A DNA stretch of 64,000 nucleotides from Halobacteriovoraceae bacterium. GTDB lineage: Bacteria; Bdellovibrionota; Bacteriovoracia; Bacteriovoracales; Bacteriovoracaceae. The position numbers were made by a program, and so were the translations under genes. Location of the stretch: contig CAVRCF010000001.1 in assembly GCA_963719505.1 (NCBI GenBank), positions 64,001-128,000 on the forward strand, in the 5' to 3' direction. The notes beneath the pieces are model-generated. The model saw only the letters and a program-made list of their open reading frames with translations, made no database searches and had not been told where the DNA came from. Shown here in pieces: positions 1-64,000 of this stretch (positions within the stretch are counted from its first letter, which is position 1; each line of letters starts with the position of its first letter).

Positions 1-471
1 AAAAAACTTCTGCCTTGTACTCAAATCTAAAAAGCTTGCTTGTCCATTTGGATTATGGCATTGCACGCATTTTGGAAAAAAGACTTTCTTAGACAGGGAG
101 TTCCATGTCGGTTCCAATTTCGTGCTCGGCCTAGGATCCACACCAGTTCCAAGAGGAGCTCCACTATCCACCCATGTTTTGAGCAAAGATTTCTTGTAGT
201 CATCTAAAGCGGAGGCATTCTTTGGCATTCTATCTTGTAAGACAGCTGTTAAAATTTTATCTTTCTCATTCAAAACAGCTTCGTAATCACTGTATCCAGC
301 ATGACACTGGATACAGCTAGGTTTTAGTATTTCGTCGCTTATATTTTTGAAAGATAATTCTTCTAGGGTAAACACCCCACCAAATTTTGATGTAGGATTT
401 TCTTTTAATTCTACTGAGCTTCCACATGAGCTTATGAGACAGAGGCATAATAAAGTTAATAGAATTTTCAT
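1..471 (-). CDS. Lipoprotein c-type cytochrome with at least two hemes (runs off window start)
   Basis: Not in ORF track. Manual translation from ATG 471: MKILLTLLCLCLISSCGSS... with lipobox-like ISSC and heme motifs CIQCH and CVQCH; frame open to base 1. Confidence 0.8.
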   Translation of the reverse strand, partial: MKILLTLLCLCLISSCGSSVELKENPTSKFGGVFTLEELSFKNISDEILKPSCIQCHAGYSDYEAVLNEKDKILTAVLQDRMPKNASALDDYKKSLLKTWVDSGAPLGTGVDPRPSTKLEPTWNSLSKKVFFPKCVQCHNPNGQASFLDLSTRQKFF

Positions 472-494
472 AGAAGTCTCCACCATCGAGTCAG

Positions 495-989
495 TTAAAG
501 TCTTGGTTCTTCACCAGAGATGCGTTTCCAATTAGCGTCAGCTTTAGCAGCATTGCCTGCAATGTCACGATCGAAGTAATTCTTTGCTCTAGAGTTAACG
601 AAGAAGTAGGACCTATTGCCTACGACAGTGAAAAGTTCTGTGTTGATGTGAACTTTTTGACCCACGACCATAGCTCTGGCACACCACCCACCATAGGTCG
701 GTTCAAATTTTTCAGGCTGACTTAAAAAAAGCTTCATATTTTGTGCATTGGCGAAAAAATACTCCACTCCTTGTGTCGTGACAGCAAATTCTTTCTTTCC
801 AACTAGTGCTATCCCTCCACCATCAGTAAAAACCGAAACGGGATCAAAAGCTTGAGCATTTGAAGCATTCCCATTGACAAGTCCAACTCCGACCGAGTTT
901 AAGTTATACTCTGAGATGTTTCTTCCTTCTTGTGCACTAACCGTAAGTGTTAAGAGAGAGAGAACCGCCATTAAAAACCAATTTTTCAT
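495..989 (-). CDS. Secreted YHS-domain protein
   Basis: Signal peptide; FDPVS...YFFANAQNMKLF...PEKFEPTYGGWCA pattern of YHS-family proteins. Confidence 0.8.
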   Translation of the reverse strand: MKNWFLMAVLSLLTLTVSAQEGRNISEYNLNSVGVGLVNGNASNAQAFDPVSVFTDGGGIALVGKKEFAVTTQGVEYFFANAQNMKLFLSQPEKFEPTYGGWCARAMVVGQKVHINTELFTVVGNRSYFFVNSRAKNYFDRDIAGNAAKADANWKRISGEEPRL

Positions 990-1163
990 AATTCCTCTTT
1001 TGTTTTTCCAGATTCATTTCTGTCTGCAACTAAGTTAACAAAAAGAATGGTATAAAAATAATTGATTAATCGAATATATCCATAGCTAAAAGCTATAGCG
1101 TGATTTATTTGGAATATTTGAAGTGATGGTGAGTCCTAAGATAACAGTTCTAGTGCGAGGGGT

Positions 1164-1598
1164 TTATTTTCTCCCCCAAAAAGGTGCACCAAAAGTAGAG
1201 AGCACAAAGATAGAGAGCATAAGATAATTAAAGGGAAGTATAACTTCATCCAATAAAGTTTTAAGATTAGGACTTTCGTATACTTTATAAAACCTAAAAA
1301 TAATGACGATAAGAAGAAAGACATCCAGTATTTTGGGTGCTTTTTTAATATTTTTTAATAAGACCAAAAGTATATTTTTTTCCTTAAAAAGCTCTGGGAA
1401 ATATTTTGAGTTCACAAATATTGAAACGGGTAATGAGATGAGTAAATATAAAAGGTTAATGGATATTAAAAGTTTATAGTTATCATCTTTATCGATGAGT
1501 TCTTTAACGATGAGTTCAAATAGAAAACAGGCGTTCAAAAAAATTAGACTTAAAAAATGTAGGATAAATATATTTTTATATTTTTTTATAAAATTCAT
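1164..1598 (-). CDS. Hypothetical multi-pass membrane protein
   Basis: About 4 hydrophobic segments; very AT-rich; starts 2 nt after stop of 1601..3244. Confidence 0.6.
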   Translation of the reverse strand: MNFIKKYKNIFILHFLSLIFLNACFLFELIVKELIDKDDNYKLLISINLLYLLISLPVSIFVNSKYFPELFKEKNILLVLLKNIKKAPKILDVFLLIVIIFRFYKVYESPNLKTLLDEVILPFNYLMLSIFVLSTFGAPFWGRK

Positions 1599-1600
1599 AG

Positions 1601-3244
1601 TTACATCCTATCCTCTTCAAATATTATTATGGGCATATCGCGTGATTCATACGTTCTTCTATTATTTAATTGTAAACCCGCCAGGGAGTTTGCATTTCGA
1701 CTACCAGTCTGCGCCTCTAGATAGTCTCCCTGAGCATCTGAACATCTCGCATAAACTGATGGTCTTCCAGGGTTAACCTCCATGCTCATTTTGATAGACA
1801 TTTTAGCCTTTGATAATCTCTCTATAGTGTATTTATCCATTCCTACTTCTTCAAGTGCTCTTGGGTCAACTTTAGATAAAGATCCTCTTTTTATCGTCTC
1901 TTTTTCATCTTCCTCATCTTCAACTTCGTCTTCTGTAAAATCTACTTCCTCAACCTCTGGCTCGGGTTTTGGTTCATCCTTAGGTTCCTTTTTTGGTGGC
2001 TCTGGATCAGTATTAGTATTCTCATATGTGGGTTGGGAAGCATTATTTCTAGTAGCTGTTTCCACACCATCCAAAACTTGATCTATGCCTTTATCCTTTA
2101 GGTCTATTAACTCCTTCGAGAAAAAGCCCATGGCAAACCCAGCAATAAAAGCTGATCTACTACCACCTAATCCTCTTCCCACAAAGGCAGCAGCTGTCGC
2201 CCCAGTGTTAATTCTTCCAACCAAATCAATTCCAGCTTTAACCATTCTTTTATTCACAACTCCTCGGTCTAAATCCCCCATAGGACCTATTGATGGACCA
2301 AAATCTCCACCACCATATGCTGTAGACATATCTCCAACAAACTCATTCATTCTGGAGTCTTCATGGTTACTCATAAGCGCATCATATTGATGAGATCCTC
2401 TATCAAAAGAGGATTCAATTCTGCCTCTTAAACGAGCAAGGGGTGCGTGATATCCGAGACGGGAAACTTCAGATAAATAATCTCTTGTTTCTCTCCTTGA
2501 AACATCGCTTGAAGACTCAAAGTGATCACTATAATGACCTTCCCTCCCCAGGGGTCCTTCCATTTCCAAGTTTTCTGTATTGAAGTGTTCAAATGAATTA
2601 AATATTTCTTGGTAAGCGATCTCATCGTTCATAAAAAGTGCAGCTCTTGCAAGATCATCATAAACGGCCAACCCACAGCCATAGCTATTCTCGCAAGCTT
2701 CAAGTCTTGAATCTAAGTCTAACCGCTCTAATGAAAGAGAGTTGTAGAGCCTTTCAAGTTCTGTTTTACCTTCTGGTTTTATCTCAAGTCGCAATACTCC
2801 TAAAAGATCTCGATCGATTTCAACGTCGTCTCTTTCAAACTCAATTTCAGTAATATTAAAGTGATAAAGGTTCGCGACAAGCATATCTGAGAGGAAAGAT
2901 GCTAAATGAATCTTATAAATCTCTGCCTTTTTATCTAAAGCTATTTCATCAACATAGAGATCAACATTTCTAACAAGGTTAAAAATCTTCGCACTATTTT
3001 CAACCCTCTCTAACAAAAAGTGTTGTTTGGCTACTTGCTCTTTAACCAAAGGATTAATTCCATAGTAATGAATTGAAAATTCCTTGAGTGCAATAAAGTA
3101 CCGAGAAGTAATGTCACTGGTCGATTGAAGGCTAAAAACATTTTGAATAAGCTTTTTATCAAATGGTTTCAGCAAAGAGCCATCAGAGCCAAAGCTAGAG
3201 AGAATAAAGGAAAAAAATAGAATGAAAATAAATTGTTTCTTCAT
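1601..3244 (-). CDS. Hypothetical secreted protein with Gly/Ala-rich hydrophobic patch and acidic Pro-rich linker
   Basis: 547-aa ORF, signal peptide, upstream GGAG. Confidence 0.7.
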   Translation of the reverse strand: MKKQFIFILFFSFILSSFGSDGSLLKPFDKKLIQNVFSLQSTSDITSRYFIALKEFSIHYYGINPLVKEQVAKQHFLLERVENSAKIFNLVRNVDLYVDEIALDKKAEIYKIHLASFLSDMLVANLYHFNITEIEFERDDVEIDRDLLGVLRLEIKPEGKTELERLYNSLSLERLDLDSRLEACENSYGCGLAVYDDLARAALFMNDEIAYQEIFNSFEHFNTENLEMEGPLGREGHYSDHFESSSDVSRRETRDYLSEVSRLGYHAPLARLRGRIESSFDRGSHQYDALMSNHEDSRMNEFVGDMSTAYGGGDFGPSIGPMGDLDRGVVNKRMVKAGIDLVGRINTGATAAAFVGRGLGGSRSAFIAGFAMGFFSKELIDLKDKGIDQVLDGVETATRNNASQPTYENTNTDPEPPKKEPKDEPKPEPEVEEVDFTEDEVEDEEDEKETIKRGSLSKVDPRALEEVGMDKYTIERLSKAKMSIKMSMEVNPGRPSVYARCSDAQGDYLEAQTGSRNANSLAGLQLNNRRTYESRDMPIIIFEEDRM

Positions 3245-3510
3245 AAAGTGACTCCGGTTGATATTTTATTTTTAATGAAGCAAGTCTAAAGCCAATAAAA
3301 TCTAGTTCTAAGTGGTTGATTTTTTTGATAATTAGAGACGAGTATTATTCTGATTTCGGAATATGGCATTCTTATTTGGAAATAAACTTCCTCAAATGAA
3401 TAGAGCGTTTTGATGGCTTCCAAATAACCCGACCAAAGATGTCTGGTAATTGCACATAGATTCCCCAACTGCTAGCCTTGATTGGTTAAAAACTATTCTT
3501 TGGAGAATTT

Positions 3511-4947
3511 ATGATTAAGCTGCTTGTAGCACTTATACTTATTGCTAACACTGCGTTGGCAAACAATATCGACCAGGTAAGACAATTATCAAATGTTCTT
3601 ATCTCTTACACACCTCAATTTCATTCAAGTTTAAAGAAGAGCATCGACAGTGAAATCCCCCTTCATGGTCGTCAGTTAAGACTTATGCATGAGGTTGTCT
3701 CTCACTTTCTAGATATCGATAATAAGATAAAAAAAATGATTGAGCTTGAAACTTCAAAAACCACGAAAACTCTTTTAGCTCTAGATAGATATCAAAGTTT
3801 TCTTATAAACTTCGAGCCTTTTTATTCAACAACTAAATTTAGAAGATATATAAATGATGAAGATCTCTCTTTTAAAATTCAAAAGAATGAACTCCATAAG
3901 CGCTTGATGGAACTTCTAGATCAAGCCTATGCTAAAAAAATTGCTCTTGATATTGATTCAATCTCAAACACTGATAGCAATGACACTTATACAATTGAAG
4001 TCCTCACTCACCCAGCTTTGAGCTTTGTGAAGAACTCAAAGAAGATTGATGCTCTAAACGTCCTCTATAAAAAGTATGCTAAATCAGATCTTAGAAATGA
4101 TCGACTGGTAGATCTTACAGATAGAGTTTCAGGAAGATTTGGAAATACAGCCGGCTCTATAAGATGGAGAAAAGGTCATCTTCTAAAGAATAAAAAAATT
4201 CACCAAGAGATTCTAGCAGAACTCAAGCCCCTTGATATCATCACTGAAAAAACATACTTCGCTCTCACTGATAAATTTATTCCAGGACATTTTGGTCACA
4301 ATGCGATCTGGCTTGGTACCAAAGAAGAACTCATCGGTTTAGGACTTTGGGATCACGAAGCAATTGTCCCTTTTCAAAAAGATATTGAAGCGGGTAAATC
4401 AATTTTAGAAGTTGATCGTTCAGGGACACATCTTAAAAGCCTAGAAGTCTTTATGAATATCGATGAATTTGCAATTTTGAGACTGAAAGAGATTAATTTT
4501 ACCACAGCGAGACTGGAAGAAATTTATACAGTTGCTCTTTCACAAATTGGAAAGATCTATGACTTTAACTTTGATGTTGAAACAACTGATAAACTTGTCT
4601 GCTCTGAGCTTCTCTACCAATCATTCACCAATATTCATTGGCCAACACAGTCTTATTTAACCAACACAAAACTAAAACGCACAACGATCTCTCCAGATAA
4701 TGTTGTCTCCTTGGCCCTTTATGATGACTCTCCGATAGCTCTTGTCTACTACGTCGCTCAAAGAAAAAGAAGACAATCTCCTATTTATAAGGACCTGGAT
4801 CAGCTGGCCAAAGACCTAGAATTTGAAAAGGTTAACGGGCTCTATAAAAGGGTTGTAAAGGTGTGTAAGGATACTTCAAATTGTGAGACGACTTTAGAAG
4901 ATCTTCCTTATTCGTCCCACCCTTATATTGAAGGCATTAGTTTATAG
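3511..4947 (+). CDS. YiiX/YebB-like permuted papain (NlpC/P60) cysteine hydrolase
   Basis: Signal peptide; PLDII...IPGHFGHNAIWLG (His) before YDFNFD...LVCSEL (Cys), the permuted order. Confidence 0.8.
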   Translation: MIKLLVALILIANTALANNIDQVRQLSNVLISYTPQFHSSLKKSIDSEIPLHGRQLRLMHEVVSHFLDIDNKIKKMIELETSKTTKTLLALDRYQSFLINFEPFYSTTKFRRYINDEDLSFKIQKNELHKRLMELLDQAYAKKIALDIDSISNTDSNDTYTIEVLTHPALSFVKNSKKIDALNVLYKKYAKSDLRNDRLVDLTDRVSGRFGNTAGSIRWRKGHLLKNKKIHQEILAELKPLDIITEKTYFALTDKFIPGHFGHNAIWLGTKEELIGLGLWDHEAIVPFQKDIEAGKSILEVDRSGTHLKSLEVFMNIDEFAILRLKEINFTTARLEEIYTVALSQIGKIYDFNFDVETTDKLVCSELLYQSFTNIHWPTQSYLTNTKLKRTTISPDNVVSLALYDDSPIALVYYVAQRKRRQSPIYKDLDQLAKDLEFEKVNGLYKRVVKVCKDTSNCETTLEDLPYSSHPYIEGISL

Positions 4948-5142
4948 ATCTTCTAAAATTTCTTTGACTCTTCCGACATCCCCACTTTCAAGTCTTACCT
5001 TGATTCCATGGGGATGAAATGAAGACTTCGTTAAGATAACCCTAACGACGCCTTCGGTGAGGTTGCCACTTCTTTGATCTTCTTTTAGGACAATCCTAAC
5101 TGTCAGACCTTTTTGAATATTTACTCGTGTACATCCATCCAT
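4942..5142 (-). CDS. ywbE: YwbE family protein
   Basis: IVLKEDQRSGNLTEGVV..ILTKSSFHPHGIKVRLESGDVGRVKEI signature. Confidence 0.85.
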   Translation of the reverse strand: MDGCTRVNIQKGLTVRIVLKEDQRSGNLTEGVVRVILTKSSFHPHGIKVRLESGDVGRVKEILEDL

Positions 5143-5147
5143 TGAAC

Positions 5148-6008
5148 TTACTGCATATCACCTGGGATTTCTGATGGATCAACATCTGCTTCAAACCAAG
5201 AGTCAATAAAGATTGTGTCCGAGTAGTCAATCAACTGCTCACCAAGATAAGCTCTGGTCAGACGTTGAGGTGTACCAAGAGCATTTTCAATAAAAAACGT
5301 ATTGACGGAGTATCCTCGAGCTTTTATCTCTCTTTCTTCAAAAGAGTCTGTTTCATTATTCCATCTATAAACATGATGGATATAATTATTACGATTTTTT
5401 GAGATCAATCTCATCGCCCAAACATCTCTAAACTTTAAAACAAAGATATCATACTCTTTTAAAGCCTGATCAAGCTGGGCTTGAGTAACATCTGAATAAT
5501 CAATATCACTTTGATAAACTTCTTCAATTTGAAAGCGTGGATCAGTGTTAATTTCTGAATTATTAAAGTCTTCAAGACACTTTGGGGTCTCAGTGATGAG
5601 ACGACGATTTTCTTTATAGGTTTTCAAGATAAATTCATCAAACTTATCACCGTCATCGTCAACTTGATCAACCTTAATTTTATAGACCGTTTTCACTGTA
5701 TCAACAGCATTCACGCAATCACCTGAGAAAGTATTTGTCTCCCAGTTGTATTCATTTTTGAGTTCAATCTCAGTTTCTCTATAAGTGTAGCCGACATTAT
5801 AGCTCTCACTACTTCTTGAACCTCGAGTATCTCTGCTCATGGATCTTAAATCACTTACCGATCTTACTCTTCGTTCATTGGTACAAAGAGACTTACTTGA
5901 ACACGGATCATTTTCATTTTCAATGGCTGGTTGAGAAGAACCTCCAGAACCTGATTTTCCGCACGAGTATAGGGCGAGTAAAGACACGAGTGTAACGATT
6001 ATTTTCAT
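5148..6008 (-). CDS. Hypothetical lipoprotein
   Basis: Start moved to ATG 6008 (MKIIV) after GGAG; lipobox LYSC then GKSGSGGSS linker. Confidence 0.7.
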   Translation of the reverse strand: MKIIVTLVSLLALYSCGKSGSGGSSQPAIENENDPCSSKSLCTNERRVRSVSDLRSMSRDTRGSRSSESYNVGYTYRETEIELKNEYNWETNTFSGDCVNAVDTVKTVYKIKVDQVDDDGDKFDEFILKTYKENRRLITETPKCLEDFNNSEINTDPRFQIEEVYQSDIDYSDVTQAQLDQALKEYDIFVLKFRDVWAMRLISKNRNNYIHHVYRWNNETDSFEEREIKARGYSVNTFFIENALGTPQRLTRAYLGEQLIDYSDTIFIDSWFEADVDPSEIPGDMQ

Positions 6009-6171
6009 ATGATCTCCTTGATGGAGCAACTTTCACACTTTGGACTCGACTTGTCAAAGACTCAAAAGCTCTTGAGACTCGACGCACACTGTAAAATCTA
6101 AAATTTTTATTTGATTTCTGCGTCTTTCAATGACAAAAATAAAGTTCAATTTTTTTTAAAAGGACTTCTCT

Positions 6172-6660
6172 ATGCCATCATTCGACTTAGTTTCCTCACT
6201 AGATATGGGAGAGCTTAAAAATGTATTAGCTATGGCCCAAAAGCAAATTTCTGGTCGCTATGACTTTAAAGGCTCAAAATGCAATATCGAACTTAAAAAT
6301 GATAAAGAATTGCATGTTGTGGCTGAGTCGGAGATGAAAATTGAAGCGGCCATGTCTATTCTCTACGGCTGCATGAGTAAAAGAGGCTTAGGTTTAAAGT
6401 GCTTAGATCTTCAAAAAGTCCTTCCCACTGGTCATCAGATGTATAAGCAGGTCATCATTCTCAACTTTGGTATTAACAAAGAAAATGGAAAAACAATCAA
6501 TAGACTAATTAAGGACTCTAAACTTAAAGTGAGCTCTCAATATTTAGACGAGAAGATTCGAGTGACATCTAAAAAAATTGATGAACTCCAAAACACTTAT
6601 CAAATGCTTCGCAATAGTGAAGAGCTTGAAATTGATGTAAAGATGGAAAACATGAAATAA
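6172..6660 (+). CDS. yajQ: YajQ family nucleotide/c-di-GMP-binding protein
   Basis: MPSFDLVS...RYDFKGS...KIRVTSKKIDELQ. Confidence 0.9.
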   Translation: MPSFDLVSSLDMGELKNVLAMAQKQISGRYDFKGSKCNIELKNDKELHVVAESEMKIEAAMSILYGCMSKRGLGLKCLDLQKVLPTGHQMYKQVIILNFGINKENGKTINRLIKDSKLKVSSQYLDEKIRVTSKKIDELQNTYQMLRNSEELEIDVKMENMK

Positions 6661-6662
6661 GC

Positions 6663-7646
6663 TTAAAGAGTAAAACGTTTCTCTCTGGCCTCTTTCCAAA
6701 CTTTTAAGAATTCTTTTACCTCTTCTCGAGTTCGGGCCACGCTACTGTCCTGTTCAATATCAATGGAATACAGATAAAAAGCGCGCTTTATATTATCGTG
6801 GTCTTCGCTTTTAGAAATCTCCAGGACTTCATCAAAAATATTTTTCCACTCTTTTGGAGAATCCGTCTTCGTAAGTTTTTGAAAGTGGGATATGTATTCA
6901 CCGGCTTCATCACTATCCATTTTTTTAATTTCAAATCCCAGCTCGTCTGGATAAAAGTAATGAGGTTTTATTCTTTTTACACTGGCCACAGCTCGAGCAA
7001 TATATTTATCAAGAGAATATTTAACATGAGCAGGGCTTGGAAGCTTAATTGTTTCATTGGGTTCAATAACATCGAAGTTTGTAATTTGAGGGTTGAGGGC
7101 TTTTATATAGGTTAAAGCTTGTTGGGTATCAATCCCGGTATAGCGAGTGTTGATAATTTTACTCACACTATCCCCTTTTTTAACCTTGTAAGAGGCAAAC
7201 TCTTTTGTCGGCGCTGAATTTAAGACTTTCCCAAGGACAAGCTTATCCCCTACATCCAATAGATTTGGATCTTTTATATGAGGGTTGGCCAAAATTGTTT
7301 TTGCGATTTGTTTTCTTAAAGTGATATGAGGCGCGAGATGTTTATGATTTTTAACAATCTCATTAAAGGTCTCTCCTCTTTTAACCTCATAGACAACATC
7401 TTGCAGGTCTGGAAGAACTAGTGTTTGGCCAGGATAGATAAGGTTGGGGTTTTTGATAAACTGGTTGTATTTTAAGATGTCTTCATAAAGAGCACTCTTG
7501 GCCGGTCCCACTCCATAGTTAATAAAGTTATTAAGAATAAGATTAAGATTATCTCCTTCTTTCACACTATAAACATTTTCATAGGCTGCTTGAAGTGAAG
7601 TTGACGTTAAGAGAATGAGACTTGCACAATAAGTTTTGTTTTTCAT
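6663..7646 (-). CDS. Secreted protein with three LysM domains
   Basis: YSVKEGDNL..NPNLIYPGQTLVLP; YEVKRGET..DPNLLDVGDKL; YKVKKGDSV..LNPQI..IEPNETIKLP. Confidence 0.85.
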   Translation of the reverse strand: MKNKTYCASLILLTSTSLQAAYENVYSVKEGDNLNLILNNFINYGVGPAKSALYEDILKYNQFIKNPNLIYPGQTLVLPDLQDVVYEVKRGETFNEIVKNHKHLAPHITLRKQIAKTILANPHIKDPNLLDVGDKLVLGKVLNSAPTKEFASYKVKKGDSVSKIINTRYTGIDTQQALTYIKALNPQITNFDVIEPNETIKLPSPAHVKYSLDKYIARAVASVKRIKPHYFYPDELGFEIKKMDSDEAGEYISHFQKLTKTDSPKEWKNIFDEVLEISKSEDHDNIKRAFYLYSIDIEQDSSVARTREEVKEFLKVWKEAREKRFTL

Positions 7647-7900
7647 AGTTGCCCTATTTGTTAGTTTTTAATAGCTAAAAATTTTGCTCTTATGATTTTT
7701 AAATGTCCTGAGTTTTGTATCGCAAGTCTACTGCAAATGAGAAAACGGCTAAATCCTTTTATTGAAAAAGTGCTTATTTCCCCCTAATTTAGGGGACTTT
7801 GGTGGGTTTGAACTTTTCTTATTCAATGACAAAAGATTTAGACTTCCATATAAATTCAATGGGTTAGTTTTTAAACCTGTGTCTAAAAATGGGCTCTTAC

Positions 7901-8515
7901 CTAGGCATAGATCTCAAGGGGAAAGCTTTGAGTTAGAAGTTCTAAGATGTCTCTTGTCGTGACAATTCCTTTTAGCTCTAAACTGTCAGTTGTGATGGGG
8001 ATGCAATTAACATTTTCCTCGAGCATAACCCTTGCAATATCAGAGATCGATGAGTGCTCTTGACCTGCTAGAACTTCTTTAACCATGACTTCTGCCAAAG
8101 TGGTCGAGGTTAACTTCTTTGCGCCAAGGACACCCAGGAGTAAACCATCGGAGACAATTCCAACCAGTGTTTTATTTTCAACAATGGGGATGTGGCGAAT
8201 TTTATATTTTGATAACAGCTCCATGGCAGTGGCCACTGTATCTTTAGGACTCAAGGAGTGAATCTTTGTCGTCATAAGGTCTCTGGCATAAACCTTCTTT
8301 CTTTTAATCTTTTGGTTTTCGACATAGCTTGATATTTTACTTTTCTTTGCTCTGGATTGGGTTGTGTGACCATCTTCAGTATCTTTATCTACGAAGTGCT
8401 CCATTAGATCGTTAAAAGATGGTGCCATATTTCTTATGCGATGAACGTTATCTCTATTTTTAGAAGGAATTCGGTAGGGTTTAAATTGACCATTAAAAGT
8501 GACGATTAAAGACAT
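7901..8515 (-). CDS. CBS-domain pair protein
   Basis: ARDLMTT..HIPIVE..LVGIVSD and CIPIT..LKGIVTTRDIL. Confidence 0.85.
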   Translation of the reverse strand: MSLIVTFNGQFKPYRIPSKNRDNVHRIRNMAPSFNDLMEHFVDKDTEDGHTTQSRAKKSKISSYVENQKIKRKKVYARDLMTTKIHSLSPKDTVATAMELLSKYKIRHIPIVENKTLVGIVSDGLLLGVLGAKKLTSTTLAEVMVKEVLAGQEHSSISDIARVMLEENVNCIPITTDSLELKGIVTTRDILELLTQSFPLEIYA

Positions 8516-8669
8516 GACGTTTCCCTTTTGTTGAAATAAAGACCCATAAAGCGACCAGTCTTCAGTTTAAAACATACCATTACAAATTGACAGGAGCTAG
8601 GGACTCAAGGCTTAAAAAAAGATTTTTTTACCTATGGACTTTAATCTATTTGATCTTATAGTTAAGCTA

Positions 8670-8981
8670 ATGAGACTTTTAGTCGTTCTTCTTATTTTCC
8701 AATCTCTTATATTTACAGGTTCTGTGAAGGCAGAAGACTTTGATCGTCATTTTGAAAAGGTTTTATCAACCAATCTTCTGTCGATACAGTCTCAAGTTCA
8801 AAAGTCCTCAGATCCATCTCTTGACCTATCTTTTAAGGATATAGATTTCTTAGACTCTTTGGCCCAAAGGTTATTAAAAGTCTTCGCTGTCTCATTTAGC
8901 GCTCAGGCGCTTTCAGAAGTCTATCCAAAGAAAATCTTTCTTCTCCTTATGGCTCCAAGGTCTCCCCCAGTAAAGATCTAA
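8670..8981 (+). CDS. Secreted leader-type ORF ending in RSPP (candidate ribosome-arrest peptide)
   Basis: Start taken at ATG 8670 (7 nt after TATAGT 8657-8662); signal peptide MRLLVVLLIFQSLIFTGSVKA; C-terminus LLLMAPRSPPVKI*. Confidence 0.6.
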   Translation: MRLLVVLLIFQSLIFTGSVKAEDFDRHFEKVLSTNLLSIQSQVQKSSDPSLDLSFKDIDFLDSLAQRLLKVFAVSFSAQALSEVYPKKIFLLLMAPRSPPVKI

Positions 8982-9021
8982 CTGTTATTGATACATTTAT
9001 CTTTATTTAAAGGAGAATCTC

Positions 9022-9108
9022 TTGAAAGATGTAAAAGGATGGCTATTTGCGATGAGCTTTTTTATTTTAGCTGGCGCACTGATAGCCTTTGAAGTTTATT
9101 TTAATTAA
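9022..9108 (+). CDS. Unannotated 28-aa single-TM microprotein MKDVKGWLFAMSFFILAGALIAFEVYFN
   Basis: AAGGAG SD at 9010-9015, TTG start, one hydrophobic helix, hairpin after stop. Confidence 0.6.
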   Translation: MKDVKGWLFAMSFFILAGALIAFEVYFN

Positions 9109-9118
9109 TTCAGATATT

Positions 9119-9150
9119 TGCAGGTGCTCACAAGGGCATCTGCATGTTTT
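9119..9150. terminator. Intrinsic terminator-like hairpin between convergent genes
   Basis: TGCAGGTGCTC-ACAA-GGGCATCTGCA (G-U pairs on + strand) then TGTTTT. Confidence 0.6.
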
Positions 9151-10654
9151 AAACAACTTCGAGATCTTCAGGTGTCTCAACCTCTCGAACTCTTTCATTA
9201 ACAAATCGATTAATAGCTTCATCGATATCAAATTTTGATTTGGTCACAATCAGAACTTTATCATTTATAAGAAACTTTGTTGAACCATCGGGAATAACAA
9301 AGGAGCCCTCTCTTTTGATAAAAAGAACCAGGCATCCACTAGGTAGACCTAGGTCGACAACTCTTCGCTCAACGGCATAGTCATCATGCTCAATTGTAAT
9401 CTCTCTAATTCCATTTTTCGTTTTTTCTAAAACTTCAAAATCGATGGGAAAGCTTGGATCCTCGATAGATTCAAAAAGAAGACCAAGCTTCTTTGCTAGC
9501 ATCTTTAGAGTCACTCCCTGAACCAGGGCGGAGACCAACACGACGAAGAAAACGATATCAAAAAGGATATGGGCTTTATCTCCGATTTTAACAGCTGCAA
9601 GGCTGGCAAAGACAATAGGAGTGGCCCCTTTGAGCCCGGCCCAAGAGATGAAGATTTTGTCTTTGACGTTAAACTTACTAAACACCAGACACAGAAATAT
9701 CGTTGCCGGTCTTGCAATAAAAATGAGAAAAGCCGCAATGATAAGTCCCTCTGGCGCGATCTTTATAAGGCGACTAGGAAAGACCAATAGTCCCAGCATA
9801 ACGAATAAACCTATTTGAGAAAGCCAAGAGATTCCGTCGTAAAAGCTATAGAGAAATGTTTTATGAAGGATTTTTCGACTACTGATAAGAAGTCCAAAAA
9901 GGTAGATGGCCAAAAAACCATTTCCTCCCAGTTGACTGGCTAAAGAATAATTTAAAAAGAGAAAGGACAGGGTTAAAGCTGGATAGAGGCCAACATGCTC
10001 CAGATTAATGATATTATTTAAAGAGATAAAAGCTTTGGCCAAAATACATCCCACGGCGATACCAACCACGGGATTCAGGAGAAAACTCAGACCGATTTGC
10101 TCGATATCAAAGTTTGGACTCTCCATTAATCCTAAAATAACGGTGACTAAAAAGTAGGCCATCGGATCATTACTACCGGATTCAAATTTGAGAAGGTTTT
10201 TATTATTTGCTGTGACTTGAGAGCTTTTATCTTTAAAAATAGAGAAGACCGCAGCCGCATCTGTTGCAGAGAGAATGGCCCCCAAAAGAAGGGATTCCAT
10301 CAGTCCAATTTTCAAAATAAAGTGAGCAAAGATTCCTACAATTCCGGTCGTGAGAAAAATCCCTACCGAGGAGAGAATAATCCCTCGAGCGAGGTTTCCT
10401 TTAATATCCTTAATCTCTGTTTCAATTCCTCCGGAGAAGATAATGAGGCACAGAGCAATAAGACTTAGAGAATGGGTCAGTTCGTAACTTTCAAAGTGAA
10501 TTCCACCCAATCCCTCACTTCCAGCGACCATCCCTACCAACATAAAAATAATAAGAATTGGAAGCCCAAAACGACTAGAGGATTTGCTCAGTAAGACACT
10601 AAGAAGCAGGATAATTGAACCTGCCAGAATAAAGTTATTAAGAAATAATTCCAT
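9149..10654 (-). CDS. cvrA: K+/H+ antiporter (CPA1, NhaP2/CvrA type) with C-terminal TrkA-C/RCK-C domain
   Basis: ATDAAAVFS, FESGSNDPMA, FVMLGLLVFPS, WAGLKGATPI motifs. Confidence 0.88.
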   Translation of the reverse strand: MELFLNNFILAGSIILLLSVLLSKSSSRFGLPILIIFMLVGMVAGSEGLGGIHFESYELTHSLSLIALCLIIFSGGIETEIKDIKGNLARGIILSSVGIFLTTGIVGIFAHFILKIGLMESLLLGAILSATDAAAVFSIFKDKSSQVTANNKNLLKFESGSNDPMAYFLVTVILGLMESPNFDIEQIGLSFLLNPVVGIAVGCILAKAFISLNNIINLEHVGLYPALTLSFLFLNYSLASQLGGNGFLAIYLFGLLISSRKILHKTFLYSFYDGISWLSQIGLFVMLGLLVFPSRLIKIAPEGLIIAAFLIFIARPATIFLCLVFSKFNVKDKIFISWAGLKGATPIVFASLAAVKIGDKAHILFDIVFFVVLVSALVQGVTLKMLAKKLGLLFESIEDPSFPIDFEVLEKTKNGIREITIEHDDYAVERRVVDLGLPSGCLVLFIKREGSFVIPDGSTKFLINDKVLIVTKSKFDIDEAINRFVNERVREVETPEDLEVV

Positions 10655-10756
10655 TAAATATCGACACCATTATTTTTCATTTGATTGTATCTCAAGTGGT
10701 CTTTTGACGATACAGAGAAATCTTAACCCGCCGACTGAGGTCAAGAATTGGGCGTG

Positions 10757-12559
10757 CTATTTTTTGGCAATTTCCCTTAGAAAATCATCACCAAATTTCT
10801 CACACTTACTTTGGCCTACTCCATTAACCATAAGAAACTCATCTTTATTTCTAGGGAGAAGCTGACACATATCGTGCAATGATTTATCAGAAAAAATGAG
10901 GTAGGGAGGAACATTTCCCTCTTTGGCCAATCGAGAGCGAAGTTGGCGCAAATTTTCAAAAAGATCGTCTTGACCGTGGGAGGCTGCAATTTCTTTAGAT
11001 GTATGCTTTGACCTTTTGCTTGAGGTCAGCTTTTCCTTTTGAATACGCATCATAAAAGGTTCTTGCCCCTTGAGAAGTGGTGCACTTTTAGGGGTGAGAG
11101 CTAAATTTCTATAGTCCCAATTTTTTATGCGAATATAACCTTCTCCTAGAAGTTGACGCAAAAGAGTATTCCAAAATGTTTTTGGCTTATCTTTCCCAAC
11201 GCCGTAGACCGATAGTGTGTTGTGTTTTCTCTCTAAGACTTTGGCATTTTCTGATCCTCGAAGAACATCTATCACGTGCCCTGCTCCAAAACTTTCGCCG
11301 GTTCTATAGATGGTTGATAGGATTTTTTGAGACTCCACCATGGCGTCAAATGTATCAGCCGGTTCAAGACAGGCATCACAATTTCCACAAGCTTGAGAGA
11401 GGTCTTCACCAAAATAGCCTAGAAGATATTGTCTTCTGCAATTGATGCTCTCACATAAGGCAAGCATTGAATCAAGTTTTGCCCTTGCCACACTTTTATA
11501 AGCATCTGCCGCTTGAGAATTCTCAAGCATCTGGGACAACTTCATAACGTCTTGCAGACCGTAAACCATCCAAGCGCTGGCCTCTTCACCATCTCGTCCT
11601 GCCCTTCCCGTCTCTTGATAGTATCCCTCGATACTTTTTGGAAGATCCAGGTGGGCGACAAAACGCACATTTGGTTTATCGATCCCCATCCCAAAAGCAA
11701 TGGTAGCGACGATAATAATATTTTCTTCTCTATTAAATTTCGTTTGAATCTTTGAGCGTTTTTCTGAATCCATACCGGCGTGATAAGCATAAGCACTAAA
11801 ACCGGCTTTCTTTAACTCACCTGCAATTTTTTCAACTTTTTTTCTTGATAGGCAGTAAACGATGCCATTTTCATTTTCATGATGAGTTTTAATAAAATTG
11901 ATAAGCTGTTTTACTTCATCATCTCTATTGGTGATTTTATAAGAGATATTTGGTCTATCAAAAGAGGAGACGAAAATGCCTGGATCTCTCATATTGAGCT
12001 GAACAGCGATATCACTTCGAGTCTTTTCATCAGCAGTCGCCGTCAAAGCAAGTATGGGAACTTCGGGATAGCGATCCTTAAGCACTCCAAGCTGCATATA
12101 ATCACTTCTAAATTCATGCCCCCACTGAGAAACGCAATGGGCTTCATCGATAGCAAAAAGGGAAATTTTAACTTCTAAGGAGTTTAAGACTCCCGACATC
12201 AAACCCTCTGGAGAAATATAGAGAATTTTTGCAGCCCCTGAGTTGAGAAGGCTTCTCACTTGGTCTTTTTCTTCAAGGGACTGTGATGAATTTAAAAAGC
12301 AGCCTTTTATTCCATTTTGGGCAAGATTCATAACCTGATCGTGCATAAGAGAAATAAGCGGAGAGATGACAACAGTCAAACCTTCAAGGCAAAGAGCTGG
12401 AACTTGATAACAAACAGACTTTCCACCACCAGTAGGCATAATGGCAATGGTGTCTTTTTTGGCCAAAACATCAGTGATAATTCTTTCCTGCTCAAAGCGA
12501 AAATTTTTATGACCAAAGGTATCTTTTAGAATATTTAACGCGTTATCTATTGTTTCCAT
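10757..12559 (-). CDS. recQ: DNA helicase RecQ
   Basis: MPTGGGKS, DEAHCVSQWGHEFR, QETGRAGRDG, Zn-binding CRR..CGNCDAC, RQC and HRDC regions. Confidence 0.97.
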   Translation of the reverse strand: METIDNALNILKDTFGHKNFRFEQERIITDVLAKKDTIAIMPTGGGKSVCYQVPALCLEGLTVVISPLISLMHDQVMNLAQNGIKGCFLNSSQSLEEKDQVRSLLNSGAAKILYISPEGLMSGVLNSLEVKISLFAIDEAHCVSQWGHEFRSDYMQLGVLKDRYPEVPILALTATADEKTRSDIAVQLNMRDPGIFVSSFDRPNISYKITNRDDEVKQLINFIKTHHENENGIVYCLSRKKVEKIAGELKKAGFSAYAYHAGMDSEKRSKIQTKFNREENIIIVATIAFGMGIDKPNVRFVAHLDLPKSIEGYYQETGRAGRDGEEASAWMVYGLQDVMKLSQMLENSQAADAYKSVARAKLDSMLALCESINCRRQYLLGYFGEDLSQACGNCDACLEPADTFDAMVESQKILSTIYRTGESFGAGHVIDVLRGSENAKVLERKHNTLSVYGVGKDKPKTFWNTLLRQLLGEGYIRIKNWDYRNLALTPKSAPLLKGQEPFMMRIQKEKLTSSKRSKHTSKEIAASHGQDDLFENLRQLRSRLAKEGNVPPYLIFSDKSLHDMCQLLPRNKDEFLMVNGVGQSKCEKFGDDFLREIAKK

Positions 12560-12695
12560 CGGTCCTCATCCTAATACAGGCTGGGGCCTTCCGACCAGTG
12601 TTTTTATATTTAAACAAATTGTACACATAATCTGGGTCTAAATTTTGAACACTTAGAGGAATATTATTTAACAAAATTCTACCAAGGAGAAATTT

Positions 12696-13301
12696 ATGAA
12701 ATTTATGTTAGGAGCCTTTTTAATCTTAGGTGTTACAAATGTTTATGCGGAAAATAAAGGTGGCCTGTTTGTCGAACCCTTTATTAGTTATGAAAGTTCA
12801 GACCTTGAGGTCAACTACCCTTCACCTTTTGGAGATTCTGAGTTTGACTATAAAGGAGCCGGCGTTGGAGCAAGACTTGGTTTTCACGTCATGGAAACCG
12901 TTTTTGTAGGGGCAGATGCTCGTTACGGAAAGTATAGCTTTAACGATGAAGATAATGATTATGAAGAGGATGCTTCTGGTTATACCTATGGACCTGTTGT
13001 GGGCCTTCAGTTGCCGACCGATTTAAAAATTAGAGTTTGGTACAACTATGTTATGGGAGGGGTTTTAGATCCTGAAAAGTCTGATGGTGTTGATGTAAAG
13101 TTTGAAGATGCTAAAGGTCATAGAATTGGAGCCGGTATCGCTTATAACTCTTTAAGTTTTAATATTGAGTATCAAGATATCACTTACGATAAAACTGAGC
13201 TTGAAAGTGTTGGCCCATTTTCATCTGGCACAAGTTTTAATGATGTAGAGCTTGATAATGCTGGATATGTCTTCAGTGTAAGTTTTCCTTTCGCTATCTA
13301 A
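12696..13301 (+). CDS. Outer-membrane beta-barrel protein
   Basis: Signal peptide, amphipathic beta-strands, aromatic C-terminal strand; AAGGAG SD. Confidence 0.75.
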   Translation: MKFMLGAFLILGVTNVYAENKGGLFVEPFISYESSDLEVNYPSPFGDSEFDYKGAGVGARLGFHVMETVFVGADARYGKYSFNDEDNDYEEDASGYTYGPVVGLQLPTDLKIRVWYNYVMGGVLDPEKSDGVDVKFEDAKGHRIGAGIAYNSLSFNIEYQDITYDKTELESVGPFSSGTSFNDVELDNAGYVFSVSFPFAI

Positions 13302-13302
13302 T

Positions 13303-13335
13303 AAAAAAAGCCCCACATTTTATAAGTGGGGCTTT
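13303..13335. terminator. Bidirectional intrinsic terminator
   Basis: AAAGCCCCAC-N9-GTGGGGCTTT with A-tract before and T-tract after. Confidence 0.8.
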
Positions 13336-13346
13336 CTCATTTAATA

Positions 13347-13820
13347 TTACTGCGTAATATCTAGCTTTCTATCACTCGATGAGAATAAACCTTTAAAAAA
13401 ACCTTTGCTATCTTCTTTATCTAGCTCGACCTTTTTAGACTCGGTTTCTCCACTTTTAGGAAGGGCCATCTTTAGCACTCCATTTTCGTAGATCGCTTTT
13501 ATATTATCTTGATCCACGTTTTTTGGCAGCATTAAGCTGGTCGAGTAATCGAAGGATCTATTCGCCTCTTTTCTATGAGCATTAACCTTTAGGATATTCT
13601 GGTCAATAGAAATTTCGATGTCATCGTGTTCAACACCAGGCATATCGATGGTAGTTAAAAAATGAGAGTCCTTCTCCTCCATGACTTTTCCAAAATTAGA
13701 TTTTTCACTTCTATTGTAAGAGCCAAAGTCTGTGAAAAAAGAATCAAAGTCATTCCTAAACCTCTCTATGGCCAGATAGGGATTGTCATTAGCTTTTCTT
13801 TTACTTAAATCGTTGTTCAT
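13347..13820 (-). CDS. Hsp20/alpha-crystallin small heat-shock protein
   Basis: DMPGVEHDDIEISI...LPKNVDQDNIKAIYENGVLKMALPK; start at ATG 13820 after GGAGG. Confidence 0.88.
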   Translation of the reverse strand: MNNDLSKRKANDNPYLAIERFRNDFDSFFTDFGSYNRSEKSNFGKVMEEKDSHFLTTIDMPGVEHDDIEISIDQNILKVNAHRKEANRSFDYSTSLMLPKNVDQDNIKAIYENGVLKMALPKSGETESKKVELDKEDSKGFFKGLFSSSDRKLDITQ

Positions 13821-13922
13821 AATTCCTCCATTTATAATGAATATTGACTCCATAGTACCTTTTCATTAAAAATTTTCATCATGAAGTTATTCAAATTTTA
13901 TCTAGATTTTTTTACAAAGGTT

Positions 13923-14372
13923 TCAAAGAGAGGATTTTGATATGAGTTTTAACTTGGGCTCAATATAGGTTTCACAAAATTGATTCCCTTTATTCTTTTC
14001 ATAATAATTGAGATATTTTTCACTATTTAATTTAAAAGCATTCAAAGGGAGAACCTTTGTAATAATCTTTTTATCAAAAGATGCAAGGGCATTTTCAAAA
14101 AGAGGCTTGTCGCACTCTTCGCTATAGTAGACTGCTGACCTGTATTTATCTCTAAATTGATGATTGTTTTGACTGCTATGGGTTTTTAAGTGGATATGGA
14201 TAAGGCTTTCAAGATCTTTAGTATGGCACTGAAGACGAATGGCTTCAGAGAAAGTGGAGGCTTCTCCAAGGGATGATATCCATCCCTGTTCAATATTAAA
14301 GGCTTGGGTAAGGCTATTAAAAACTGCTTCTGTGCACCAATGACAACCACCACCCAGTCCCAAAACGATCAT
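13923..14372 (-). CDS. msrA: Peptide-methionine (S)-S-oxide reductase
   Basis: GGGCHWCTEA, YRSAVY, FCETYIEPKL. Confidence 0.8.
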   Translation of the reverse strand: MIVLGLGGGCHWCTEAVFNSLTQAFNIEQGWISSLGEASTFSEAIRLQCHTKDLESLIHIHLKTHSSQNNHQFRDKYRSAVYYSEECDKPLFENALASFDKKIITKVLPLNAFKLNSEKYLNYYEKNKGNQFCETYIEPKLKLISKSSL

Positions 14373-15167
14373 CTAAATTTTTTCACCAATACCGTATTTA
14401 ACATCAGCATTTTTATAAATAGGTACTGTCTTATCTAACCACTGAGTTAAGTTTTCTTGGCGCCTTTCACTGGCGGGGTGAGTTGACATAATCTCTGGAG
14501 GAGCTTGTCCACCTGCTTTTTTCATTCTCTCCCAAACCTTTGGTGCCTCTGTTGGATTATAGCCAGCTTTCGCCATATAGACTTGGCCCATCTTATCTGA
14601 TTCCGTTTCATCTTCTCTTGAAAATTTTCTATTGAAAAATTCTGCTGCAATAGCAGAAGCCGCTGCTCCGTAAGTGGTCACCTTCTTACACTGTTCAGTT
14701 TTACAAAGAACTTGTCCACCGACGAATACTGCGCCTCCAACTAAAAGACCTGTCAGTTTTGTTTTAATCGCACGAGCGTATCCTTCCTTACCATGCCTCA
14801 AAGTCGCATGAGCCACTTCATGTCCCATAACCGCAGCGAGTGCACCTTCATTTTCTAAGACGGGGAGAATACCTGTGTAAACGGCCATCTTCCCACCAGG
14901 CATGCACCAAGCATTTATTTCGTCAGATTCAATGAGAATAACTTCCCATTTAAAGTCTTCTCCCGAAGCCTTGGCTATCCTGTTTGAAACCCTTTGAACC
15001 ATTTCTGTGAGACGTCTATTAGAGGAGATTTTTGAATTCTTTTTAACCTCTTCGTAAGCCTTTGCCGCTTGAGCATTTATCTCAGCATCTGTCGGCTCCT
15101 TCACTCCAGGAATTGAAGAACAACTCGATAAAAATAATATTAAAAGTATGCTTGCCACTATTCTCAT
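14373..15167 (-). CDS. M48 family lipoprotein metallopeptidase
   Basis: Lipobox LSSC; NAWCMPGGK, HEVAH, ETESD, STHP. Confidence 0.9.
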   Translation of the reverse strand: MRIVASILLILFLSSCSSIPGVKEPTDAEINAQAAKAYEEVKKNSKISSNRRLTEMVQRVSNRIAKASGEDFKWEVILIESDEINAWCMPGGKMAVYTGILPVLENEGALAAVMGHEVAHATLRHGKEGYARAIKTKLTGLLVGGAVFVGGQVLCKTEQCKKVTTYGAAASAIAAEFFNRKFSREDETESDKMGQVYMAKAGYNPTEAPKVWERMKKAGGQAPPEIMSTHPASERRQENLTQWLDKTVPIYKNADVKYGIGEKI

Positions 15168-15364
15168 TTACGATCCTTTATTAAAATTTTTAATATCTTA
15201 TTCATTAACCTTGTCTTTTTCAAACTGATTTTAGCAGAACTTAAACTATCTCTGAGTACTGTCATCGGTCAATATTGCAAATATATAGATATCTACACCT
15301 AAGCTTTATCTAATTGCGATGATAATGACTCTCCCCCTGACTAGACTGGTATAAAGGAGTTCTT

Positions 15365-15724
15365 ATGAAACTATTAATGATTGCAACATTCCTAATGACT
15401 TCACTTGCTGGAGCCGTTAGCTTCAACAACCCTGACTATAAAGACTTTAGACTTAATTCTGAAGTAAGGCTTGTAGAAATCTCTAAAAATTTAGCAAAGC
15501 TTGAAGTTATCGTAAATGAATATAGAGGTCCTGCAAAAGATGACCTAGAGTTAAACTTTGACGCTATCTTAGACAAGACAGCCATGCTTGAAGAAGAAAT
15601 TGCGATGTCGAAGAATATGTCCGAGACAAATTTTTATTTAACTGCACCAGAGATCCAAAAAGATTTAAGAGAAGTTGATATGCAGATTAATCGACTGATA
15701 AATGTCGATCCAGTCATGTACTAA
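15365..15724 (+). CDS. Hypothetical secreted helical protein
   Basis: AAGGAG SD, signal peptide. Confidence 0.65.
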   Translation: MKLLMIATFLMTSLAGAVSFNNPDYKDFRLNSEVRLVEISKNLAKLEVIVNEYRGPAKDDLELNFDAILDKTAMLEEEIAMSKNMSETNFYLTAPEIQKDLREVDMQINRLINVDPVMY

Positions 15725-15871
15725 AAGCCAAGCTAAACGCTTGATTTTTCCACCAAAGTTGTTGGATTGTAATATAAGTTTTTAAGATTCTACATATTAT
15801 TTACTCTATATTTAACAGCCAGTTTTTATTTTATATTTTATTATTAGTTTAGTGTAGAGCAGGAGGAAGAG

Positions 15872-16276
15872 ATGAAAATTTTTATAGTAGACGATGAGCC
15901 AGAGATCATAAAACTTTATACTTTATTTCTCAGAAATAGAGGTGATGAAATCATAGCAACAAGCAATGCAACGAGTGCTATAGACCTTATAAAAGAAAAC
16001 TCTTTTGATCTTATTATTACGTACAAAAGAATGCCTAAAGTTAGTGGAAAAAAGATCATCGAATTTGTGGAGGAGAATAGACCTCTTATTCCAATTCTTC
16101 TTTTAACTGGTGACCATGATGTTTCATACGACTTTATCAATCCCCAAAGTAAAATCGTTATAAAGCCAATAATGATGGCTGACCTTTTAAAACATGTGGA
16201 GGAAGTTGAAAGAAATTTGTTCACTAACGTCTTTGATAAAAATACCGTAAAGCCATCAGAGGTGCCACTACAATAG
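15872..16276 (+). CDS. Single-domain response regulator with Tyr at the phospho-acceptor position
   Basis: IVDDE, DLIITYKRMP (canonical D-x-x-M-P), LLTG, KP; AGGAGG SD. Confidence 0.8.
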   Translation: MKIFIVDDEPEIIKLYTLFLRNRGDEIIATSNATSAIDLIKENSFDLIITYKRMPKVSGKKIIEFVEENRPLIPILLLTGDHDVSYDFINPQSKIVIKPIMMADLLKHVEEVERNLFTNVFDKNTVKPSEVPLQ

Positions 16277-16284
16277 GGCCCGCT

Positions 16285-17088
16285 TTACCCTAGAAGTTTT
16301 AATAATCCTGCACCCATATTGTTGACTTGTGATTGAACCATCGTTTGAGAATTTGATAAGAGTTTATTTTTTAAATTCTCTGAAGTCACCTGAGCAACGT
16401 CGGCATCTTTTATTTTACTGTGGGTAGATTTACCATTCAAAGAGCTTGTCTCCAAATTACTACTAGTACTTTCCATTCGACTCATCAAAGCGCCGGCTTT
16501 TGCACGACTTTTTGAAATCTCCCGTGAAGCATAATCCAACTTAACCAAAGAAAGACGAGCTTGATGCTTATCGGCCAAGGTGACATCACCAATTCCAAGG
16601 GCCATTGGATCTTGAGAAAATTCTGCAAGGTCAATGGACAGACGACTGTTCTTTCCATTTTCTGTGTCGACTTGAATATCTAATTTTTTATCATCTCCTC
16701 TTAACAGATGATTGTCTTGATACTTAGTACTGACGGCGCTTCTTTTTAGTTCGTTGATCAGTTGATTTGCTTCAATATCAATCAATGACCTTTCTGTATC
16801 TGAGTAGGTATCAGATGCTGACTGAATAGCCAGCTCCCTTACTCTTGTCACGATTGAACTCATCTCGCTTAGGGCACCGTCCATAACTTGAACAATACTT
16901 ACCGCTTGATTTACATTTCTATTGGCTTGATCTTTACTTCTGTTTTGGGAATTTAGTTTGGAGGCAATACTCAACCCTGCGGCATCATCGCCAGCTTGAG
17001 TGATCCTATTACCACTCGCGAGTTTTCTAGAACCTGATTCTATCTCTCTTTGAGTGAGCTTACTTTGACGTAAACTATGAATGCTCAT
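16285..17088 (-). CDS. fliC: Short flagellin (D0/D1 only, no hypervariable domain)
   Basis: LASGNRITQAGDDAAGLSIA, RVRELAIQSASDTYSDTER, SKIKDADVA; true start may be 7 codons upstream. Confidence 0.85.
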   Translation of the reverse strand: MSIHSLRQSKLTQREIESGSRKLASGNRITQAGDDAAGLSIASKLNSQNRSKDQANRNVNQAVSIVQVMDGALSEMSSIVTRVRELAIQSASDTYSDTERSLIDIEANQLINELKRSAVSTKYQDNHLLRGDDKKLDIQVDTENGKNSRLSIDLAEFSQDPMALGIGDVTLADKHQARLSLVKLDYASREISKSRAKAGALMSRMESTSSNLETSSLNGKSTHSKIKDADVAQVTSENLKNKLLSNSQTMVQSQVNNMGAGLLKLLG

Positions 17089-17316
17089 TTTCGCATTAGT
17101 TAACTTTATTCGTTCTCCTTATTATCGAATGAGGGTATGGCCTCATCTACTTAACGGACCATATTGCTTAAATACTAAATTAGTCAGGAAAAAAAATTTC
17201 CGAATCGATCCAACACCCTGGAATTTAATAGAAATATTGGCTCTAACAAGAAATTATTGAGGGGAAAATAAGGCTTTATGCCAAAAATTAAGTGAAAATT
17301 CATATAGTATTAAGGG

Positions 17317-18042
17317 GTGAAACTCTCTTTGATAGCTCTTTTCCTCTTTTCACTTTCTAGCCTGGCAGCAGTGACCCCACCTCGCTGGAGGTTTCAGTAC
17401 GACTATGGAAAAGTTAAAACAGAGTACTTTGAAGAACAGTTATCGATCATATTTGATAAAAAAGAAATTATTCAAACTGCAGACTTTCATCAATTTATTT
17501 ATCAATACTACCTTGCCCCACCATGGCTAGATTTTTCTATTGGCGCCAACATCACGGGAACAAATGTTGATGACCCCTCGGATGAAGATCTTCAATTTAA
17601 ATATATAAGTGGCTACGCTAATTTAGGAGTTTTGATTCCCATTTCATATTACTGGAATATAAAATTAGTAACTGAGACTTTTTACACAACAATGGAAGTT
17701 AAGGACGATAAATTTGGATTCCGAAACCTAAGGGGAACCCAGATTTATCCTGAGATTGAATGGCTCCCCTTTGGTACTGATATGTTTTTTCAGGTTTCTC
17801 CTTATTTTAAGTTTCCTCTTTGGAGTGATACCGGCAATAGAGAAGAGACCACGGTGGGACTTAAGTTTTCAATCCCTTTAACATCTCCAGGATCGATGCG
17901 ATTTCCGACATTTGCCTATAACACTTCCCTCGTTGTGCGCCTTTTTTATACCAATATGAAGCTCGATTTTGAGGAGTCTGGCTTTATCTCCTCAGAGTTT
18001 AAAATTAAGCAGTATGGTCTGACTGTTGGACTTAATTTCTAA
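17317..18042 (+). CDS. Probable outer-membrane beta-barrel protein
   Basis: Signal peptide; aromatic-rich strands; C-terminal YGLTVGLNF. Confidence 0.65.
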   Translation: MKLSLIALFLFSLSSLAAVTPPRWRFQYDYGKVKTEYFEEQLSIIFDKKEIIQTADFHQFIYQYYLAPPWLDFSIGANITGTNVDDPSDEDLQFKYISGYANLGVLIPISYYWNIKLVTETFYTTMEVKDDKFGFRNLRGTQIYPEIEWLPFGTDMFFQVSPYFKFPLWSDTGNREETTVGLKFSIPLTSPGSMRFPTFAYNTSLVVRLFYTNMKLDFEESGFISSEFKIKQYGLTVGLNF

Positions 18043-18144
18043 ATGACCAATTCTTTTGGCAGAATTCTTAATTTTCCCTAAACCCATTTACCTAAGCTAT
18101 TGAAATCTCATCTAAAGAAAACTTAATATATACTTAAGAGAACC

Positions 18145-18172
18145 TTAAGAAGGAGTGAGCTTATACCGATAA
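18145..18172 (+). promoter_or_regulatory. Sigma-28 (FliA)-type promoter
   Basis: TTAAG-N15-ACCGATAA against consensus TAAAG-N15-GCCGATAA. Confidence 0.7.
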
Positions 18173-18182
18173 GTAGCTATAG

Positions 18183-20672
18183 ATGATGAAAGTATTTTTA
18201 ATAGTCATATTCTTAATTAGTTTCACCTCTTGCGATAATCAAGGCAGTTTTGAACCGAATAATTTGATTTCTGTTGAAGATGATACCGCTGCTGAGGAAG
18301 AACTCTCTAATCTCACAGGGCCTCCTGCTATCGAGTCGATAACAGTTAGTGCAGATGGGATTTATGACGTTGGCCAGGCCATCGTTTTCAATACCAAGTT
18401 TCAAAAAAGAACAAAGATTATTGGAGCCCAAACTCCTAGACTTACCCTTAACGTCGGTGGCGTTACCAGATATGCTAATTATGTTTCAGGTTCTGAGTCT
18501 CGTGATTTTGTTTTTGTTTTTCAATATATTGTTCAAGCAGGTGATTTAGATCACGATGGCATTGAACTAAATGAACAGGTTGATCTCAATGGATCAGTTG
18601 TCCAAGATTATTCAGCCCAAGATCTCAATGTCGCTTTTACCTCGCCTTCACTTACTGAAAAGAGAGTTGATACCGCAAATTTATCTTTTACCTTTCAAGA
18701 AGGCTCACTAACAACGAGTGCGTCTGTAAATCTCGATATCAGCTCTGCTCTATTTCCTGAACTCTACATTGGTCAATCGTGTCTAGGTTTAGGATCCGAT
18801 ATCACTTACGCAACCCCACTGAGTTTCACACTGCCCCTGCTTAATCAAACGAACACAATCTTTGTTGCTGCTAGTAATGGTCTTGGTGGATATTCAAGTT
18901 GTCATAGTGTTGCTATTGATCACGATAATCTTTCACCCAATAATATTGTTGGCATCTCAAATAGTGGGAACTCTTCTGATATTGTATCAGACCGAGCTTC
19001 CTGGAGTGCTTCAACAGACCGAGGTCCCGCTGGATTGAGCTCTTATTCTATTGCCGTTTCAACTTCCACTAACGAAGCTGGAATTGTGCCCGGTGGAGAA
19101 TGGAAAAACGTTGCAACTAATACTTTTGGTTTTATTGATAACGGTGCCAACTCCTTTTTAAACGGTGGAGTTAACTATTACACTCTTGTTAAGGCCATCG
19201 ATAGAGCGGGAAATGAAACAGGAATCTTTGCTTCTCCTGCTTGGCAAGTCGCAGCTCTGTCTCCAGAACAAATTGTCTCAATGTCAGTGACTGATTCAAG
19301 CGACAACTCTCTCAGCGTTGGTTGGCCATATCCCGATGATAAAGGCTTTCCTATTACGGATTATGTTATTGAATACAAATTAGCTTCGTCACCAACTTGG
19401 ATTACGATTAACGATGGTGTTAGTACAAGAAGAAGATACACACTCGAAGGTCTTAGTGCAGAGACCAACTATAATTTTAGAGTAAGAGCATTTAATGGAA
19501 CAAACTTTGGTGCATGGTCACCTGTTTTAACGGCTGAGACTCTTCCGACGATAGAGTTTGTGACAACACCTTACGTCGCTATAAATGTTGGTGGGGCAAC
19601 GGCCAATCAACTCGTTTCTTTTGAAGATGATAATGAAATTTTTTACGGTGATAACTCTGCCTCTTCCTTTAATGATGGATCGACAATAAGTAACGACTTA
19701 GACAAAGGAAAAACGATTCCTGTTCCAGCCAATGAGTTTACCATTGTTAGAGGAACTAAACCCTTTTTTATTGCGGGAAGAATTGGAAGTGGAAGTGATG
19801 CTAGAAAAGGAAATGTTGTTTGGCAAACATCGGCTTGGATTGGAAAGGAATTTCTTTTTAGTCATAACCGAAGTAACCCAATGAAGGTAAAGATCTATGC
19901 CTTTTCAAATTCAGATATAACGGTCACAAAAAATGGTGCACCTGTTGCTTCTGGTTCAGTCTCTTTACCCCAAGACTCAGGACATACTTTTACGATTTCA
20001 AGTTACGGAAGTTATGAGATTACGAGTACAGGTTTTATTGTCGTCTATGGATATGCAAACGGTTCAGGAAGTGAGTACACCGATCCCAAGCCTTTTCTTC
20101 CATCGAGTAACGACCTTGTTGGTGTTCCCTCAAGAGATGCCAAAATTTCTTCTAGAACTTCTGGAAATAATTTTACCGCTTATCATTCTGGAAATACAAC
20201 AAATACGGGAACAATTACTGCTGGAGCTACAACCACTTTGAGTTCTAGAGGAACCAGAGGACTCTACCAAGATCAGGCGGTAAGAATTAGATCGAACTCT
20301 CCAATCGTTGCAAACTCTTACGCGGATGCGAATGGAAACTGCTCCTCCCCCCTAGTGCCTGTTGCCTTTCAAAAAAGAAGGTTTGCTCTCAATGTTGCAT
20401 CCGAATGGGTGGCTTTTGCCTCTACTAATGAATTAACGATCACTGCTACTGAGCCGACAGCTGATGGGCTGGGTTTTGAAGCTCCAAGGACCTACACTTT
20501 AAGTCGTGTCGGTGGTAATAATAACACGCCAACAAAAGGCTATGAAACGGCAAGAAACTTTAGAGCCGGAACGATTTTTGAAGGGAGTGCTCCTTTTCAA
20601 ATGTGGTATGAGCCGCTCAATGACACGAATGCCTCAGATAACGATGAAACCGTGATGTTTGGCTGGGACTAA
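18183..20672 (+). CDS. Large surface lipoprotein with Ig-like and fibronectin type III domains (putative adhesin)
   Basis: Lipobox FTSC; TPRLTLNVGG..YANYVSGS..YIVQAGD repeat; Fn3 motif W..P.D.G.PITDY.IEY...YNFRVRAFN..G.WS. Confidence 0.75.
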   Translation: MMKVFLIVIFLISFTSCDNQGSFEPNNLISVEDDTAAEEELSNLTGPPAIESITVSADGIYDVGQAIVFNTKFQKRTKIIGAQTPRLTLNVGGVTRYANYVSGSESRDFVFVFQYIVQAGDLDHDGIELNEQVDLNGSVVQDYSAQDLNVAFTSPSLTEKRVDTANLSFTFQEGSLTTSASVNLDISSALFPELYIGQSCLGLGSDITYATPLSFTLPLLNQTNTIFVAASNGLGGYSSCHSVAIDHDNLSPNNIVGISNSGNSSDIVSDRASWSASTDRGPAGLSSYSIAVSTSTNEAGIVPGGEWKNVATNTFGFIDNGANSFLNGGVNYYTLVKAIDRAGNETGIFASPAWQVAALSPEQIVSMSVTDSSDNSLSVGWPYPDDKGFPITDYVIEYKLASSPTWITINDGVSTRRRYTLEGLSAETNYNFRVRAFNGTNFGAWSPVLTAETLPTIEFVTTPYVAINVGGATANQLVSFEDDNEIFYGDNSASSFNDGSTISNDLDKGKTIPVPANEFTIVRGTKPFFIAGRIGSGSDARKGNVVWQTSAWIGKEFLFSHNRSNPMKVKIYAFSNSDITVTKNGAPVASGSVSLPQDSGHTFTISSYGSYEITSTGFIVVYGYANGSGSEYTDPKPFLPSSNDLVGVPSRDAKISSRTSGNNFTAYHSGNTTNTGTITAGATTTLSSRGTRGLYQDQAVRIRSNSPIVANSYADANGNCSSPLVPVAFQKRRFALNVASEWVAFASTNELTITATEPTADGLGFEAPRTYTLSRVGGNNNTPTKGYETARNFRAGTIFEGSAPFQMWYEPLNDTNASDNDETVMFGWD

Positions 20673-20707
20673 TTGCCAACGGGCTTTTTCCCTGGTAAAA
20701 GACTTAA

Positions 20708-21577
20708 ATGAAAGCTTTCTACATTTTCTTTATTCTCTTAACTGTAAACCTTTACGCCTCAAATGAATTTGTCGTTTTAATTCCTGGTGCTGCTTCAAGT
20801 GGAGAAGATATCTCCATCAGAGGTTTAACGCCAGTTTTTGGGAAAATCGATGAAGGAAAGTATTTTAAACACTTTGAGTCAGAGTTAATAGAGGAAGGTT
20901 TTAAGGTGTTAACATGTCCTAAGTTTAAAGATAAAGACAAAAGAGATATTACTGATAGAGCGAAAGACTGTTCAGCCTTTTTACTTTCAAAGGTCCTCTT
21001 AAATCCAAGAGTAAAATTTCATTTAGTAGGTCACAGTATGGGCGGACTCGTGGCCAGAAAAGTTCTCGACTACCGACTTACAGCTCGATTTATAAAGTCC
21101 GTGACGACCATCTCTACTCCTCATAAGGGAGCGATGTTTGCCAACTATGTTTATAAACACAATAAAAGTTTTGATCCAGTTGCAAAGTTTATTGCCCTCA
21201 TACAATTTAGACCTGAAGATCGCGCTTATCTAAAAGACTTAAAAATAGAAAATGGAGTTAATGTCTTTACTCAAAATCTTAAAAATCCAAAAAAGGTAAA
21301 GATTTATTCAATCTCAAATTATAGAACGAACTGGTATAATGCCCCTTTAGTTCTTAGCTCTAAAGTCTTGAGTAAAGAAGCCAAGCTCTACAAAGGTCGC
21401 TCATTAAAAAATGATGGCATCATCGAGACATCCTCTATGGTTTATGGGGAACATATAGCCCAGATTCAAGCCGATCACTTGGAAAGCGCTTGTATAATGG
21501 CCACAAGATTCTCTCGAGGCTGCAAACAATCCCTCTCAGTTGTTATTGAACACCTAAACTCTCTTATCTCTTTGTAA
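20708..21577 (+). CDS. Secreted alpha/beta-hydrolase (lipase-like)
   Basis: GHSMGG nucleophile elbow, ISTPHKG, NDGII, ADH. Confidence 0.85.
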   Translation: MKAFYIFFILLTVNLYASNEFVVLIPGAASSGEDISIRGLTPVFGKIDEGKYFKHFESELIEEGFKVLTCPKFKDKDKRDITDRAKDCSAFLLSKVLLNPRVKFHLVGHSMGGLVARKVLDYRLTARFIKSVTTISTPHKGAMFANYVYKHNKSFDPVAKFIALIQFRPEDRAYLKDLKIENGVNVFTQNLKNPKKVKIYSISNYRTNWYNAPLVLSSKVLSKEAKLYKGRSLKNDGIIETSSMVYGEHIAQIQADHLESACIMATRFSRGCKQSLSVVIEHLNSLISL

Positions 21578-21659
21578 ATTTTATCAATTTCCATTCTGCT
21601 ATTTACTGATGCAATATCCTATTCTAGGTTGAGGCAACTAATCTTTAAGGAGACCTTTT

Positions 21660-22100
21660 ATGAAAAACATCATTATGACGGCTATCTTAGCAGTTTCATT
21701 CTCTGCACATGCCTCTTTTTACCAAAAGTATTGCTCAAATGCAGAAGGAACGATCAAGCTTAGCAATGGCCATATGGACAATGCCGTTATTTTAACGGAA
21801 AGAGCTTATGGAAACGCTGGAGTAAACACTCAGGAAATCGAATACAAGCTTGGATCATTAATAATTGATAGATCGGATGAAACTGAAATCGAAAATACAA
21901 CTCGAACAACTTGTCAGCCTGGATCAACTGGCGGCATGGTTTCATGGAATAAAATTACTACGAATAAAGTTGTGATTAAAAATGCTGACGGTTCAATGTT
22001 TCCTGATACGACTATTGGTATTGATGGAACAAGAATGGCAGTTAAAGCAACAGTTATCTGTGAATTTAGCGGAAACTCTAGAACATCTTGCTCAAACTAA
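21660..22100 (+). CDS. Hypothetical secreted protein
   Basis: AAGGAG SD; signal peptide ending AHA; four Cys. Confidence 0.7.
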   Translation: MKNIIMTAILAVSFSAHASFYQKYCSNAEGTIKLSNGHMDNAVILTERAYGNAGVNTQEIEYKLGSLIIDRSDETEIENTTRTTCQPGSTGGMVSWNKITTNKVVIKNADGSMFPDTTIGIDGTRMAVKATVICEFSGNSRTSCSN

Positions 22101-22111
22101 TTTAAATAAAC

Positions 22112-22495
22112 TTAAGCCCTCAATTCATTGGGGGCTTTTCTTTTTGTATATCTATAAGCCCAATAAACAACCACCAATTGCAACGGAAGTCTGATGGCCA
22201 AAAATAACGGTGGAATATCAGGAAAACTTTCTGGATTATTGTACATATGCAGATTTGCCGGAAAAATGGCGATAAGAAGACAAATAATCCCCCAAGCTGC
22301 TAATTTTTGAGTCTTAGGAATTAATAAAAGAACGCCAAGAATGATTTCAATAACACCGCTGACATAGACAAGCCCTAGATGCATTGGTAAATAGTCTGGC
22401 ATCATTTTTACATAGAGATCTGGATTTCTAAAATGATTCGCACCGCCCAGAACAAAAGCCAGTGAAAACAGTACCTTAGCAAAAGCTCTAATCAT
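22112..22495 (-). CDS. DoxX-like membrane protein
   Basis: GANHF..P..Y..MMP.YLP....LVYVSGVIE...IAIFPANLHM...RLPLQ. Confidence 0.8.
   Translation of the reverse strand: MIRAFAKVLFSLAFVLGGANHFRNPDLYVKMMPDYLPMHLGLVYVSGVIEIILGVLLLIPKTQKLAAWGIICLLIAIFPANLHMYNNPESFPDIPPLFLAIRLPLQLVVVYWAYRYTKRKAPNELRA
22114..22145 (+). terminator. Intrinsic terminator for 21660..22100
   Basis: AAGCCCTCAA-TTCA-TTGGGGGCTT then TTCTTTTT. Confidence 0.6.
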
Positions 22496-22632
22496 AATAA
22501 ACTCTCTTCGTTATTCTCAGTTATTTTGTGTAGTTTCCTATAGATTGTCTCTAAATTACAATCAAGATTTTCAATTTAAAATGTATTAAAACATAAAGTA
22601 CATTGATTTAACAATGACCTTAAGGAGGCACT

Positions 22633-23019
22633 ATGAATTTAGAAGTACTAGTATCAGACATGATGACAATGAATACAGTAGCGAGACTTTGGCACTGGAC
22701 AACTGATACAGCTCAACACCATGTCACTTATGAAGCCTTTCTCAATCAAAATGAAGAACATACAGATAGCTTTGTAGAGTCTGCTCTTGGTAACGATCTA
22801 AAAATAGATTTTAGCAAAGTTGGCGTAACGGATGCCAAGATTGAAAAATATGACCTCGATCACGTTAAAGAGAGTTTCAAAAGTTTCAGAAGTAGAGTTT
22901 TTGAAGCAAAAAAATCATTACAAAATAATGAGTCAAGTGCGAATGAGGAATTGATTACAATCCTTGATGACGTAACTGACTTAACAAGTAAAACTCTTTA
23001 CCTACTTAAATTAAAATAA
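22633..23019 (+). CDS. Ferritin/Dps-like four-helix protein (DUF5856-like)
   Basis: RLWHWTT..AQHH......DSFVES and C-terminal ILDD..DL..KTLYLL; AAGGAGG SD. Confidence 0.65.
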   Translation: MNLEVLVSDMMTMNTVARLWHWTTDTAQHHVTYEAFLNQNEEHTDSFVESALGNDLKIDFSKVGVTDAKIEKYDLDHVKESFKSFRSRVFEAKKSLQNNESSANEELITILDDVTDLTSKTLYLLKLK

Positions 23020-23041
23020 TATCCCAATAGAAAATCAACTT

Positions 23042-23074
23042 CTGGTGAGAAGAGCCTTTCGCTCTTTTCACCAG
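23042..23074. terminator. Strong hairpin between ferritin-like gene and corA
   Basis: CTGGTGAGAAGAGC-CTTTC-GCTCTTTTCACCAG; no clear U-tract. Confidence 0.45.
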
Positions 23075-23129
23075 CACTCTCCCATGACTTTAACTTCAAA
23101 TTCACCTATACTTCTTTAAAGAGGTAAAA

Positions 23130-24185
23130 ATGATCGTAGAAAAAAAGTCTCAAAAAGCCGGTATGATTCCTGGAAGTGCCGTTTATGTTGGAGCAAAAAA
23201 GCCCGACCATAGTGTAGGTATTCAGCTCATTGAATACAGTGCCACTGATAGTAAAGAAGAAAGTTCAAATGATATTAACCAACTTTTAAAGTCATTAACA
23301 AATGATGATATCTCTTGGATCAATCTCGACGGAGTTCATGATGTGGAGATGATCAAAACTCTTGGAAAGCATTTTAATATTCACCCATTAACCATCGAAG
23401 ATATTCTCAACACCACTCAACGTCCAAAAGTTGAAGTCGCAGACAACTACACCTATGTTACTTTAAAGATGATCATCTATGATCACGATAAAGAAACTTT
23501 TATAAAAGAACAGTTAAGCTTGATTCTTTTAAAAAATATCGTCATTACAATTCAAGAACTTCCCGGGGATATTTTTGACAGTATAAGAGCAAGAATTCTT
23601 CAAGATAAAGGCAAGATTAGAAAGATGGGGGCGGACTACCTTTTGTATGCCATCCTTGATTGCACTATTGATGGATACTTTGAGGTGATAGAGAGTCTCG
23701 ACATGGAACTTGAGGACTTAGAAGAGAAGATTGAAATAAGTGAAAACGTGGTTCAAAACATTCACTGGTTAAAGAAAGAGCTTCTCTATATTAGAAGAGT
23801 CGTCTCTCCAGTAAGGGATATCATCTCAAACCTTATGCGTGAAGAATCTGACCTCATCACCGATCAAACTTATATTTATTTGAGAGACACTTACGACCAC
23901 TGCACACAAGTGTATGAATCGGTGGAAATCATTCGCGATATTGTCTCTGGCTTGATTGAGATTCACCTCTCTATTATTAGTAATCGTATGAATGAAATTA
24001 TGAAGTACCTAACCATCTTTGCTTCAATCTTTATTCCTCTCACATTTGTGACGGGTATTTACGGAATGAATTTTGAAAATATGCCTGAATTAAAATGGGA
24101 ATATGGATACTTTTTCACTCTCTTTTTTCTTCTGGCTTTTGGTGTTTCTCTTTTTGTTATCTTTAAAAGAAAAAAGTGGCTGTAA
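23130..24185 (+). CDS. corA: Magnesium/cobalt transporter CorA
   Basis: HPLTIEDIL...QRPK, YLRD.YDH, GIYGMNFENMPELKWEYGY. Confidence 0.95.
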   Translation: MIVEKKSQKAGMIPGSAVYVGAKKPDHSVGIQLIEYSATDSKEESSNDINQLLKSLTNDDISWINLDGVHDVEMIKTLGKHFNIHPLTIEDILNTTQRPKVEVADNYTYVTLKMIIYDHDKETFIKEQLSLILLKNIVITIQELPGDIFDSIRARILQDKGKIRKMGADYLLYAILDCTIDGYFEVIESLDMELEDLEEKIEISENVVQNIHWLKKELLYIRRVVSPVRDIISNLMREESDLITDQTYIYLRDTYDHCTQVYESVEIIRDIVSGLIEIHLSIISNRMNEIMKYLTIFASIFIPLTFVTGIYGMNFENMPELKWEYGYFFTLFFLLAFGVSLFVIFKRKKWL

Positions 24186-24189
24186 AAGA

Positions 24190-25303
24190 TTAAAGCATTT
24201 CAGTCGCCTCAATAAGAAGCGCTTGCTCTAGGGATTTTCTAAGTCCATGGGCCGAAAAATACTTTAAACTCAATGCCATCTCTTCAATCTTTTCAGGTTG
24301 ATTCCCAAGAGCGATTAGGGCCTCTTGAGCCGCCGTATCTGCAATTTTAACAATCTCATTGATGCGAGCTGTACTTATCTTCGATCCTCTCATCAGTTCA
24401 AAAAGCTCACTTTGAATTTTTTGAAGTTCTAAGGCTTCTTGATATATTTCTTTTTGGTAAGAGTTAGAGATGTGTTTTTCAAAAAATTCAGAGAAGCTGC
24501 CGCATCTGTAAGCCAGGGAAAAATATCCACGACATCGAGCGTTTCGTCATGTTTTGCCGTTCATTATTTCCTTCTCTAAGGCTTGGAATAAGACTTTGAT
24601 TCTCTTGGCATTCACTATCTCGAGATCTTCCATAGACCTCATTCAAGGGATTGAATTGGAAACGACTTAGTTTATTTGGAGACTCTTTTCCAAATGAGAT
24701 ATTCTCACTGACATAGGTTTCGGAGTGAAGAAAGTTATGGTATCCGGAATATCCACTTGAAACCGGTGACTCGAGTTTTCTTTCTGGATATAAAACATCA
24801 AAGAATGCATCACCTTTTGAATACTCATCGCGCTCAAAAATATATTCTGGTCCATAGATATTGAGAATATCACCGGCCATCTTTTCTTCTCCAACTTCAA
24901 GCTTTCGACATATGGGGCTCTCTTGCCAATAGATCATCTCTTTGGTCCACACAAACCTAGGTTTCGCAGAGAGCTTTTTGAGACTCATCGCCGTTCCCCA
25001 ACAATTGGCGCCATCTTTAGTAAGACGCTTGTTTTGATTTTCTTTCATAAAAGGAGTTAAACAATTTGAAATGATAACTCGCTGAGATCCATCCCTATTC
25101 GAGCGACATTCATTTCTACCGATATGTGGAATCTTAAATTCGGGCTCAATTGACTTTCGAAGCTCACAGACTTTCTGGTATTCATTTAAAAGAGTTTCAC
25201 AGCTGTTGGCTGTAAGAATCAAGCTATTGCTATTGGTGTAGCTAATGGACACGCTTGAGGCGAAAACGGGGAGTGAGGCTAAAAAAATGATTATCTTTTT
25301 CAT
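24190..25303 (-). pseudogene. Secreted protein with putative Cys/His papain-like fold, split by one frameshift near 24540
   Basis: Alternative frame RCRGYFSLAYRCGSFSEFFEK... runs into the 67-aa ORF; GANCWG and FLHSE motifs. Confidence 0.55.
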
Positions 25304-25347
25304 TCTTTATTTTAGAATCTATGTGTATTTGATTCAAATCAAATTGA

Positions 25348-25363
25348 AAAATTGAGCCCAGTG
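25348..25363 (+). repeat. Left target-site duplication AAAATTGAGCCCAGTG
   Basis: Identical to 26673-26688. Confidence 0.85.
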
Positions 25364-26672
25364 TATAAAGATTCGACAATTATGTCCTATCCTTATTTCC
25401 CAGCGAAAATGTCCTACTTAACGCATTAATATTACAATACTCAGGTAATCAAACCTGAGGTGTTAAATGGGAAAAATAAGCATGGATGCTAAACAAATGA
25501 AGCTTTATAGACTCGCCTGTGAAGTCTTAGCCGGAAAAATTTCTATTAAAGAATTTTCCATCATATCTAAAAAGTCGTATCGCCAGTCTCAACGTATTAT
25601 TAAGAATGTTGAGACTCATGACTTCATAGGAGTCATACATAAAAATTCTGGTGTTGCTCCAGTAAATAAAACTTCTGAAAGACTAGAAGCTTTGATCGTA
25701 GATCTTCTAACTTATAAGTATGTTGGATTTAATCTCACTCACTTTAACGAAATGTTAATTAAAAATGAAAACATTAAAATTTCAAAGTCTTCACTTCATC
25801 GAATTGCAACTAAACACAATCTTGTAAAAGCTCCAAGAAGAGCGAAGAGAAGATCTTTCAAGCCTAGAGCCAGAGTCCCTCAAGAAGGTATGCTCGTGCA
25901 GTTCGATGGAAGCCATCACCCTTGGTTTGGTAATCACAAATCGGACTTAATTGCAGCAATCGACGATGCAACCGGAAAGATTTTAGCAGCAGAGTTTTTT
26001 TATGGAGAGAAGTCGATGCATTCGATGAAAGTTATCAAGGAAGTAATTGATAAAAATGGAATTCCAGAAGCCTTCTACATGGATCAAGCAGGGATTTATG
26101 GAAAGGTAGATCGAGACTGGGAATCTCAGATCTCAAGAGCCTTTGATCAGGTTAATATTAACTTAATTCTTGCAAGCTCTCCACAAGCTAAAGGACGAGT
26201 AGAGCGTCTCTTTAGGACTCTACAAGATCGACTGGTAGCGGAGCTTTCGTTTTATAAAATAGAAACTTTGGAAGAGGCAAATGACTATTTGAGAACAACT
26301 TTTATAGAAGCTTTTAATAAGCAGTTCTCGGTAGAGTCGCAAAGCTTCGATACAGCTTACAGGAAAAATGTTTTTGGAAATTTAGACAGAGTTTTTTGTA
26401 AAAAAGAGAGAAGAAAAATTGGAGTTGGAAACGTATTTTCTTTCAAAGCAATTACTTGGTTGATAGACGAAAAGTTTTGCTATCGAGGTCGCGAAGTGAA
26501 TATAAATACCCATCTTGATGGCAGTCAGAGCTTTGATATTATGGGTAAAGAAATATATCCAATAGTGTTCAACACAAAGAGGATTTATGACTATAAAAAG
26601 CGAGCAATATGACACACAAGGTAGGACATAATCGCTGGGATATTAACCGGACATAGTCGCTGGGATTCAACA
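25364..26672 (+). mobile_element. Complete insertion sequence, IS1202-family-like (formerly ISNCY), about 1309 bp
   Basis: Ends TAT...ACA; subterminal TCCCAGCGAnnATGTCC at 25398-25414 and inverted at 26624-26640 and 26649-26665; 16-bp flanking direct repeat. Confidence 0.85.
25467..26612 (+). CDS. DDE transposase (IS481/IS1202-like integrase core)
   Basis: N-terminal HTH; QFDGSHHPWF, IDDATG, FYMD, SSPQAKGRVERLFRTLQDRL. Confidence 0.92.
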   Translation: MGKISMDAKQMKLYRLACEVLAGKISIKEFSIISKKSYRQSQRIIKNVETHDFIGVIHKNSGVAPVNKTSERLEALIVDLLTYKYVGFNLTHFNEMLIKNENIKISKSSLHRIATKHNLVKAPRRAKRRSFKPRARVPQEGMLVQFDGSHHPWFGNHKSDLIAAIDDATGKILAAEFFYGEKSMHSMKVIKEVIDKNGIPEAFYMDQAGIYGKVDRDWESQISRAFDQVNINLILASSPQAKGRVERLFRTLQDRLVAELSFYKIETLEEANDYLRTTFIEAFNKQFSVESQSFDTAYRKNVFGNLDRVFCKKERRKIGVGNVFSFKAITWLIDEKFCYRGREVNINTHLDGSQSFDIMGKEIYPIVFNTKRIYDYKKRAI

Positions 26673-26688
26673 AAAATTGAGCCCAGTG
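26673..26688 (+). repeat. Right target-site duplication AAAATTGAGCCCAGTG
   Basis: Identical to 25348-25363. Confidence 0.85.
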
Positions 26689-26705
26689 TTTAAACTTTTG
26701 ACAGC

Positions 26706-27164
26706 TTAATGGGAGGGATAGAGTGTCTTAACTATAAGGAAGTACGTCTCTTTTTCTTTCCAAAGCTTTACGTAAAAACTGCCGTTGTCCACATCGATGG
26801 CCGTCTCTAGATCCTCAAGCTGTTGTTCAGTCTTAAATTCATAAAGACTGATCACTCTTTTTTGTTCATCCCTATATTTGATTTGTGCTCCAATAGTCTC
26901 TCCGCTATTGAAATATTTCGCCCCAATCATACGGGCACCCTCTAATTGTTTGATTTGGGTTTTCTTGATTTTAAAATTAAGACCAGTCATGGCTTTTGCG
27001 AGTTGTTCAAAGTTTGTTTTGTTTTCATCAACAACAATCTCATCCACATGAGACTTTAGTATTTCTTTAATCAGTTTTTCAGAGTTTGTATCCGACACAA
27101 AATGGATCACTAAAGACACCGTCATGATTAAGCCTATAATGATAATAAAGTTTTTATTTTTCAC
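26706..27164 (-). CDS. Membrane-anchored hypothetical protein resembling an anti-sigma-factor periplasmic domain
   Basis: N-terminal TM; MIGAK...AQIKYRD...ISLY...VKLW pattern; weak resemblance. Confidence 0.45.
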   Translation of the reverse strand: MKNKNFIIIIGLIMTVSLVIHFVSDTNSEKLIKEILKSHVDEIVVDENKTNFEQLAKAMTGLNFKIKKTQIKQLEGARMIGAKYFNSGETIGAQIKYRDEQKRVISLYEFKTEQQLEDLETAIDVDNGSFYVKLWKEKETYFLIVKTLYPSH

Positions 27165-27174
27165 GCTTATCCCT

Positions 27175-27567
27175 TCACTCTACCAGGTGTTCAGTTAGTT
27201 TATTTTTCAATTCTTCTGTCAGAGGTGTTGCCTTATTTTTTTCATAGTCAAAATAAACCATCACCGTTTTTGCTTGAGCAATTTTTTTAGAACTTTGAAA
27301 AGCCGTTTGAATTAAAACGACAGAAGAGTTACCAATTTTTTCAACCTGCGTCTCTAAGATAACATTTTCGCAGTAGTCACCTTGCCCCAAATAATCGATT
27401 TCGATTCTTGCAATAATGAGGTTCCACTTTTTGAGGTCAAGCTTTGGATTGAAAATTTTAAAAAGAGGCTTTCGAGCTTGTTCGAACCAAGAAAGATAGG
27501 TCGCATTATTAATATGTCCAAGTGCATCTGTATCATTAAATCGAGGCTCTAGTTCAAGTTTAAACAT
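27175..27567 (-). CDS. Acyl-CoA thioesterase (4HBT hotdog fold)
   Basis: PRFNDTDALGHINNATYLSWFEQAR. Confidence 0.9.
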   Translation of the reverse strand: MFKLELEPRFNDTDALGHINNATYLSWFEQARKPLFKIFNPKLDLKKWNLIIARIEIDYLGQGDYCENVILETQVEKIGNSSVVLIQTAFQSSKKIAQAKTVMVYFDYEKNKATPLTEELKNKLTEHLVE

Positions 27568-27602
27568 TCCATCTCCCTGACAAAATATGCTATCATGCTT
27601 TC

Positions 27603-27824
27603 ATGACACCTACTAAGATTATACCTCTTCCCAAAGAGAAATTTAAAGAATTTAATATTCCCCAAGGTGCCAAGGCAGCAACTTACTACCTCGACAAAGC
27701 CATTGAGGAGCGCTGTGATGAACTTGACTATATGCTCGAAGATATGGGTTATGAAATCGCACACAGAGAAATGATACGAGTGGCCACGAGTATCTATAAT
27801 TATGAGGTTATTGTCTTTAAATGA
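27603..27824 (+). CDS. Small hypothetical protein upstream of metG
   Basis: 73-aa ORF fills the gap; TATCAT -10 box 6 nt upstream. Confidence 0.55.
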   Translation: MTPTKIIPLPKEKFKEFNIPQGAKAATYYLDKAIEERCDELDYMLEDMGYEIAHREMIRVATSIYNYEVIVFK

Positions 27825-27875
27825 CGCTTGTGATAATTTTTTTTCGATCAATTCATTAATTTTAAAGAGAGCTAA

Positions 27876-29369
27876 ATGATGACTAAAACCTACTATATAA
27901 CAACAGCTATTGATTATCCAAACGGTGCCCCTCACTTGGGACATGCCTATGAAAAAGTTGCAGCTGATTTTTATGCTCGCTACCATAAAATTTTCTCTGG
28001 AAGCTCTTACTTTCTTACTGGAACAGATGAGAATGGACAAAAGCTTATCAAGTCTGCTGCCGCGAGCGGTAAAGAGACTCAAAGTTTTGTGGACGAAAAT
28101 GTCGTTGTGTTTAAAGAACTCTGTGCCTCATTAAATATCTCAAATGACGATTTTATTAGAACAACTGAAAAGAGACATTTTGATTTTGTTCAAGACTCTT
28201 GGAAGACCCTTTTAGCAAAAGAGTTGATCTACAAAGGATCTTATAGTGGACACTACTGCTATGACTGTGAAAACTTTTACACGGAATCACAAGCCAAGGA
28301 TCTTATTTGCCCTGAACACGGCAAGAAACTAGAACTTGTTGAGGAAGAAGGTTACTTCTTTAAGTTGTCACAATACCAAACGAAGCTGATTGATCTGATT
28401 GAAGGACAAGAAAATTTCATTAGTCCTAAAGGGTCAAGAAAAGAGATTTTATCCAGGCTCAAGTCAGATGATCTTCGCGATATCGCTGTCTCTCGCCCCA
28501 ATGAAGGCTGGGGAGTACCGGTTCCTGGTGATGATAAGTTTGTTATTTACACATGGTTTGATGCACTTATGAACTATACATCTGCTCTTGATGAGAAACA
28601 AATGAAAGAGCTATGGCCTGCAAACACTCATGTTATTGGGAAAGATATTGCATGGTTTCATACCGTTATTTGGCCATCGATTTTAATGGGACTTGAACTC
28701 CCTATTCCCTCACAGATCTATGTGCACGGAATGGTTCTTGATGCCAACGGAAGAAAGATGTCTAAAAGTTTAAATAACGGTGTTGATCCGATGGAGATGA
28801 TGAAAAAGTATCCACTGGATTCTTTTAGATTTTATCTTCTCTATGGAATACCAGCCCTTGCCGATGGATCTTTTTCAGAAGAAGAGCTCATCAATACCCA
28901 TAATACAGCCCTCGCAAATGATCTTGGAAATCTTATTATGAGAATTGTAAAGATGGCTTTGAAGAAATTGGATTCAGAGACATTAAGTTTTGACCATTTT
29001 ACTAATGATAGAAATTTTGAAGACTTCTCAACTCGCTTTCACTCTCATACCAAAAACTTTGACCACAACAAGGCCATTGACTCTGTCAGAGAATATGTTC
29101 AAGCTTGTAACCAGTATGTAAACGATACGGCTCCTTGGCAGTTTAAGGAAGATAGTGATCTCCCTAAGTTTAAAAATATCGTCTTCAATTGCCTTTATGC
29201 TATTCACTGTGCTGCTTTTCACTACGCACCAGTGATGCCGGAAATTTTCGAGACGATCATGGGAACGATTAACCCATCAATTAAAACCGACCCAACAAAA
29301 GAGTTTGAGAATTTATCTTATACGATGAAAACACCTGAAATTTTATTTGAGAAAATTTTAAGCAAATAG
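27876..29369 (+). CDS. metG: Methionyl-tRNA synthetase (short form, no C-terminal tRNA-binding domain)
   Basis: YPNGAPHLGHAY, GTDENG, CYDCE..CPEH, WFDAL, IGKDI, KMSKS. Confidence 0.95.
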   Translation: MMTKTYYITTAIDYPNGAPHLGHAYEKVAADFYARYHKIFSGSSYFLTGTDENGQKLIKSAAASGKETQSFVDENVVVFKELCASLNISNDDFIRTTEKRHFDFVQDSWKTLLAKELIYKGSYSGHYCYDCENFYTESQAKDLICPEHGKKLELVEEEGYFFKLSQYQTKLIDLIEGQENFISPKGSRKEILSRLKSDDLRDIAVSRPNEGWGVPVPGDDKFVIYTWFDALMNYTSALDEKQMKELWPANTHVIGKDIAWFHTVIWPSILMGLELPIPSQIYVHGMVLDANGRKMSKSLNNGVDPMEMMKKYPLDSFRFYLLYGIPALADGSFSEEELINTHNTALANDLGNLIMRIVKMALKKLDSETLSFDHFTNDRNFEDFSTRFHSHTKNFDHNKAIDSVREYVQACNQYVNDTAPWQFKEDSDLPKFKNIVFNCLYAIHCAAFHYAPVMPEIFETIMGTINPSIKTDPTKEFENLSYTMKTPEILFEKILSK

Positions 29370-29741
29370 CTCTTTAATTTTTTGAACAAGTTTTTCGATA
29401 TCAATTGGTTTGGTAAAATAATCAAGTGCACCTGATTCGTAAGCTTCTCTTAGGATCAAAGGATCATGGTCAGCGCTTGCGATAATGACTGGAGTCAGCG
29501 CACTTATCGGATCTCCTTTAATTTGTTTTAAAAAATCCATTCCATCGAGTTCTGGCATATTGAGATCAGTAATGACTAAGTCAAAGGCTTCATCACCCAG
29601 AAGTCCCTGTGCATATTCATTCCACGCCTCAGCACTATCGTTAAATTCATAGACGTTAGTGAACCCGGCTTCTTTTAAGCCTTGAGTAATAAAAAAACTG
29701 GCAAGAGGAACATCATCTACAACCATTATTTTTTTATTCAC
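29358..29741 (-). CDS. CheY-like single-domain response regulator
   Basis: VVDD, DLVITDLNMPELDG, SA, KP; start moved to GTG 29741 after AAGGA. Confidence 0.85.
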   Translation of the reverse strand: MNKKIMVVDDVPLASFFITQGLKEAGFTNVYEFNDSAEAWNEYAQGLLGDEAFDLVITDLNMPELDGMDFLKQIKGDPISALTPVIIASADHDPLILREAYESGALDYFTKPIDIEKLVQKIKELFA

Positions 29742-30021
29742 TGAAAATGTCCTTTTGGAGATTTTGCATCGCTTTGATTCTATCATCCAGTAAGAGCTTT
29801 AAAGTATCTTTAAGATACCTTTCCACGTCTTCATCAGTGCTGCCTGTGTTAGAGACAATAAGGTCGTAAAGCTTTCTGGTCTCTTCGGAAACACTCAACG
29901 TTATTTTATGCTCACTGAAGTGATCATCTAGTAAATCCCTCACCAATCCCGACAAGTTTAATCCTGAGTCGGAAACAGTTTGGTATTGGTCTTCTTTAAG
30001 CATTAGGCTAACTCTTTTCAT
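29734..30021 (-). CDS. Small protein with two ribbon-helix-helix-like motifs
   Basis: KRVSLMLKEDQY..NLSGLVRDLLD and KITLSVSEETRKLY. Confidence 0.55.
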   Translation of the reverse strand: MKRVSLMLKEDQYQTVSDSGLNLSGLVRDLLDDHFSEHKITLSVSEETRKLYDLIVSNTGSTDEDVERYLKDTLKLLLDDRIKAMQNLQKDIFSE

Positions 30022-30074
30022 CCCATTTCTTTACCATATAAGTAGTTAATAAAACAAGTATCTTATGTATTTTT

Positions 30075-30138
30075 CATAAAAACCCACATTTTTATGTTTA
30101 CTAGCATATCGAGACATACTATAACATAATAACACATA
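30075..30138 (+). repeat. CATA motifs in 10-bp phase plus inverted repeat
   Basis: CATA at 30075, 30105, 30115, 30125, 30135; CATAAAAA-N6-TTTTTATG at 30075-30096. Confidence 0.6.
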
Positions 30139-30157
30139 CGAAACAATAGGAGGATGT

Positions 30158-30529
30158 ATGGGTATAAAATGGAAAAGATCTACCGATGGCTGGATTCTTG
30201 GGGTTTGTGAAGGTTTAGGTCAATCCTTTGGAATTAATCCCAATATTCTAAGGGCCCTTCTTCTTGTGAGTATGTTCGCATTTGGAACCGGCTTTCTTGT
30301 CTATATGATTCTAGGTTTAACCCTTCCCAAAGAAGATGACATTTTTGACTACAGCGAAAGTAAGTTCTTAGGAGTTTGCCAAAGAATAGCGAGAAGTTCT
30401 GAGATTGAATTAGGTCTAGTAAGGGTCTTTACTGTCGTCTCTTTTTTAGCTTCAGCAGGTATGACGTTTATTCTGTATATCGTGTTGAATTTTGTTCTCC
30501 CTAAAACATCTAAGCAAATTGACCTATAG
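30158..30529 (+). CDS. pspC: Tandem PspC-domain protein
   Basis: Two copies of (I/F)LGVC..(L/I)....I....R...Y......P; AGGAGG SD. Confidence 0.8.
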   Translation: MGIKWKRSTDGWILGVCEGLGQSFGINPNILRALLLVSMFAFGTGFLVYMILGLTLPKEDDIFDYSESKFLGVCQRIARSSEIELGLVRVFTVVSFLASAGMTFILYIVLNFVLPKTSKQIDL

Positions 30530-30539
30530 GAGATTTAAA

Positions 30540-31184
30540 ATGAAAATTTTTAATTTTATCACACAGCTTTTTAGTTCTGGAAAAATTGACATCAACAAGG
30601 CCATGAACGAAATTGATAATCAAGAATCAACTCTCAAGGAGACTCTTGCGAATCTTCTTTTTCAACAAGCAAAGCTTAAGCAAAAAAGAAGTGACGAACT
30701 TATGAAGCTTGAAGATATTGCCATTGATCTTGATCAGGCCATTTATGAAAACGATGAGCAGTTGAGCCTCTACCTTCTGGAGCAAACAGATGTTTTAAAA
30801 GCTGACGTTGCTTTTATTGATGAGGAGCTTCACAGTCTAGCCGATAGTATCTGCGGACTCACGGAATCTCGCTCGAAGCTTGCACTCAATAAAAACAGAT
30901 ATAAAAATCAACTCATTTCGCAAACTCATAAACTAGAGTCTCTAAAGTCGAAAAAGAAAATAAACGAACAAATTCAAAGTGTCTCTAACTTTCAGATGGA
31001 CGCACACACTCCTCTTGATGAGTTAAAGTTGCAGGTCTTAAAAGCACAAGCTCAGCTCGATGCACAAGGAGAAAAATCAAATCCTTTTGAGGAAAAAAGA
31101 GAAGAAAATAAGAAGTTTAGACAGACTCAGAAGTACAAAGCTCAGTTTGAGAAGTTAAAGGCATCTCGAGGAGCACTTGTATGA
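30540..31184 (+). CDS. PspA/IM30-like coiled-coil protein
   Basis: Start at ATG 30540 after AGGAG; all-helical 214 aa; follows pspC; FEKLK C-terminus. Confidence 0.6.
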   Translation: MKIFNFITQLFSSGKIDINKAMNEIDNQESTLKETLANLLFQQAKLKQKRSDELMKLEDIAIDLDQAIYENDEQLSLYLLEQTDVLKADVAFIDEELHSLADSICGLTESRSKLALNKNRYKNQLISQTHKLESLKSKKKINEQIQSVSNFQMDAHTPLDELKLQVLKAQAQLDAQGEKSNPFEEKREENKKFRQTQKYKAQFEKLKASRGALV

Positions 31185-31654
31185 GAACCAGAAAGCACGC
31201 TGTTGTCCTCTACATTTTCTCTCTTCTCTCTTTGGTGGATGGAGAGCAGGGCCTCTCTTTATTTTTCGCGGCCATCGCATCTTACCTTCTCTATAAATGG
31301 TGGAAACATCCTAAACGCCAACTTTTAGTCGAGCTCAAAAAGGATAGCCGCCGTTTTCATGTGGAGATTCCGACATCATATCCCCTGCAGCTTGCATTTT
31401 TCAAAATCTACTCAAAATTTCTTAGGCTTAGCACCCAGTATCCAGCCCTGCAGGCGACCTATCGTGAGTTAATCGACTCAATGTGGGCAAAGCTCTCTCA
31501 AAAGAGTACTCCTAAAGAGTGGGCAGATGTTATTAATGCTGTTGATCGTTCCTGGCCTACACCGGTCGATCTGAAGGATATGCTTAAGACAAGTTTAGAC
31601 AAAGTCTCATCAGAGACAAGTCTTTGGAATGAGGCCATGGCAAAAAGTAGGTAG
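31181..31654 (+). CDS. Hypothetical membrane protein in psp-like operon
   Basis: ATGA overlap with upstream gene; two N-terminal TM segments. Confidence 0.65.
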   Translation: MRTRKHAVVLYIFSLLSLVDGEQGLSLFFAAIASYLLYKWWKHPKRQLLVELKKDSRRFHVEIPTSYPLQLAFFKIYSKFLRLSTQYPALQATYRELIDSMWAKLSQKSTPKEWADVINAVDRSWPTPVDLKDMLKTSLDKVSSETSLWNEAMAKSR

Positions 31655-31672
31655 ATAAGTTATACTTCTTTC

Positions 31673-32140
31673 ATGACTGAAGAAGAAAAACCAAAGCCCA
31701 TAAATGTTGACGAGATCGATCTTGATCTCATGAAAAAACACACCACTGACGTCCCAGGTCTCATTGAATATGCCCACTCAGTCGGTGGATTTTCAATTGT
31801 TCCCACCAAGCAAGGTGCCATCAAAGGGCGTGCTTTAAAAGTCATGGAACAACAGACAAATATGCAAATGGATCAAATCTTTAAGCAGATGAAGCTTTTA
31901 GCGGAACAAGCTAAAAAGATTAAAGATCGTGCTGATGTTTCGGTCGAGATTTACGATGCGACCTTGGGTTTTGAACCACTAGTTGGCAATACCTATTTTC
32001 TGTATGAAAAAAGTGATGGAAAAAAATTAGTGTCTATGGTTTCTCCCAAAGAGTGGGGTGAAAAAATTCCTTTTGAACGATTTATCGCGCAAGTAAAACT
32101 TCTAGCAGATCATACTTGGGATATCGTTGAAGAGGACTAG
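31673..32140 (+). CDS. DUF2452-like protein
   Basis: IYDATLGFEPLVGNTYFLYE...SMVSPKEW...VKLLADHTW. Confidence 0.75.
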   Translation: MTEEEKPKPINVDEIDLDLMKKHTTDVPGLIEYAHSVGGFSIVPTKQGAIKGRALKVMEQQTNMQMDQIFKQMKLLAEQAKKIKDRADVSVEIYDATLGFEPLVGNTYFLYEKSDGKKLVSMVSPKEWGEKIPFERFIAQVKLLADHTWDIVEED

Positions 32141-32685
32141 TTTTTCTTATTAAACTTCTTAACCGTATTAACCATCCCTTTTTCTGACTCTAACATACTT
32201 TGAAAGTACTCAGGTGCCTTGGGAGCAGTAACATCTTTATTCATTTTCTTTAGTAAGTAAGATGGACTCACTCTTTTTCCCTTTTTAAGAAAAATAACTT
32301 TGGCAATCGCCGAGGCTTTAATCTGATTATCTTTAATAAATTCTTGCTTTAAATAAAACCAACTGTCATCCCAAGTTAAGACTTTGGTATGGAGTTCATA
32401 TTTTTCGAAAGGAGCCAGTGGTTTAAAAAAATTAATATTAATCCCAGATGCCACGGCTGATAATTTATCAGAAAGTACGAGCTTATGCAGACCAAAACGA
32501 ATCACAAACTCTGTCCGCCCAATATCCATAATCGTCAAATAACGTCCGTTATTCATGTGAAAATTCAGATCAAGGTCGGTGGGAAGAACTCGCATCTTTA
32601 TCACAGAAGTCTCGTGATACTCTAAGGGTCTGTGAAAGATAAGGTTTTTAAAGATATTATAAAAAAAGCGAAATATTAGATTCAT
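32137..32685 (-). CDS. Thioesterase family protein (hotdog fold)
   Basis: RVLPTDLDLNFHMNNGRYLTIMDIGR; start MNLIFRF after GAGG. Confidence 0.85.
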   Translation of the reverse strand: MNLIFRFFYNIFKNLIFHRPLEYHETSVIKMRVLPTDLDLNFHMNNGRYLTIMDIGRTEFVIRFGLHKLVLSDKLSAVASGININFFKPLAPFEKYELHTKVLTWDDSWFYLKQEFIKDNQIKASAIAKVIFLKKGKRVSPSYLLKKMNKDVTAPKAPEYFQSMLESEKGMVNTVKKFNKKN

Positions 32686-32806
32686 ATGAACCTCTAACAC
32701 ACATACTGGAACGTGCAAATAATACTCTCACATTAAAAAGGTGAAATTTTTACATTAAGAGTAAATAATTAATATTTTTAATTTAATAACTATATCATAG
32801 GTTTCT

Positions 32807-33901
32807 ATGAAATTTCTTTTACTTATTCTTACAACTTTAATCTCTATTAACTCTTATGGTTTAACAAACCTTGAACTGTTAAATAAACTCGTTAAAAATG
32901 AGAAATATGGAAAGGTTATAGGAGTTTATAAAACCCCAAGCTTTATTAACTCTCTTTCGGCCAAGTACAATATCCCTGAAGTAAAATTAATGCCAAAAGA
33001 TGTAGTCTACTTTTATGTTCCGGAGAAATTTTCAGATATGTCCCTATCCTGGCTTGGATTCTCTCATCGCCAAAAGCAAGAGCCAGTTGGAACCTGGGAT
33101 GAGAACCCTGGTCTTACAAGTGCGCTTGTTTATACTTCTAGTATGCCAAAGGATAACCTTAGATATTGGGGAGGACCATCTTCTGGTTCTTTGGGAGCTA
33201 AGTTTGCCGAAATTGGTATCTACCCTGAATACGACGCACTTTATGAATGGCCATTGAAGGGCCATAGAGGTGTCAACAATAAGAAGAAATCATTTAAGTT
33301 AATTTCTCCAAACGTTATTCGGATTCAAAATATCGGGACTGACGATGTTTATTTCAGTGAGTTAGATTTCAAAGTTACACCATCTCCAGATGATATTTAT
33401 GAAGACTTTATTTTTACAAAAAATTCTCATTTTGGTGCTGTTGATTCTATGATCGGTCGTTTTTACGGAGGTGGTCAAAGGCACAGAGGCTTATACCCAA
33501 ATTCGATAATATTGAGTCATCAGCCTAATGCGAAACAGCCCAAACTACCAAGCGGGTTTAAAGTATCTAAAAACGAACTTCGAATTAAACTCCCTACAGA
33601 TACAAAGTTTTCATTTATTCAAATAATGTGTGGAGACAGTCATCCGGATATGGTCATAAATAGAGACGGTGGGTATGGAACATCAGGAAATGCCAGAATG
33701 AACATCTGGATTTCCAATTCATTAACAGGAAAAAAACGTCTACTTGATAAAAATATAAATATCCCTCCAGAAGGCGTAATTGTAGTCTCTGAAATATTGG
33801 ATAGAGTTAAGCCAGAACTTGGCGATGAAATAGTCATAGTAAATAATAAGTTGAAGTCTCCGCTCTACATCATGGCTATTAGGCTTGGTTTTCAGCCATA
33901 G
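32807..33901 (+). CDS. Hypothetical secreted protein
   Basis: 364-aa ORF with signal peptide; beta-rich. Confidence 0.65.
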   Translation: MKFLLLILTTLISINSYGLTNLELLNKLVKNEKYGKVIGVYKTPSFINSLSAKYNIPEVKLMPKDVVYFYVPEKFSDMSLSWLGFSHRQKQEPVGTWDENPGLTSALVYTSSMPKDNLRYWGGPSSGSLGAKFAEIGIYPEYDALYEWPLKGHRGVNNKKKSFKLISPNVIRIQNIGTDDVYFSELDFKVTPSPDDIYEDFIFTKNSHFGAVDSMIGRFYGGGQRHRGLYPNSIILSHQPNAKQPKLPSGFKVSKNELRIKLPTDTKFSFIQIMCGDSHPDMVINRDGGYGTSGNARMNIWISNSLTGKKRLLDKNINIPPEGVIVVSEILDRVKPELGDEIVIVNNKLKSPLYIMAIRLGFQP

Positions 33902-33988
33902 AAAAGCCTATTTGCACACAATCGTTAAAAATCAGGAAAAAGATACCTGGCTTTCCTTATCGGTTGATCAATCTGATAAAATAATCCC

Positions 33989-34555
33989 ATGAAAAATATG
34001 ATCTTTATAATGAGCTTTCTAATTTTTATCCCCCTTACACATAGTGCTGAAAACTCACTGAGTATAGAGCCCCTCTACGGTATTGAGCGGACCCAAAGGG
34101 AATACCCAAAACCGGCTAAATACACCACTCGAACTTTTATTGGGATCAGAGGTATTTACGGAACCTCTCTTCTGTCGGGAGAGCTTGAGGTCAGTCAGTC
34201 CAATAGTAGTGATGAGTTTCCCGATGATAATGAAAAGGTTGACTATAGCACTCAACGGGCCATGGTTGGTTTGAGGTCATATCCCCTAACAAGTCAGTAT
34301 GTGGGTGTATTTTTAAGAGCGGGAGCTCGTGCACAGATTAATAAAAGAACGATAAAAAGAGCCAATGAAACAGTAGAGGAAGAAGATCCACTAACCTTTG
34401 ACCCTTACGCAGGAACCGGTGTGACCGTGGCTTTTGGGAGCGTCTTTGCCCTGAGCGCAGGAGCGACCCTTATGTACAATAGAAATGCTCCAAGTTCCGA
34501 ACAGTATGACACTCAGTACACGTTGAGCTTTACCTTTAGAGCAGGAAATAGATAG
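33989..34555 (+). CDS. Outer-membrane beta-barrel protein
   Basis: Signal peptide; about 8 amphipathic strands (DPYAGTGV, YTLSFTF). Confidence 0.65.
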   Translation: MKNMIFIMSFLIFIPLTHSAENSLSIEPLYGIERTQREYPKPAKYTTRTFIGIRGIYGTSLLSGELEVSQSNSSDEFPDDNEKVDYSTQRAMVGLRSYPLTSQYVGVFLRAGARAQINKRTIKRANETVEEEDPLTFDPYAGTGVTVAFGSVFALSAGATLMYNRNAPSSEQYDTQYTLSFTFRAGNR

Positions 34556-34558
34556 AAG

Positions 34559-35371
34559 ATGGATAAATCATACAGTGGACTAAACTATAAACTCTCAGAA
34601 ATTGAGCATCTTTATGGTGAGAATATTCATATTCTTAATTCACCATACCTCTACACTCTTTTAGAAAGAATAAGCTCACCTAAAACAACACAGCCCCTTT
34701 TCACTGAATATATTAGAAAAGCTTACGCCTTTATGTTTAAGGAAGCTGCCTCTCATTTTTTTGAAACTCAAGTTGTTAACTCTCCAACTCGAATGAAGGA
34801 ATTTCATCCCGAGGGAGAATACAACGGCGAGATCATTAACGACTCTCACAAATGCGTCGTGGTAGATCTTGCAAGAGCAGGTATCATCCCCTCGCAGCTT
34901 ATCTACAATGAACTCAATTATATTTTTAATCCCAAAAACGTAAGGCAAGATCACTTCTACGCCGCAAGACGCACAAACGCTTTAGGTGAAGTGGTTGGTG
35001 TCGACATTTCGGGTTCCAAAATTGGTGGTGATATAGAAGATTCTTATGTTATTTTTCCAGATCCCATGGGAGCCACAGGTGGAACGATCAGTGAGTCGAT
35101 AAAGTTTTATAAAAAACAAGTTCCAGGAACGGCAAAGAAATTTATTTCTTTGCATCTTATAATTACTCCAGAGTATATAAAAAAAATAAAAGCTGATCAC
35201 CCCGACTGTGAAGTCTACGCTATTCGGCTAGATAGAGGTCTATCGACTGATAAAGCTCTTCAAAGTACTCCAGGCCAATACCCCGATGAAGAGAAAGGCT
35301 TAAACTCCAATCAATATATTATCCCTGGTGCCGGCGGCATAGGTGAGCTCTTAAATAACTCATTCGTATAA
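34559..35371 (+). CDS. upp: Uracil phosphoribosyltransferase (long variant)
   Basis: LARAG, PRPP motif VIFPDPMGATGGT, LNSNQYIIPGAGGIG. Confidence 0.8.
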   Translation: MDKSYSGLNYKLSEIEHLYGENIHILNSPYLYTLLERISSPKTTQPLFTEYIRKAYAFMFKEAASHFFETQVVNSPTRMKEFHPEGEYNGEIINDSHKCVVVDLARAGIIPSQLIYNELNYIFNPKNVRQDHFYAARRTNALGEVVGVDISGSKIGGDIEDSYVIFPDPMGATGGTISESIKFYKKQVPGTAKKFISLHLIITPEYIKKIKADHPDCEVYAIRLDRGLSTDKALQSTPGQYPDEEKGLNSNQYIIPGAGGIGELLNNSFV

Positions 35372-35420
35372 CGAAAAACTTATGTTAAAATGATGTGTAT
35401 TTTAACTTAAGGATCTATCA

Positions 35421-36698
35421 ATGAGCGAAGTAAAAAAAGTTTGTATTATCAAGAGTAAAAGAATTCCTTTTATGCGATCAAATACCCATTACAAAGGCTT
35501 ATCTGTAAGGGATTTAATGGTTCCTCCCCTTCAAACATTAGTTTCAGAACTTGGACTCAACGACAAAATTTTAGGGGAAGTGGCTCTGGGAGCTGTTAAC
35601 AAACATGCCTATGATTTTTCACTGGCAAGAGAGTGTGTGATGGATAGTGGTTTAAGCCCAATGACTCCAGCGACTGATCTCCAAAAAGCTTGCGGAACAT
35701 CTCTAGAGGCGACGATACTCATTGCTAATAAAATTGCCCTTGGACAAATTGAGTGTGGTATCGCCGGTGGTGTAGATACCAATAGTGATGTTCCCATTGA
35801 ATTTACAAAGAAATTTTCAGATAGACTTTTGTCTCTTTCAAACGCGAGAACTTTTGGTGATAGACTCAAAGCTTTTAAAGGCTTTAATCCAAAAGAGCTG
35901 CTTCCAAGTATCCCAGCTATTAAAGAACCTCGAACAGGAAAAAGTATGGGCGAGAGCTGTGAAGAGATGGCAAAGACTTGGAATATTTCACGAGAAGATC
36001 AAGATCAATTGGCTTTTGATTCACAACAAAAAGCAGCTTCCGGTTATGAAAAAGGATTCTATGATGACCTTATTATGGAGTTTAAAGGTCATAAAAAAGA
36101 TGGAACTTTTCGTCCCGATACGACTTTAGAAAAGTTGGCAAAACTTAAACCGGCTTTTGATAAAACCAGTGGCAAGGGAACTTTGACTGCAGGAAACTCT
36201 TCAGCGATGACCGATGGAGCAAGCTGTGTGTTTTTATGTTCAGAAGAGTATGCCCAAAAAAATAACTTAGAGGTTTTGGCCCATTTTAAAATTGGAATCT
36301 CAACGGCGGTAAATTATATCGACGACGAAGGTCTTCTCATGGCCCCAGCTTACGCTGTTCCTAAAATGCTTGATATGACAGATAGCTCTTTACAAGCTTT
36401 TGACTTTTATGAAATTCATGAGGCTTTTGCTGCACAAGTTCTCTGTACACTTGAGGCTTGGAACTCTGATGATTTTTGTAAGGCTAAACTTGGAAAAGAA
36501 AAAGCTCTAGGCCAAATCGATCCAACGAAAATGAATATCCACGGTGGATCTTTAGCTGTTGGCCATCCCTTTGCGGCAACGGGAACAAGAATCGTGGGCT
36601 CTCTGGCAAAAATGATTCATGAAAACGGCGGAGGAACAGGACTTATCTCTATCTGTACTGCAGGTGGCATGGGTGTTACAGCTATTATTGAAAAATAA
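35421..36698 (+). CDS. Acetyl-CoA C-acyltransferase (FadI-like thiolase)
   Basis: QKACGTS, TAGNSSAMTDGA, EIHEAFAAQ, GHPFAATG, SICTAGGMG. Confidence 0.92.
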   Translation: MSEVKKVCIIKSKRIPFMRSNTHYKGLSVRDLMVPPLQTLVSELGLNDKILGEVALGAVNKHAYDFSLARECVMDSGLSPMTPATDLQKACGTSLEATILIANKIALGQIECGIAGGVDTNSDVPIEFTKKFSDRLLSLSNARTFGDRLKAFKGFNPKELLPSIPAIKEPRTGKSMGESCEEMAKTWNISREDQDQLAFDSQQKAASGYEKGFYDDLIMEFKGHKKDGTFRPDTTLEKLAKLKPAFDKTSGKGTLTAGNSSAMTDGASCVFLCSEEYAQKNNLEVLAHFKIGISTAVNYIDDEGLLMAPAYAVPKMLDMTDSSLQAFDFYEIHEAFAAQVLCTLEAWNSDDFCKAKLGKEKALGQIDPTKMNIHGGSLAVGHPFAATGTRIVGSLAKMIHENGGGTGLISICTAGGMGVTAIIEK

Positions 36699-36708
36699 TT
36701 AATTAAAT

Positions 36709-36749
36709 CTAGTTAGAGGCCATCTCAGAGCCTCTGACTAGCACCTTTT
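36709..36749 (+). terminator. Terminator-like hairpin after thiolase
   Basis: CTAGTTAGAGGC-N9-GCCTCTGACTAG then CACCTTTT. Confidence 0.55.
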
Positions 36750-36804
36750 CTCCATATATATTCTTACCAACAAATTATCTCTATCATGACCTCAAGACCT
36801 ATTT

Positions 36805-36820
36805 TGGCATATGTATTGCT
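36805..36820 (+). promoter_or_regulatory. Sigma-54 -24/-12 promoter
   Basis: TGGCAT-N5-TTGCT with exact spacing upstream of 36936. Confidence 0.65.
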
Positions 36821-36935
36821 TGTAAATCAGCACAACCTTAGTAGCCGTGAAGATTTCAAAGATAAAGTGTCTAAAACTTCAGCAAACTTGGCTGTATCGT
36901 AAAAATAATAGTCATAACAAAAATGGAGAGAGAAC

Positions 36936-37430
36936 ATGAAAAACCTAGCAATTAGTGCCTTATTTTTATTATCAACAGCAGCTTTATCTTGTCCAATAGC
37001 AAAAAATCTTGCTGATGTTGGTGAAAACTGGGAATTGAGTTTGAACTCTCTTCACGAGCAAACAGTCATGTATAATTCTTATAATTATGTAAGCTCGATT
37101 GATAGCAAAAATCAATTAACGACAATTGCACTAGGTGATAACCGAGCAATTAAGAAAGATCAAAAAGTTAAAATTCTCTTTAATGAATCTGAAATCTATA
37201 GAGAAGATGGTAAAGCCATAGACAGAAGTGCTAAAGGTGTTGCATCAATAAACGGTGAACTAAGTGAAATCTTCATTACAATGAATGACAAACAAGACAA
37301 AAGCATTACTCTTGGAGACTTTATTGAAAATATCAAAGCAGACTTTAAAGTGGAATGTAAGTTAAAAGAGTCAGTTCAATTTAATGACGTGGAACAGGAG
37401 GAAGAAGAAACTCAAGCTTTACAGTCATGA
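36936..37430 (+). CDS. Hypothetical secreted protein
   Basis: Signal peptide; acidic tail. Confidence 0.65.
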   Translation: MKNLAISALFLLSTAALSCPIAKNLADVGENWELSLNSLHEQTVMYNSYNYVSSIDSKNQLTTIALGDNRAIKKDQKVKILFNESEIYREDGKAIDRSAKGVASINGELSEIFITMNDKQDKSITLGDFIENIKADFKVECKLKESVQFNDVEQEEEETQALQS

Positions 37431-37451
37431 TGAAAAAAATATGTGCCTGAA

Positions 37452-37802
37452 TTAATTTAAATAGTCAGGGTCATCTAGTATGGCCCTGGCAAATAGAGCT
37501 GTATAAATACTAAAGATCGCCACTCCAACAAGCATTAAAGTTATCCCCACTAGTCTTCCATAAGTTGTTACAGGAGAGATATCTCCAAAGCCCACAGTTG
37601 TTGCGGTTTGAAAGCTCCACCAAAGAGCATCCATAAAAGTTAAAATGCCAGGATTGACTTCTTTTTCGATAAAGTAGATTAATCCCGCAAAAGTGAACAC
37701 CACAATATTACCTAACACAGATAAAGTGATAAAAGGGACACTCGTAAGAAGTTTATAAATGAGCTTTAGAAAGTGAATACTTTTTTTGAGGATAGTTTTC
37801 AT
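37452..37802 (-). CDS. Minimal two-TM potassium channel pore protein
   Basis: DALWWSFQTATTVGFGDISP selectivity filter. Confidence 0.88.
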   Translation of the reverse strand: MKTILKKSIHFLKLIYKLLTSVPFITLSVLGNIVVFTFAGLIYFIEKEVNPGILTFMDALWWSFQTATTVGFGDISPVTTYGRLVGITLMLVGVAIFSIYTALFARAILDDPDYLN

Positions 37803-37823
37803 ATCCTCAGTCTAGTTTACTTT

Positions 37824-38522
37824 TTAAAAGAATTCAAAAAGTAAAAACTCTGACTTCTCGACCCCTTTTAAAGAAGTAAGTTCGCCTTTTTCAAATGATG
37901 CGCCATCAGCTTTCCCAAGCTCAACCCCACCAACTTCAACTTTTCCTTGAATAATTTGAAGCCAATACTTAGCTTCTTTATTGGGAGACTCAATCTTTAC
38001 ATCAGGACTTAAGCCACCTAGATGAAGATTCACATCTTGATAAATCTTTGCTACACCCGGAACATCTTCAGGACCGCCAATAAGAATAAGTGAATCCTGC
38101 TCGATTCTCTCTTTATAAGAGAACTGATCATAACGAGGTTCAACATTATTTTTATTTGTCTCAATCCAGATTTGATACAACTCGGTTTCTTTAACGGAGC
38201 TAGGATTAAACTCACTGTGGGAAATACCACTTCCTGCTGACATTAATTGGATTTCACCAGGTTTAATAATCTCTTGATTCCCAAGGGTGTCTTTGTGTTC
38301 TAGCTCTCCCCTTAGGACAAATGTGATAATTTCCATATTACTGTGAGAGTGGGTAGGGAATCCACCACTGGGAGCGATAATATCATTATTAATAACTCTT
38401 AAAGATTCAAACCCCATATGAGCCGGATCAAAATAAGACCCAAAAGAGAAAGTATGCTTGGCATCTAACCAATCAATTTTAAAGGCTCCTCTTTCACTAG
38501 CTTTTCTAACTTTCATAACCAC
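37824..38522 (-). CDS. Pirin family protein (YhhW-like)
   Basis: HTFSFGSYFDP, GFPTHSH.NMEIIT, MSAGSGISHSEFN, LYQIWI. Confidence 0.92.
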   Translation of the reverse strand: MVMKVRKASERGAFKIDWLDAKHTFSFGSYFDPAHMGFESLRVINNDIIAPSGGFPTHSHSNMEIITFVLRGELEHKDTLGNQEIIKPGEIQLMSAGSGISHSEFNPSSVKETELYQIWIETNKNNVEPRYDQFSYKERIEQDSLILIGGPEDVPGVAKIYQDVNLHLGGLSPDVKIESPNKEAKYWLQIIQGKVEVGGVELGKADGASFEKGELTSLKGVEKSEFLLFEFF

Positions 38523-38532
38523 TCCCCAAAAG

Positions 38533-38557
38533 CCCCCCTTGTGGTGAACAAGGGGGG
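38533..38557 (-). terminator. Hairpin between yceI-like gene and pirin
   Basis: CCCCCCTTGT-N5-ACAAGGGGGG; short U-run follows on the minus strand. Confidence 0.5.
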
Positions 38558-38566
38558 ATCAATCTA

Positions 38567-39115
38567 TTATTTACTTTGAATTGAAAACTCTAACTCTACT
38601 TCATGATGAATAAATTTATCACCCAAGCTAGAATCTTTCCCGTAAAGGATATTAAACTTTGTTCTATCAAACGCTAATTTTCCTTCATAAGCCTTACCAA
38701 CTTTTTTATAGTCAAACTTAACTGGATTCGTGATTCCGTTAATAGTTAAATCCGCTATAACTGTATTTCCTTTACTCGACTTAATTTGAAGTTTCGACTT
38801 TGGATGATTCTTAACATCAAAAAAGTCAGAACTTTTCATATGTTCCATAAATTTTTCCGCCCATTCTCCAGATAAATCTTCAACAGTAAAATTTGTCATA
38901 TCCACAACAAAGTTTCCGCCAACAAGTTTATCGTTCTTTGTTTGAATATCACCATCAACGAGTTTGATTTTTCCGTTATGAGATCCCATTTTAAACCCAG
39001 CGGCCCCTTTACTTCCTTTCCACTTTAAAACACTTTTCTCAAGGTCAAGGTTTCCAGCAAAAGCTGTCGATGTTGTTAGTGCTGCTACTAGTAGTAATTT
39101 AAAAAATCTATTCAT
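38567..39115 (-). CDS. YceI-like lipid/polyisoprenoid-binding protein
   Basis: S.L.W.G.K...H.G, HMKSSDFFDVKNHP, LTINGITNPV, DRTKFNI.YG. Confidence 0.88.
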   Translation of the reverse strand: MNRFFKLLLVAALTTSTAFAGNLDLEKSVLKWKGSKGAAGFKMGSHNGKIKLVDGDIQTKNDKLVGGNFVVDMTNFTVEDLSGEWAEKFMEHMKSSDFFDVKNHPKSKLQIKSSKGNTVIADLTINGITNPVKFDYKKVGKAYEGKLAFDRTKFNILYGKDSSLGDKFIHHEVELEFSIQSK

Positions 39116-39227
39116 AGTTCCTCCGTTAGTTATCTATGTCTGGATTCATACTAGAACAGGTCAACATAAGAAAAAATTATTATTACTTGATTATCTATAT
39201 AAATTAAAGTTATACTTATATTACATT

Positions 39228-40103
39228 ATGACGTATGATCAATTAGTTACACTTGATGCCATTATAAAGCATGGAAGCTTTAAGGCTGCCTCGCAGCATT
39301 TGTTTAAGTCTCAACCAAGCTTAAGTATGGCCATCAAGAAGCTCGAAGAAGAGTTTGGAATCAAGCTCTTTAATAGAGATAGTTACAGGCCTACTCTCAC
39401 GGAAGAGGGACAGGCTTTTTATCAAAAGTCTCTACCTGCACTAGAGAAATTTAACGAACTCACACTTTTTGGAACAGAACTAGGTATGGGTGTGGAAGCT
39501 GAGATCAGTATCAGTCTAGATGCTATCTGTCCGCTACAAGAAATTAGTAAAATCTTTAAGCATTTCATGGAACCTCATATATCGACCACCCTAAACTTAA
39601 ATGTCGATATGCTGGATGAACTTGAAAGGAAGCTAGTGGAAAAAGAGATTGATTTTGCCATTGGTGTAAATTTTAGTAAAAGCTCTGATCTTGAGACTAT
39701 CCCCATTTTAGAAACAACGATGACTCCTGTTATTCATAGTGATTTCTATAAAAGTACCAACGGCTCTTTGGAACAATTAAAACAATATCCACAAATCATC
39801 GTCAAAAGTTCACCGACGGCTTCAACGAGAAAAATATTTGGAGCGGCAAAAGATATGAAACAGTGGTTCACGACAGATATGTCTATGAAAGAGAAGTTAA
39901 TTGTCAATGGTCTGGGATGGGGTCGCCTCCCTTGTCATCAAATACAACAACTCTTGGACGATGGAACCCTGGTGGAGATAAGAGATATTAAAGGTATTGC
40001 GCCCGAGCCAGTTGAAATTAGTTTAATAAGAAATATAACCAAAACGATGGGGCCAAATACAAAGCGCCTTTGGGACTATCTTGCTACGATGTCTAAGTCG
40101 TAG
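39228..40103 (+). CDS. LysR family transcriptional regulator, divergent from yceI-pirin
   Basis: GSFKAASQHLFKSQPSLSMAIKKLEEEFGIKLFNR HTH. Confidence 0.93.
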   Translation: MTYDQLVTLDAIIKHGSFKAASQHLFKSQPSLSMAIKKLEEEFGIKLFNRDSYRPTLTEEGQAFYQKSLPALEKFNELTLFGTELGMGVEAEISISLDAICPLQEISKIFKHFMEPHISTTLNLNVDMLDELERKLVEKEIDFAIGVNFSKSSDLETIPILETTMTPVIHSDFYKSTNGSLEQLKQYPQIIVKSSPTASTRKIFGAAKDMKQWFTTDMSMKEKLIVNGLGWGRLPCHQIQQLLDDGTLVEIRDIKGIAPEPVEISLIRNITKTMGPNTKRLWDYLATMSKS

Positions 40104-40974
40104 GATAGATTCTTACCAAGCCTCGGTACTCATCATTATCGTAGTACTTGCCTAAAAAGTAGTCTTCCCCTTCCATATACTTTAAATGCATGAAAGAGCT
40201 GGGACTCATCTCGAGAAGAAAGAGACCTTTCTTTCCACTTTTAATTTTTCCATTATCTCCGCTTCCCCTATTATGACTGTAGAGGCCTCCTTGATAAGAT
40301 AATTTTGATTCATAGTCTCCGGTGACTTTCGATCCATCTTGAATAAAATTTATGTTGAGCTCAACGTCGTGAACTTGATCAGCTTTATTCCCATTTTCTA
40401 TAAGAAGTTTGCCTCGAAAGCTTCCATTAAACCTTCTCATTTTTGCTAAATCATCTATGGGCTTTGCTTTTTTAAAAAATGCGTATGGACTTTTGATTTC
40501 AAACGGAACTTTATTTGCAGCTTCTTGAAACTGGCCTTCCTTAACTTCTTTTTTGATTAAACGAAAGTCACTTTCTTCATCTAACTGCGGCTTTGGAAGA
40601 TCAAGTACCGTGATACCATCTTTTACATTATCTTCTTGTTGTTCGATTTTGGGTTTATTCCCATCCACGAAGTAGCTTTTAACCTCAGGGTTCATTCTCA
40701 TTTGAACATTGGCCAAAAAAATGAGGATGATCTTTCCAATGATCTCATCTGCCTTTAGGTATTTCTCTTTTTGATCTTTAAGTTTGGTGTACTCTAGGAA
40801 TTCTTCTTGGGTTAGATTAAAAAATGCATCAGACATAGAGTCGAGCTTTTTATCAGCCCCAGACTCAATAGGGATCGTCTCAGATCTTACAACAACTTCA
40901 TTCGTAGAAAAGAAGTATTTGCCCGATAGAAGTCCAACGCAAAAGAAGATGAGAATAAGGATAACTGTTTTCAT
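40093..40974 (-). CDS. Hypothetical membrane-anchored protein
   Basis: Start at ATG 40974 (MKTVIL) after GGAG; N-terminal TM; beta-rich C-terminus. Confidence 0.7.
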   Translation of the reverse strand: MKTVILILIFFCVGLLSGKYFFSTNEVVVRSETIPIESGADKKLDSMSDAFFNLTQEEFLEYTKLKDQKEKYLKADEIIGKIILIFLANVQMRMNPEVKSYFVDGNKPKIEQQEDNVKDGITVLDLPKPQLDEESDFRLIKKEVKEGQFQEAANKVPFEIKSPYAFFKKAKPIDDLAKMRRFNGSFRGKLLIENGNKADQVHDVELNINFIQDGSKVTGDYESKLSYQGGLYSHNRGSGDNGKIKSGKKGLFLLEMSPSSFMHLKYMEGEDYFLGKYYDNDEYRGLVRIYPTT

Positions 40975-40983
40975 TTTTACTCC

Positions 40984-41122
40984 AAAAAAAAAAGCCGGTA
41001 TTTGAGTTATCAAGATACCGACTTTTAAACAAAAACAAAACTCTCACAAAGCAACTTCTCTCGTCTCTCAATTGCTCTCAGGCAGGAATCTACGGCCAGC
41101 GAGAAGAAATTGCGATGGGTGA
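40984..41122 (-). ncRNA. Candidate structured sRNA or attenuator leader (long hairpin, U-rich linker, terminator)
   Basis: GCAAUUUCUUCUCG pairs with CGAGAGAAGUUGC; terminator AAAAGUCGGUAU..UUGA-UAAC-UCAA-AUACCGGCU10; G-U pairs favour the minus strand. Confidence 0.5.
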
Positions 41123-41267
41123 TGTAAAATTTTTATGAACACAGTGTTTCAAAAATATTTATAGCTGTAATTCTAGCCACTTAGACTATACTTATGATAG
41201 TATTCCAAAGGAGTAACCAATTGATTTTAAGAAGAGCCCAAAATATGAATAGAGCACAGGAATCATC

Positions 41268-42212
41268 ATGTTAAAAAAAGTTGCCATTATCGCTGCACTG
41301 CTTTCACTTTCCCTATCTGCAAATGAGTTGAAATTCGGAAAAATCTACTTTAATAGAGACACCATAGAGATGAGCGGAATTGTTAAAAAAGGAAATGATC
41401 TCCTTTTTATTGGTGATAAGCTTTCAAACAGGTCGATCTATAAAATCATTCTTGAAAAAGAGAGGTTCTATTATAAAGATTATATTAACCTCACAAATCT
41501 CTCAGGCCATAAAACTTATTTCACCAAAGCCCTTATCTTTAAACATGGTGGACGCGTGGTGAAATCTCCCTTTGACCTAGAAGGACTCGCATACTGCGAT
41601 GACACTTTTTACTTAGTAAACGAACAAGTTCGCCATCTTTTAAAGGTTTCAAAAAATAAAATCATTCAATATCAAATTGATTTTGAATCGGAGTTTAAAA
41701 AACAAAAATATCCTCTTGAAAAGATCTCTACCAATGCGGGTTTCGAGGGAGTCGCTGTTGATTGTAAAAACAATATTGCCTATATCGCTCAAGAGAGAAG
41801 CCCTAGAGGGATTTTCAAAGTTGATCTAAAAACACAAAAGATCCTTGAGTCTTTCCTTTTTAATAATGAAGAAGGTCCCCATGGATCCAATGACTACGCT
41901 GATTTGTATTTTGAAAATGGATTCCTCTATATGCTAGAGAGAAATAATCACATCATCTCCAAGTATAGCTTAAAGGAGAAAAAGATAGTCGCGACGGTGA
42001 GTTTTGGAAAGCTTGCAACGATGCATATGCGTGAACTTTACGACACCGGAGAGCCCTACGGCTTGGCAGAGGGCATGACCATGAGTAAGGATCAGATTTA
42101 TATTGGCGTCGACAATAATGGAAAGCCTATCTCTAAGAAGGGATCTGAACATTATAAAGTCAAAGGCAGCTTTTCTAGCCTTATTATTTACCAGCGCCCA
42201 AAAGACTTTTAA
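41268..42212 (+). CDS. Secreted beta-propeller (YjiK/SdiA-regulated or esterase-like phytase type)
   Basis: EMSG, DLEGL, NAGFEGVA, AEGMT...IGVDN blade motifs. Confidence 0.7.
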   Translation: MLKKVAIIAALLSLSLSANELKFGKIYFNRDTIEMSGIVKKGNDLLFIGDKLSNRSIYKIILEKERFYYKDYINLTNLSGHKTYFTKALIFKHGGRVVKSPFDLEGLAYCDDTFYLVNEQVRHLLKVSKNKIIQYQIDFESEFKKQKYPLEKISTNAGFEGVAVDCKNNIAYIAQERSPRGIFKVDLKTQKILESFLFNNEEGPHGSNDYADLYFENGFLYMLERNNHIISKYSLKEKKIVATVSFGKLATMHMRELYDTGEPYGLAEGMTMSKDQIYIGVDNNGKPISKKGSEHYKVKGSFSSLIIYQRPKDF

Positions 42213-43392
42213 TTCCGTTTTCAAGTCCATCAACAGTAAGTTCAAACATTGGAATAATTTTAGCGATCGCCCCAATCGTGGGCTCTTGCCAAAGCCCCTT
42301 CCCCTCTGGGTTAAGCCAGATAGTATCTGGATAGTGGCGCATAACAGAGCGCACTTGATCCAAGCCCGTTTGGTTTGACTTCCTTGAGTCTTTTCTAAAT
42401 GAGTAATAGAAGTCTTTCATCTGAGAAGTCATCTGAAATAATTCATAGGGCGCCATATAAGCGTCTCCAACAATAATAACCTTCGTATCTCGCCCATGCT
42501 TTTTAAATATCTTACTCAACGGTATTTCGTGTTCCTCATTAAAAAGAGGAGCGGTATAGAGATCATCGTAAAAGATATTATGAAAATAGTAATGATGAAG
42601 TTCTTTAAAGTGATTTGTTTGATTCGCCGCTGAGAATAGATCACTCACTCTGCGGCTAAAACTTGTCATACTGCCACCGACATCCATTAAGAGCACAAGT
42701 TTTAAATTATTTTTTCGCGATCGCGATTTTATAATCTCAATCTCACCGGCATTGGCAACCGTCTTATCAATGGTCTTTTTAATGTCTAATTTAGGTGCAC
42801 CGGATTTTTTGAGGAGTCTAAGTTTCTTTAAAGCGACTTTAATCTGTCTTACATTAATAACGGAATCCGTTCTGTATTCTTTAAACTTTCTCTCTCCAGC
42901 AACGGCTAAAGCGGAGCGATTCTTTCCCTCGCCACCCACTCTAATTCCTGCTGGATTAAAGCCGGAGTGTCCAAAAGCCGAGGTTCCCCCCGTCCCAATC
43001 CACTTATTCCCCCCGTCATGACGCTCTTTTTGTTCATCAATTCTTTTTTGTAATTCTTTTATCAACTCTTCACTGGGAAGATTCATCGCCTGCTTTTTTC
43101 GTTCCTCTGAAAGCTTTTGCTTTTTCGCCTCTTCAAGCCACTTGCTAAGAAGATCTTTAAAGTCACTTTCTCCTAAGACATCAGAAAAAGTCTGACTAAA
43201 AGCCTGATCATAGGCATCGTAATACTTTATATCTTTTACAAAGATATTTTTTGCAATCTGATAAAACCTTTTTGAATCTATCTGCTCTCCAGAGCTGGTA
43301 TATTTATTGATAACATCAATAAAGTCTAGAAGTTCACGGGTTGAAACCGGAATATTGTGAGCCCGTAGCCCATAGAAGAAATCCAGAAACAT
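42184..43392 (-). CDS. VWA-domain (CoxE-like) partner of MoxR
   Basis: HDGGNKWIGTGGTSAFG, MIDAS DVGGSM, VGDAYMAPYE, WLNP. Confidence 0.85.
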   Translation of the reverse strand: MFLDFFYGLRAHNIPVSTRELLDFIDVINKYTSSGEQIDSKRFYQIAKNIFVKDIKYYDAYDQAFSQTFSDVLGESDFKDLLSKWLEEAKKQKLSEERKKQAMNLPSEELIKELQKRIDEQKERHDGGNKWIGTGGTSAFGHSGFNPAGIRVGGEGKNRSALAVAGERKFKEYRTDSVINVRQIKVALKKLRLLKKSGAPKLDIKKTIDKTVANAGEIEIIKSRSRKNNLKLVLLMDVGGSMTSFSRRVSDLFSAANQTNHFKELHHYYFHNIFYDDLYTAPLFNEEHEIPLSKIFKKHGRDTKVIIVGDAYMAPYELFQMTSQMKDFYYSFRKDSRKSNQTGLDQVRSVMRHYPDTIWLNPEGKGLWQEPTIGAIAKIIPMFELTVDGLENGIKSLLGAGK

Positions 43393-44192
43393 TATTTCAA
43401 TTTCTCTAAGTCATCTTCATTTTTCAAAAGCGATCCCAAAAAAGGAATAGACTTGATCTTTTTGAGGTCCACCCCTTGATGAAGTAAAATATTAATCCAA
43501 TCAATCAGCTCTGAAGTTGAGGGCTTCTTTCGAAGTTCGTTGGCCCCTCTTAGCTGATAAAAGACAGACAAAGCGTTACCCAGCAACTCATTTTCAATTT
43601 CTGGATAATGAGCATGGACGATATCTTTCATCATCACTTCATTTGGAAAATCAATATAGTGAAAGATACATCTTCTTAAAAAAGCGTCTGGGAGTTCTTT
43701 TTCGCTATTAGAGGTAATAAAAACGACAGGCCTTACTTTCGCTTTTATGGTTTGACCTGTTTCATTGATATTAAATTCCATCTTATCTAATTCTAAAAGA
43801 AGATCGTTTGGAAATTCAATATCCGCTTTATCGATCTCATCGATCAAAAGAACTGACTGGACGTCACTGTTAAAAGACTGCCCCATCGCTTCAAAACGAA
43901 TATAGTCATTGATATTATTAACATCTCGTTTATTAGAATCTTGAAACCTTGAATCATTTAGCCTGGTAATGGCATCATAAAAATAAAGGCCATCACTTGC
44001 TACTGTTGTGGACTTAATATGCCAGCGGTAAAGAGGGTAGTTTTTCTTTTTTGCATAATATTCTGCTAAAAGAGTCTTGCCAGTTCCAGGCTCCCCTTTG
44101 ATCAGGAGTGGTCTTTTGGTAAGTTCAGCAATTTTAATGGCCTCTTCTAATTCGTTTGAAAGAACGTAGTTGTTGGTTTGATCATTATTCAT
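43392..44192 (-). CDS. MoxR-type AAA+ ATPase (PA2707-like subfamily)
   Basis: PLLIKGEPGTGKT, WHIKST, LIDEIDKADIEFPNDLL, LPDAFLRRC, KKPSTSELIDW. Confidence 0.9.
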   Translation of the reverse strand: MNNDQTNNYVLSNELEEAIKIAELTKRPLLIKGEPGTGKTLLAEYYAKKKNYPLYRWHIKSTTVASDGLYFYDAITRLNDSRFQDSNKRDVNNINDYIRFEAMGQSFNSDVQSVLLIDEIDKADIEFPNDLLLELDKMEFNINETGQTIKAKVRPVVFITSNSEKELPDAFLRRCIFHYIDFPNEVMMKDIVHAHYPEIENELLGNALSVFYQLRGANELRKKPSTSELIDWINILLHQGVDLKKIKSIPFLGSLLKNEDDLEKLK

Positions 44193-44206
44193 TTTATCTC
44201 CAAGGT

Positions 44207-44512
44207 TTACCCAGAGATATTAAAAGCCTGCAGGTCTTTATTGGCCAGTTTTTTTGCTTCTTGTCTGATTTTACTTAAACTTGAGTCTTTATCTTCTCCG
44301 GTGATACGAACCGGCTTTGTGACATATTTATTTTTCCACGTATTGTAGACTCGTACTCTCACAAAGGGAATATCCCCAGAAGAGAACCCAAACTCCTCAA
44401 ACGCGACATACTGTCCCTTAGGAGAATGCCCAATAGGACTCACCTTGATCACAGAGCGTCCATGAGCCGAGCTTAAGTTCATCATAAAATACAGTGATAA
44501 CAATATCTTCAT
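44207..44512 (-). CDS. Small secreted protein (DUF2259-like)
   Basis: IGHSPKGQYVAFEEFG...PF pattern. Confidence 0.55.
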   Translation of the reverse strand: MKILLSLYFMMNLSSAHGRSVIKVSPIGHSPKGQYVAFEEFGFSSGDIPFVRVRVYNTWKNKYVTKPVRITGEDKDSSLSKIRQEAKKLANKDLQAFNISG

Positions 44513-44534
44513 TTAGATCTCCTACCCTATATAG

Positions 44535-44550
44535 AGCAATCTTGATGCCA
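44535..44550 (-). promoter_or_regulatory. Sigma-54 -24/-12 promoter
   Basis: Minus strand TGGCAT-CAAGA-TTGCT, 22 nt upstream of 44512 start. Confidence 0.7.
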
Positions 44551-44684
44551 CCGTGTTCCATACAAATACTTGAAATTATTGATCAATTAATCAGCTAAAT
44601 TGTAGAAATCTGCTGAAATGACTATTTTTTTTTCACTCTATCCTTTAAGATAGAGGCATTAAGAATCCCAAAAAAGGCTAAATT

Positions 44685-45194
44685 ATGTCCCCAGAAGATT
44701 ATGAAAAGTTAATTATCAAAGTTCCAGACTTTCCAAAACCGGGAGTTATCTTTAAGGACATCTCACCTTTGCTCCAACAGAAACTGCCTGAGCTCATTGA
44801 AGATATGGGTAAAGGAATCGATTGGGAAAATGTAGATCTTGTCTTAGGAATTGAGTCGCGAGGCTTTATTTTAGGTGCAGCTTTGGCCATCAAACATAAT
44901 AAGGGATTTCTACCTATCAGAAAAAAAGGAAAACTTCCGCCTCCTGTTATGAGTATGGATTACGATCTTGAATACGGATCAGATACACTTGAGATGGCGA
45001 TTAACGAAAAACCTGCAAACGTAGTCATTATCGATGATGTTATTGCAACTGGTGGGACTCTTCGTGCAGCAATAGAGCTTTGTCGTAAAAATCATTACAA
45101 TATTGAGTCCGTTGGAGCTCTTATTAACTTAAAGTTTTTAAATGATCTTGATAAAGATTCTGTAAAAATTAATGCCGTTTTAAACTACGACTAG
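44685..45194 (+). CDS. apt: Adenine phosphoribosyltransferase
   Basis: PDFPKPGVIFKDISPLL, GIESRGF, RKKGKLP, YDLEYG, IIDDVIATGGT. Confidence 0.95.
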   Translation: MSPEDYEKLIIKVPDFPKPGVIFKDISPLLQQKLPELIEDMGKGIDWENVDLVLGIESRGFILGAALAIKHNKGFLPIRKKGKLPPPVMSMDYDLEYGSDTLEMAINEKPANVVIIDDVIATGGTLRAAIELCRKNHYNIESVGALINLKFLNDLDKDSVKINAVLNYD

Positions 45195-46258
45195 AGCCAA
45201 GCTCCCAAAAATGGATAAAGCTCATGCATTGTTCTGAAATACTCAGGCCTATGATAAGAGGGACCATTCATAGAATCAAAAAGGTTTTGCCAAAGGGTAT
45301 CAGAGCCTGAATTGGCAAGGCCCATTTTTTGAGCGAACTCAGTATCTCCAAGTTTTTTATAAAGCTCTACCCCTTTAAAGCCTTTAAACCTTTTGGGATT
45401 TTTATTCATCTCTTTCATAAGAATGTGAAATTGAATTCTATGAGTAAAATATCCGTGACCGTTTCGACTAGAGAGATCAACAGCATTTTCGACATTTTTA
45501 AAGGCTGTATCGTTAAAGATCTTTCCCTCTTTTAGCATGTCTTGCCACTCCGTTAAACTATAACTTTTATTTTCTAAATTTAGCGCCTCATACTTATTTG
45601 GATTGACACTCACAAAGCCATGGGCCTCTTCAAGCTCATCCATAACCTCTATCATATTTTTTTGTTTAATTTCTGCTTGTTGTCTTTCACTTAAAGTATA
45701 AAACTTTTTATCTTGCTTTAGACTTCTTGCAAGCACTTCATCTTCAAATTCTTGCATCCTTTTAAAGACGGTATCTTGCTCTTTAAAGACGGCATTTATC
45801 TCTTCGATCGCTAACCTATAGTTTTTCTCTGCGCTCGTTGGTGTCACTCCACTTTTGAACTTTGGCACTTTAAAGTCGTAAACGAAGCTATTTGGCTCAA
45901 AAGATTTAAAGCGATCGTAACTTTGTCTGGCAAAGCCAGGATTATAGGCTTCAATAAAAATTTTGTTAAATTTTGGGGTTCCGCCTCTGAAAAATATTTC
46001 TGTCTCATCGCTAAGATTTTGCTGAAGAGTTTTCAATTGTTCTGCGTCTAGGCCTTTGGATAACTCAACCATTCGCACTTTATCATCAACTGAGAGTGCA
46101 TTTATTGCATCAACAGCAGAGCTTGAGAACTTCTTTGAGTAGCTTTCTGATATAGTGCTTAAATATTTCTCAGGGGTAATAAAAAATCTATCGCACGGGT
46201 CAGCAAGTGCAGCCTTAGCAAACAGAATAACAAAGAGAATAACGCTTAAATACTTCAT
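45191..46258 (-). CDS. Secreted hypothetical protein with C-terminal HGxxTHRIQ motif
   Basis: Start at ATG 46258 (MKYLSV) because ATG 46267 lies inside the promoter -10 box; signal peptide. Confidence 0.7.
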   Translation of the reverse strand: MKYLSVILFVILFAKAALADPCDRFFITPEKYLSTISESYSKKFSSSAVDAINALSVDDKVRMVELSKGLDAEQLKTLQQNLSDETEIFFRGGTPKFNKIFIEAYNPGFARQSYDRFKSFEPNSFVYDFKVPKFKSGVTPTSAEKNYRLAIEEINAVFKEQDTVFKRMQEFEDEVLARSLKQDKKFYTLSERQQAEIKQKNMIEVMDELEEAHGFVSVNPNKYEALNLENKSYSLTEWQDMLKEGKIFNDTAFKNVENAVDLSSRNGHGYFTHRIQFHILMKEMNKNPKRFKGFKGVELYKKLGDTEFAQKMGLANSGSDTLWQNLFDSMNGPSYHRPEYFRTMHELYPFLGAWL

Positions 46259-46265
46259 AAAAAAC

Positions 46266-46293
46266 ATTTCGGTCAGGTAAGGGAAATACTTTA
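46266..46293 (-). promoter_or_regulatory. Sigma-28-type promoter
   Basis: Minus strand TAAAG-N15-ACCGAAAT. Confidence 0.6.
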
Positions 46294-46355
46294 ACTCTTT
46301 GCAAGAGAATTTTGCCTGCGTGGAGTAAAGTACTAAAATGACTTAAAATTATCAA

Positions 46356-47633
46356 ATGAAGTACTTAATACTCCTTTTACTCTCGGCCAATTTAGCCGCA
46401 CTCGAGATCAACGACCGTCTGGCCGATATCAGTGTTATTAAACATTACAAAGGCAATGTGGTGGTTCTCAACAGAGGTTTAGAGGACGCCATCAACAAGT
46501 ACGATCATATCAAACTTACCAATACCAATGGCTATATTGCCCGTGCAATCTGTGTTAAAGCCTCAATGATGCTCTCCTATTGGAAAGTATACCGCGTGGT
46601 AAATCCAGAGCTTCTCTCCTACGATTCAAGCTACACTCTAAGGTCTATGCTTCAAAGTGAGCTTCCTCCACATATGAAAAGATATGTAGAAAAACTGGCA
46701 TCCCAAAACAATGATAGTGAGTACTTTGAAGATAAAATCAAAGATGAGGACTTAAAAAAGCAAGTTAAGCTCCAGCAAGAGAGAATAGTCAATTTTGACC
46801 TTATAAATGACATGAAAAATGAGCCTTACAAAAAAGACGTTCCAACAGAGTCTCAACAATTTCTCAATAAGAACTTCGACTCTAAAATGTTGGCAGAGGA
46901 CCTTAGTACCACGAAAATTAGACTCTTCGCCTCCCCCATAAGATTTCAATCTGAGGATCAAGAGAGGTCATCAAACTACGGAGCCGTTATATCCAATAAT
47001 GGTATCAAGTACGAATTTGATACTTTTTATCAAAAGACAGATGAGAAAACAGTTAATAATTTTTCAAAAGAGACTGTGGAATCCAGCGAGACCCTTTCTC
47101 GAACAAACTTTACCATCAATAATATTTCAGAAAACTTTTCTTATTTCTTTCACGTCTTCTATAACGCAAGAACTGAAGGTAATGTCGACTATCCAGAGAG
47201 CATGGTGCAAGTTGGGTTTCTAGGCTTTATGTACCACGGAGAAGACGATCCAAAGAAAAGGCAGTTTGATATAGGCTACGTTCCTCTTTTGGATTACTTA
47301 GAGACGGATGTCAAATTTCCTGAAGAAAAGACCTTAAGTGAAAATAATCTTCGTCACGGCTTTAGAATTAGGGCCAATATTCCTATGACGGAAAAGCTAA
47401 AGCTAAACACTCTTCTTTGGTATAAGCCCTTGATGGATCTTGGAAATTTTGAAATGGACTGGGAAGACAATAGAACCTATTGGAGAACTTCTTTAAGATA
47501 CTCGATTTCAGATGATTTTTTTGTCTCTTACGACTATGAATACATTAATGATATACGAAGGAAAAGAGAGTTTGGAAGAGATGAAGTCAACACGATCAAT
47601 ACGCTGAATCTCAATTATACTATATCTCTTTAA
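46356..47633 (+). CDS. Hypothetical outer-membrane protein with C-terminal beta-barrel
   Basis: Signal peptide; VVLNRGLED N-domain; C-terminal LNLNYTISL. Confidence 0.65.
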   Translation: MKYLILLLLSANLAALEINDRLADISVIKHYKGNVVVLNRGLEDAINKYDHIKLTNTNGYIARAICVKASMMLSYWKVYRVVNPELLSYDSSYTLRSMLQSELPPHMKRYVEKLASQNNDSEYFEDKIKDEDLKKQVKLQQERIVNFDLINDMKNEPYKKDVPTESQQFLNKNFDSKMLAEDLSTTKIRLFASPIRFQSEDQERSSNYGAVISNNGIKYEFDTFYQKTDEKTVNNFSKETVESSETLSRTNFTINNISENFSYFFHVFYNARTEGNVDYPESMVQVGFLGFMYHGEDDPKKRQFDIGYVPLLDYLETDVKFPEEKTLSENNLRHGFRIRANIPMTEKLKLNTLLWYKPLMDLGNFEMDWEDNRTYWRTSLRYSISDDFFVSYDYEYINDIRRKREFGRDEVNTINTLNLNYTISL

Positions 47634-48345
47634 GACTAACTAAAGCCAAATATTCAATATTACCGCTCTTATTGCCCTTTATCGGGGACTCAATCATTTT
47701 TAAAATTGTATAACCAGATTCTTCAAACCAGGTCCTTACTTCTTCAATGATTATAGGAAGATCATTTTGAGAGACAAGTCCTTGCTTTCCCAGTCTTTCG
47801 CGACCAGCTTCAAACTGGGGCTTAATCAGCACAACACTTTTTCCACCCTTTTTTAAAAGAGCATGAATATTTTTGTACACAAGTTTTAGGGAAATAAAGG
47901 AGAGATCAACAACACAGAGATCTACTTTTTCTTCAAGTTCCAAAGGAAATTTTATATTTGTTCCTTCAAGATTGATCACTCTTTCATCGTCTTTTAATAA
48001 TGGTGATAGTTGGTCATGTCCCACATCGATGGCATAAACTTTCTGAGCATCGGCATTCAAGGCCACTTGAGTGAAGCCACCAGTGCTCGCCCCGACATCG
48101 GCCACAACGAGACCTTGCAAATTTAATCCAAATTCTCTAATGGCTTTTTCTAACTTATAAGCTCCACGCGAGACAAAAATATTCATCTCTTTGATTTCAA
48201 ACTTATCTTCTGGGCTTACTTTAAGACCTGCTTTTGTGACTAGTATTTCATTATGATAGACACAATCTTGGGCGATGAGCATTTTGGCTTGAGACCTGGT
48301 TTTAAGGAGACCAAGGTCAACTAGTACTTTATCTATTCTATCCAT
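47620..48345 (-). CDS. tlyA: TlyA family rRNA methyltransferase
   Basis: S4 domain RIDK; FVSRGAYKL, DVGASTGGFT, DVGHDQL, DLSFISL, LIKPQFE. Confidence 0.92.
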   Translation of the reverse strand: MDRIDKVLVDLGLLKTRSQAKMLIAQDCVYHNEILVTKAGLKVSPEDKFEIKEMNIFVSRGAYKLEKAIREFGLNLQGLVVADVGASTGGFTQVALNADAQKVYAIDVGHDQLSPLLKDDERVINLEGTNIKFPLELEEKVDLCVVDLSFISLKLVYKNIHALLKKGGKSVVLIKPQFEAGRERLGKQGLVSQNDLPIIIEEVRTWFEESGYTILKMIESPIKGNKSGNIEYLALVSLKEI

Positions 48346-49144
48346 GAAGCTCAGCAATTCCTTCGTAAATAGGCGTCACGGCTCCTTGAAAATAAAGCTC
48401 TTTGAAATCTTTATCCACGATCGCCTTTAAAGTTCCACCACGGGCTTCAATAGTAATTTCACCAACCCAATTGAATATTTTTGCCGCTGCAATAGCTGTG
48501 GCCATAATTCCAGTTCCACAGCAAAGAGTTTCATCCTCGACACCTCTTTCAAAAACTCGAAGCTTCAAGTGTTTTTTATCAGCATCTAAAACTTGAAAAA
48601 AATCGACATTGGTTCCGCTCTTTCCAAAGCGCTCGTCAAACCGGATAGCACTTCCAAGACTTTTGATATTAATTTGCTCAACATCCGTAACCTGTAAAAC
48701 GGCATGAGGCACACCGGTATTTAAATAGAGACTGGCTTTGGTTGAAAGATCAGAGATATCAATTGAGCCCACGTCAAAAAGTTCTGTCATTTTAATTCGA
48801 ACTTCATCTCCAACGACCTCTCCTTCATAAACACCATTCATCGTATCAAAGATATATTTTGGGCCATCTTTAAGCTTTAAACTTTTAGAAGCGTAGTGAA
48901 CAATTGATCGAGAGGCGTTTCCGCACATTTCAGCTTCCGAGCCATCGGCATTCCAAATACGAAAAGAGAAATCATGACCTTTTGATGATGGGTTTAAAAA
49001 AACGACGCCGTCAGCTCCAATGCCTTCCCTTCTTTTACATAGGTTGATGATATGTTCTTTACTCAGGTCGAATGACTCATTGCGATTATCAATAATAACA
49101 AAATCATTCCCAGACCCAGAGTACTTAATAAAAGGGATCTTCAT
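48338..49144 (-). CDS. dapF: Diaminopimelate epimerase
   Basis: GSGNDF, GIGADG, NADGSEAEMCGN, GVPH, ERGVEDETLCCGTG. Confidence 0.95.
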   Translation of the reverse strand: MKIPFIKYSGSGNDFVIIDNRNESFDLSKEHIINLCKRREGIGADGVVFLNPSSKGHDFSFRIWNADGSEAEMCGNASRSIVHYASKSLKLKDGPKYIFDTMNGVYEGEVVGDEVRIKMTELFDVGSIDISDLSTKASLYLNTGVPHAVLQVTDVEQINIKSLGSAIRFDERFGKSGTNVDFFQVLDADKKHLKLRVFERGVEDETLCCGTGIMATAIAAAKIFNWVGEITIEARGGTLKAIVDKDFKELYFQGAVTPIYEGIAELHG

Positions 49145-49185
49145 ATTGACTCCATGCTAAAATTCAATCTATTAATATCATGGAA

Positions 49186-49211
49186 TTAATGATTCCCAAA
49201 TCACTAATTTT
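49186..49211 (+). repeat. Left 26-bp direct repeat of glycosylation island
   Basis: TTAATGATTCCCAAATCACTAATTTT; one mismatch to 57895-57920. Confidence 0.8.
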
Positions 49212-49352
49212 ACTGCATTCTAACAGACTTAACCTTGCGCACAATTCACTTAAAGTCGTTAATTACTCCCGCTGTTATAACCTCTATCTGTTATTGAAAC
49301 AGATCCTATGCTAGATTTTAATGACGTTGGATATTTCCCAAAAGGATGACTT

Positions 49353-50270
49353 ATTAAAATTGCCGTTTTGATACCTTGCTTAGAAGAAGAAGTTACCATA
49401 ACGAAAGTGGTAACTGACTTTAGATTGGCTTTGCCCAGTGCAGATATCTACGTCTATGATAATAACTCAACTGATTCAACATTCAAAAAAGCCAAAGACG
49501 CAGGCGCGCTGGTCAAAAAGGAAATGCAAAAAGGAAAAGGTAATGTTATCCGCTCCATGTTCAGAGAAATTGAAGCCGATATTTATATTTTAGTTGATGG
49601 TGACGAAACCTATCCTGCAAATATGGCCCAGGACTTAATTCAGCCCTTGCTAGATCAAACTGCAGACATGGTCGTTGGCGACAGAATCTCTCGAGGAGAC
49701 TATGACCTGGCCAACGATAGAAACTTACACAGCTTTGGGAATAAATTCATATCCTCTTTAATTAATCTCTTTTTTAGAACTGACTTAAAAGATATCATGA
49801 GTGGTTTTAGAGCGTTCAATAAAAAGTTTGTTAAGACGATACCGATTCACAGTCATGGTTTTGAGGTTGAAACAGAGATGACCCTTCACTGCCTGGATAA
49901 AAATATTAAAATCAAAGAAGTCCCCATAGAGTATAAATCAAGACCTAAAGGCAGCTACTCTAAACTCAATACATTCTCTGATGGCTTTAAAATCCTAAAA
50001 ACTATTTTTTGGCTGATAAAAGACTTTAAACCAATCGTTTTCTTTTCATTCATTTCTCTAGGTTTTCTTATTGCGACACTCATCATAGGTATCCCCGTTA
50101 TTAATGAGTTTTTAAATCTTGGATATATTAACATACTACCGTCTGCGATTTTGGCAACGGGATTAGCAATGATCAGCGTGATAACATTACTAGTTGGAAT
50201 TATCCTTGATTCGATATCAAGTAACCAAAGAGATCAATTCCAACATTACTACACAAACTATAAAGGCTAA
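49353..50270 (+). CDS. GT2 glycosyltransferase (polyprenol-phosphate sugar synthase-like) with two C-terminal TMs
   Basis: KIAVLIPC, YDNNSTD, GKGNV, VDGDETY, DIMSGFRAF, GFEVETE; start apparently ATT 49353. Confidence 0.88.
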   Translation: MKIAVLIPCLEEEVTITKVVTDFRLALPSADIYVYDNNSTDSTFKKAKDAGALVKKEMQKGKGNVIRSMFREIEADIYILVDGDETYPANMAQDLIQPLLDQTADMVVGDRISRGDYDLANDRNLHSFGNKFISSLINLFFRTDLKDIMSGFRAFNKKFVKTIPIHSHGFEVETEMTLHCLDKNIKIKEVPIEYKSRPKGSYSKLNTFSDGFKILKTIFWLIKDFKPIVFFSFISLGFLIATLIIGIPVINEFLNLGYINILPSAILATGLAMISVITLLVGIILDSISSNQRDQFQHYYTNYKG

Positions 50271-50279
50271 AAGCATAAG

Positions 50280-51687
50280 ATGAATAATCCTGTAACAAAA
50301 TTAATTATCATCTCACCTCCTGCTAAAAAGATAGTTGAACCTCATTACGATCGACCAGAGTTTCCAAGACCAGCTCTCGCCTATTTAAAAACGTATCTAA
50401 ACCAAAAGACTAACGATATCACCATAGACGCACTTGACTGCAAATTTGAAAGACTCAGTATCGACAAAACGATTCCCCTTATTTTGAGTTCCGACTATGA
50501 TTTAGTTTGCATTACGGCTTTCACTTCAGAGATAAATTCGGCCATGGAACTGGCAAAGACATTAAAGGACAATCACTTTCAAGGAAAGATAATGATCGGA
50601 GGTGTGCACGCAACAGCACTGCCGCTTGAGACGATGCAAGAGTCCTCATCTTTTGACTACTTAATTGCAGGCGAAGGTGAGAAACCATTACTTGATTTCC
50701 TCAATTGTATTAACCAGAATAAGGAACTCGACTTGGTGCCAGGCCTTATTTATCGCAGAAGACGACCAGATAATAAAGTCACTAAACTTTGCCTCTCGTC
50801 ACAGTGTCTTTAGTGAAATTTACAAACCAGACTGGAGTTGGTTCAAAAGAAAACCAACGGAGCTTAGAGTTATGGCACAGAAGGGCTGTCCCTACACTTG
50901 TGATTTCTGTGCCAATCCAAACGGAAGAAAAACGGTCAAAAGAGATGTCGATGGAATTGTGTCAGAGATCTCTGAGTTCTATCAAAGTCATGGCGTAACC
51001 AAAATTAGTTTTGATGATGAAATATTTGGCCTCGATAATCAATATAGCATTGAGCTTATTAATAAAATCGATCAATTAAATATACCTTCGCTTCATATTA
51101 GTATTATGGCCCATGCCAGATGCATGAATCAAAAGCTCGCCGATGCCTTTGGAAATTTTAAAGGGACATTTCAAATAGGACTTGGCATGGAAACTGGAGA
51201 TGAAACCAGATTAAAAGAAATTGGAAAGTCCCTAAGTAAAGAGATTGTAAACCTCGCCGTGAATAGACTTAAAAAGTACAAAAATATTTCAATAGAAGGT
51301 TTATTCATTATAGGCCATCCAAGAGAGAACTTTAGAAGTGCTCTTTCCAGTATTTTCTTCGCCGCGAGCTTAAATATAGATCTAGCCGTTTTCGGGATCA
51401 TGGTCCCTTATCCAGGAACTCAAATCTGGAAAGATATGAAAGAAAATAAAAATGATTACAGAATGATTCTTTCAAACTGGGATGAGTTCAATAAACAAAT
51501 TAGCTCTGGCTTTGAGTTAAAAAACTTCAAACGATGGCAACTAGAATTCCTACAATTCTTTGGTTACAACTACTTTTTCTTAAAACGACTAAAACTCTTT
51601 AGTTGGGCAAAATTCATCTACGTTAGAAAGCATGAAATATTTTTTGCCTTTCGAAATTTTATAGGCAATGTAATTTTACGCAGATGA
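50280..51687 (+). pseudogene. B12-binding-domain radical SAM enzyme, split by a frameshift near 50757
   Basis: ORF1 IGGVHAT..GEGE..VPGLIYR; ORF2 KGCPYTCDFC, DDEIF, GMETG, FIIGHP.E, PYPGT. Confidence 0.8.
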
Positions 51688-53042
51688 CGAAGAAGATATA
51701 TAAAACATATTTATTGTCTCTAGCATCCTTAATCATTATAGGGGTAATCGCGAGCTTGAACGCCAAATACTTCTCCAGCGACGGGGCGAACTACCTCTTT
51801 ACTCTTTTAAGTACAGGTGAGCTCTACTCGTATCAAGAAGGTCGAGTCGCAGCTCACTATATTTTGAAAACGCCAACCTGGCTTTTGATTACCATGGGTG
51901 TTAAAAACTTTGACCTCATCTCTTTTTCAATGGGTTTTTCTTTTTATCTTCAAATGATTTTAGGTATAGTTCTCTCGTTCAAGATCCTTAGCCAAAAGAA
52001 CAAGATCTATATTTTGTACCCAATCATTTCGACTTTCCTTTTCTCTATGAATACTGAGTACGCCATAGAGTCTGAATCGTTATTTTTAAACTCCGTCTTT
52101 TGGCCTGTCTTCTTTTACATCTACGAGTTCAGAAGATTAGATTGGAATGCTCTTTTATATTTGCCACTCGCTCTTGCTCTCGCTTTCTCCTACGAGACCT
52201 TTTGTCTGATTGCATTGTTTATTATTTTTAATATCTTTAAAAGTAATTTTATTCCGTTAAAAGCAAAGATTACAAGTACCATTTTTCTTTTATTACTTTC
52301 AGCACTCCAGTTAAGAAATATTATTTTCCATGAATATCCAGACAATGTTGGTCGCTATATTTATTCCGTCAAAGCGGGATTTTTTGGACTCGGATCAATG
52401 GGAATGAATTTTTTCCCGTACAGAAATATATATTTTGTTTTTGTGATATTTTTTTCTATCTTTCTCCTCATAAGCGCGTTTTCAAGGACCTTACAAAAGT
52501 CTAAGTATCTCTTTATCTTTCTACTCATAGGTGCCGCTTGCTTGGTCATCACCTACTACTACCCTACAGCGGTCTCTAGGAACTCTCAATTTTCGACCAG
52601 AAGTTTAACATCGATTGCCCCAGCTATTATGTCTCTTATTTTTTTTATTGGACTAAGGACCAGAAAAGTCATCAATTATGCTTTTGTGAGTCAGGGCGTG
52701 ACCTTTATAATTTTATTTCAGTCGCCCCTCTCATTAATAACCACAGTCCACTGGAAAAGTTTTGATCGCAATTTAAATATAGCTTTAAAAGATAAAAATG
52801 GCGTTGTCCTTTTAAGGGATACTTTGATTCGACGAAAGATTGAGTCTGGAGAAATAAGTACAAATTATTTATTTTGGTCAGTTCCACTCTATTCTATTTT
52901 TCTTGATAAAGATAAAACGATCGATGCCCTTTTATACGAAAAAAATTATCACTCTGACATGATGAACATGTTGGATCAAATAAAGCAACACAAAGCTACT
53001 TTTGAAAAATACGGCTTTGAGATGAGAGTCTATGAGCAGTAA
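51684..53042 (+). CDS. Polytopic membrane protein (possible GT-C fold glycosyltransferase)
   Basis: About 11 TM segments, DG in first loop, soluble tail; lies between GT2 genes. Confidence 0.55.
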   Translation: MTKKIYKTYLLSLASLIIIGVIASLNAKYFSSDGANYLFTLLSTGELYSYQEGRVAAHYILKTPTWLLITMGVKNFDLISFSMGFSFYLQMILGIVLSFKILSQKNKIYILYPIISTFLFSMNTEYAIESESLFLNSVFWPVFFYIYEFRRLDWNALLYLPLALALAFSYETFCLIALFIIFNIFKSNFIPLKAKITSTIFLLLLSALQLRNIIFHEYPDNVGRYIYSVKAGFFGLGSMGMNFFPYRNIYFVFVIFFSIFLLISAFSRTLQKSKYLFIFLLIGAACLVITYYYPTAVSRNSQFSTRSLTSIAPAIMSLIFFIGLRTRKVINYAFVSQGVTFIILFQSPLSLITTVHWKSFDRNLNIALKDKNGVVLLRDTLIRRKIESGEISTNYLFWSVPLYSIFLDKDKTIDALLYEKNYHSDMMNMLDQIKQHKATFEKYGFEMRVYEQ

Positions 53043-53730
53043 GATACAACTAAATATCATTCTGCCCATTTATAATGAAGAAGAGAACTTAGATGCATTA
53101 ATTCTCGAAATCATTGCCACATCAAAAAGAAATAATATTGATCCAACTATCGTCACAGTTAACGATGGAAGTACTGATGAAACAAAAAGGGTTATTTCTA
53201 AATACTCAGAACTTATCAGTATTATTTACTGTGAGCATTCAATGAATAAAGGGTATGCCAAAAGTATTTGTACCGGTATTAAAGAGGCAAACAATGGCGG
53301 CTATCTTCTTATCATGGACTCCGATAACCAATTCAATTTCAATAGCATCATACAACTTCTGGCCTATAGAGAAGATTACGATGTCATTATCGGCCAAAGG
53401 CAAGACAGAAAAGATAATTTTTTAAGAAGACTCTTAGGGAAAGTCTGGAGCCTTATAGGACGAGCTATCTTCCAAACAAGAATCCCCGATCTTAATTGTG
53501 GCTTTAAGCTTTTTAAAACAGATCTCATCAAGAAAGTTCAGATTGATTCTAAGGGGCCAGGGGTTAACTTGGAAATATTCTCTGATCCAATCATAAAGTC
53601 TTGTTTAATCAAGAAGGTTAATATTGAACACTACCCTAGAGAGTTTGGTGTTCAGTCCGGAGCGAGTGTGAAAACAATTACCTCCAGTCTTAGCGATCTA
53701 TTTGTCATCACGAGGAAGAGGTTTTTTTAG
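53032..53730 (+). CDS. GT2 glycosyltransferase (DPM1-like)
   Basis: LPIYNEEENL, VNDGSTD, NKGY, MDSDNQF, DLNCGFKLF. Confidence 0.9.
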   Translation: MSSKIQLNIILPIYNEEENLDALILEIIATSKRNNIDPTIVTVNDGSTDETKRVISKYSELISIIYCEHSMNKGYAKSICTGIKEANNGGYLLIMDSDNQFNFNSIIQLLAYREDYDVIIGQRQDRKDNFLRRLLGKVWSLIGRAIFQTRIPDLNCGFKLFKTDLIKKVQIDSKGPGVNLEIFSDPIIKSCLIKKVNIEHYPREFGVQSGASVKTITSSLSDLFVITRKRFF

Positions 53731-55186
53731 CTTTAGAAGCTTAACTTCATACCCTTGCCCAAGCCAAAACTGAGTCCCCTCAACATAGACATAGTTCTCT
53801 TTAATAAAGTTATTTAGCTTTTCAGAGAATAAGAGACACGTTGTAGTCATAGGTTATAAGAGGGGGAACGATCCTTCTCGTGATAATACTTTCTTCTATA
53901 AACTCTTTCTCTTCTTTTGACATCATTAGAAAAACACCTTCGTGAATGAATTGGTAACTCCCTATATGTTGACGAAATGTTGCAAACAGTGGGTTCCCCC
54001 CAAAGATGATATCGTTTTTTTGCGTATGTTTAGTGATGTAACTTAAAATTTTTTCTTGGGTTTCACGATAGGATGACTTTTTTGTACTATACCTTGGATA
54101 GGTATAATATAAATTGACACTAACAAGCCCAATTACGAGAAGGCCTTGAACTTCTTTTCGCTTAAACACCTCTAAAAAGCACATCACAAAGTATAGAATT
54201 GATGGAATAAGGATTAAATAGAACTGTAAAGCTGAGACAGGGACTAGTAATAATGAATATATAAAACCAAAAGATATTAATCCCAAACAAGACGCTAAAC
54301 TTATTTATTGATCTGCCTTTTATACTTCTAAAGAGCTCAGCACAAAGACCCAACCCACAAAATAGTAACTCAAACTTCATTCCCCTGAAAAATGCGGATG
54401 TATGATAGATATGACTTCCAACCTTTTTCCACTTAAAGTTTGTCATTATATTTTGTTCTATAAATTCATCCCCCGCATTAAGAAGACAAAAGACTAAATA
54501 GAGAAGAAGAAATGGAGTCAATAAAAGACAAAAGCACTTTAAGTTTTCAATCAACAGATCGCGTTTACTTTTAAAGGCAAACAAGAAAATATGGCAAACA
54601 ATTAAGCTGGGTAAAAGAACCAAATACTTTTGCGTAAAGATGATGGCCACCCCATAATACAAATAGCTCATGTTTAGCTTCTTGACGTTATTTAGCTTAA
54701 TGCCCTTAACAAGATAGAAGAGACTAAGCATAGCAAAAAACAGACCTGGAACATCAGGTCTAAATTCAATTGCTTTACTCAAGAAGACACTATTGGCTAT
54801 AAAGAGCAATAAAGTGAGGTAAGCAAAAAAGTTATTTTTTATTAATGAAATTATCTTTACCATGACGACTGAACTCATAATAAAAAATATCTGTAAAAAA
54901 TAGCGAGATGTTTTGAATAGACCGAGTGTTTCTTCTGACTTGTTTCTAAATCTGTATAAAAACTAAATAAAAATGAACTTAGAATATATAAACCTGGAAA
55001 ATGATGCTCAAAATAGTCCCTATAAGGAACCTTTCCATTAAAGAGATTCCAAGTAGCATTGAGATGTTGAAATTCATCATGGTCGTAATATCTTGTTTCA
55101 ATCAAGATCACTCTCAAAAAAAGAAATGCCAAAATTAAGACGAAGACGCAAAGATAGAGAATATTGAGAACCTTCTTATCTTTCAT
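53698..55186 (-). pseudogene. ArnT/PMT-like membrane glycosyltransferase in about four fragments
   Basis: DHDEFQHL..G..PYRDYFEHHFPG, EFRPD, FTQK spread over 54875..55186, 54162..54878, 53822..54286 and a tail frame. Confidence 0.65.
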
Positions 55187-56220
55187 AAATTCTCACCCAT
55201 TACTCTTCTAACTGTATTATAGATAGCCCTATGCCCTTGTTCCTTCCAATGTCCATATTCTTTAAAGACGTGACCACTTTCTTTTTTAATCGCTCTAAAT
55301 TCTGGTCTGGCAGAGAAGCAGTCGATATTTTGCTCTTTACAGAAATCGAACATAAACGTCTCGTACTTAAAATCCTTCGTCTCCATCACATTAGCTTCTT
55401 GAGCAATTGGTGTATAAATAATATTCAGTTTTGAATGGTTTTTTTGAGCGACAACGACCATTTCTTCTAGGATTTTTGTTGCCATAAACTTTATCTCTTT
55501 AACGTATTTGAGATTATTATAACTGAGTCTCATATACATGATCGGTAATAACTCTAGCGATTTTAAACGCCAAAACTCTTTCTCGATAGCTTGATCTCTT
55601 TTCACAATATGATCAGTGTGTAGTACTAGTTTATCTTCCCATGTATAATATGGTTTAAAATAGTCATGAAAGCTTAGAATGTTTCGGTGAAGATCGGTAA
55701 AGTTGAAAAAGATGAATTGTCCTTACTGGTTTATACTTTTCGACATACCTTTTAAAAGTAAGAAGCATTTGATCATTTCCATAACCACTAACACCTAAAT
55801 TATAAAATTTATATTCTTTAGAGTTCGAATTTAAGATAGATGCGTATCCTTATCACTAGATTCATCTCCAAAAACAAAAGAATCTCCAAGAAGAAAAACA
55901 ACTTTTTGGTGCTCTGTTGAAAAATCAAATTGATTACGATACCCCAACGAGTTTGTTGTCAATTTTTGATCATTTTGAAATGTATCTATTTTTAATTTGG
56001 CTTATATATCCACCCAAGCTCAGGATCAAACACCATAAGTGTATACTGCTTTTCTGGGGAATATCCTTATTGAACTTGTACCACGTAACTCGTCTATAAA
56101 AAGAATGAGGTGAGGCAACTCTTTGTGACAGGTAATCATTAAATAGTATGAATCTTGCAATTAATTCTAGAATAATGAACACGATACATATTAGAATGAT
56201 AAAATAGGGGATTTTGTTTA
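55183..56220 (-). pseudogene. SGNH/GDSL hydrolase-like protein, multiply frameshifted (5' end approximate)
   Basis: N-terminal TM ELIARF; LLGDSFVFG encoded near 55870-55895; C-terminal GHWKEQGH. Confidence 0.6.
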
Positions 56221-56229
56221 CTTAACACC

Positions 56230-57775
56230 ATGGATCAACTTATCAATAAAAAAAGTTACTCTCTCATTTATATCTTAATTTTATCAGTATATCTTATCGC
56301 CGGTTTACTTGTACATGACAATTATGGGATTACCTGGGACGAGTTTCGAAATAAAGATTACGCTCAACAGATGAGTAAAACATGGGATAAAACGGATTAC
56401 AACAAGGTTGTAGGAGACGGCGAGTCCCATGCAGCCCTCGAGGAGCCCTATATCTGATAGCTCTCAATAAACTCGATAGTTTTTTTGTTCCTGAAGATAA
56501 TATTTATAAAAGCTTTAAAGTGAGAAGGCTTATTAATCATCTTTTCTTTTTTATAAGTTCTATTCTCTTTCTTCTTTTGTCAGAAAATTATTTGTCAGAC
56601 GAAAGGTTTTCTCTCATCAGTATCCTTATGTTCCTTCTCATGCCCAGAATGTACGCCCATAGTTTTTATAATCCTATCGATATACCATTTTTATGCTTCT
56701 TTACATTTTTTCTTATTTCCCTTCATTCACTTATCAAAAAGCTTACTTGGAAAGGGTTAATTTTAAACTCTATTATCTGTGCCATCGTTACGCATCTAAG
56801 AACAGTTGGAGAAATAAGTATACTGATCACGATGATATTTCTTTTTGTAAATCTGATACAGCAAAAAGCCTATACCAAAGACTTAAAGTTTCATTTTGTT
56901 TTTCATCGTTACTAGTATCAGCCTCTATATCCTGATAACTCCCTTTCTTTGGCCTAATCTCTTTGAGCGCTTTATTGTTTTGCATAATTACAGCTTATAC
57001 TACCAGCCCGTGATTCACGCTATTCTCTCTTAGGTGATGTCATTCCAAGCAACCAACTCCCATGGCACTACACAATTACCTGGATCTCTATTACTCTCCC
57101 TTCCATATATCTACTCGGTTTTATGTATTCATACACAACTAGTTTAATAAACATAAAGGGCCATATAAAATTGAATGATATATTCAGTACCCTTATATTT
57201 ATCTTTATTTCGATTATTCTCTTTGCGGCCTGTGCTTTCAACTATTCAAAATATAATGATTGGAGACATTTTTATTTTATTTATCCAGCCATTATTCTTT
57301 TAACAACAATAACTCTATCAAAAATATCAAACTACAAGATCAAGAACTTAATCGTTTTGATCTTTGGTATTCAGTTTGTCCTTACCATCTATGATATTGT
57401 CTCATTCCACCCACACCAGATTACATACTTCAATCGATTAAGTGGTGGAATTACAAAAGCCGAAGGTAACTTCCCTTTAGAATATTTTGGAAGTTCTTTC
57501 CGTCAATCTCTAGAATATATCGACCTTGAAGATCAAAGCAGGAAAAAATTAAAGTTGCTTTTTTTCCTCTTCCAATTGGTTTAGATAATCTGAATGCGCT
57601 TCCCAAAAAGATGCGTAGTCGGTTTGAACTATCCTCTGCCCAAGAAGCAGATTACCTTTTAACAAAGTGGATTTTTAAGCCATATACGAAAAGCCTTGAG
57701 AGATATAAGCCTTACTTATACAAGTCACTGAAGGTGAAAGATATTTCAATTCACAAGATATATAAACTCAAATAA
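56230..57775 (+). pseudogene. GT39/PMT-like membrane glycosyltransferase, multiply frameshifted
   Basis: YGITWDE, PRMYAHSFYNPIDIPF, YNDWRHFYFIYP, HPHQITYFN across at least four frames. Confidence 0.65.
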
Positions 57776-57894
57776 CGTCATTACAAATCTGTTGCTAAAG
57801 CCTTACCACGACTGAGAAGTTGTTACTAAAAGGCCCTTCAGAGCTTAACCCTCCGCACAACTCAGATAAAAAAAGTCCTCTCTTTAGCCTAATT

Positions 57895-57920
57895 TTAATG
57901 ATTCCCAAATCGCTAATTTT
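57895..57920 (+). repeat. Right 26-bp direct repeat; holds the putative -35 of the tRNA promoter
   Basis: TTAATGATTCCCAAATCGCTAATTTT; TTCCCA-N17-TATGAT (57902-57930). Confidence 0.8.
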
Positions 57921-57949
57921 TCACTATGATCTTACGCCTAACCCCATAT

Positions 57950-58026
57950 GGAGCATTAGCTCAGTTGGTTAGAGCCCCCGGCTCATAACCGGGTGGTCGC
58001 AAGTTCAAGTCTTGCATGCTCCACCA
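57950..58026 (+). tRNA. tRNA with CAT anticodon, non-initiator; more likely Ile2 (lysidine) than elongator Met
   Basis: Cloverleaf: GGAGCAT/ATGCTCC, CCCGG-CTCATAA-CCGGG, GCAAG-TTCAAGT-CTTGC, encoded CCA; G1-C72 paired, no C3-G70. Confidence 0.92.
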
Positions 58027-58030
58027 ATTT

Positions 58031-58080
58031 AAAAAAGCCCAGTGAATATGAGCGCAAGCGATTATTTATTGGGCTTTTTT
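58031..58080 (+). terminator. tRNA terminator hairpin
   Basis: AAAAAAGCCCAGTGAATA...TATTTATTGGGCTTTTTT. Confidence 0.75.
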
Positions 58081-58095
58081 AATTTGTGATTATGG

Positions 58096-58220
58096 GTGAG
58101 ACTTGAAGGGAACAAAAGGCGCCATCAGGCGAAAAGTGAGCAGGAGCGAACGACAGCTTTTGTGAGGTGAGGCTACGCAGGTTTGAGCTGGATGCGAAAA
58201 CCGTAGGAGCCAAGTCTTGC
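58096..58220. other. tRNA-linked branched palindromic element bounded by T-arm-related sequences
   Basis: GTGAGACTTGAA...CAAGTCTTGC ends; internal TGAGC-N4/5-GCGA hairpins. Confidence 0.55.
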
Positions 58221-58360
58221 TCTAGTTAAATAAATCAATTGATGAGTTTTAAAGAAGCTCGTCCAAAAACTAGCGTTTTTGCAGTCTTTTTTATTTCAAG
58301 TATTTACTAATTCCAATAGTCCCCCCTCTCTTGCTTATTAGAAGCTAGCAAGAAGAATTT

Positions 58361-58831
58361 ATGAGCAACTTTAGAATCAACAAACCATTTGAAACAAGCC
58401 CCCCTAGACTTAAAGATTTAATAAATGAACATGTTATGGGTGATGTTTGGATTCGAGATACGCCGTTTGGACCTATTACCGATTCACTTAAGATTGCTGA
58501 ACATTTTGAAATGAAACATCACAACATTCTTAGGGCCATTGATAAGTGCAATGAGGAACTTGCCATTCAACTCAGATTTGAGTTGAATGAAAACTTCATA
58601 GAAAACAGTTACTTAGGAGGAGCAAAAGGCAAGACGAGAAAAACACGTAAAGTAGATATCACAGAGTTTGGCCTCATGCTGCTACTACTATATATCAACA
58701 CACCAAAAGCCAGAATGATTTCAGCAGAGATTTTATATCGTTTCTTTATCCTCAAAAGCTATGTCGATGGACTGAATGAAAATCAAATCGATGCACTAAA
58801 GGGATATTACAGAAAAAGAATGAAGGATTAG
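58361..58831 (+). CDS. Rha family phage regulatory protein
   Basis: TDSLKIAEHFEMKHHNILRAI...NF.E.SY...ITEFGLMLL. Confidence 0.8.
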   Translation: MSNFRINKPFETSPPRLKDLINEHVMGDVWIRDTPFGPITDSLKIAEHFEMKHHNILRAIDKCNEELAIQLRFELNENFIENSYLGGAKGKTRKTRKVDITEFGLMLLLLYINTPKARMISAEILYRFFILKSYVDGLNENQIDALKGYYRKRMKD

Positions 58832-58861
58832 TACAAGGGCCTTTTATTCCTATAGACAAAC

Positions 58862-59180
58862 TTACAACCAAGCATTTTTAATCGCTTCATACCCTACAGG
58901 ATCATATTCTTTCAATTCTACTCTGTTTTTTGGAAAATAATCATCCGCTCCGAAATAAGCCTCTGTTAACTCTGCAAAGTATTCTTCAAGGTTTGTAAGG
59001 ACGTATGCTTTAACAAAACTTCCATCCCCATTTCTTGATGGAACACTTGAGTAAAGTCCAGTTGTCTGAGCATTTTTATAAGCTCTGATAACTGCCTCAT
59101 TATCTATGCCTACCTCATAATAATGATAACCATGAGAGAGTTCATGTAACAAAACAAATGGCGCGTAAGTAAAAGTTTTA
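58862..59180 (-). pseudogene. C-terminal remnant of a zinc-dependent peptidase (MtfA/lethal-factor-like zincin)
   Basis: LHELSHGYH...EEYFAELTEAYFG..DYFP....LKEYDP; no N-terminal domain or credible start. Confidence 0.6.
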
Positions 59181-59238
59181 TGTCTGACTAAAACTTCTTT
59201 CGGATTTTTAAATTAAACAATTTAATAAACAGAATTGA

Positions 59239-59844
59239 TTAGAACTTTTTATAGAAACTTAAAGCAGGTACAAGGCTACTCCCTGCACTCATTACAGTAA
59301 CAGCAGTGTTTGGAAGAAGGTCTTTATCATCAATAAACAGGGTCTGTAAGCCTGCCATAGCTAATGGTATGGTCCCAGCAATATAAATTGAATTACGATC
59401 ATTTCTACCTTCAACCATTGTTGATAATAAGATCGCTAATCCAGAATTAATGGCCAGGTTTTTAAGCCTAAGCTTTCTTTCTTTTATTCTGAACTTTAGA
59501 GCATCTTCATTTGATATTTCTCGAAGAAAGTTCATTCCCTTCTTATCTGTGATTCGACAGTCCCGAGAAGAACTCAGCAAAGAGTCAATTCCCACAACCG
59601 TGCCTAAGACAGCAGTGAGAAACATTTGTGCGTCTGTTGAAAACTTCTTACCATCCCTATTGTCTTCAATATTTTTTACAGCAACTCTTGTTGCATAAAA
59701 AGCTGAAATTGCAGTCACTCCTGGTAAGTATTCGTAACCTGTCTTTCTTTGTTTATTAGTTTTCTCTGAACAATTTGGAGGAGCCGACATTGAAAAAACT
59801 GAGGTAACTAATACAAAGTTTAAAATAATAAATATTAATTTCAT
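59239..59844 (-). CDS. Hypothetical exported/membrane protein
   Basis: Start ATG 59844 (MKLIFII); signal peptide and several hydrophobic segments. Confidence 0.6.
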   Translation of the reverse strand: MKLIFIILNFVLVTSVFSMSAPPNCSEKTNKQRKTGYEYLPGVTAISAFYATRVAVKNIEDNRDGKKFSTDAQMFLTAVLGTVVGIDSLLSSSRDCRITDKKGMNFLREISNEDALKFRIKERKLRLKNLAINSGLAILLSTMVEGRNDRNSIYIAGTIPLAMAGLQTLFIDDKDLLPNTAVTVMSAGSSLVPALSFYKKF

Positions 59845-59948
59845 GATAGAAATATCCCCTAGCTTAACTCTTGCCATCTCTTGATTTAGTTTTAAACCAA
59901 TATTAAGAAAAAGAACAGCTATTGTGGCTAGCTTTCCTAGGCTTTTAG

Positions 59949-60473
59949 TTACAGATTCTCATTTCTCAAAACCATATTTATTTCGAATATCTGATCATCC
60001 AATTTTTCTCTAGATGTTTCAACAAAGCCACTTTTCTCGTAAACTCTGACACCTCGTGGGTTGATGCTAAAAACACCTAAAGTGATTTGTTCTAATTTCA
60101 TTGTTTTAAAAGCATAATCAATTGTTTGCTTCATAGCCTCAGTTCCATACCCTTTATTAAAAAATCTAGGTAAAATAGCAATCCTGATATTTGCAGATTT
60201 ATTTTCAATATGGTTGAGCACGACTTCACCAACAAATTCATTAGTTTTAGTCAGGACAATTGCAAAGTCTTTTCGATTCTTTTTCTCTTTCAATCCATTT
60301 AACCAATCCAGAAGCTTGTCTTTTTCAAATGGAACAAAGGGATCATTCGGCTCGGTTGTTTTATGAACTTCTAAATCATTTACCAACTCAAAATAGTCGT
60401 CAATATAACTCGAATCTAGATCTTTTAGTATTATGCTCACAAATGACTCCCTTACTTTCAAACATTTTTTCAA
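59949..60473 (-). CDS. GNAT (RimJ/RimL-type) acetyltransferase; start may be GTG 60440
   Basis: FVGEVVL, NKGYGTEAM, LGVFSINPRGVRVYEKSGF. Confidence 0.88.
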   Translation of the reverse strand: MKKCLKVRESFVSIILKDLDSSYIDDYFELVNDLEVHKTTEPNDPFVPFEKDKLLDWLNGLKEKKNRKDFAIVLTKTNEFVGEVVLNHIENKSANIRIAILPRFFNKGYGTEAMKQTIDYAFKTMKLEQITLGVFSINPRGVRVYEKSGFVETSREKLDDQIFEINMVLRNENL

Positions 60474-60684
60474 AAAATATTATAGCATCGATAAAGAGTT
60501 TTGGTTTGGAAAATGTGTGGGCCATTTAGTTTTTAAAAAAATTAAGTCACTTCTATCCATCACTATGATTTTTATCCATACAATTGTTAAGATACTGTTA
60601 GAACCCTAGATTTTAAAGACGATGGATAAATTTCGTTATAACAAGAGCTGCATATATCTATTTTAAATCCAACTGGGAGAAACC

Positions 60685-61002
60685 ATGAAACTACTAACAG
60701 CTGCACTCACACTTTTATCACTATCAAGCTTTGCCAATGAAATAACTATTACTAAAGAAGCTCAAAGCTTAAAGGTTGTTGAAGTTACTATGACTGTTTA
60801 TTGTAAAGAAATGAGAGGCGGTTTTCCAGGTGATGATGCTGATTATACTTGTAATATCGGTACTTTAAAATCTAACCTAGGTAAAAGGCTTGGTTCAATC
60901 GTTGATGTTCAGGGCTTGGATCGCATATCGAACTATGTTTTATCTAATATGGTTGATAATGAAGGCTCTTACCAGACAAAGCTCAGAGTTCTCTTTTACT
61001 AA
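60685..61002 (+). CDS. Hypothetical secreted protein
   Basis: GGAG SD; signal peptide ending SFA. Confidence 0.7.
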   Translation: MKLLTAALTLLSLSSFANEITITKEAQSLKVVEVTMTVYCKEMRGGFPGDDADYTCNIGTLKSNLGKRLGSIVDVQGLDRISNYVLSNMVDNEGSYQTKLRVLFY

Positions 61003-61010
61003 TAAAACAA

Positions 61011-61043
61011 TGAGTTATCTGACTGATCTAGTTGGATAACTCA
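61011..61043. terminator. Hairpin after 60685..61002
   Basis: TGAGTTATCTGACT-GATCT-AGTTGGATAACTCA. Confidence 0.5.
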
Positions 61044-61099
61044 AATATCAGCCAATTTTGCACCCTACATCCCTTCAGTTTTGTCAGCTATAATGAACT

Positions 61100-62338
61100 G
61101 TGAAGTTTATCCTGATACTTATCTATTCCATTTTCACTCATGCTTTCGAATGTCCGAATATTCGACTGGATAAACCCATTCCAGGAAATCGTGCCAAGTA
61201 TCTGACAATGCAGTCCGTTCCCGTCCAACATCAAAAACTTGGAATATGTTACTCCTATGCAGCGACCCAACTGGCCGATGCTGTTAGGGCAAAAAGAGTG
61301 CTGGAAAAGGGCAAGAAGCCAAACCTGTCGGTGAGTTCACCCGTCTTTACTGCGATGATGTCAAAGAAAGATTGGGATAAAGATGGCATAAAATTAAACA
61401 GCGATGGTACACCACACTTTCCCTTTGAAGGGGGACATATGTGTAATGCCTTTAATAATGTAAAGAAAACAGGGGCCTGTTCTAGAGATAAAATTGAAGA
61501 TATGTTTGGTAAATCCAATCTAAAAAATGATCAGTATTTTAAAAAAATTTATAAAATTGAAGAAAGGCTGAGGGCAAAAGTTGCGCAAATAAGACAACCT
61601 GACTTCTACCCCTACCCTAGTGTTTTTGTCCCTCCAAGCCAAGAAAGAAGTTCTTCATTGGATTGGAGACCCGAGCAAGCAAATCCCTTTTTTCTCAATC
61701 GTGAGCAAATAAAAGAAGCCCAAAGCTGTCGCCTAAGTGCACTTGATGAACTCTATATGGACTTTAAAACGACCTTCGGTGCAAGCTTTAAGATTTCATA
61801 TAAGTTTTTTAAAGAAAAGTTTTCACCTGAGATGTTTGAAGACCCCTCTCAACTGGGTTTAATTTTTCAAACGATTTGTCCAATAAATGAAAGAAGTAAA
61901 ATTAATACAGGCTCCACCTGCCAAACCTATAAAGGTTCCCTGACTGATAAATACGCCTTTACTAAAAAGATCCTTGAACAACTTAAAGCCGATTCGCTGC
62001 CTGTGGGTATTTCATACTGTGCCTACACCTTAACCAATAAACCACCTTTTGACGGTATAACCTCAAGGATGCCATTGAGATTTAAAAAAGACTCCAACGG
62101 TAAGAATCTTTGTGGAAATCATGCTTCGTTAATTATTGGTTCGCGCTGGAATAAAAAACAAAAAAGCTGTGAGCTTCTCGTTCGAAATACTTGGGGAACA
62201 GGTTGTAAAAGTTATAAGAAGGGTTACCCAGCAGCATCAAGCACCGTAAAGGGTCAGGATGTAAAATGTGAAGGCGGAAATATCTGGGTTGACTACAAAG
62301 AGCTAGAGAAAAATATCTATAGGGTGCAGCACTTATGA
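61100..62338 (+). CDS. Secreted papain-like (C1) cysteine protease
   Basis: QKLGICYSYA (Gln, Cys), NHASLIIG (His), VRNTWG (Asn). Confidence 0.8.
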   Translation: MKFILILIYSIFTHAFECPNIRLDKPIPGNRAKYLTMQSVPVQHQKLGICYSYAATQLADAVRAKRVLEKGKKPNLSVSSPVFTAMMSKKDWDKDGIKLNSDGTPHFPFEGGHMCNAFNNVKKTGACSRDKIEDMFGKSNLKNDQYFKKIYKIEERLRAKVAQIRQPDFYPYPSVFVPPSQERSSSLDWRPEQANPFFLNREQIKEAQSCRLSALDELYMDFKTTFGASFKISYKFFKEKFSPEMFEDPSQLGLIFQTICPINERSKINTGSTCQTYKGSLTDKYAFTKKILEQLKADSLPVGISYCAYTLTNKPPFDGITSRMPLRFKKDSNGKNLCGNHASLIIGSRWNKKQKSCELLVRNTWGTGCKSYKKGYPAASSTVKGQDVKCEGGNIWVDYKELEKNIYRVQHL

Positions 62339-62691
62339 AAATAATTATCCTTCTTTTCATTGTTTCTTTTACTTCGATGGCCAAAGAGTTTGTCCCAGAA
62401 CTCAAAGAGATAACTCTAAAATCAGAGAGCGTAGAAATTTCGAAAACTTGTGATAATTGTATCGCCCAACAAAAATACCTTTCTCTAAAAAAAGCGGATC
62501 TAGAGAAGATTCGCGAGCATATCTTTGGCGGAAGAACTTGGGGTAATCAAGTTTGCCTAAAAACGTTTAGCGCTCAAGTTGTTTCAGCTTACGACAAAGA
62601 CCGCAATGAAGCCCAGTACTGTAAATTCAAAGACCTCTCCTATATCTCTACTGATGAACTCAACTATCTATCATTGAAACTTATCAAATAA
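62335..62691 (+). CDS. Small secreted Cys-rich protein (DUF333-like)
   Basis: ATGA overlap with protease; GNQVC...YCKFKDLSYIS pattern. Confidence 0.55.
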   Translation: MKIIILLFIVSFTSMAKEFVPELKEITLKSESVEISKTCDNCIAQQKYLSLKKADLEKIREHIFGGRTWGNQVCLKTFSAQVVSAYDKDRNEAQYCKFKDLSYISTDELNYLSLKLIK

Positions 62692-62693
62692 AT

Positions 62694-62721
62694 TCAAGGA
62701 GTTACTTCTTTTTCCCGAAAA
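62694..62721 (+). promoter_or_regulatory. Sigma-28-type promoter
   Basis: TCAAG-N15-CCCGAAAA, 6 nt before GTG 62728. Confidence 0.55.
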
Positions 62722-62727
62722 AAGACT

Positions 62728-63921
62728 GTGAGATTTTTTATCCTTTTTTTCTATTCTCTTAGTGCTTTTAGTATCTGTAGTTCTAATTTAGAGTTGCCTC
62801 TAACAGACTTCATTAATGAAATGTCACCCATTATAGATAAACCTTGGGCCGCAGCGACTGATGAACAGGTTTCAAACTATAAATGTCAGAAGGTGGCTTT
62901 AACAAACAAAGAGATGGAAGAGTATCTAGAAAAAAGTGGAACTCTAAGCCAGTCTCTTAACCTTCTTATCAATAAAGAAGAAACGCTCACAAAGCCCGCG
63001 ATCAAAACTGATTTGTCACTTTATCAAGCACAAGATTGTGAAGATGAAATATGCAAAGCTAAAAAAATATTTGGGAAGACACAAGGAATAGAGCTTTTAT
63101 ACATGATTGAAAAATATGGACTTAATGCCTCGCACCTCGTTTATGAAGATACAAAACCATGGACTAGTGAAATGCTTAAACCCTACCTTGAAGGACTTGT
63201 TGCCGTTCCTGAGTTTATGCTTCCAATAAAAAAGAACCAACAGTTTACTAAATCCAGTACTGAATCGAATGATATAGCTGACGCATCAATTACTTTTTAC
63301 GGAGGTATTGATGACTTTTCTCAAAAGAGAGTCACTTATACCACTTTCCATGAAATAGCTCACTATGTAGCTGGAAGTCTGCATGTAGAGCACGATGAAA
63401 AATGGATGGTGGCTAGTGGCTGGGAAGAAGATCTCTCAAGAAGAACTGTGGACTTTTCAACTCATGCTATGAATTTTACACCTCTCACTGTAGAGCCCCC
63501 AACAACGGGATCACTTTCATTGGGTTTAAGTAGCCAAAGGCTTGGAAGCTCACTGTTGTCACTAGCTTCCTCTCGAACTCCCTCATCTATAACGACATCG
63601 CTTGTCTCTACAGACTTTGAGCTTTCTACAGAGGCTGTTGAAGAGAGCTTTAATAAAACGAAACGTCTTCTGCTTGATATGAAAAATGATGATTCTGAAA
63701 GTTTTATTTCCGGATACGCCAAAACCAATCCACTTGAAGATATCGCAGAATCGATAACAGCCTATAGATTTAATCCTAAAAAGCTAAAAGAACTAAGTCC
63801 TAAAAGATATGAGTACTTAAAAAATAAGGTTTTCATGGGAATTGAATATCTATCAGATAGTCAATGTGATGATGCTGCCTCAAAGAGACAGCAGTTTGTC
63901 GATGTTATAAAGGTTGAGTAA
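62728..63921 (+). CDS. Secreted zincin metallopeptidase with Ser/Thr-rich insertion
   Basis: HEIAH; FISGYAKTNPLEDIAES...Y..NP..LK...P.RY. Confidence 0.8.
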   Translation: MRFFILFFYSLSAFSICSSNLELPLTDFINEMSPIIDKPWAAATDEQVSNYKCQKVALTNKEMEEYLEKSGTLSQSLNLLINKEETLTKPAIKTDLSLYQAQDCEDEICKAKKIFGKTQGIELLYMIEKYGLNASHLVYEDTKPWTSEMLKPYLEGLVAVPEFMLPIKKNQQFTKSSTESNDIADASITFYGGIDDFSQKRVTYTTFHEIAHYVAGSLHVEHDEKWMVASGWEEDLSRRTVDFSTHAMNFTPLTVEPPTTGSLSLGLSSQRLGSSLLSLASSRTPSSITTSLVSTDFELSTEAVEESFNKTKRLLLDMKNDDSESFISGYAKTNPLEDIAESITAYRFNPKKLKELSPKRYEYLKNKVFMGIEYLSDSQCDDAASKRQQFVDVIKVE

Positions 63922-64000
63922 TTATTCTATTTCAATAACCTGACTTTGACCTAAAACAAGAATTCCACCAATGCGTTTTCCCATTTTATCTTCACAACTT

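What the first reader, a model, noticed from the sequence alone, without database searches (positions are those of the whole stretch)
8657..9030. Candidate ribosome-arrest (RSPP) leader controlling translation of a downstream microprotein
Seen: a probably leaderless ORF (8670-8981) encodes a signal peptide, a spacer and ...MAPRSPPVKI*. TCTCC in the Ser-Pro codons (8961-8965) can pair with SD GGAGA (9012-9016), and TAAAGAT (8971-8977) with ATCTTTA (8999-9005). In an alternative fold, ATCTTTC-TTCTCCTT (8934-8948) pairs with AAGGAGAA (9010-9017) and GAAAGAT (9024-9030). Either fold hides the downstream SD. Established: SecM (RAGP) and ApdA/ApdP-type (RAPP) peptides combine an export signal with a C-terminal arrest motif, and stalling opens such hairpins. 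Inference: this is an export- or stress-sensing attenuator whose target is a 28-aa peptide rather than secA/secDF/yidC, a configuration I do not recognise as described.
Basis: partly seen in the sequence, partly recalled or inferred. Interest (0 to 1): 0.8.

Follow-up and report, generated by a model that had tools for sequence, protein, structure and literature searches.

The report
Arrest-peptide leader controlling a membrane micropeptide
A small exported "leader" protein that probably stalls its own ribosome at an Arg-Ser-Pro-Pro motif sits in front of a conserved 28-residue membrane peptide in a few predatory bacteria, so it is a likely new example of a known way of sensing protein export, with an unusually tiny output gene.

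Summary
ORF 8670-8981 (signal peptide ... PRSPPVKI*) has no detectable homolog by sequence search. The 28-aa ORF behind it (9022-9108) does: 10 of 238 genomes of the same family carry it. In 9 of those 10 it follows, by 34-43 nt, a 96-104-aa signal-peptide ORF. The only invariant residues of these ORFs are Met1 and R-x-P-P (x = S six times, G twice, A once), 1 or 3 residues before the stop.

The micropeptide shows a clear coding signature, and a stem-loop follows its stop in 10 of 10 loci. Its Shine-Dalgarno core is predicted paired (P unpaired <=0.06) in 8 of 9 loci, against 11 of 53 comparable gene junctions in this genome. The partner is the RxPP codons or the codons just after them.

For this window alone the hairpin is no better than shuffles (z -1.31). 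Modelled stalling barely opens it here.

[quoted passage not shown] This is therefore a new family of a known kind; the micropeptide target appears new. Arrest itself is inferred, not shown.

The parts
8635..8662 (+). Promoter-like site: TGGACT, 16-nt spacer, TATAGT. The -10 element ends 7 nt before ATG 8670, which would give a leaderless mRNA.
   Evidence: 9 of 12 consensus matches; 3 promoter-like sites found in the region against 2.7 expected, so weak alone; 7 of 9 homologous leaders have TAnnnT 4-7 nt before the ATG and 0 of 9 have an SD-like sequence; the background in G000 ORFs is 17% and 46%.
8670..8981 (+). Leader ORF of 103 aa: signal peptide, non-conserved spacer, and C-terminal ...MAPRSPPVKI followed by the stop.
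   Evidence: Only self-hits. Positional homologs in 8 genomes have 96-104 aa and 17-27% identity, with only M1, R97, P99 and P100 invariant. Start 8670 is preferred over 8634 because all 8 homologs begin M-(K/R/I/S) directly at the hydrophobic segment.
8670..8732 (+). Predicted signal peptide, MRLLVVLLIFQSLIFTGSVKA (basic N-terminus, hydrophobic core, V-K-A).
   Evidence: Read by eye; no signal-peptide predictor was available. All 9 leaders share this N-terminal pattern.
8958..8969 (+). RSPP codons (AGG TCT CCC CCA). Expected arrest position: P-site CCC 8964-8966, A-site CCA 8967-8969. TCTCC at 8961-8965 is an anti-SD.
   Evidence: R-x-P-P is invariant in 9 of 9 leaders and in the 10 further database variants. 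P-site/A-site assignment is by analogy with the CruR toeprint described in PMC12992588, section 14.
8934..8948 (+). Second, upstream anti-SD (ATCTTTCTTCTCCTT). It pairs with 9010-9017 and 9024-9030 in the MFE fold.
   Evidence: It lies behind a ribosome stalled at 8964 and keeps the SD closed in the model.
8971..9005 (+). Inner hairpin, TAAAGAT (8971-8977) paired with ATCTTTA (8999-9005), spanning the leader stop codon.
9010..9017 (+). Shine-Dalgarno sequence AAGGAGAA of the micropeptide, predicted fully paired.
   Evidence: P(unpaired) of GGAG is 0.00. It lies 6 nt before TTG 9022.
9022..9108 (+). Micropeptide ORF of 28 aa with one transmembrane helix and a TTG start.
   Evidence: Homologs of 27-29 aa occur in 9 other genomes. 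Pairwise differences by codon position are 0.375/0.205/0.564, 224 of 560 same-residue codon pairs are synonymous changes, and the frame is open in 10 of 10. No Pfam or NCBIfam family.
9119..9144 (+). Terminator-like hairpin followed by TGTTTT. It ends the two-gene unit and lies 4 nt from the stop of the convergent antiporter gene (9149-10654, minus strand).
   Evidence: A stem-loop of -12 to -23 kcal/mol follows the micropeptide stop in 10 of 10 loci.

Best explanation
This is a two-cistron, probably leaderless, transcription unit of the RAPP-like arrest-peptide type.

Proposed mechanism. The first cistron (8670-8981) encodes a disposable exported leader. Its only selected features are a signal peptide, a spacer of about 100 residues, and R-S-P-P three residues before the stop. 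When the ribosome reaches Pro99 (P-site) and Pro100 (A-site), the nascent R-S-P segment hinders peptide-bond formation and the ribosome dwells there. This follows what is described for RAPP/RGPP peptides and, more weakly, for RSPP variants.

In the free mRNA the SD of the second cistron (9010-9017) is base-paired. Its partner is either the RSPP codons themselves or a second anti-SD at 8934-8948. A ribosome parked on the last codons of the leader covers the first partner, and a queued ribosome would cover the second. The SD is then freed, and the 28-aa single-helix membrane peptide (9022-9108) is made.

By analogy with SecM, VemP and ApdA/ApdP, export of the leader by the Sec system pulls on the nascent chain and ends the stall. 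The micropeptide would therefore be produced mainly when export is slow.

What is shown here: the conserved anatomy, the invariance of RxPP, coding selection on the micropeptide, and predicted SD sequestration.

What is inferred: the stall itself, its release by export, the direction of regulation and the function of the micropeptide.
For: (1) The micropeptide is a real conserved gene.
- A profile search of 238 genomes of the order gave strong hits (E <= 2.6e-8) in short open frames in 10 genomes including this one (first seen).
- None was found in the roughly 300 sampled genomes of other families of the phylum, apart from one E 6e-4 hit inside a 387-aa frame.
- The coding signature is clear.

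(2) In 9 of 10 loci an ORF of 96-104 aa ends 34-43 nt upstream of it.
- The nine leaders are 17-27% identical to the window's, and only M1, R97, P99 and P100 are invariant.
- x in RxPP is S six times, G twice and A once.
- PP is followed by 3 residues in seven leaders and 1 residue in two.
- Ten further database variants keep RSPP or RGPP while flanking residues change.

(3) S, G and A are residues reported as arrest-competent at that position.
- RSPP is reported as strongly under-represented in proteomes.
- RAPP-like motifs are reported as enriched at the C-terminus of small secretory proteins upstream of diverse genes (PMC12992588: abstract, passages, sections 13 and 14 read).
- RSPP was found in uORFs clustered with RAPP peptides (PMC10987492, methods passage).

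(4) In this genome's crude ORF set (3871 ORFs), R[AGSD]PP occurs only 5 times.
- Two of those five lie 2-3 residues from the end of signal-peptide ORFs of 91 and 103 aa.
- The other one (RGPP) precedes a ZnuA/ABC-3 metal-uptake cluster, a context of the published kind.

(5) SD-core P(unpaired) is <= 0.06 in 8 of 9 loci.
- The partner lies in the RxPP codons or the 3-4 codons after them.
- Among G000 same-strand gene pairs with 25-60 nt gaps and a GGAG, 11 of 53 are that closed.
- By hand, that gives a binomial probability of about 2.5e-5, but related genomes are not independent.

(6) Covering the modelled stall footprint raises mean SD accessibility from 0.05 to 0.26. With a queued second ribosome it rises to 0.42. 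A ribosome 30 nt further upstream leaves it at 0.04.

(7) A stem-loop follows the micropeptide stop in 10 of 10 loci, so the micropeptide is the only possible downstream target.
Against: - No experiment, and no RNA data (see Tried and rejected).
[quoted passage not shown] RAPP-like motifs alone are reported as insufficient without a suitable upstream segment (PMC7897499 discussion passage; PMC12992588 passages).
- RNAalifold on the nine junctions found 0 consensus pairs. The anti-SD sits in different registers, so there is no column-wise covariation.
- Pro codons (CCN CCN) are intrinsically anti-SD-like in an AT-rich RNA, so some of the pairing may be a by-product.
- For this window the hairpin is not better than shuffles.
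- The modelled stall opens the SD only from 0.00 to 0.03 here (0.19 with a disome). In G245 there is essentially no opening.
- A ribosome at the stop codon opens the SD about as much as one at the stall site (0.29 against 0.26 mean). Plain coupling is therefore not excluded.
- One locus (G248) has the micropeptide without an RxPP leader.
- The three other genomes of the window's own genus lack the pair.
- The background comes from one genome with crude gene calls.
Confidence: 0.65

Rival explanations
1. A conserved two-gene operon without programmed arrest. The leader would be a small secreted peptide whose C-terminal RxPP has another role, such as a recognition or processing motif. The micropeptide would simply be translationally coupled to it, because any ribosome finishing the leader melts the hairpin.
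For: A ribosome placed at the stop codon opens the SD about as much as one at the stall site (0.29 against 0.26 mean). RSPP is only partly arrest-competent in ApdA/ApdP (PMC7897499 passage).
Against: Nothing but M1 and RxPP is conserved in the leader, so it has no plausible folded or binding domain. The residue at x is restricted to S, G and A, the residues reported to support arrest (PMC12992588). RxPP is otherwise nearly absent from this proteome. The constant leader length of 96-104 aa despite sequence turnover fits a spacer between signal peptide and stall site.
Confidence: 0.17
2. The micropeptide is a type I toxin-like hydrophobic peptide, kept silent by mRNA structure and an antisense RNA. 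The upstream ORF would be incidental to its control.
For: It is a small single-helix hydrophobic peptide with a tightly sequestered SD. One promoter-like match lies on the minus strand inside the micropeptide ORF, at 9093..9064.
Against: That promoter match is 9 of 12, and the number of such matches equals the shuffle expectation. The RxPP leader is retained in 9 of 10 loci at a fixed distance, which a type I system does not need. There is one copy per genome and no repeats were seen. No antisense conservation was tested.
Confidence: 0.05
3. The arrest leader is real, but the cue is not Sec export. It could be another envelope or metabolic signal acting on the nascent chain, as copper does for CruR, or general translation capacity such as EF-P or Pro-tRNA supply.
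For: RAPP-like peptides upstream of non-Sec genes respond to other cues (CruR and copper; PMC12992588 sections 13-14). The target here is not a Sec or YidC gene.
Against: The mature part of the leader has no conserved Cys, His or other residues that could bind a ligand. Only the signal peptide, the length and RxPP are kept, which is the SecM/VemP-like pattern. RAPP/RGPP arrests are reported as refractory to EF-P (PMC12992588 abstract).
Confidence: 0.1
4. Not a real feature: chance ORFs and a chance hairpin in an AT-rich intergenic region.
For: The window's hairpin has z = -1.31. The leader ORF has no sequence homolog. Antisense frames have codon scores similar to the sense frame.
Against: The layout recurs in 9 genomes of 4 genera, with invariant RxPP and a micropeptide under coding selection.
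Confidence: 0.02

Closest known systems
RAPP-like arrest peptides: ApdA and ApdP (upstream of secDF/yidC-type genes), CruR of Bordetella, and the seven Streptomyces lividans RAPP/RGPP peptides (PMC7897499, PMC10987492, PMC12992588)
   Same: A small protein with a signal peptide or TM segment. An R-[A/G/S]-P-P motif a few residues before the stop. A non-conserved N-terminal part. A co-oriented downstream cistron a few tens of nt away. Patchy phylogenetic distribution.
   Different: RSPP, reported as a weaker variant, predominates here (6 of 9). The only downstream cistron is a 27-29-aa membrane peptive of no known family, not a Sec/YidC, metal, redox or sigma-factor gene. The mRNA looks leaderless. 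No sequence homology to those peptides was detected.
SecM-secA of E. coli
   Same: An exported leader, a C-terminal arrest motif of the same structural class (RAGP), and a stem-loop that hides the downstream SD and is disrupted by the stalled ribosome (as summarised in the PMC10987492 introduction).
   Different: Different motif and a much shorter essential region. The target is not secA. Here the anti-SD overlaps the arrest codons themselves.
VemP-secDF2 (Vibrio) and MifM-yidC2 (Bacillus)
   Same: The monitoring-substrate logic: export or insertion of the leader cancels the arrest, and arrest unmasks the downstream SD.
   Different: Unrelated arrest sequences, and targets that are known translocation factors.
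Enterobacterial stress-induced small membrane proteins (YncL, PmrR, YoaK, YniD)
   Same: About 30-aa single-helix membrane peptides. They are the nearest clusters by language-model features (scores 0.75-0.80).
   Different: Scores below 0.9 are leads only. There is no Pfam or NCBIfam match. None of these is known to me to be controlled by an arrest peptide (recalled, not searched).

Membership tests
RAPP-like C-terminal arrest peptides (ApdA/ApdP/CruR class) | An R-[A/G, less well S/D/P]-P-P motif within a few residues of the C-terminus | tested here: met
   RSPP lies 3 residues before the stop. RxPP with x = S/G/A is present in 9 of 9 leaders and in 10 further variants.
RAPP-like C-terminal arrest peptides (ApdA/ApdP/CruR class) | An N-terminal signal peptide or TM segment on a small (<300 aa) protein | tested here: met
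   A basic N-terminus followed by a 12-16-residue hydrophobic stretch in 9 of 9 leaders of 96-104 aa. Read by eye; no predictor was run.
RAPP-like C-terminal arrest peptides (ApdA/ApdP/CruR class) | A co-oriented downstream cistron whose SD is masked by structure overlapping the arrest site | tested here: met
   The gap is 34-43 nt. SD P(unpaired) is <= 0.06 in 8 of 9 loci, against 11 of 53 background junctions. However, RNAalifold found no consensus pairs.
RAPP-like C-terminal arrest peptides (ApdA/ApdP/CruR class) | Demonstrated elongation arrest (peptidyl-tRNA accumulation or a toeprint with Pro-Pro in the P and A sites) that depends on the Arg | not testable with these tools
   Needs in vitro translation or toeprinting.
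Sec/YidC monitoring substrates (SecM, VemP, MifM, ApdA) | The downstream gene encodes a component of the protein-localisation machinery | tested here: not met
   The downstream gene is a 28-aa peptide with no Pfam or NCBIfam family, and a terminator follows it. Whether the peptide acts on Sec or YidC is unknown.
Sec/YidC monitoring substrates (SecM, VemP, MifM, ApdA) | Arrest cancelled by export of the nascent chain | not testable with these tools
   Inferred only from the signal peptide plus the constant spacer length.
Type I toxin-antitoxin | An antisense or overlapping sRNA gene, and toxicity of the peptide | not tested
   Only one weak minus-strand promoter-like match at 9093..9064. No Rfam family in 8400-9300.
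Known RNA families (Rfam 15) | A match to a curated covariance model | tested here: not met
   0 matches at E <= 1 in 8400-9300 on both strands.

The most novel reading that the evidence does not exclude
The 27-29-aa peptide is a previously unrecognised envelope factor of predatory Bacteriovoracaceae-type bacteria. It could be an accessory or modulator of the Sec/YidC machinery, or a membrane-stress effector. It would be made only when a dedicated secretion-monitor leader (RxPP) stalls.

It may also belong to a small regulon with a second candidate arrest unit: a 120-129-aa membrane protein ending IRAPS, followed by a 162-173-aa protein with two invariant Cys. That unit lies next to the pair in 5 loci and directly heads the micropeptide in a sixth.

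If true, this would be the first arrest-peptide switch whose whole output is a micropeptide.
Probability: 0.25. Interest if true: 0.75.

Novelty: new member of a known kind. Interest (0 to 1): 0.6.

Why it matters
Arrest peptides are among the few ways a cell reads the state of its export machinery directly from a nascent chain. Until recently their known targets were Sec/YidC genes, and a 2025 study widened this to metal, redox and sigma-factor genes.

Here comparative evidence defines a compact, easily testable family whose only output is an unannotated 28-aa membrane peptide. That has three consequences:
- It gives a functional handle on a micropeptide that gene callers miss.
- It shows that surveys which classify arrest peptides by the annotated downstream gene will overlook such cases.
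- It points to an export- or envelope-linked small protein in predatory bacteria, which, as I recall and did not check here, depend on secreting proteins to attack prey.

The predominance of RSPP, a weaker motif in other contexts, also offers natural material for asking how upstream context tunes arrest strength.

Tried and rejected
- Homology of the leader. tblastn in 41 relatives gave only itself at a meaningful E-value; the next best hit was 0.004 with internal stops. The word-indexed search of 5.8 billion proteins and the HMMER scan of 1.84 billion representatives each returned only the window's own 115-aa call. The family was found only through the micropeptide.
- Synteny. In the same genus, the antiporter ortholog of G002 is followed by DUF3124, ArsC and ACR3-like genes. 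The CBS-protein orthologs of G002 and G003 have other neighbours. No pair was present.
- Codon-usage score. The sense frame scores 0.209 per codon, within the real-gene range, but antisense frames score similarly, so the test is uninformative.
- RNAalifold on the nine junctions gave 0 pairs. I did not hand-fit an alignment.
- Rfam: no match.
- Pfam and NCBIfam gave nothing for the leader or the micropeptide. The exceptions were chance-level hits: LegK7 at E 0.078 and Fun_ATP-synt_8 at E 0.037 in 1 of 10 micropeptides.
- ESM Atlas: the best score was 0.80, so these are leads only.
- Public sequencing runs for window 6000-12000: none was listed, so expression and the transcript start could not be examined.
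- The metagenome contigs and genome-contig scans with the micropeptide profile each returned 3 loci. The three metagenome loci are identical over the compared 500 nt to loci already held. The three genome-contig loci carry the same contig ranges as loci already held.
- Weak micropeptide hits (E 1e-3 to 0.8) fell on the last helix of a roughly 250-276-aa multi-TM protein in nine genomes. I judged these to be hydrophobic-segment similarity. That protein has no Pfam family.
- Marginal profile hits in G072, G134, G155, G178 and G204 were inspected and rejected, because they have no start/SD context or lie inside longer frames.
- A search for the RAPS protein in G000 found nothing. The 173-aa protein has only a distant paralog in another context.
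- Earlier findings of this scan: nothing by place, words or sequence.
- Supplementary files of the papers were closed. The lists of RAPP/RGPP uORFs in PMC12992588 and PMC10987492 might include members of this family, and I could not check.
Full report
**1. What is in the window**

Between the divergent CBS-pair gene (7901-8515, minus strand) and the convergent Na+/H+-exchanger/TrkA_C gene (9149-10654, minus strand; Pfam) lie two plus-strand ORFs.

- The first runs from ATG 8670 to TAA 8981 (103 aa). A gene caller's version starts at ATG 8634 (115 aa).
- It begins with a typical signal peptide and ends ...M-A-P-R-S-P-P-V-K-I. The RSPP codons are at 8958-8969.
- Forty nt after its stop, an AAGGAGAA Shine-Dalgarno (9010-9017) precedes TTG 9022. 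This opens a 28-aa ORF that is essentially one hydrophobic helix with a basic N-terminus.
- A hairpin followed by a T-run lies at 9119-9144.

**2. Is the hairpin more than chance in this window?**

Not on its own.

- The MFE fold of 8925-9035 pairs 8934-8948 with 9010-9030 and encloses the 8971-8977/8999-9005 hairpin. It scores -20.8 kcal/mol with z = -1.31, and 20 of 200 shuffles do as well.
- In a 136-nt context the SD core is fully paired (P unpaired 0.00). The pairing is split between the upstream anti-SD and the RSPP codons, which take 0.60 of the mass. Three of 100 leader shuffles close the SD as tightly.

**3. The leader ORF looks like an orphan; the micropeptide does not**

The 103-aa protein hit only itself in every search:
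- 41 related genomes;
- the 5.8-billion-protein index;
- the 1.84-billion-representative HMMER scan.

Same-genus genomes have no syntenic counterpart.

The 28-aa peptide behaved differently.
- It hit a 31-codon frame in another genus at E 5e-5.
- Directly upstream of that frame lies a 104-aa signal-peptide ORF ending ...S-R-S-P-P-F-L-N.
- Profile searches of all 237-238 genomes of the family/order then gave strong hits (E <= 2.6e-8) in 27-40-codon open frames, plus one 73-codon frame with a GVG start context. In total this is 10 genomes in 4 genera.
- Among 401 genomes sampled across the phylum there was no hit outside the family. The one exception was an E 6e-4 match inside a 387-aa frame.
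- Scans of metagenome and genome contig collections returned only loci already held. The record titles there name Bacteriovoracaceae/Halobacteriovoraceae MAGs.

**4. Anatomy across the ten loci**

In nine loci the micropeptide (27-29 aa) is preceded by an ORF of 96-104 aa whose stop lies 34-43 nt before the micropeptide start. The start codon is ATG in seven loci, GTG in one and TTG in two.

| Genome | C-terminal tail of the leader |
|---|---|
| G000 (window) | PRSPPVKI |
| G092 | PRSPPVSS |
| G013 | SRSPPFLN |
| G245 | SRSPPFFS |
| G246 | SRSPPHFS |
| G074 | PRSPPL |
| G088 | PRGPPTKV |
| G094 | TRGPPYRM |
| G087 | SRAPPT |

- Aligned, the nine leaders share 17-27% identity with the window's. 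The only invariant columns are M1, R97, P99 and P100.
- Ten further variants in the protein database, close relatives of four of these, keep RSPP or RGPP while neighbouring residues change.
- All nine leaders start with a basic residue followed by a hydrophobic stretch. This favours ATG 8670 as the true start in the window.
- None has an SD-like sequence before its ATG (0 of 9).
- Seven of nine have a TAnnnT hexamer 4-7 nt upstream. The background in G000 ORFs of 150 aa or more, with crude starts, is 46% for SD-like sequences and 17% for the hexamer. This fits leaderless transcripts.
- A stem-loop of -12 to -23 kcal/mol follows the micropeptide stop in 10 of 10 loci.

**5. The micropeptide is a real gene**

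- Mean pairwise differences by codon position are 0.375, 0.205 and 0.564.
- 224 of 560 same-residue codon pairs use different codons.
- The frame is open in 10 of 10 loci, while the other two frames carry stops.
- Invariant residues are M1, K5, W7, S12 and F13.
- It matches no Pfam or NCBIfam family.
- The nearest language-model clusters are enterobacterial stress-induced small membrane proteins, at scores of 0.80 or below, so these are leads only.

**6. SD masking as a family property**

- Each junction was folded from 75 nt before the leader stop to 18 nt into the micropeptide.
- SD-core P(unpaired) is <= 0.06 in 8 of 9 loci and 0.33 in G094.
- The partner lies in the RxPP codons (G088, G074, G087, G092, partly G000 and G094) or in the 3-4 codons after them (G013, G245, G246).
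- All these positions would lie under a ribosome whose P-site is on the first Pro codon.
- As a background I folded all 53 same-strand gene pairs of this genome that have 25-60-nt gaps and a GGAG at SD distance. Eleven (21%) are that closed, and the median P(unpaired) is 0.49.
- By hand, 8 of 9 at p = 0.21 is about 2.5e-5. Related genomes are not independent, two loci use AGGA rather than GGAG, and the background is one genome with crude gene calls.
- Masking a 27-nt footprint at the stall site raises mean accessibility from 0.05 to 0.26. Adding a queued ribosome raises it to 0.42. A ribosome 30 nt upstream leaves it at 0.04.

Points against:
- RNAalifold finds no consensus pair, because the register differs between loci.
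- Pro-Pro codons are inherently anti-SD-like.
- In the window itself the second anti-SD at 8934-8948 keeps the SD closed in the model (0.03, or 0.19 with a disome). G245 does not open at all.
- A ribosome at the stop codon opens the SD as much as one at the stall site (0.29).

**7. Comparison with what is in print**

- PMC12992588 (abstract, passages, and sections 13 and 14 read) makes four relevant points.
  - RAPP-like motifs, explicitly including RSPP, are strongly under-represented in bacterial proteomes.
  - They cluster near the C-terminus of small secretory or membrane proteins.
  - They lie upstream of genes of diverse function.
  - Ser at the second position partly retains arrest in ApdA/ApdP.
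- The same paper shows arrest for seven Streptomyces peptides and for CruR.
- PMC7897499 (passages) notes that RSPP variants are partly compromised and that RAPP alone is not sufficient.
- PMC10987492 (passages) lists RSPP among motifs of uORFs clustered with RAPP peptides. It also describes the SD-masking stem-loop logic.

The kind of system is therefore known.

I found no mention of a micropeptide target or of this bacterial group.
- The terms 'Bdellovibrio', 'micropeptide' and 'small membrane' have 0 occurrences in PMC12992588.
- 'Bdellovibrio' and 'small membrane protein' have 0 occurrences in PMC10987492.
- Library searches turned up nothing relevant.
- Supplementary tables could not be read.

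A 28-aa ORF is below the usual gene-calling length (recalled). Surveys keyed on the annotated downstream gene would therefore probably miss it. This is my inference.

**8. Internal support from the same genome**

In a crude set of 3871 ORFs, R[AGSD]PP occurs five times, against 10.8 expected from composition when summed over the four motifs. Two of the five sit 2-3 residues from the end of small signal-peptide ORFs. One is the one under study. The other is a 91-aa His/Cys-containing ORF ending RGPPIS, upstream of a His-rich 365-aa protein, ZnuA and an ABC-3 permease. That is a metal-uptake context of the published type.

**9. Neighbourhood**

In five loci the pair lies next to another two-gene unit. 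The orientation is divergent in G013, G245 and G246, and convergent in G088 and G094.
- The first gene encodes a 120-129-aa membrane protein with an invariant S-x-x-IRAPS C-terminus.
- The second encodes a 162-173-aa protein with two invariant Cys.

In G248, the one locus without an RxPP leader, the micropeptide is the third gene of exactly this unit. RAPS is listed among ApcA-cluster motifs in PMC10987492 (methods passage). Neither protein has a Pfam or NCBIfam family. The 162-173-aa family has more than 200 unnamed relatives. The window's genome lacks the RAPS protein.

**10. Verdict**

The interpretation, an arrest-type leader controlling a micropeptide, is supported by conservation that is hard to explain otherwise. 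The arrest, its cue and the peptide's function remain inferred. It is a new family of a known kind with a new type of target.

Noticed in passing
L049 2005-2388 (+) and 2441-2962 (+); L050 703-1086 (-) and 126-647 (-); L051 2029-2418 (+) and 2471-2989 (+); L052 2179-2541 (-) and 1626-2126 (-); L056 557-931 (+) and 957-1445 (+); L053 542-913 (+) and 948-1451 (+): A second candidate arrest unit lies beside the pair in 6 of the 10 loci. It consists of a 120-129-aa membrane protein with an invariant ...S-x-x-IRAPS C-terminus (0-5 residues before the stop), followed by a 162-173-aa protein with two invariant Cys. In G248 (L053) the micropeptide is the third gene of this unit. Neither protein has a Pfam or NCBIfam family.
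   Followed up: partly
L040 1465-1740 (+) (G000 contig C2): A 91-aa signal-peptide ORF rich in His and Cys that ends RGPPIS. It lies 62 nt upstream of a His-rich 365-aa protein, followed by ZnuA (PF01297) and ABC-3 (PF00950) genes. It looks like a metal-uptake arrest leader of the published type.
   Followed up: partly
L041 769-2151 (+) (G000 contig C1): A 460-aa FecR-domain protein carries R-A-P-P-P 14 residues before its stop, directly upstream of a 534-aa TPR-containing protein. This may be another RAPP-type pause site on a long protein.
   Followed up: no
L042 995-1141 (+) (G000 contig C3): A 48-aa ORF without a signal peptide ends exactly in RSPP. It starts where a 189-aa P-loop ORF ends; that ORF looks like a guanylate kinase by eye (not tested). 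No Pfam family, and it may not be a real gene.
   Followed up: no
window 8635-8670, and the equivalent positions of L049-L056 and L072: The leaders appear to be translated from leaderless mRNAs. No SD-like sequence is present in 0 of 9... that is, none of the 9 has one. A -10-like hexamer lies 4-7 nt before the ATG in 7 of 9; the G013 and G245 leaders lack it.
   Followed up: partly
window 9093..9064 (- strand): A promoter-like match (TTCAAA, 18-nt spacer, TAAAAT) lies inside the micropeptide ORF, pointing antisense across its start. The number of such matches in the region equals the shuffle expectation.
   Followed up: no
L038 2822-4950 (same-genus genome G002): Downstream of the antiporter ortholog, G002 carries a DUF3124-like lipoprotein, an ArsC-like gene and an ACR3-like gene instead of the leader-micropeptide pair. 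DUF3124 (PF11322 in G013) recurs beside the pair in G013, G245 and G088. The region is therefore loosely syntenic across the family.
   Followed up: partly
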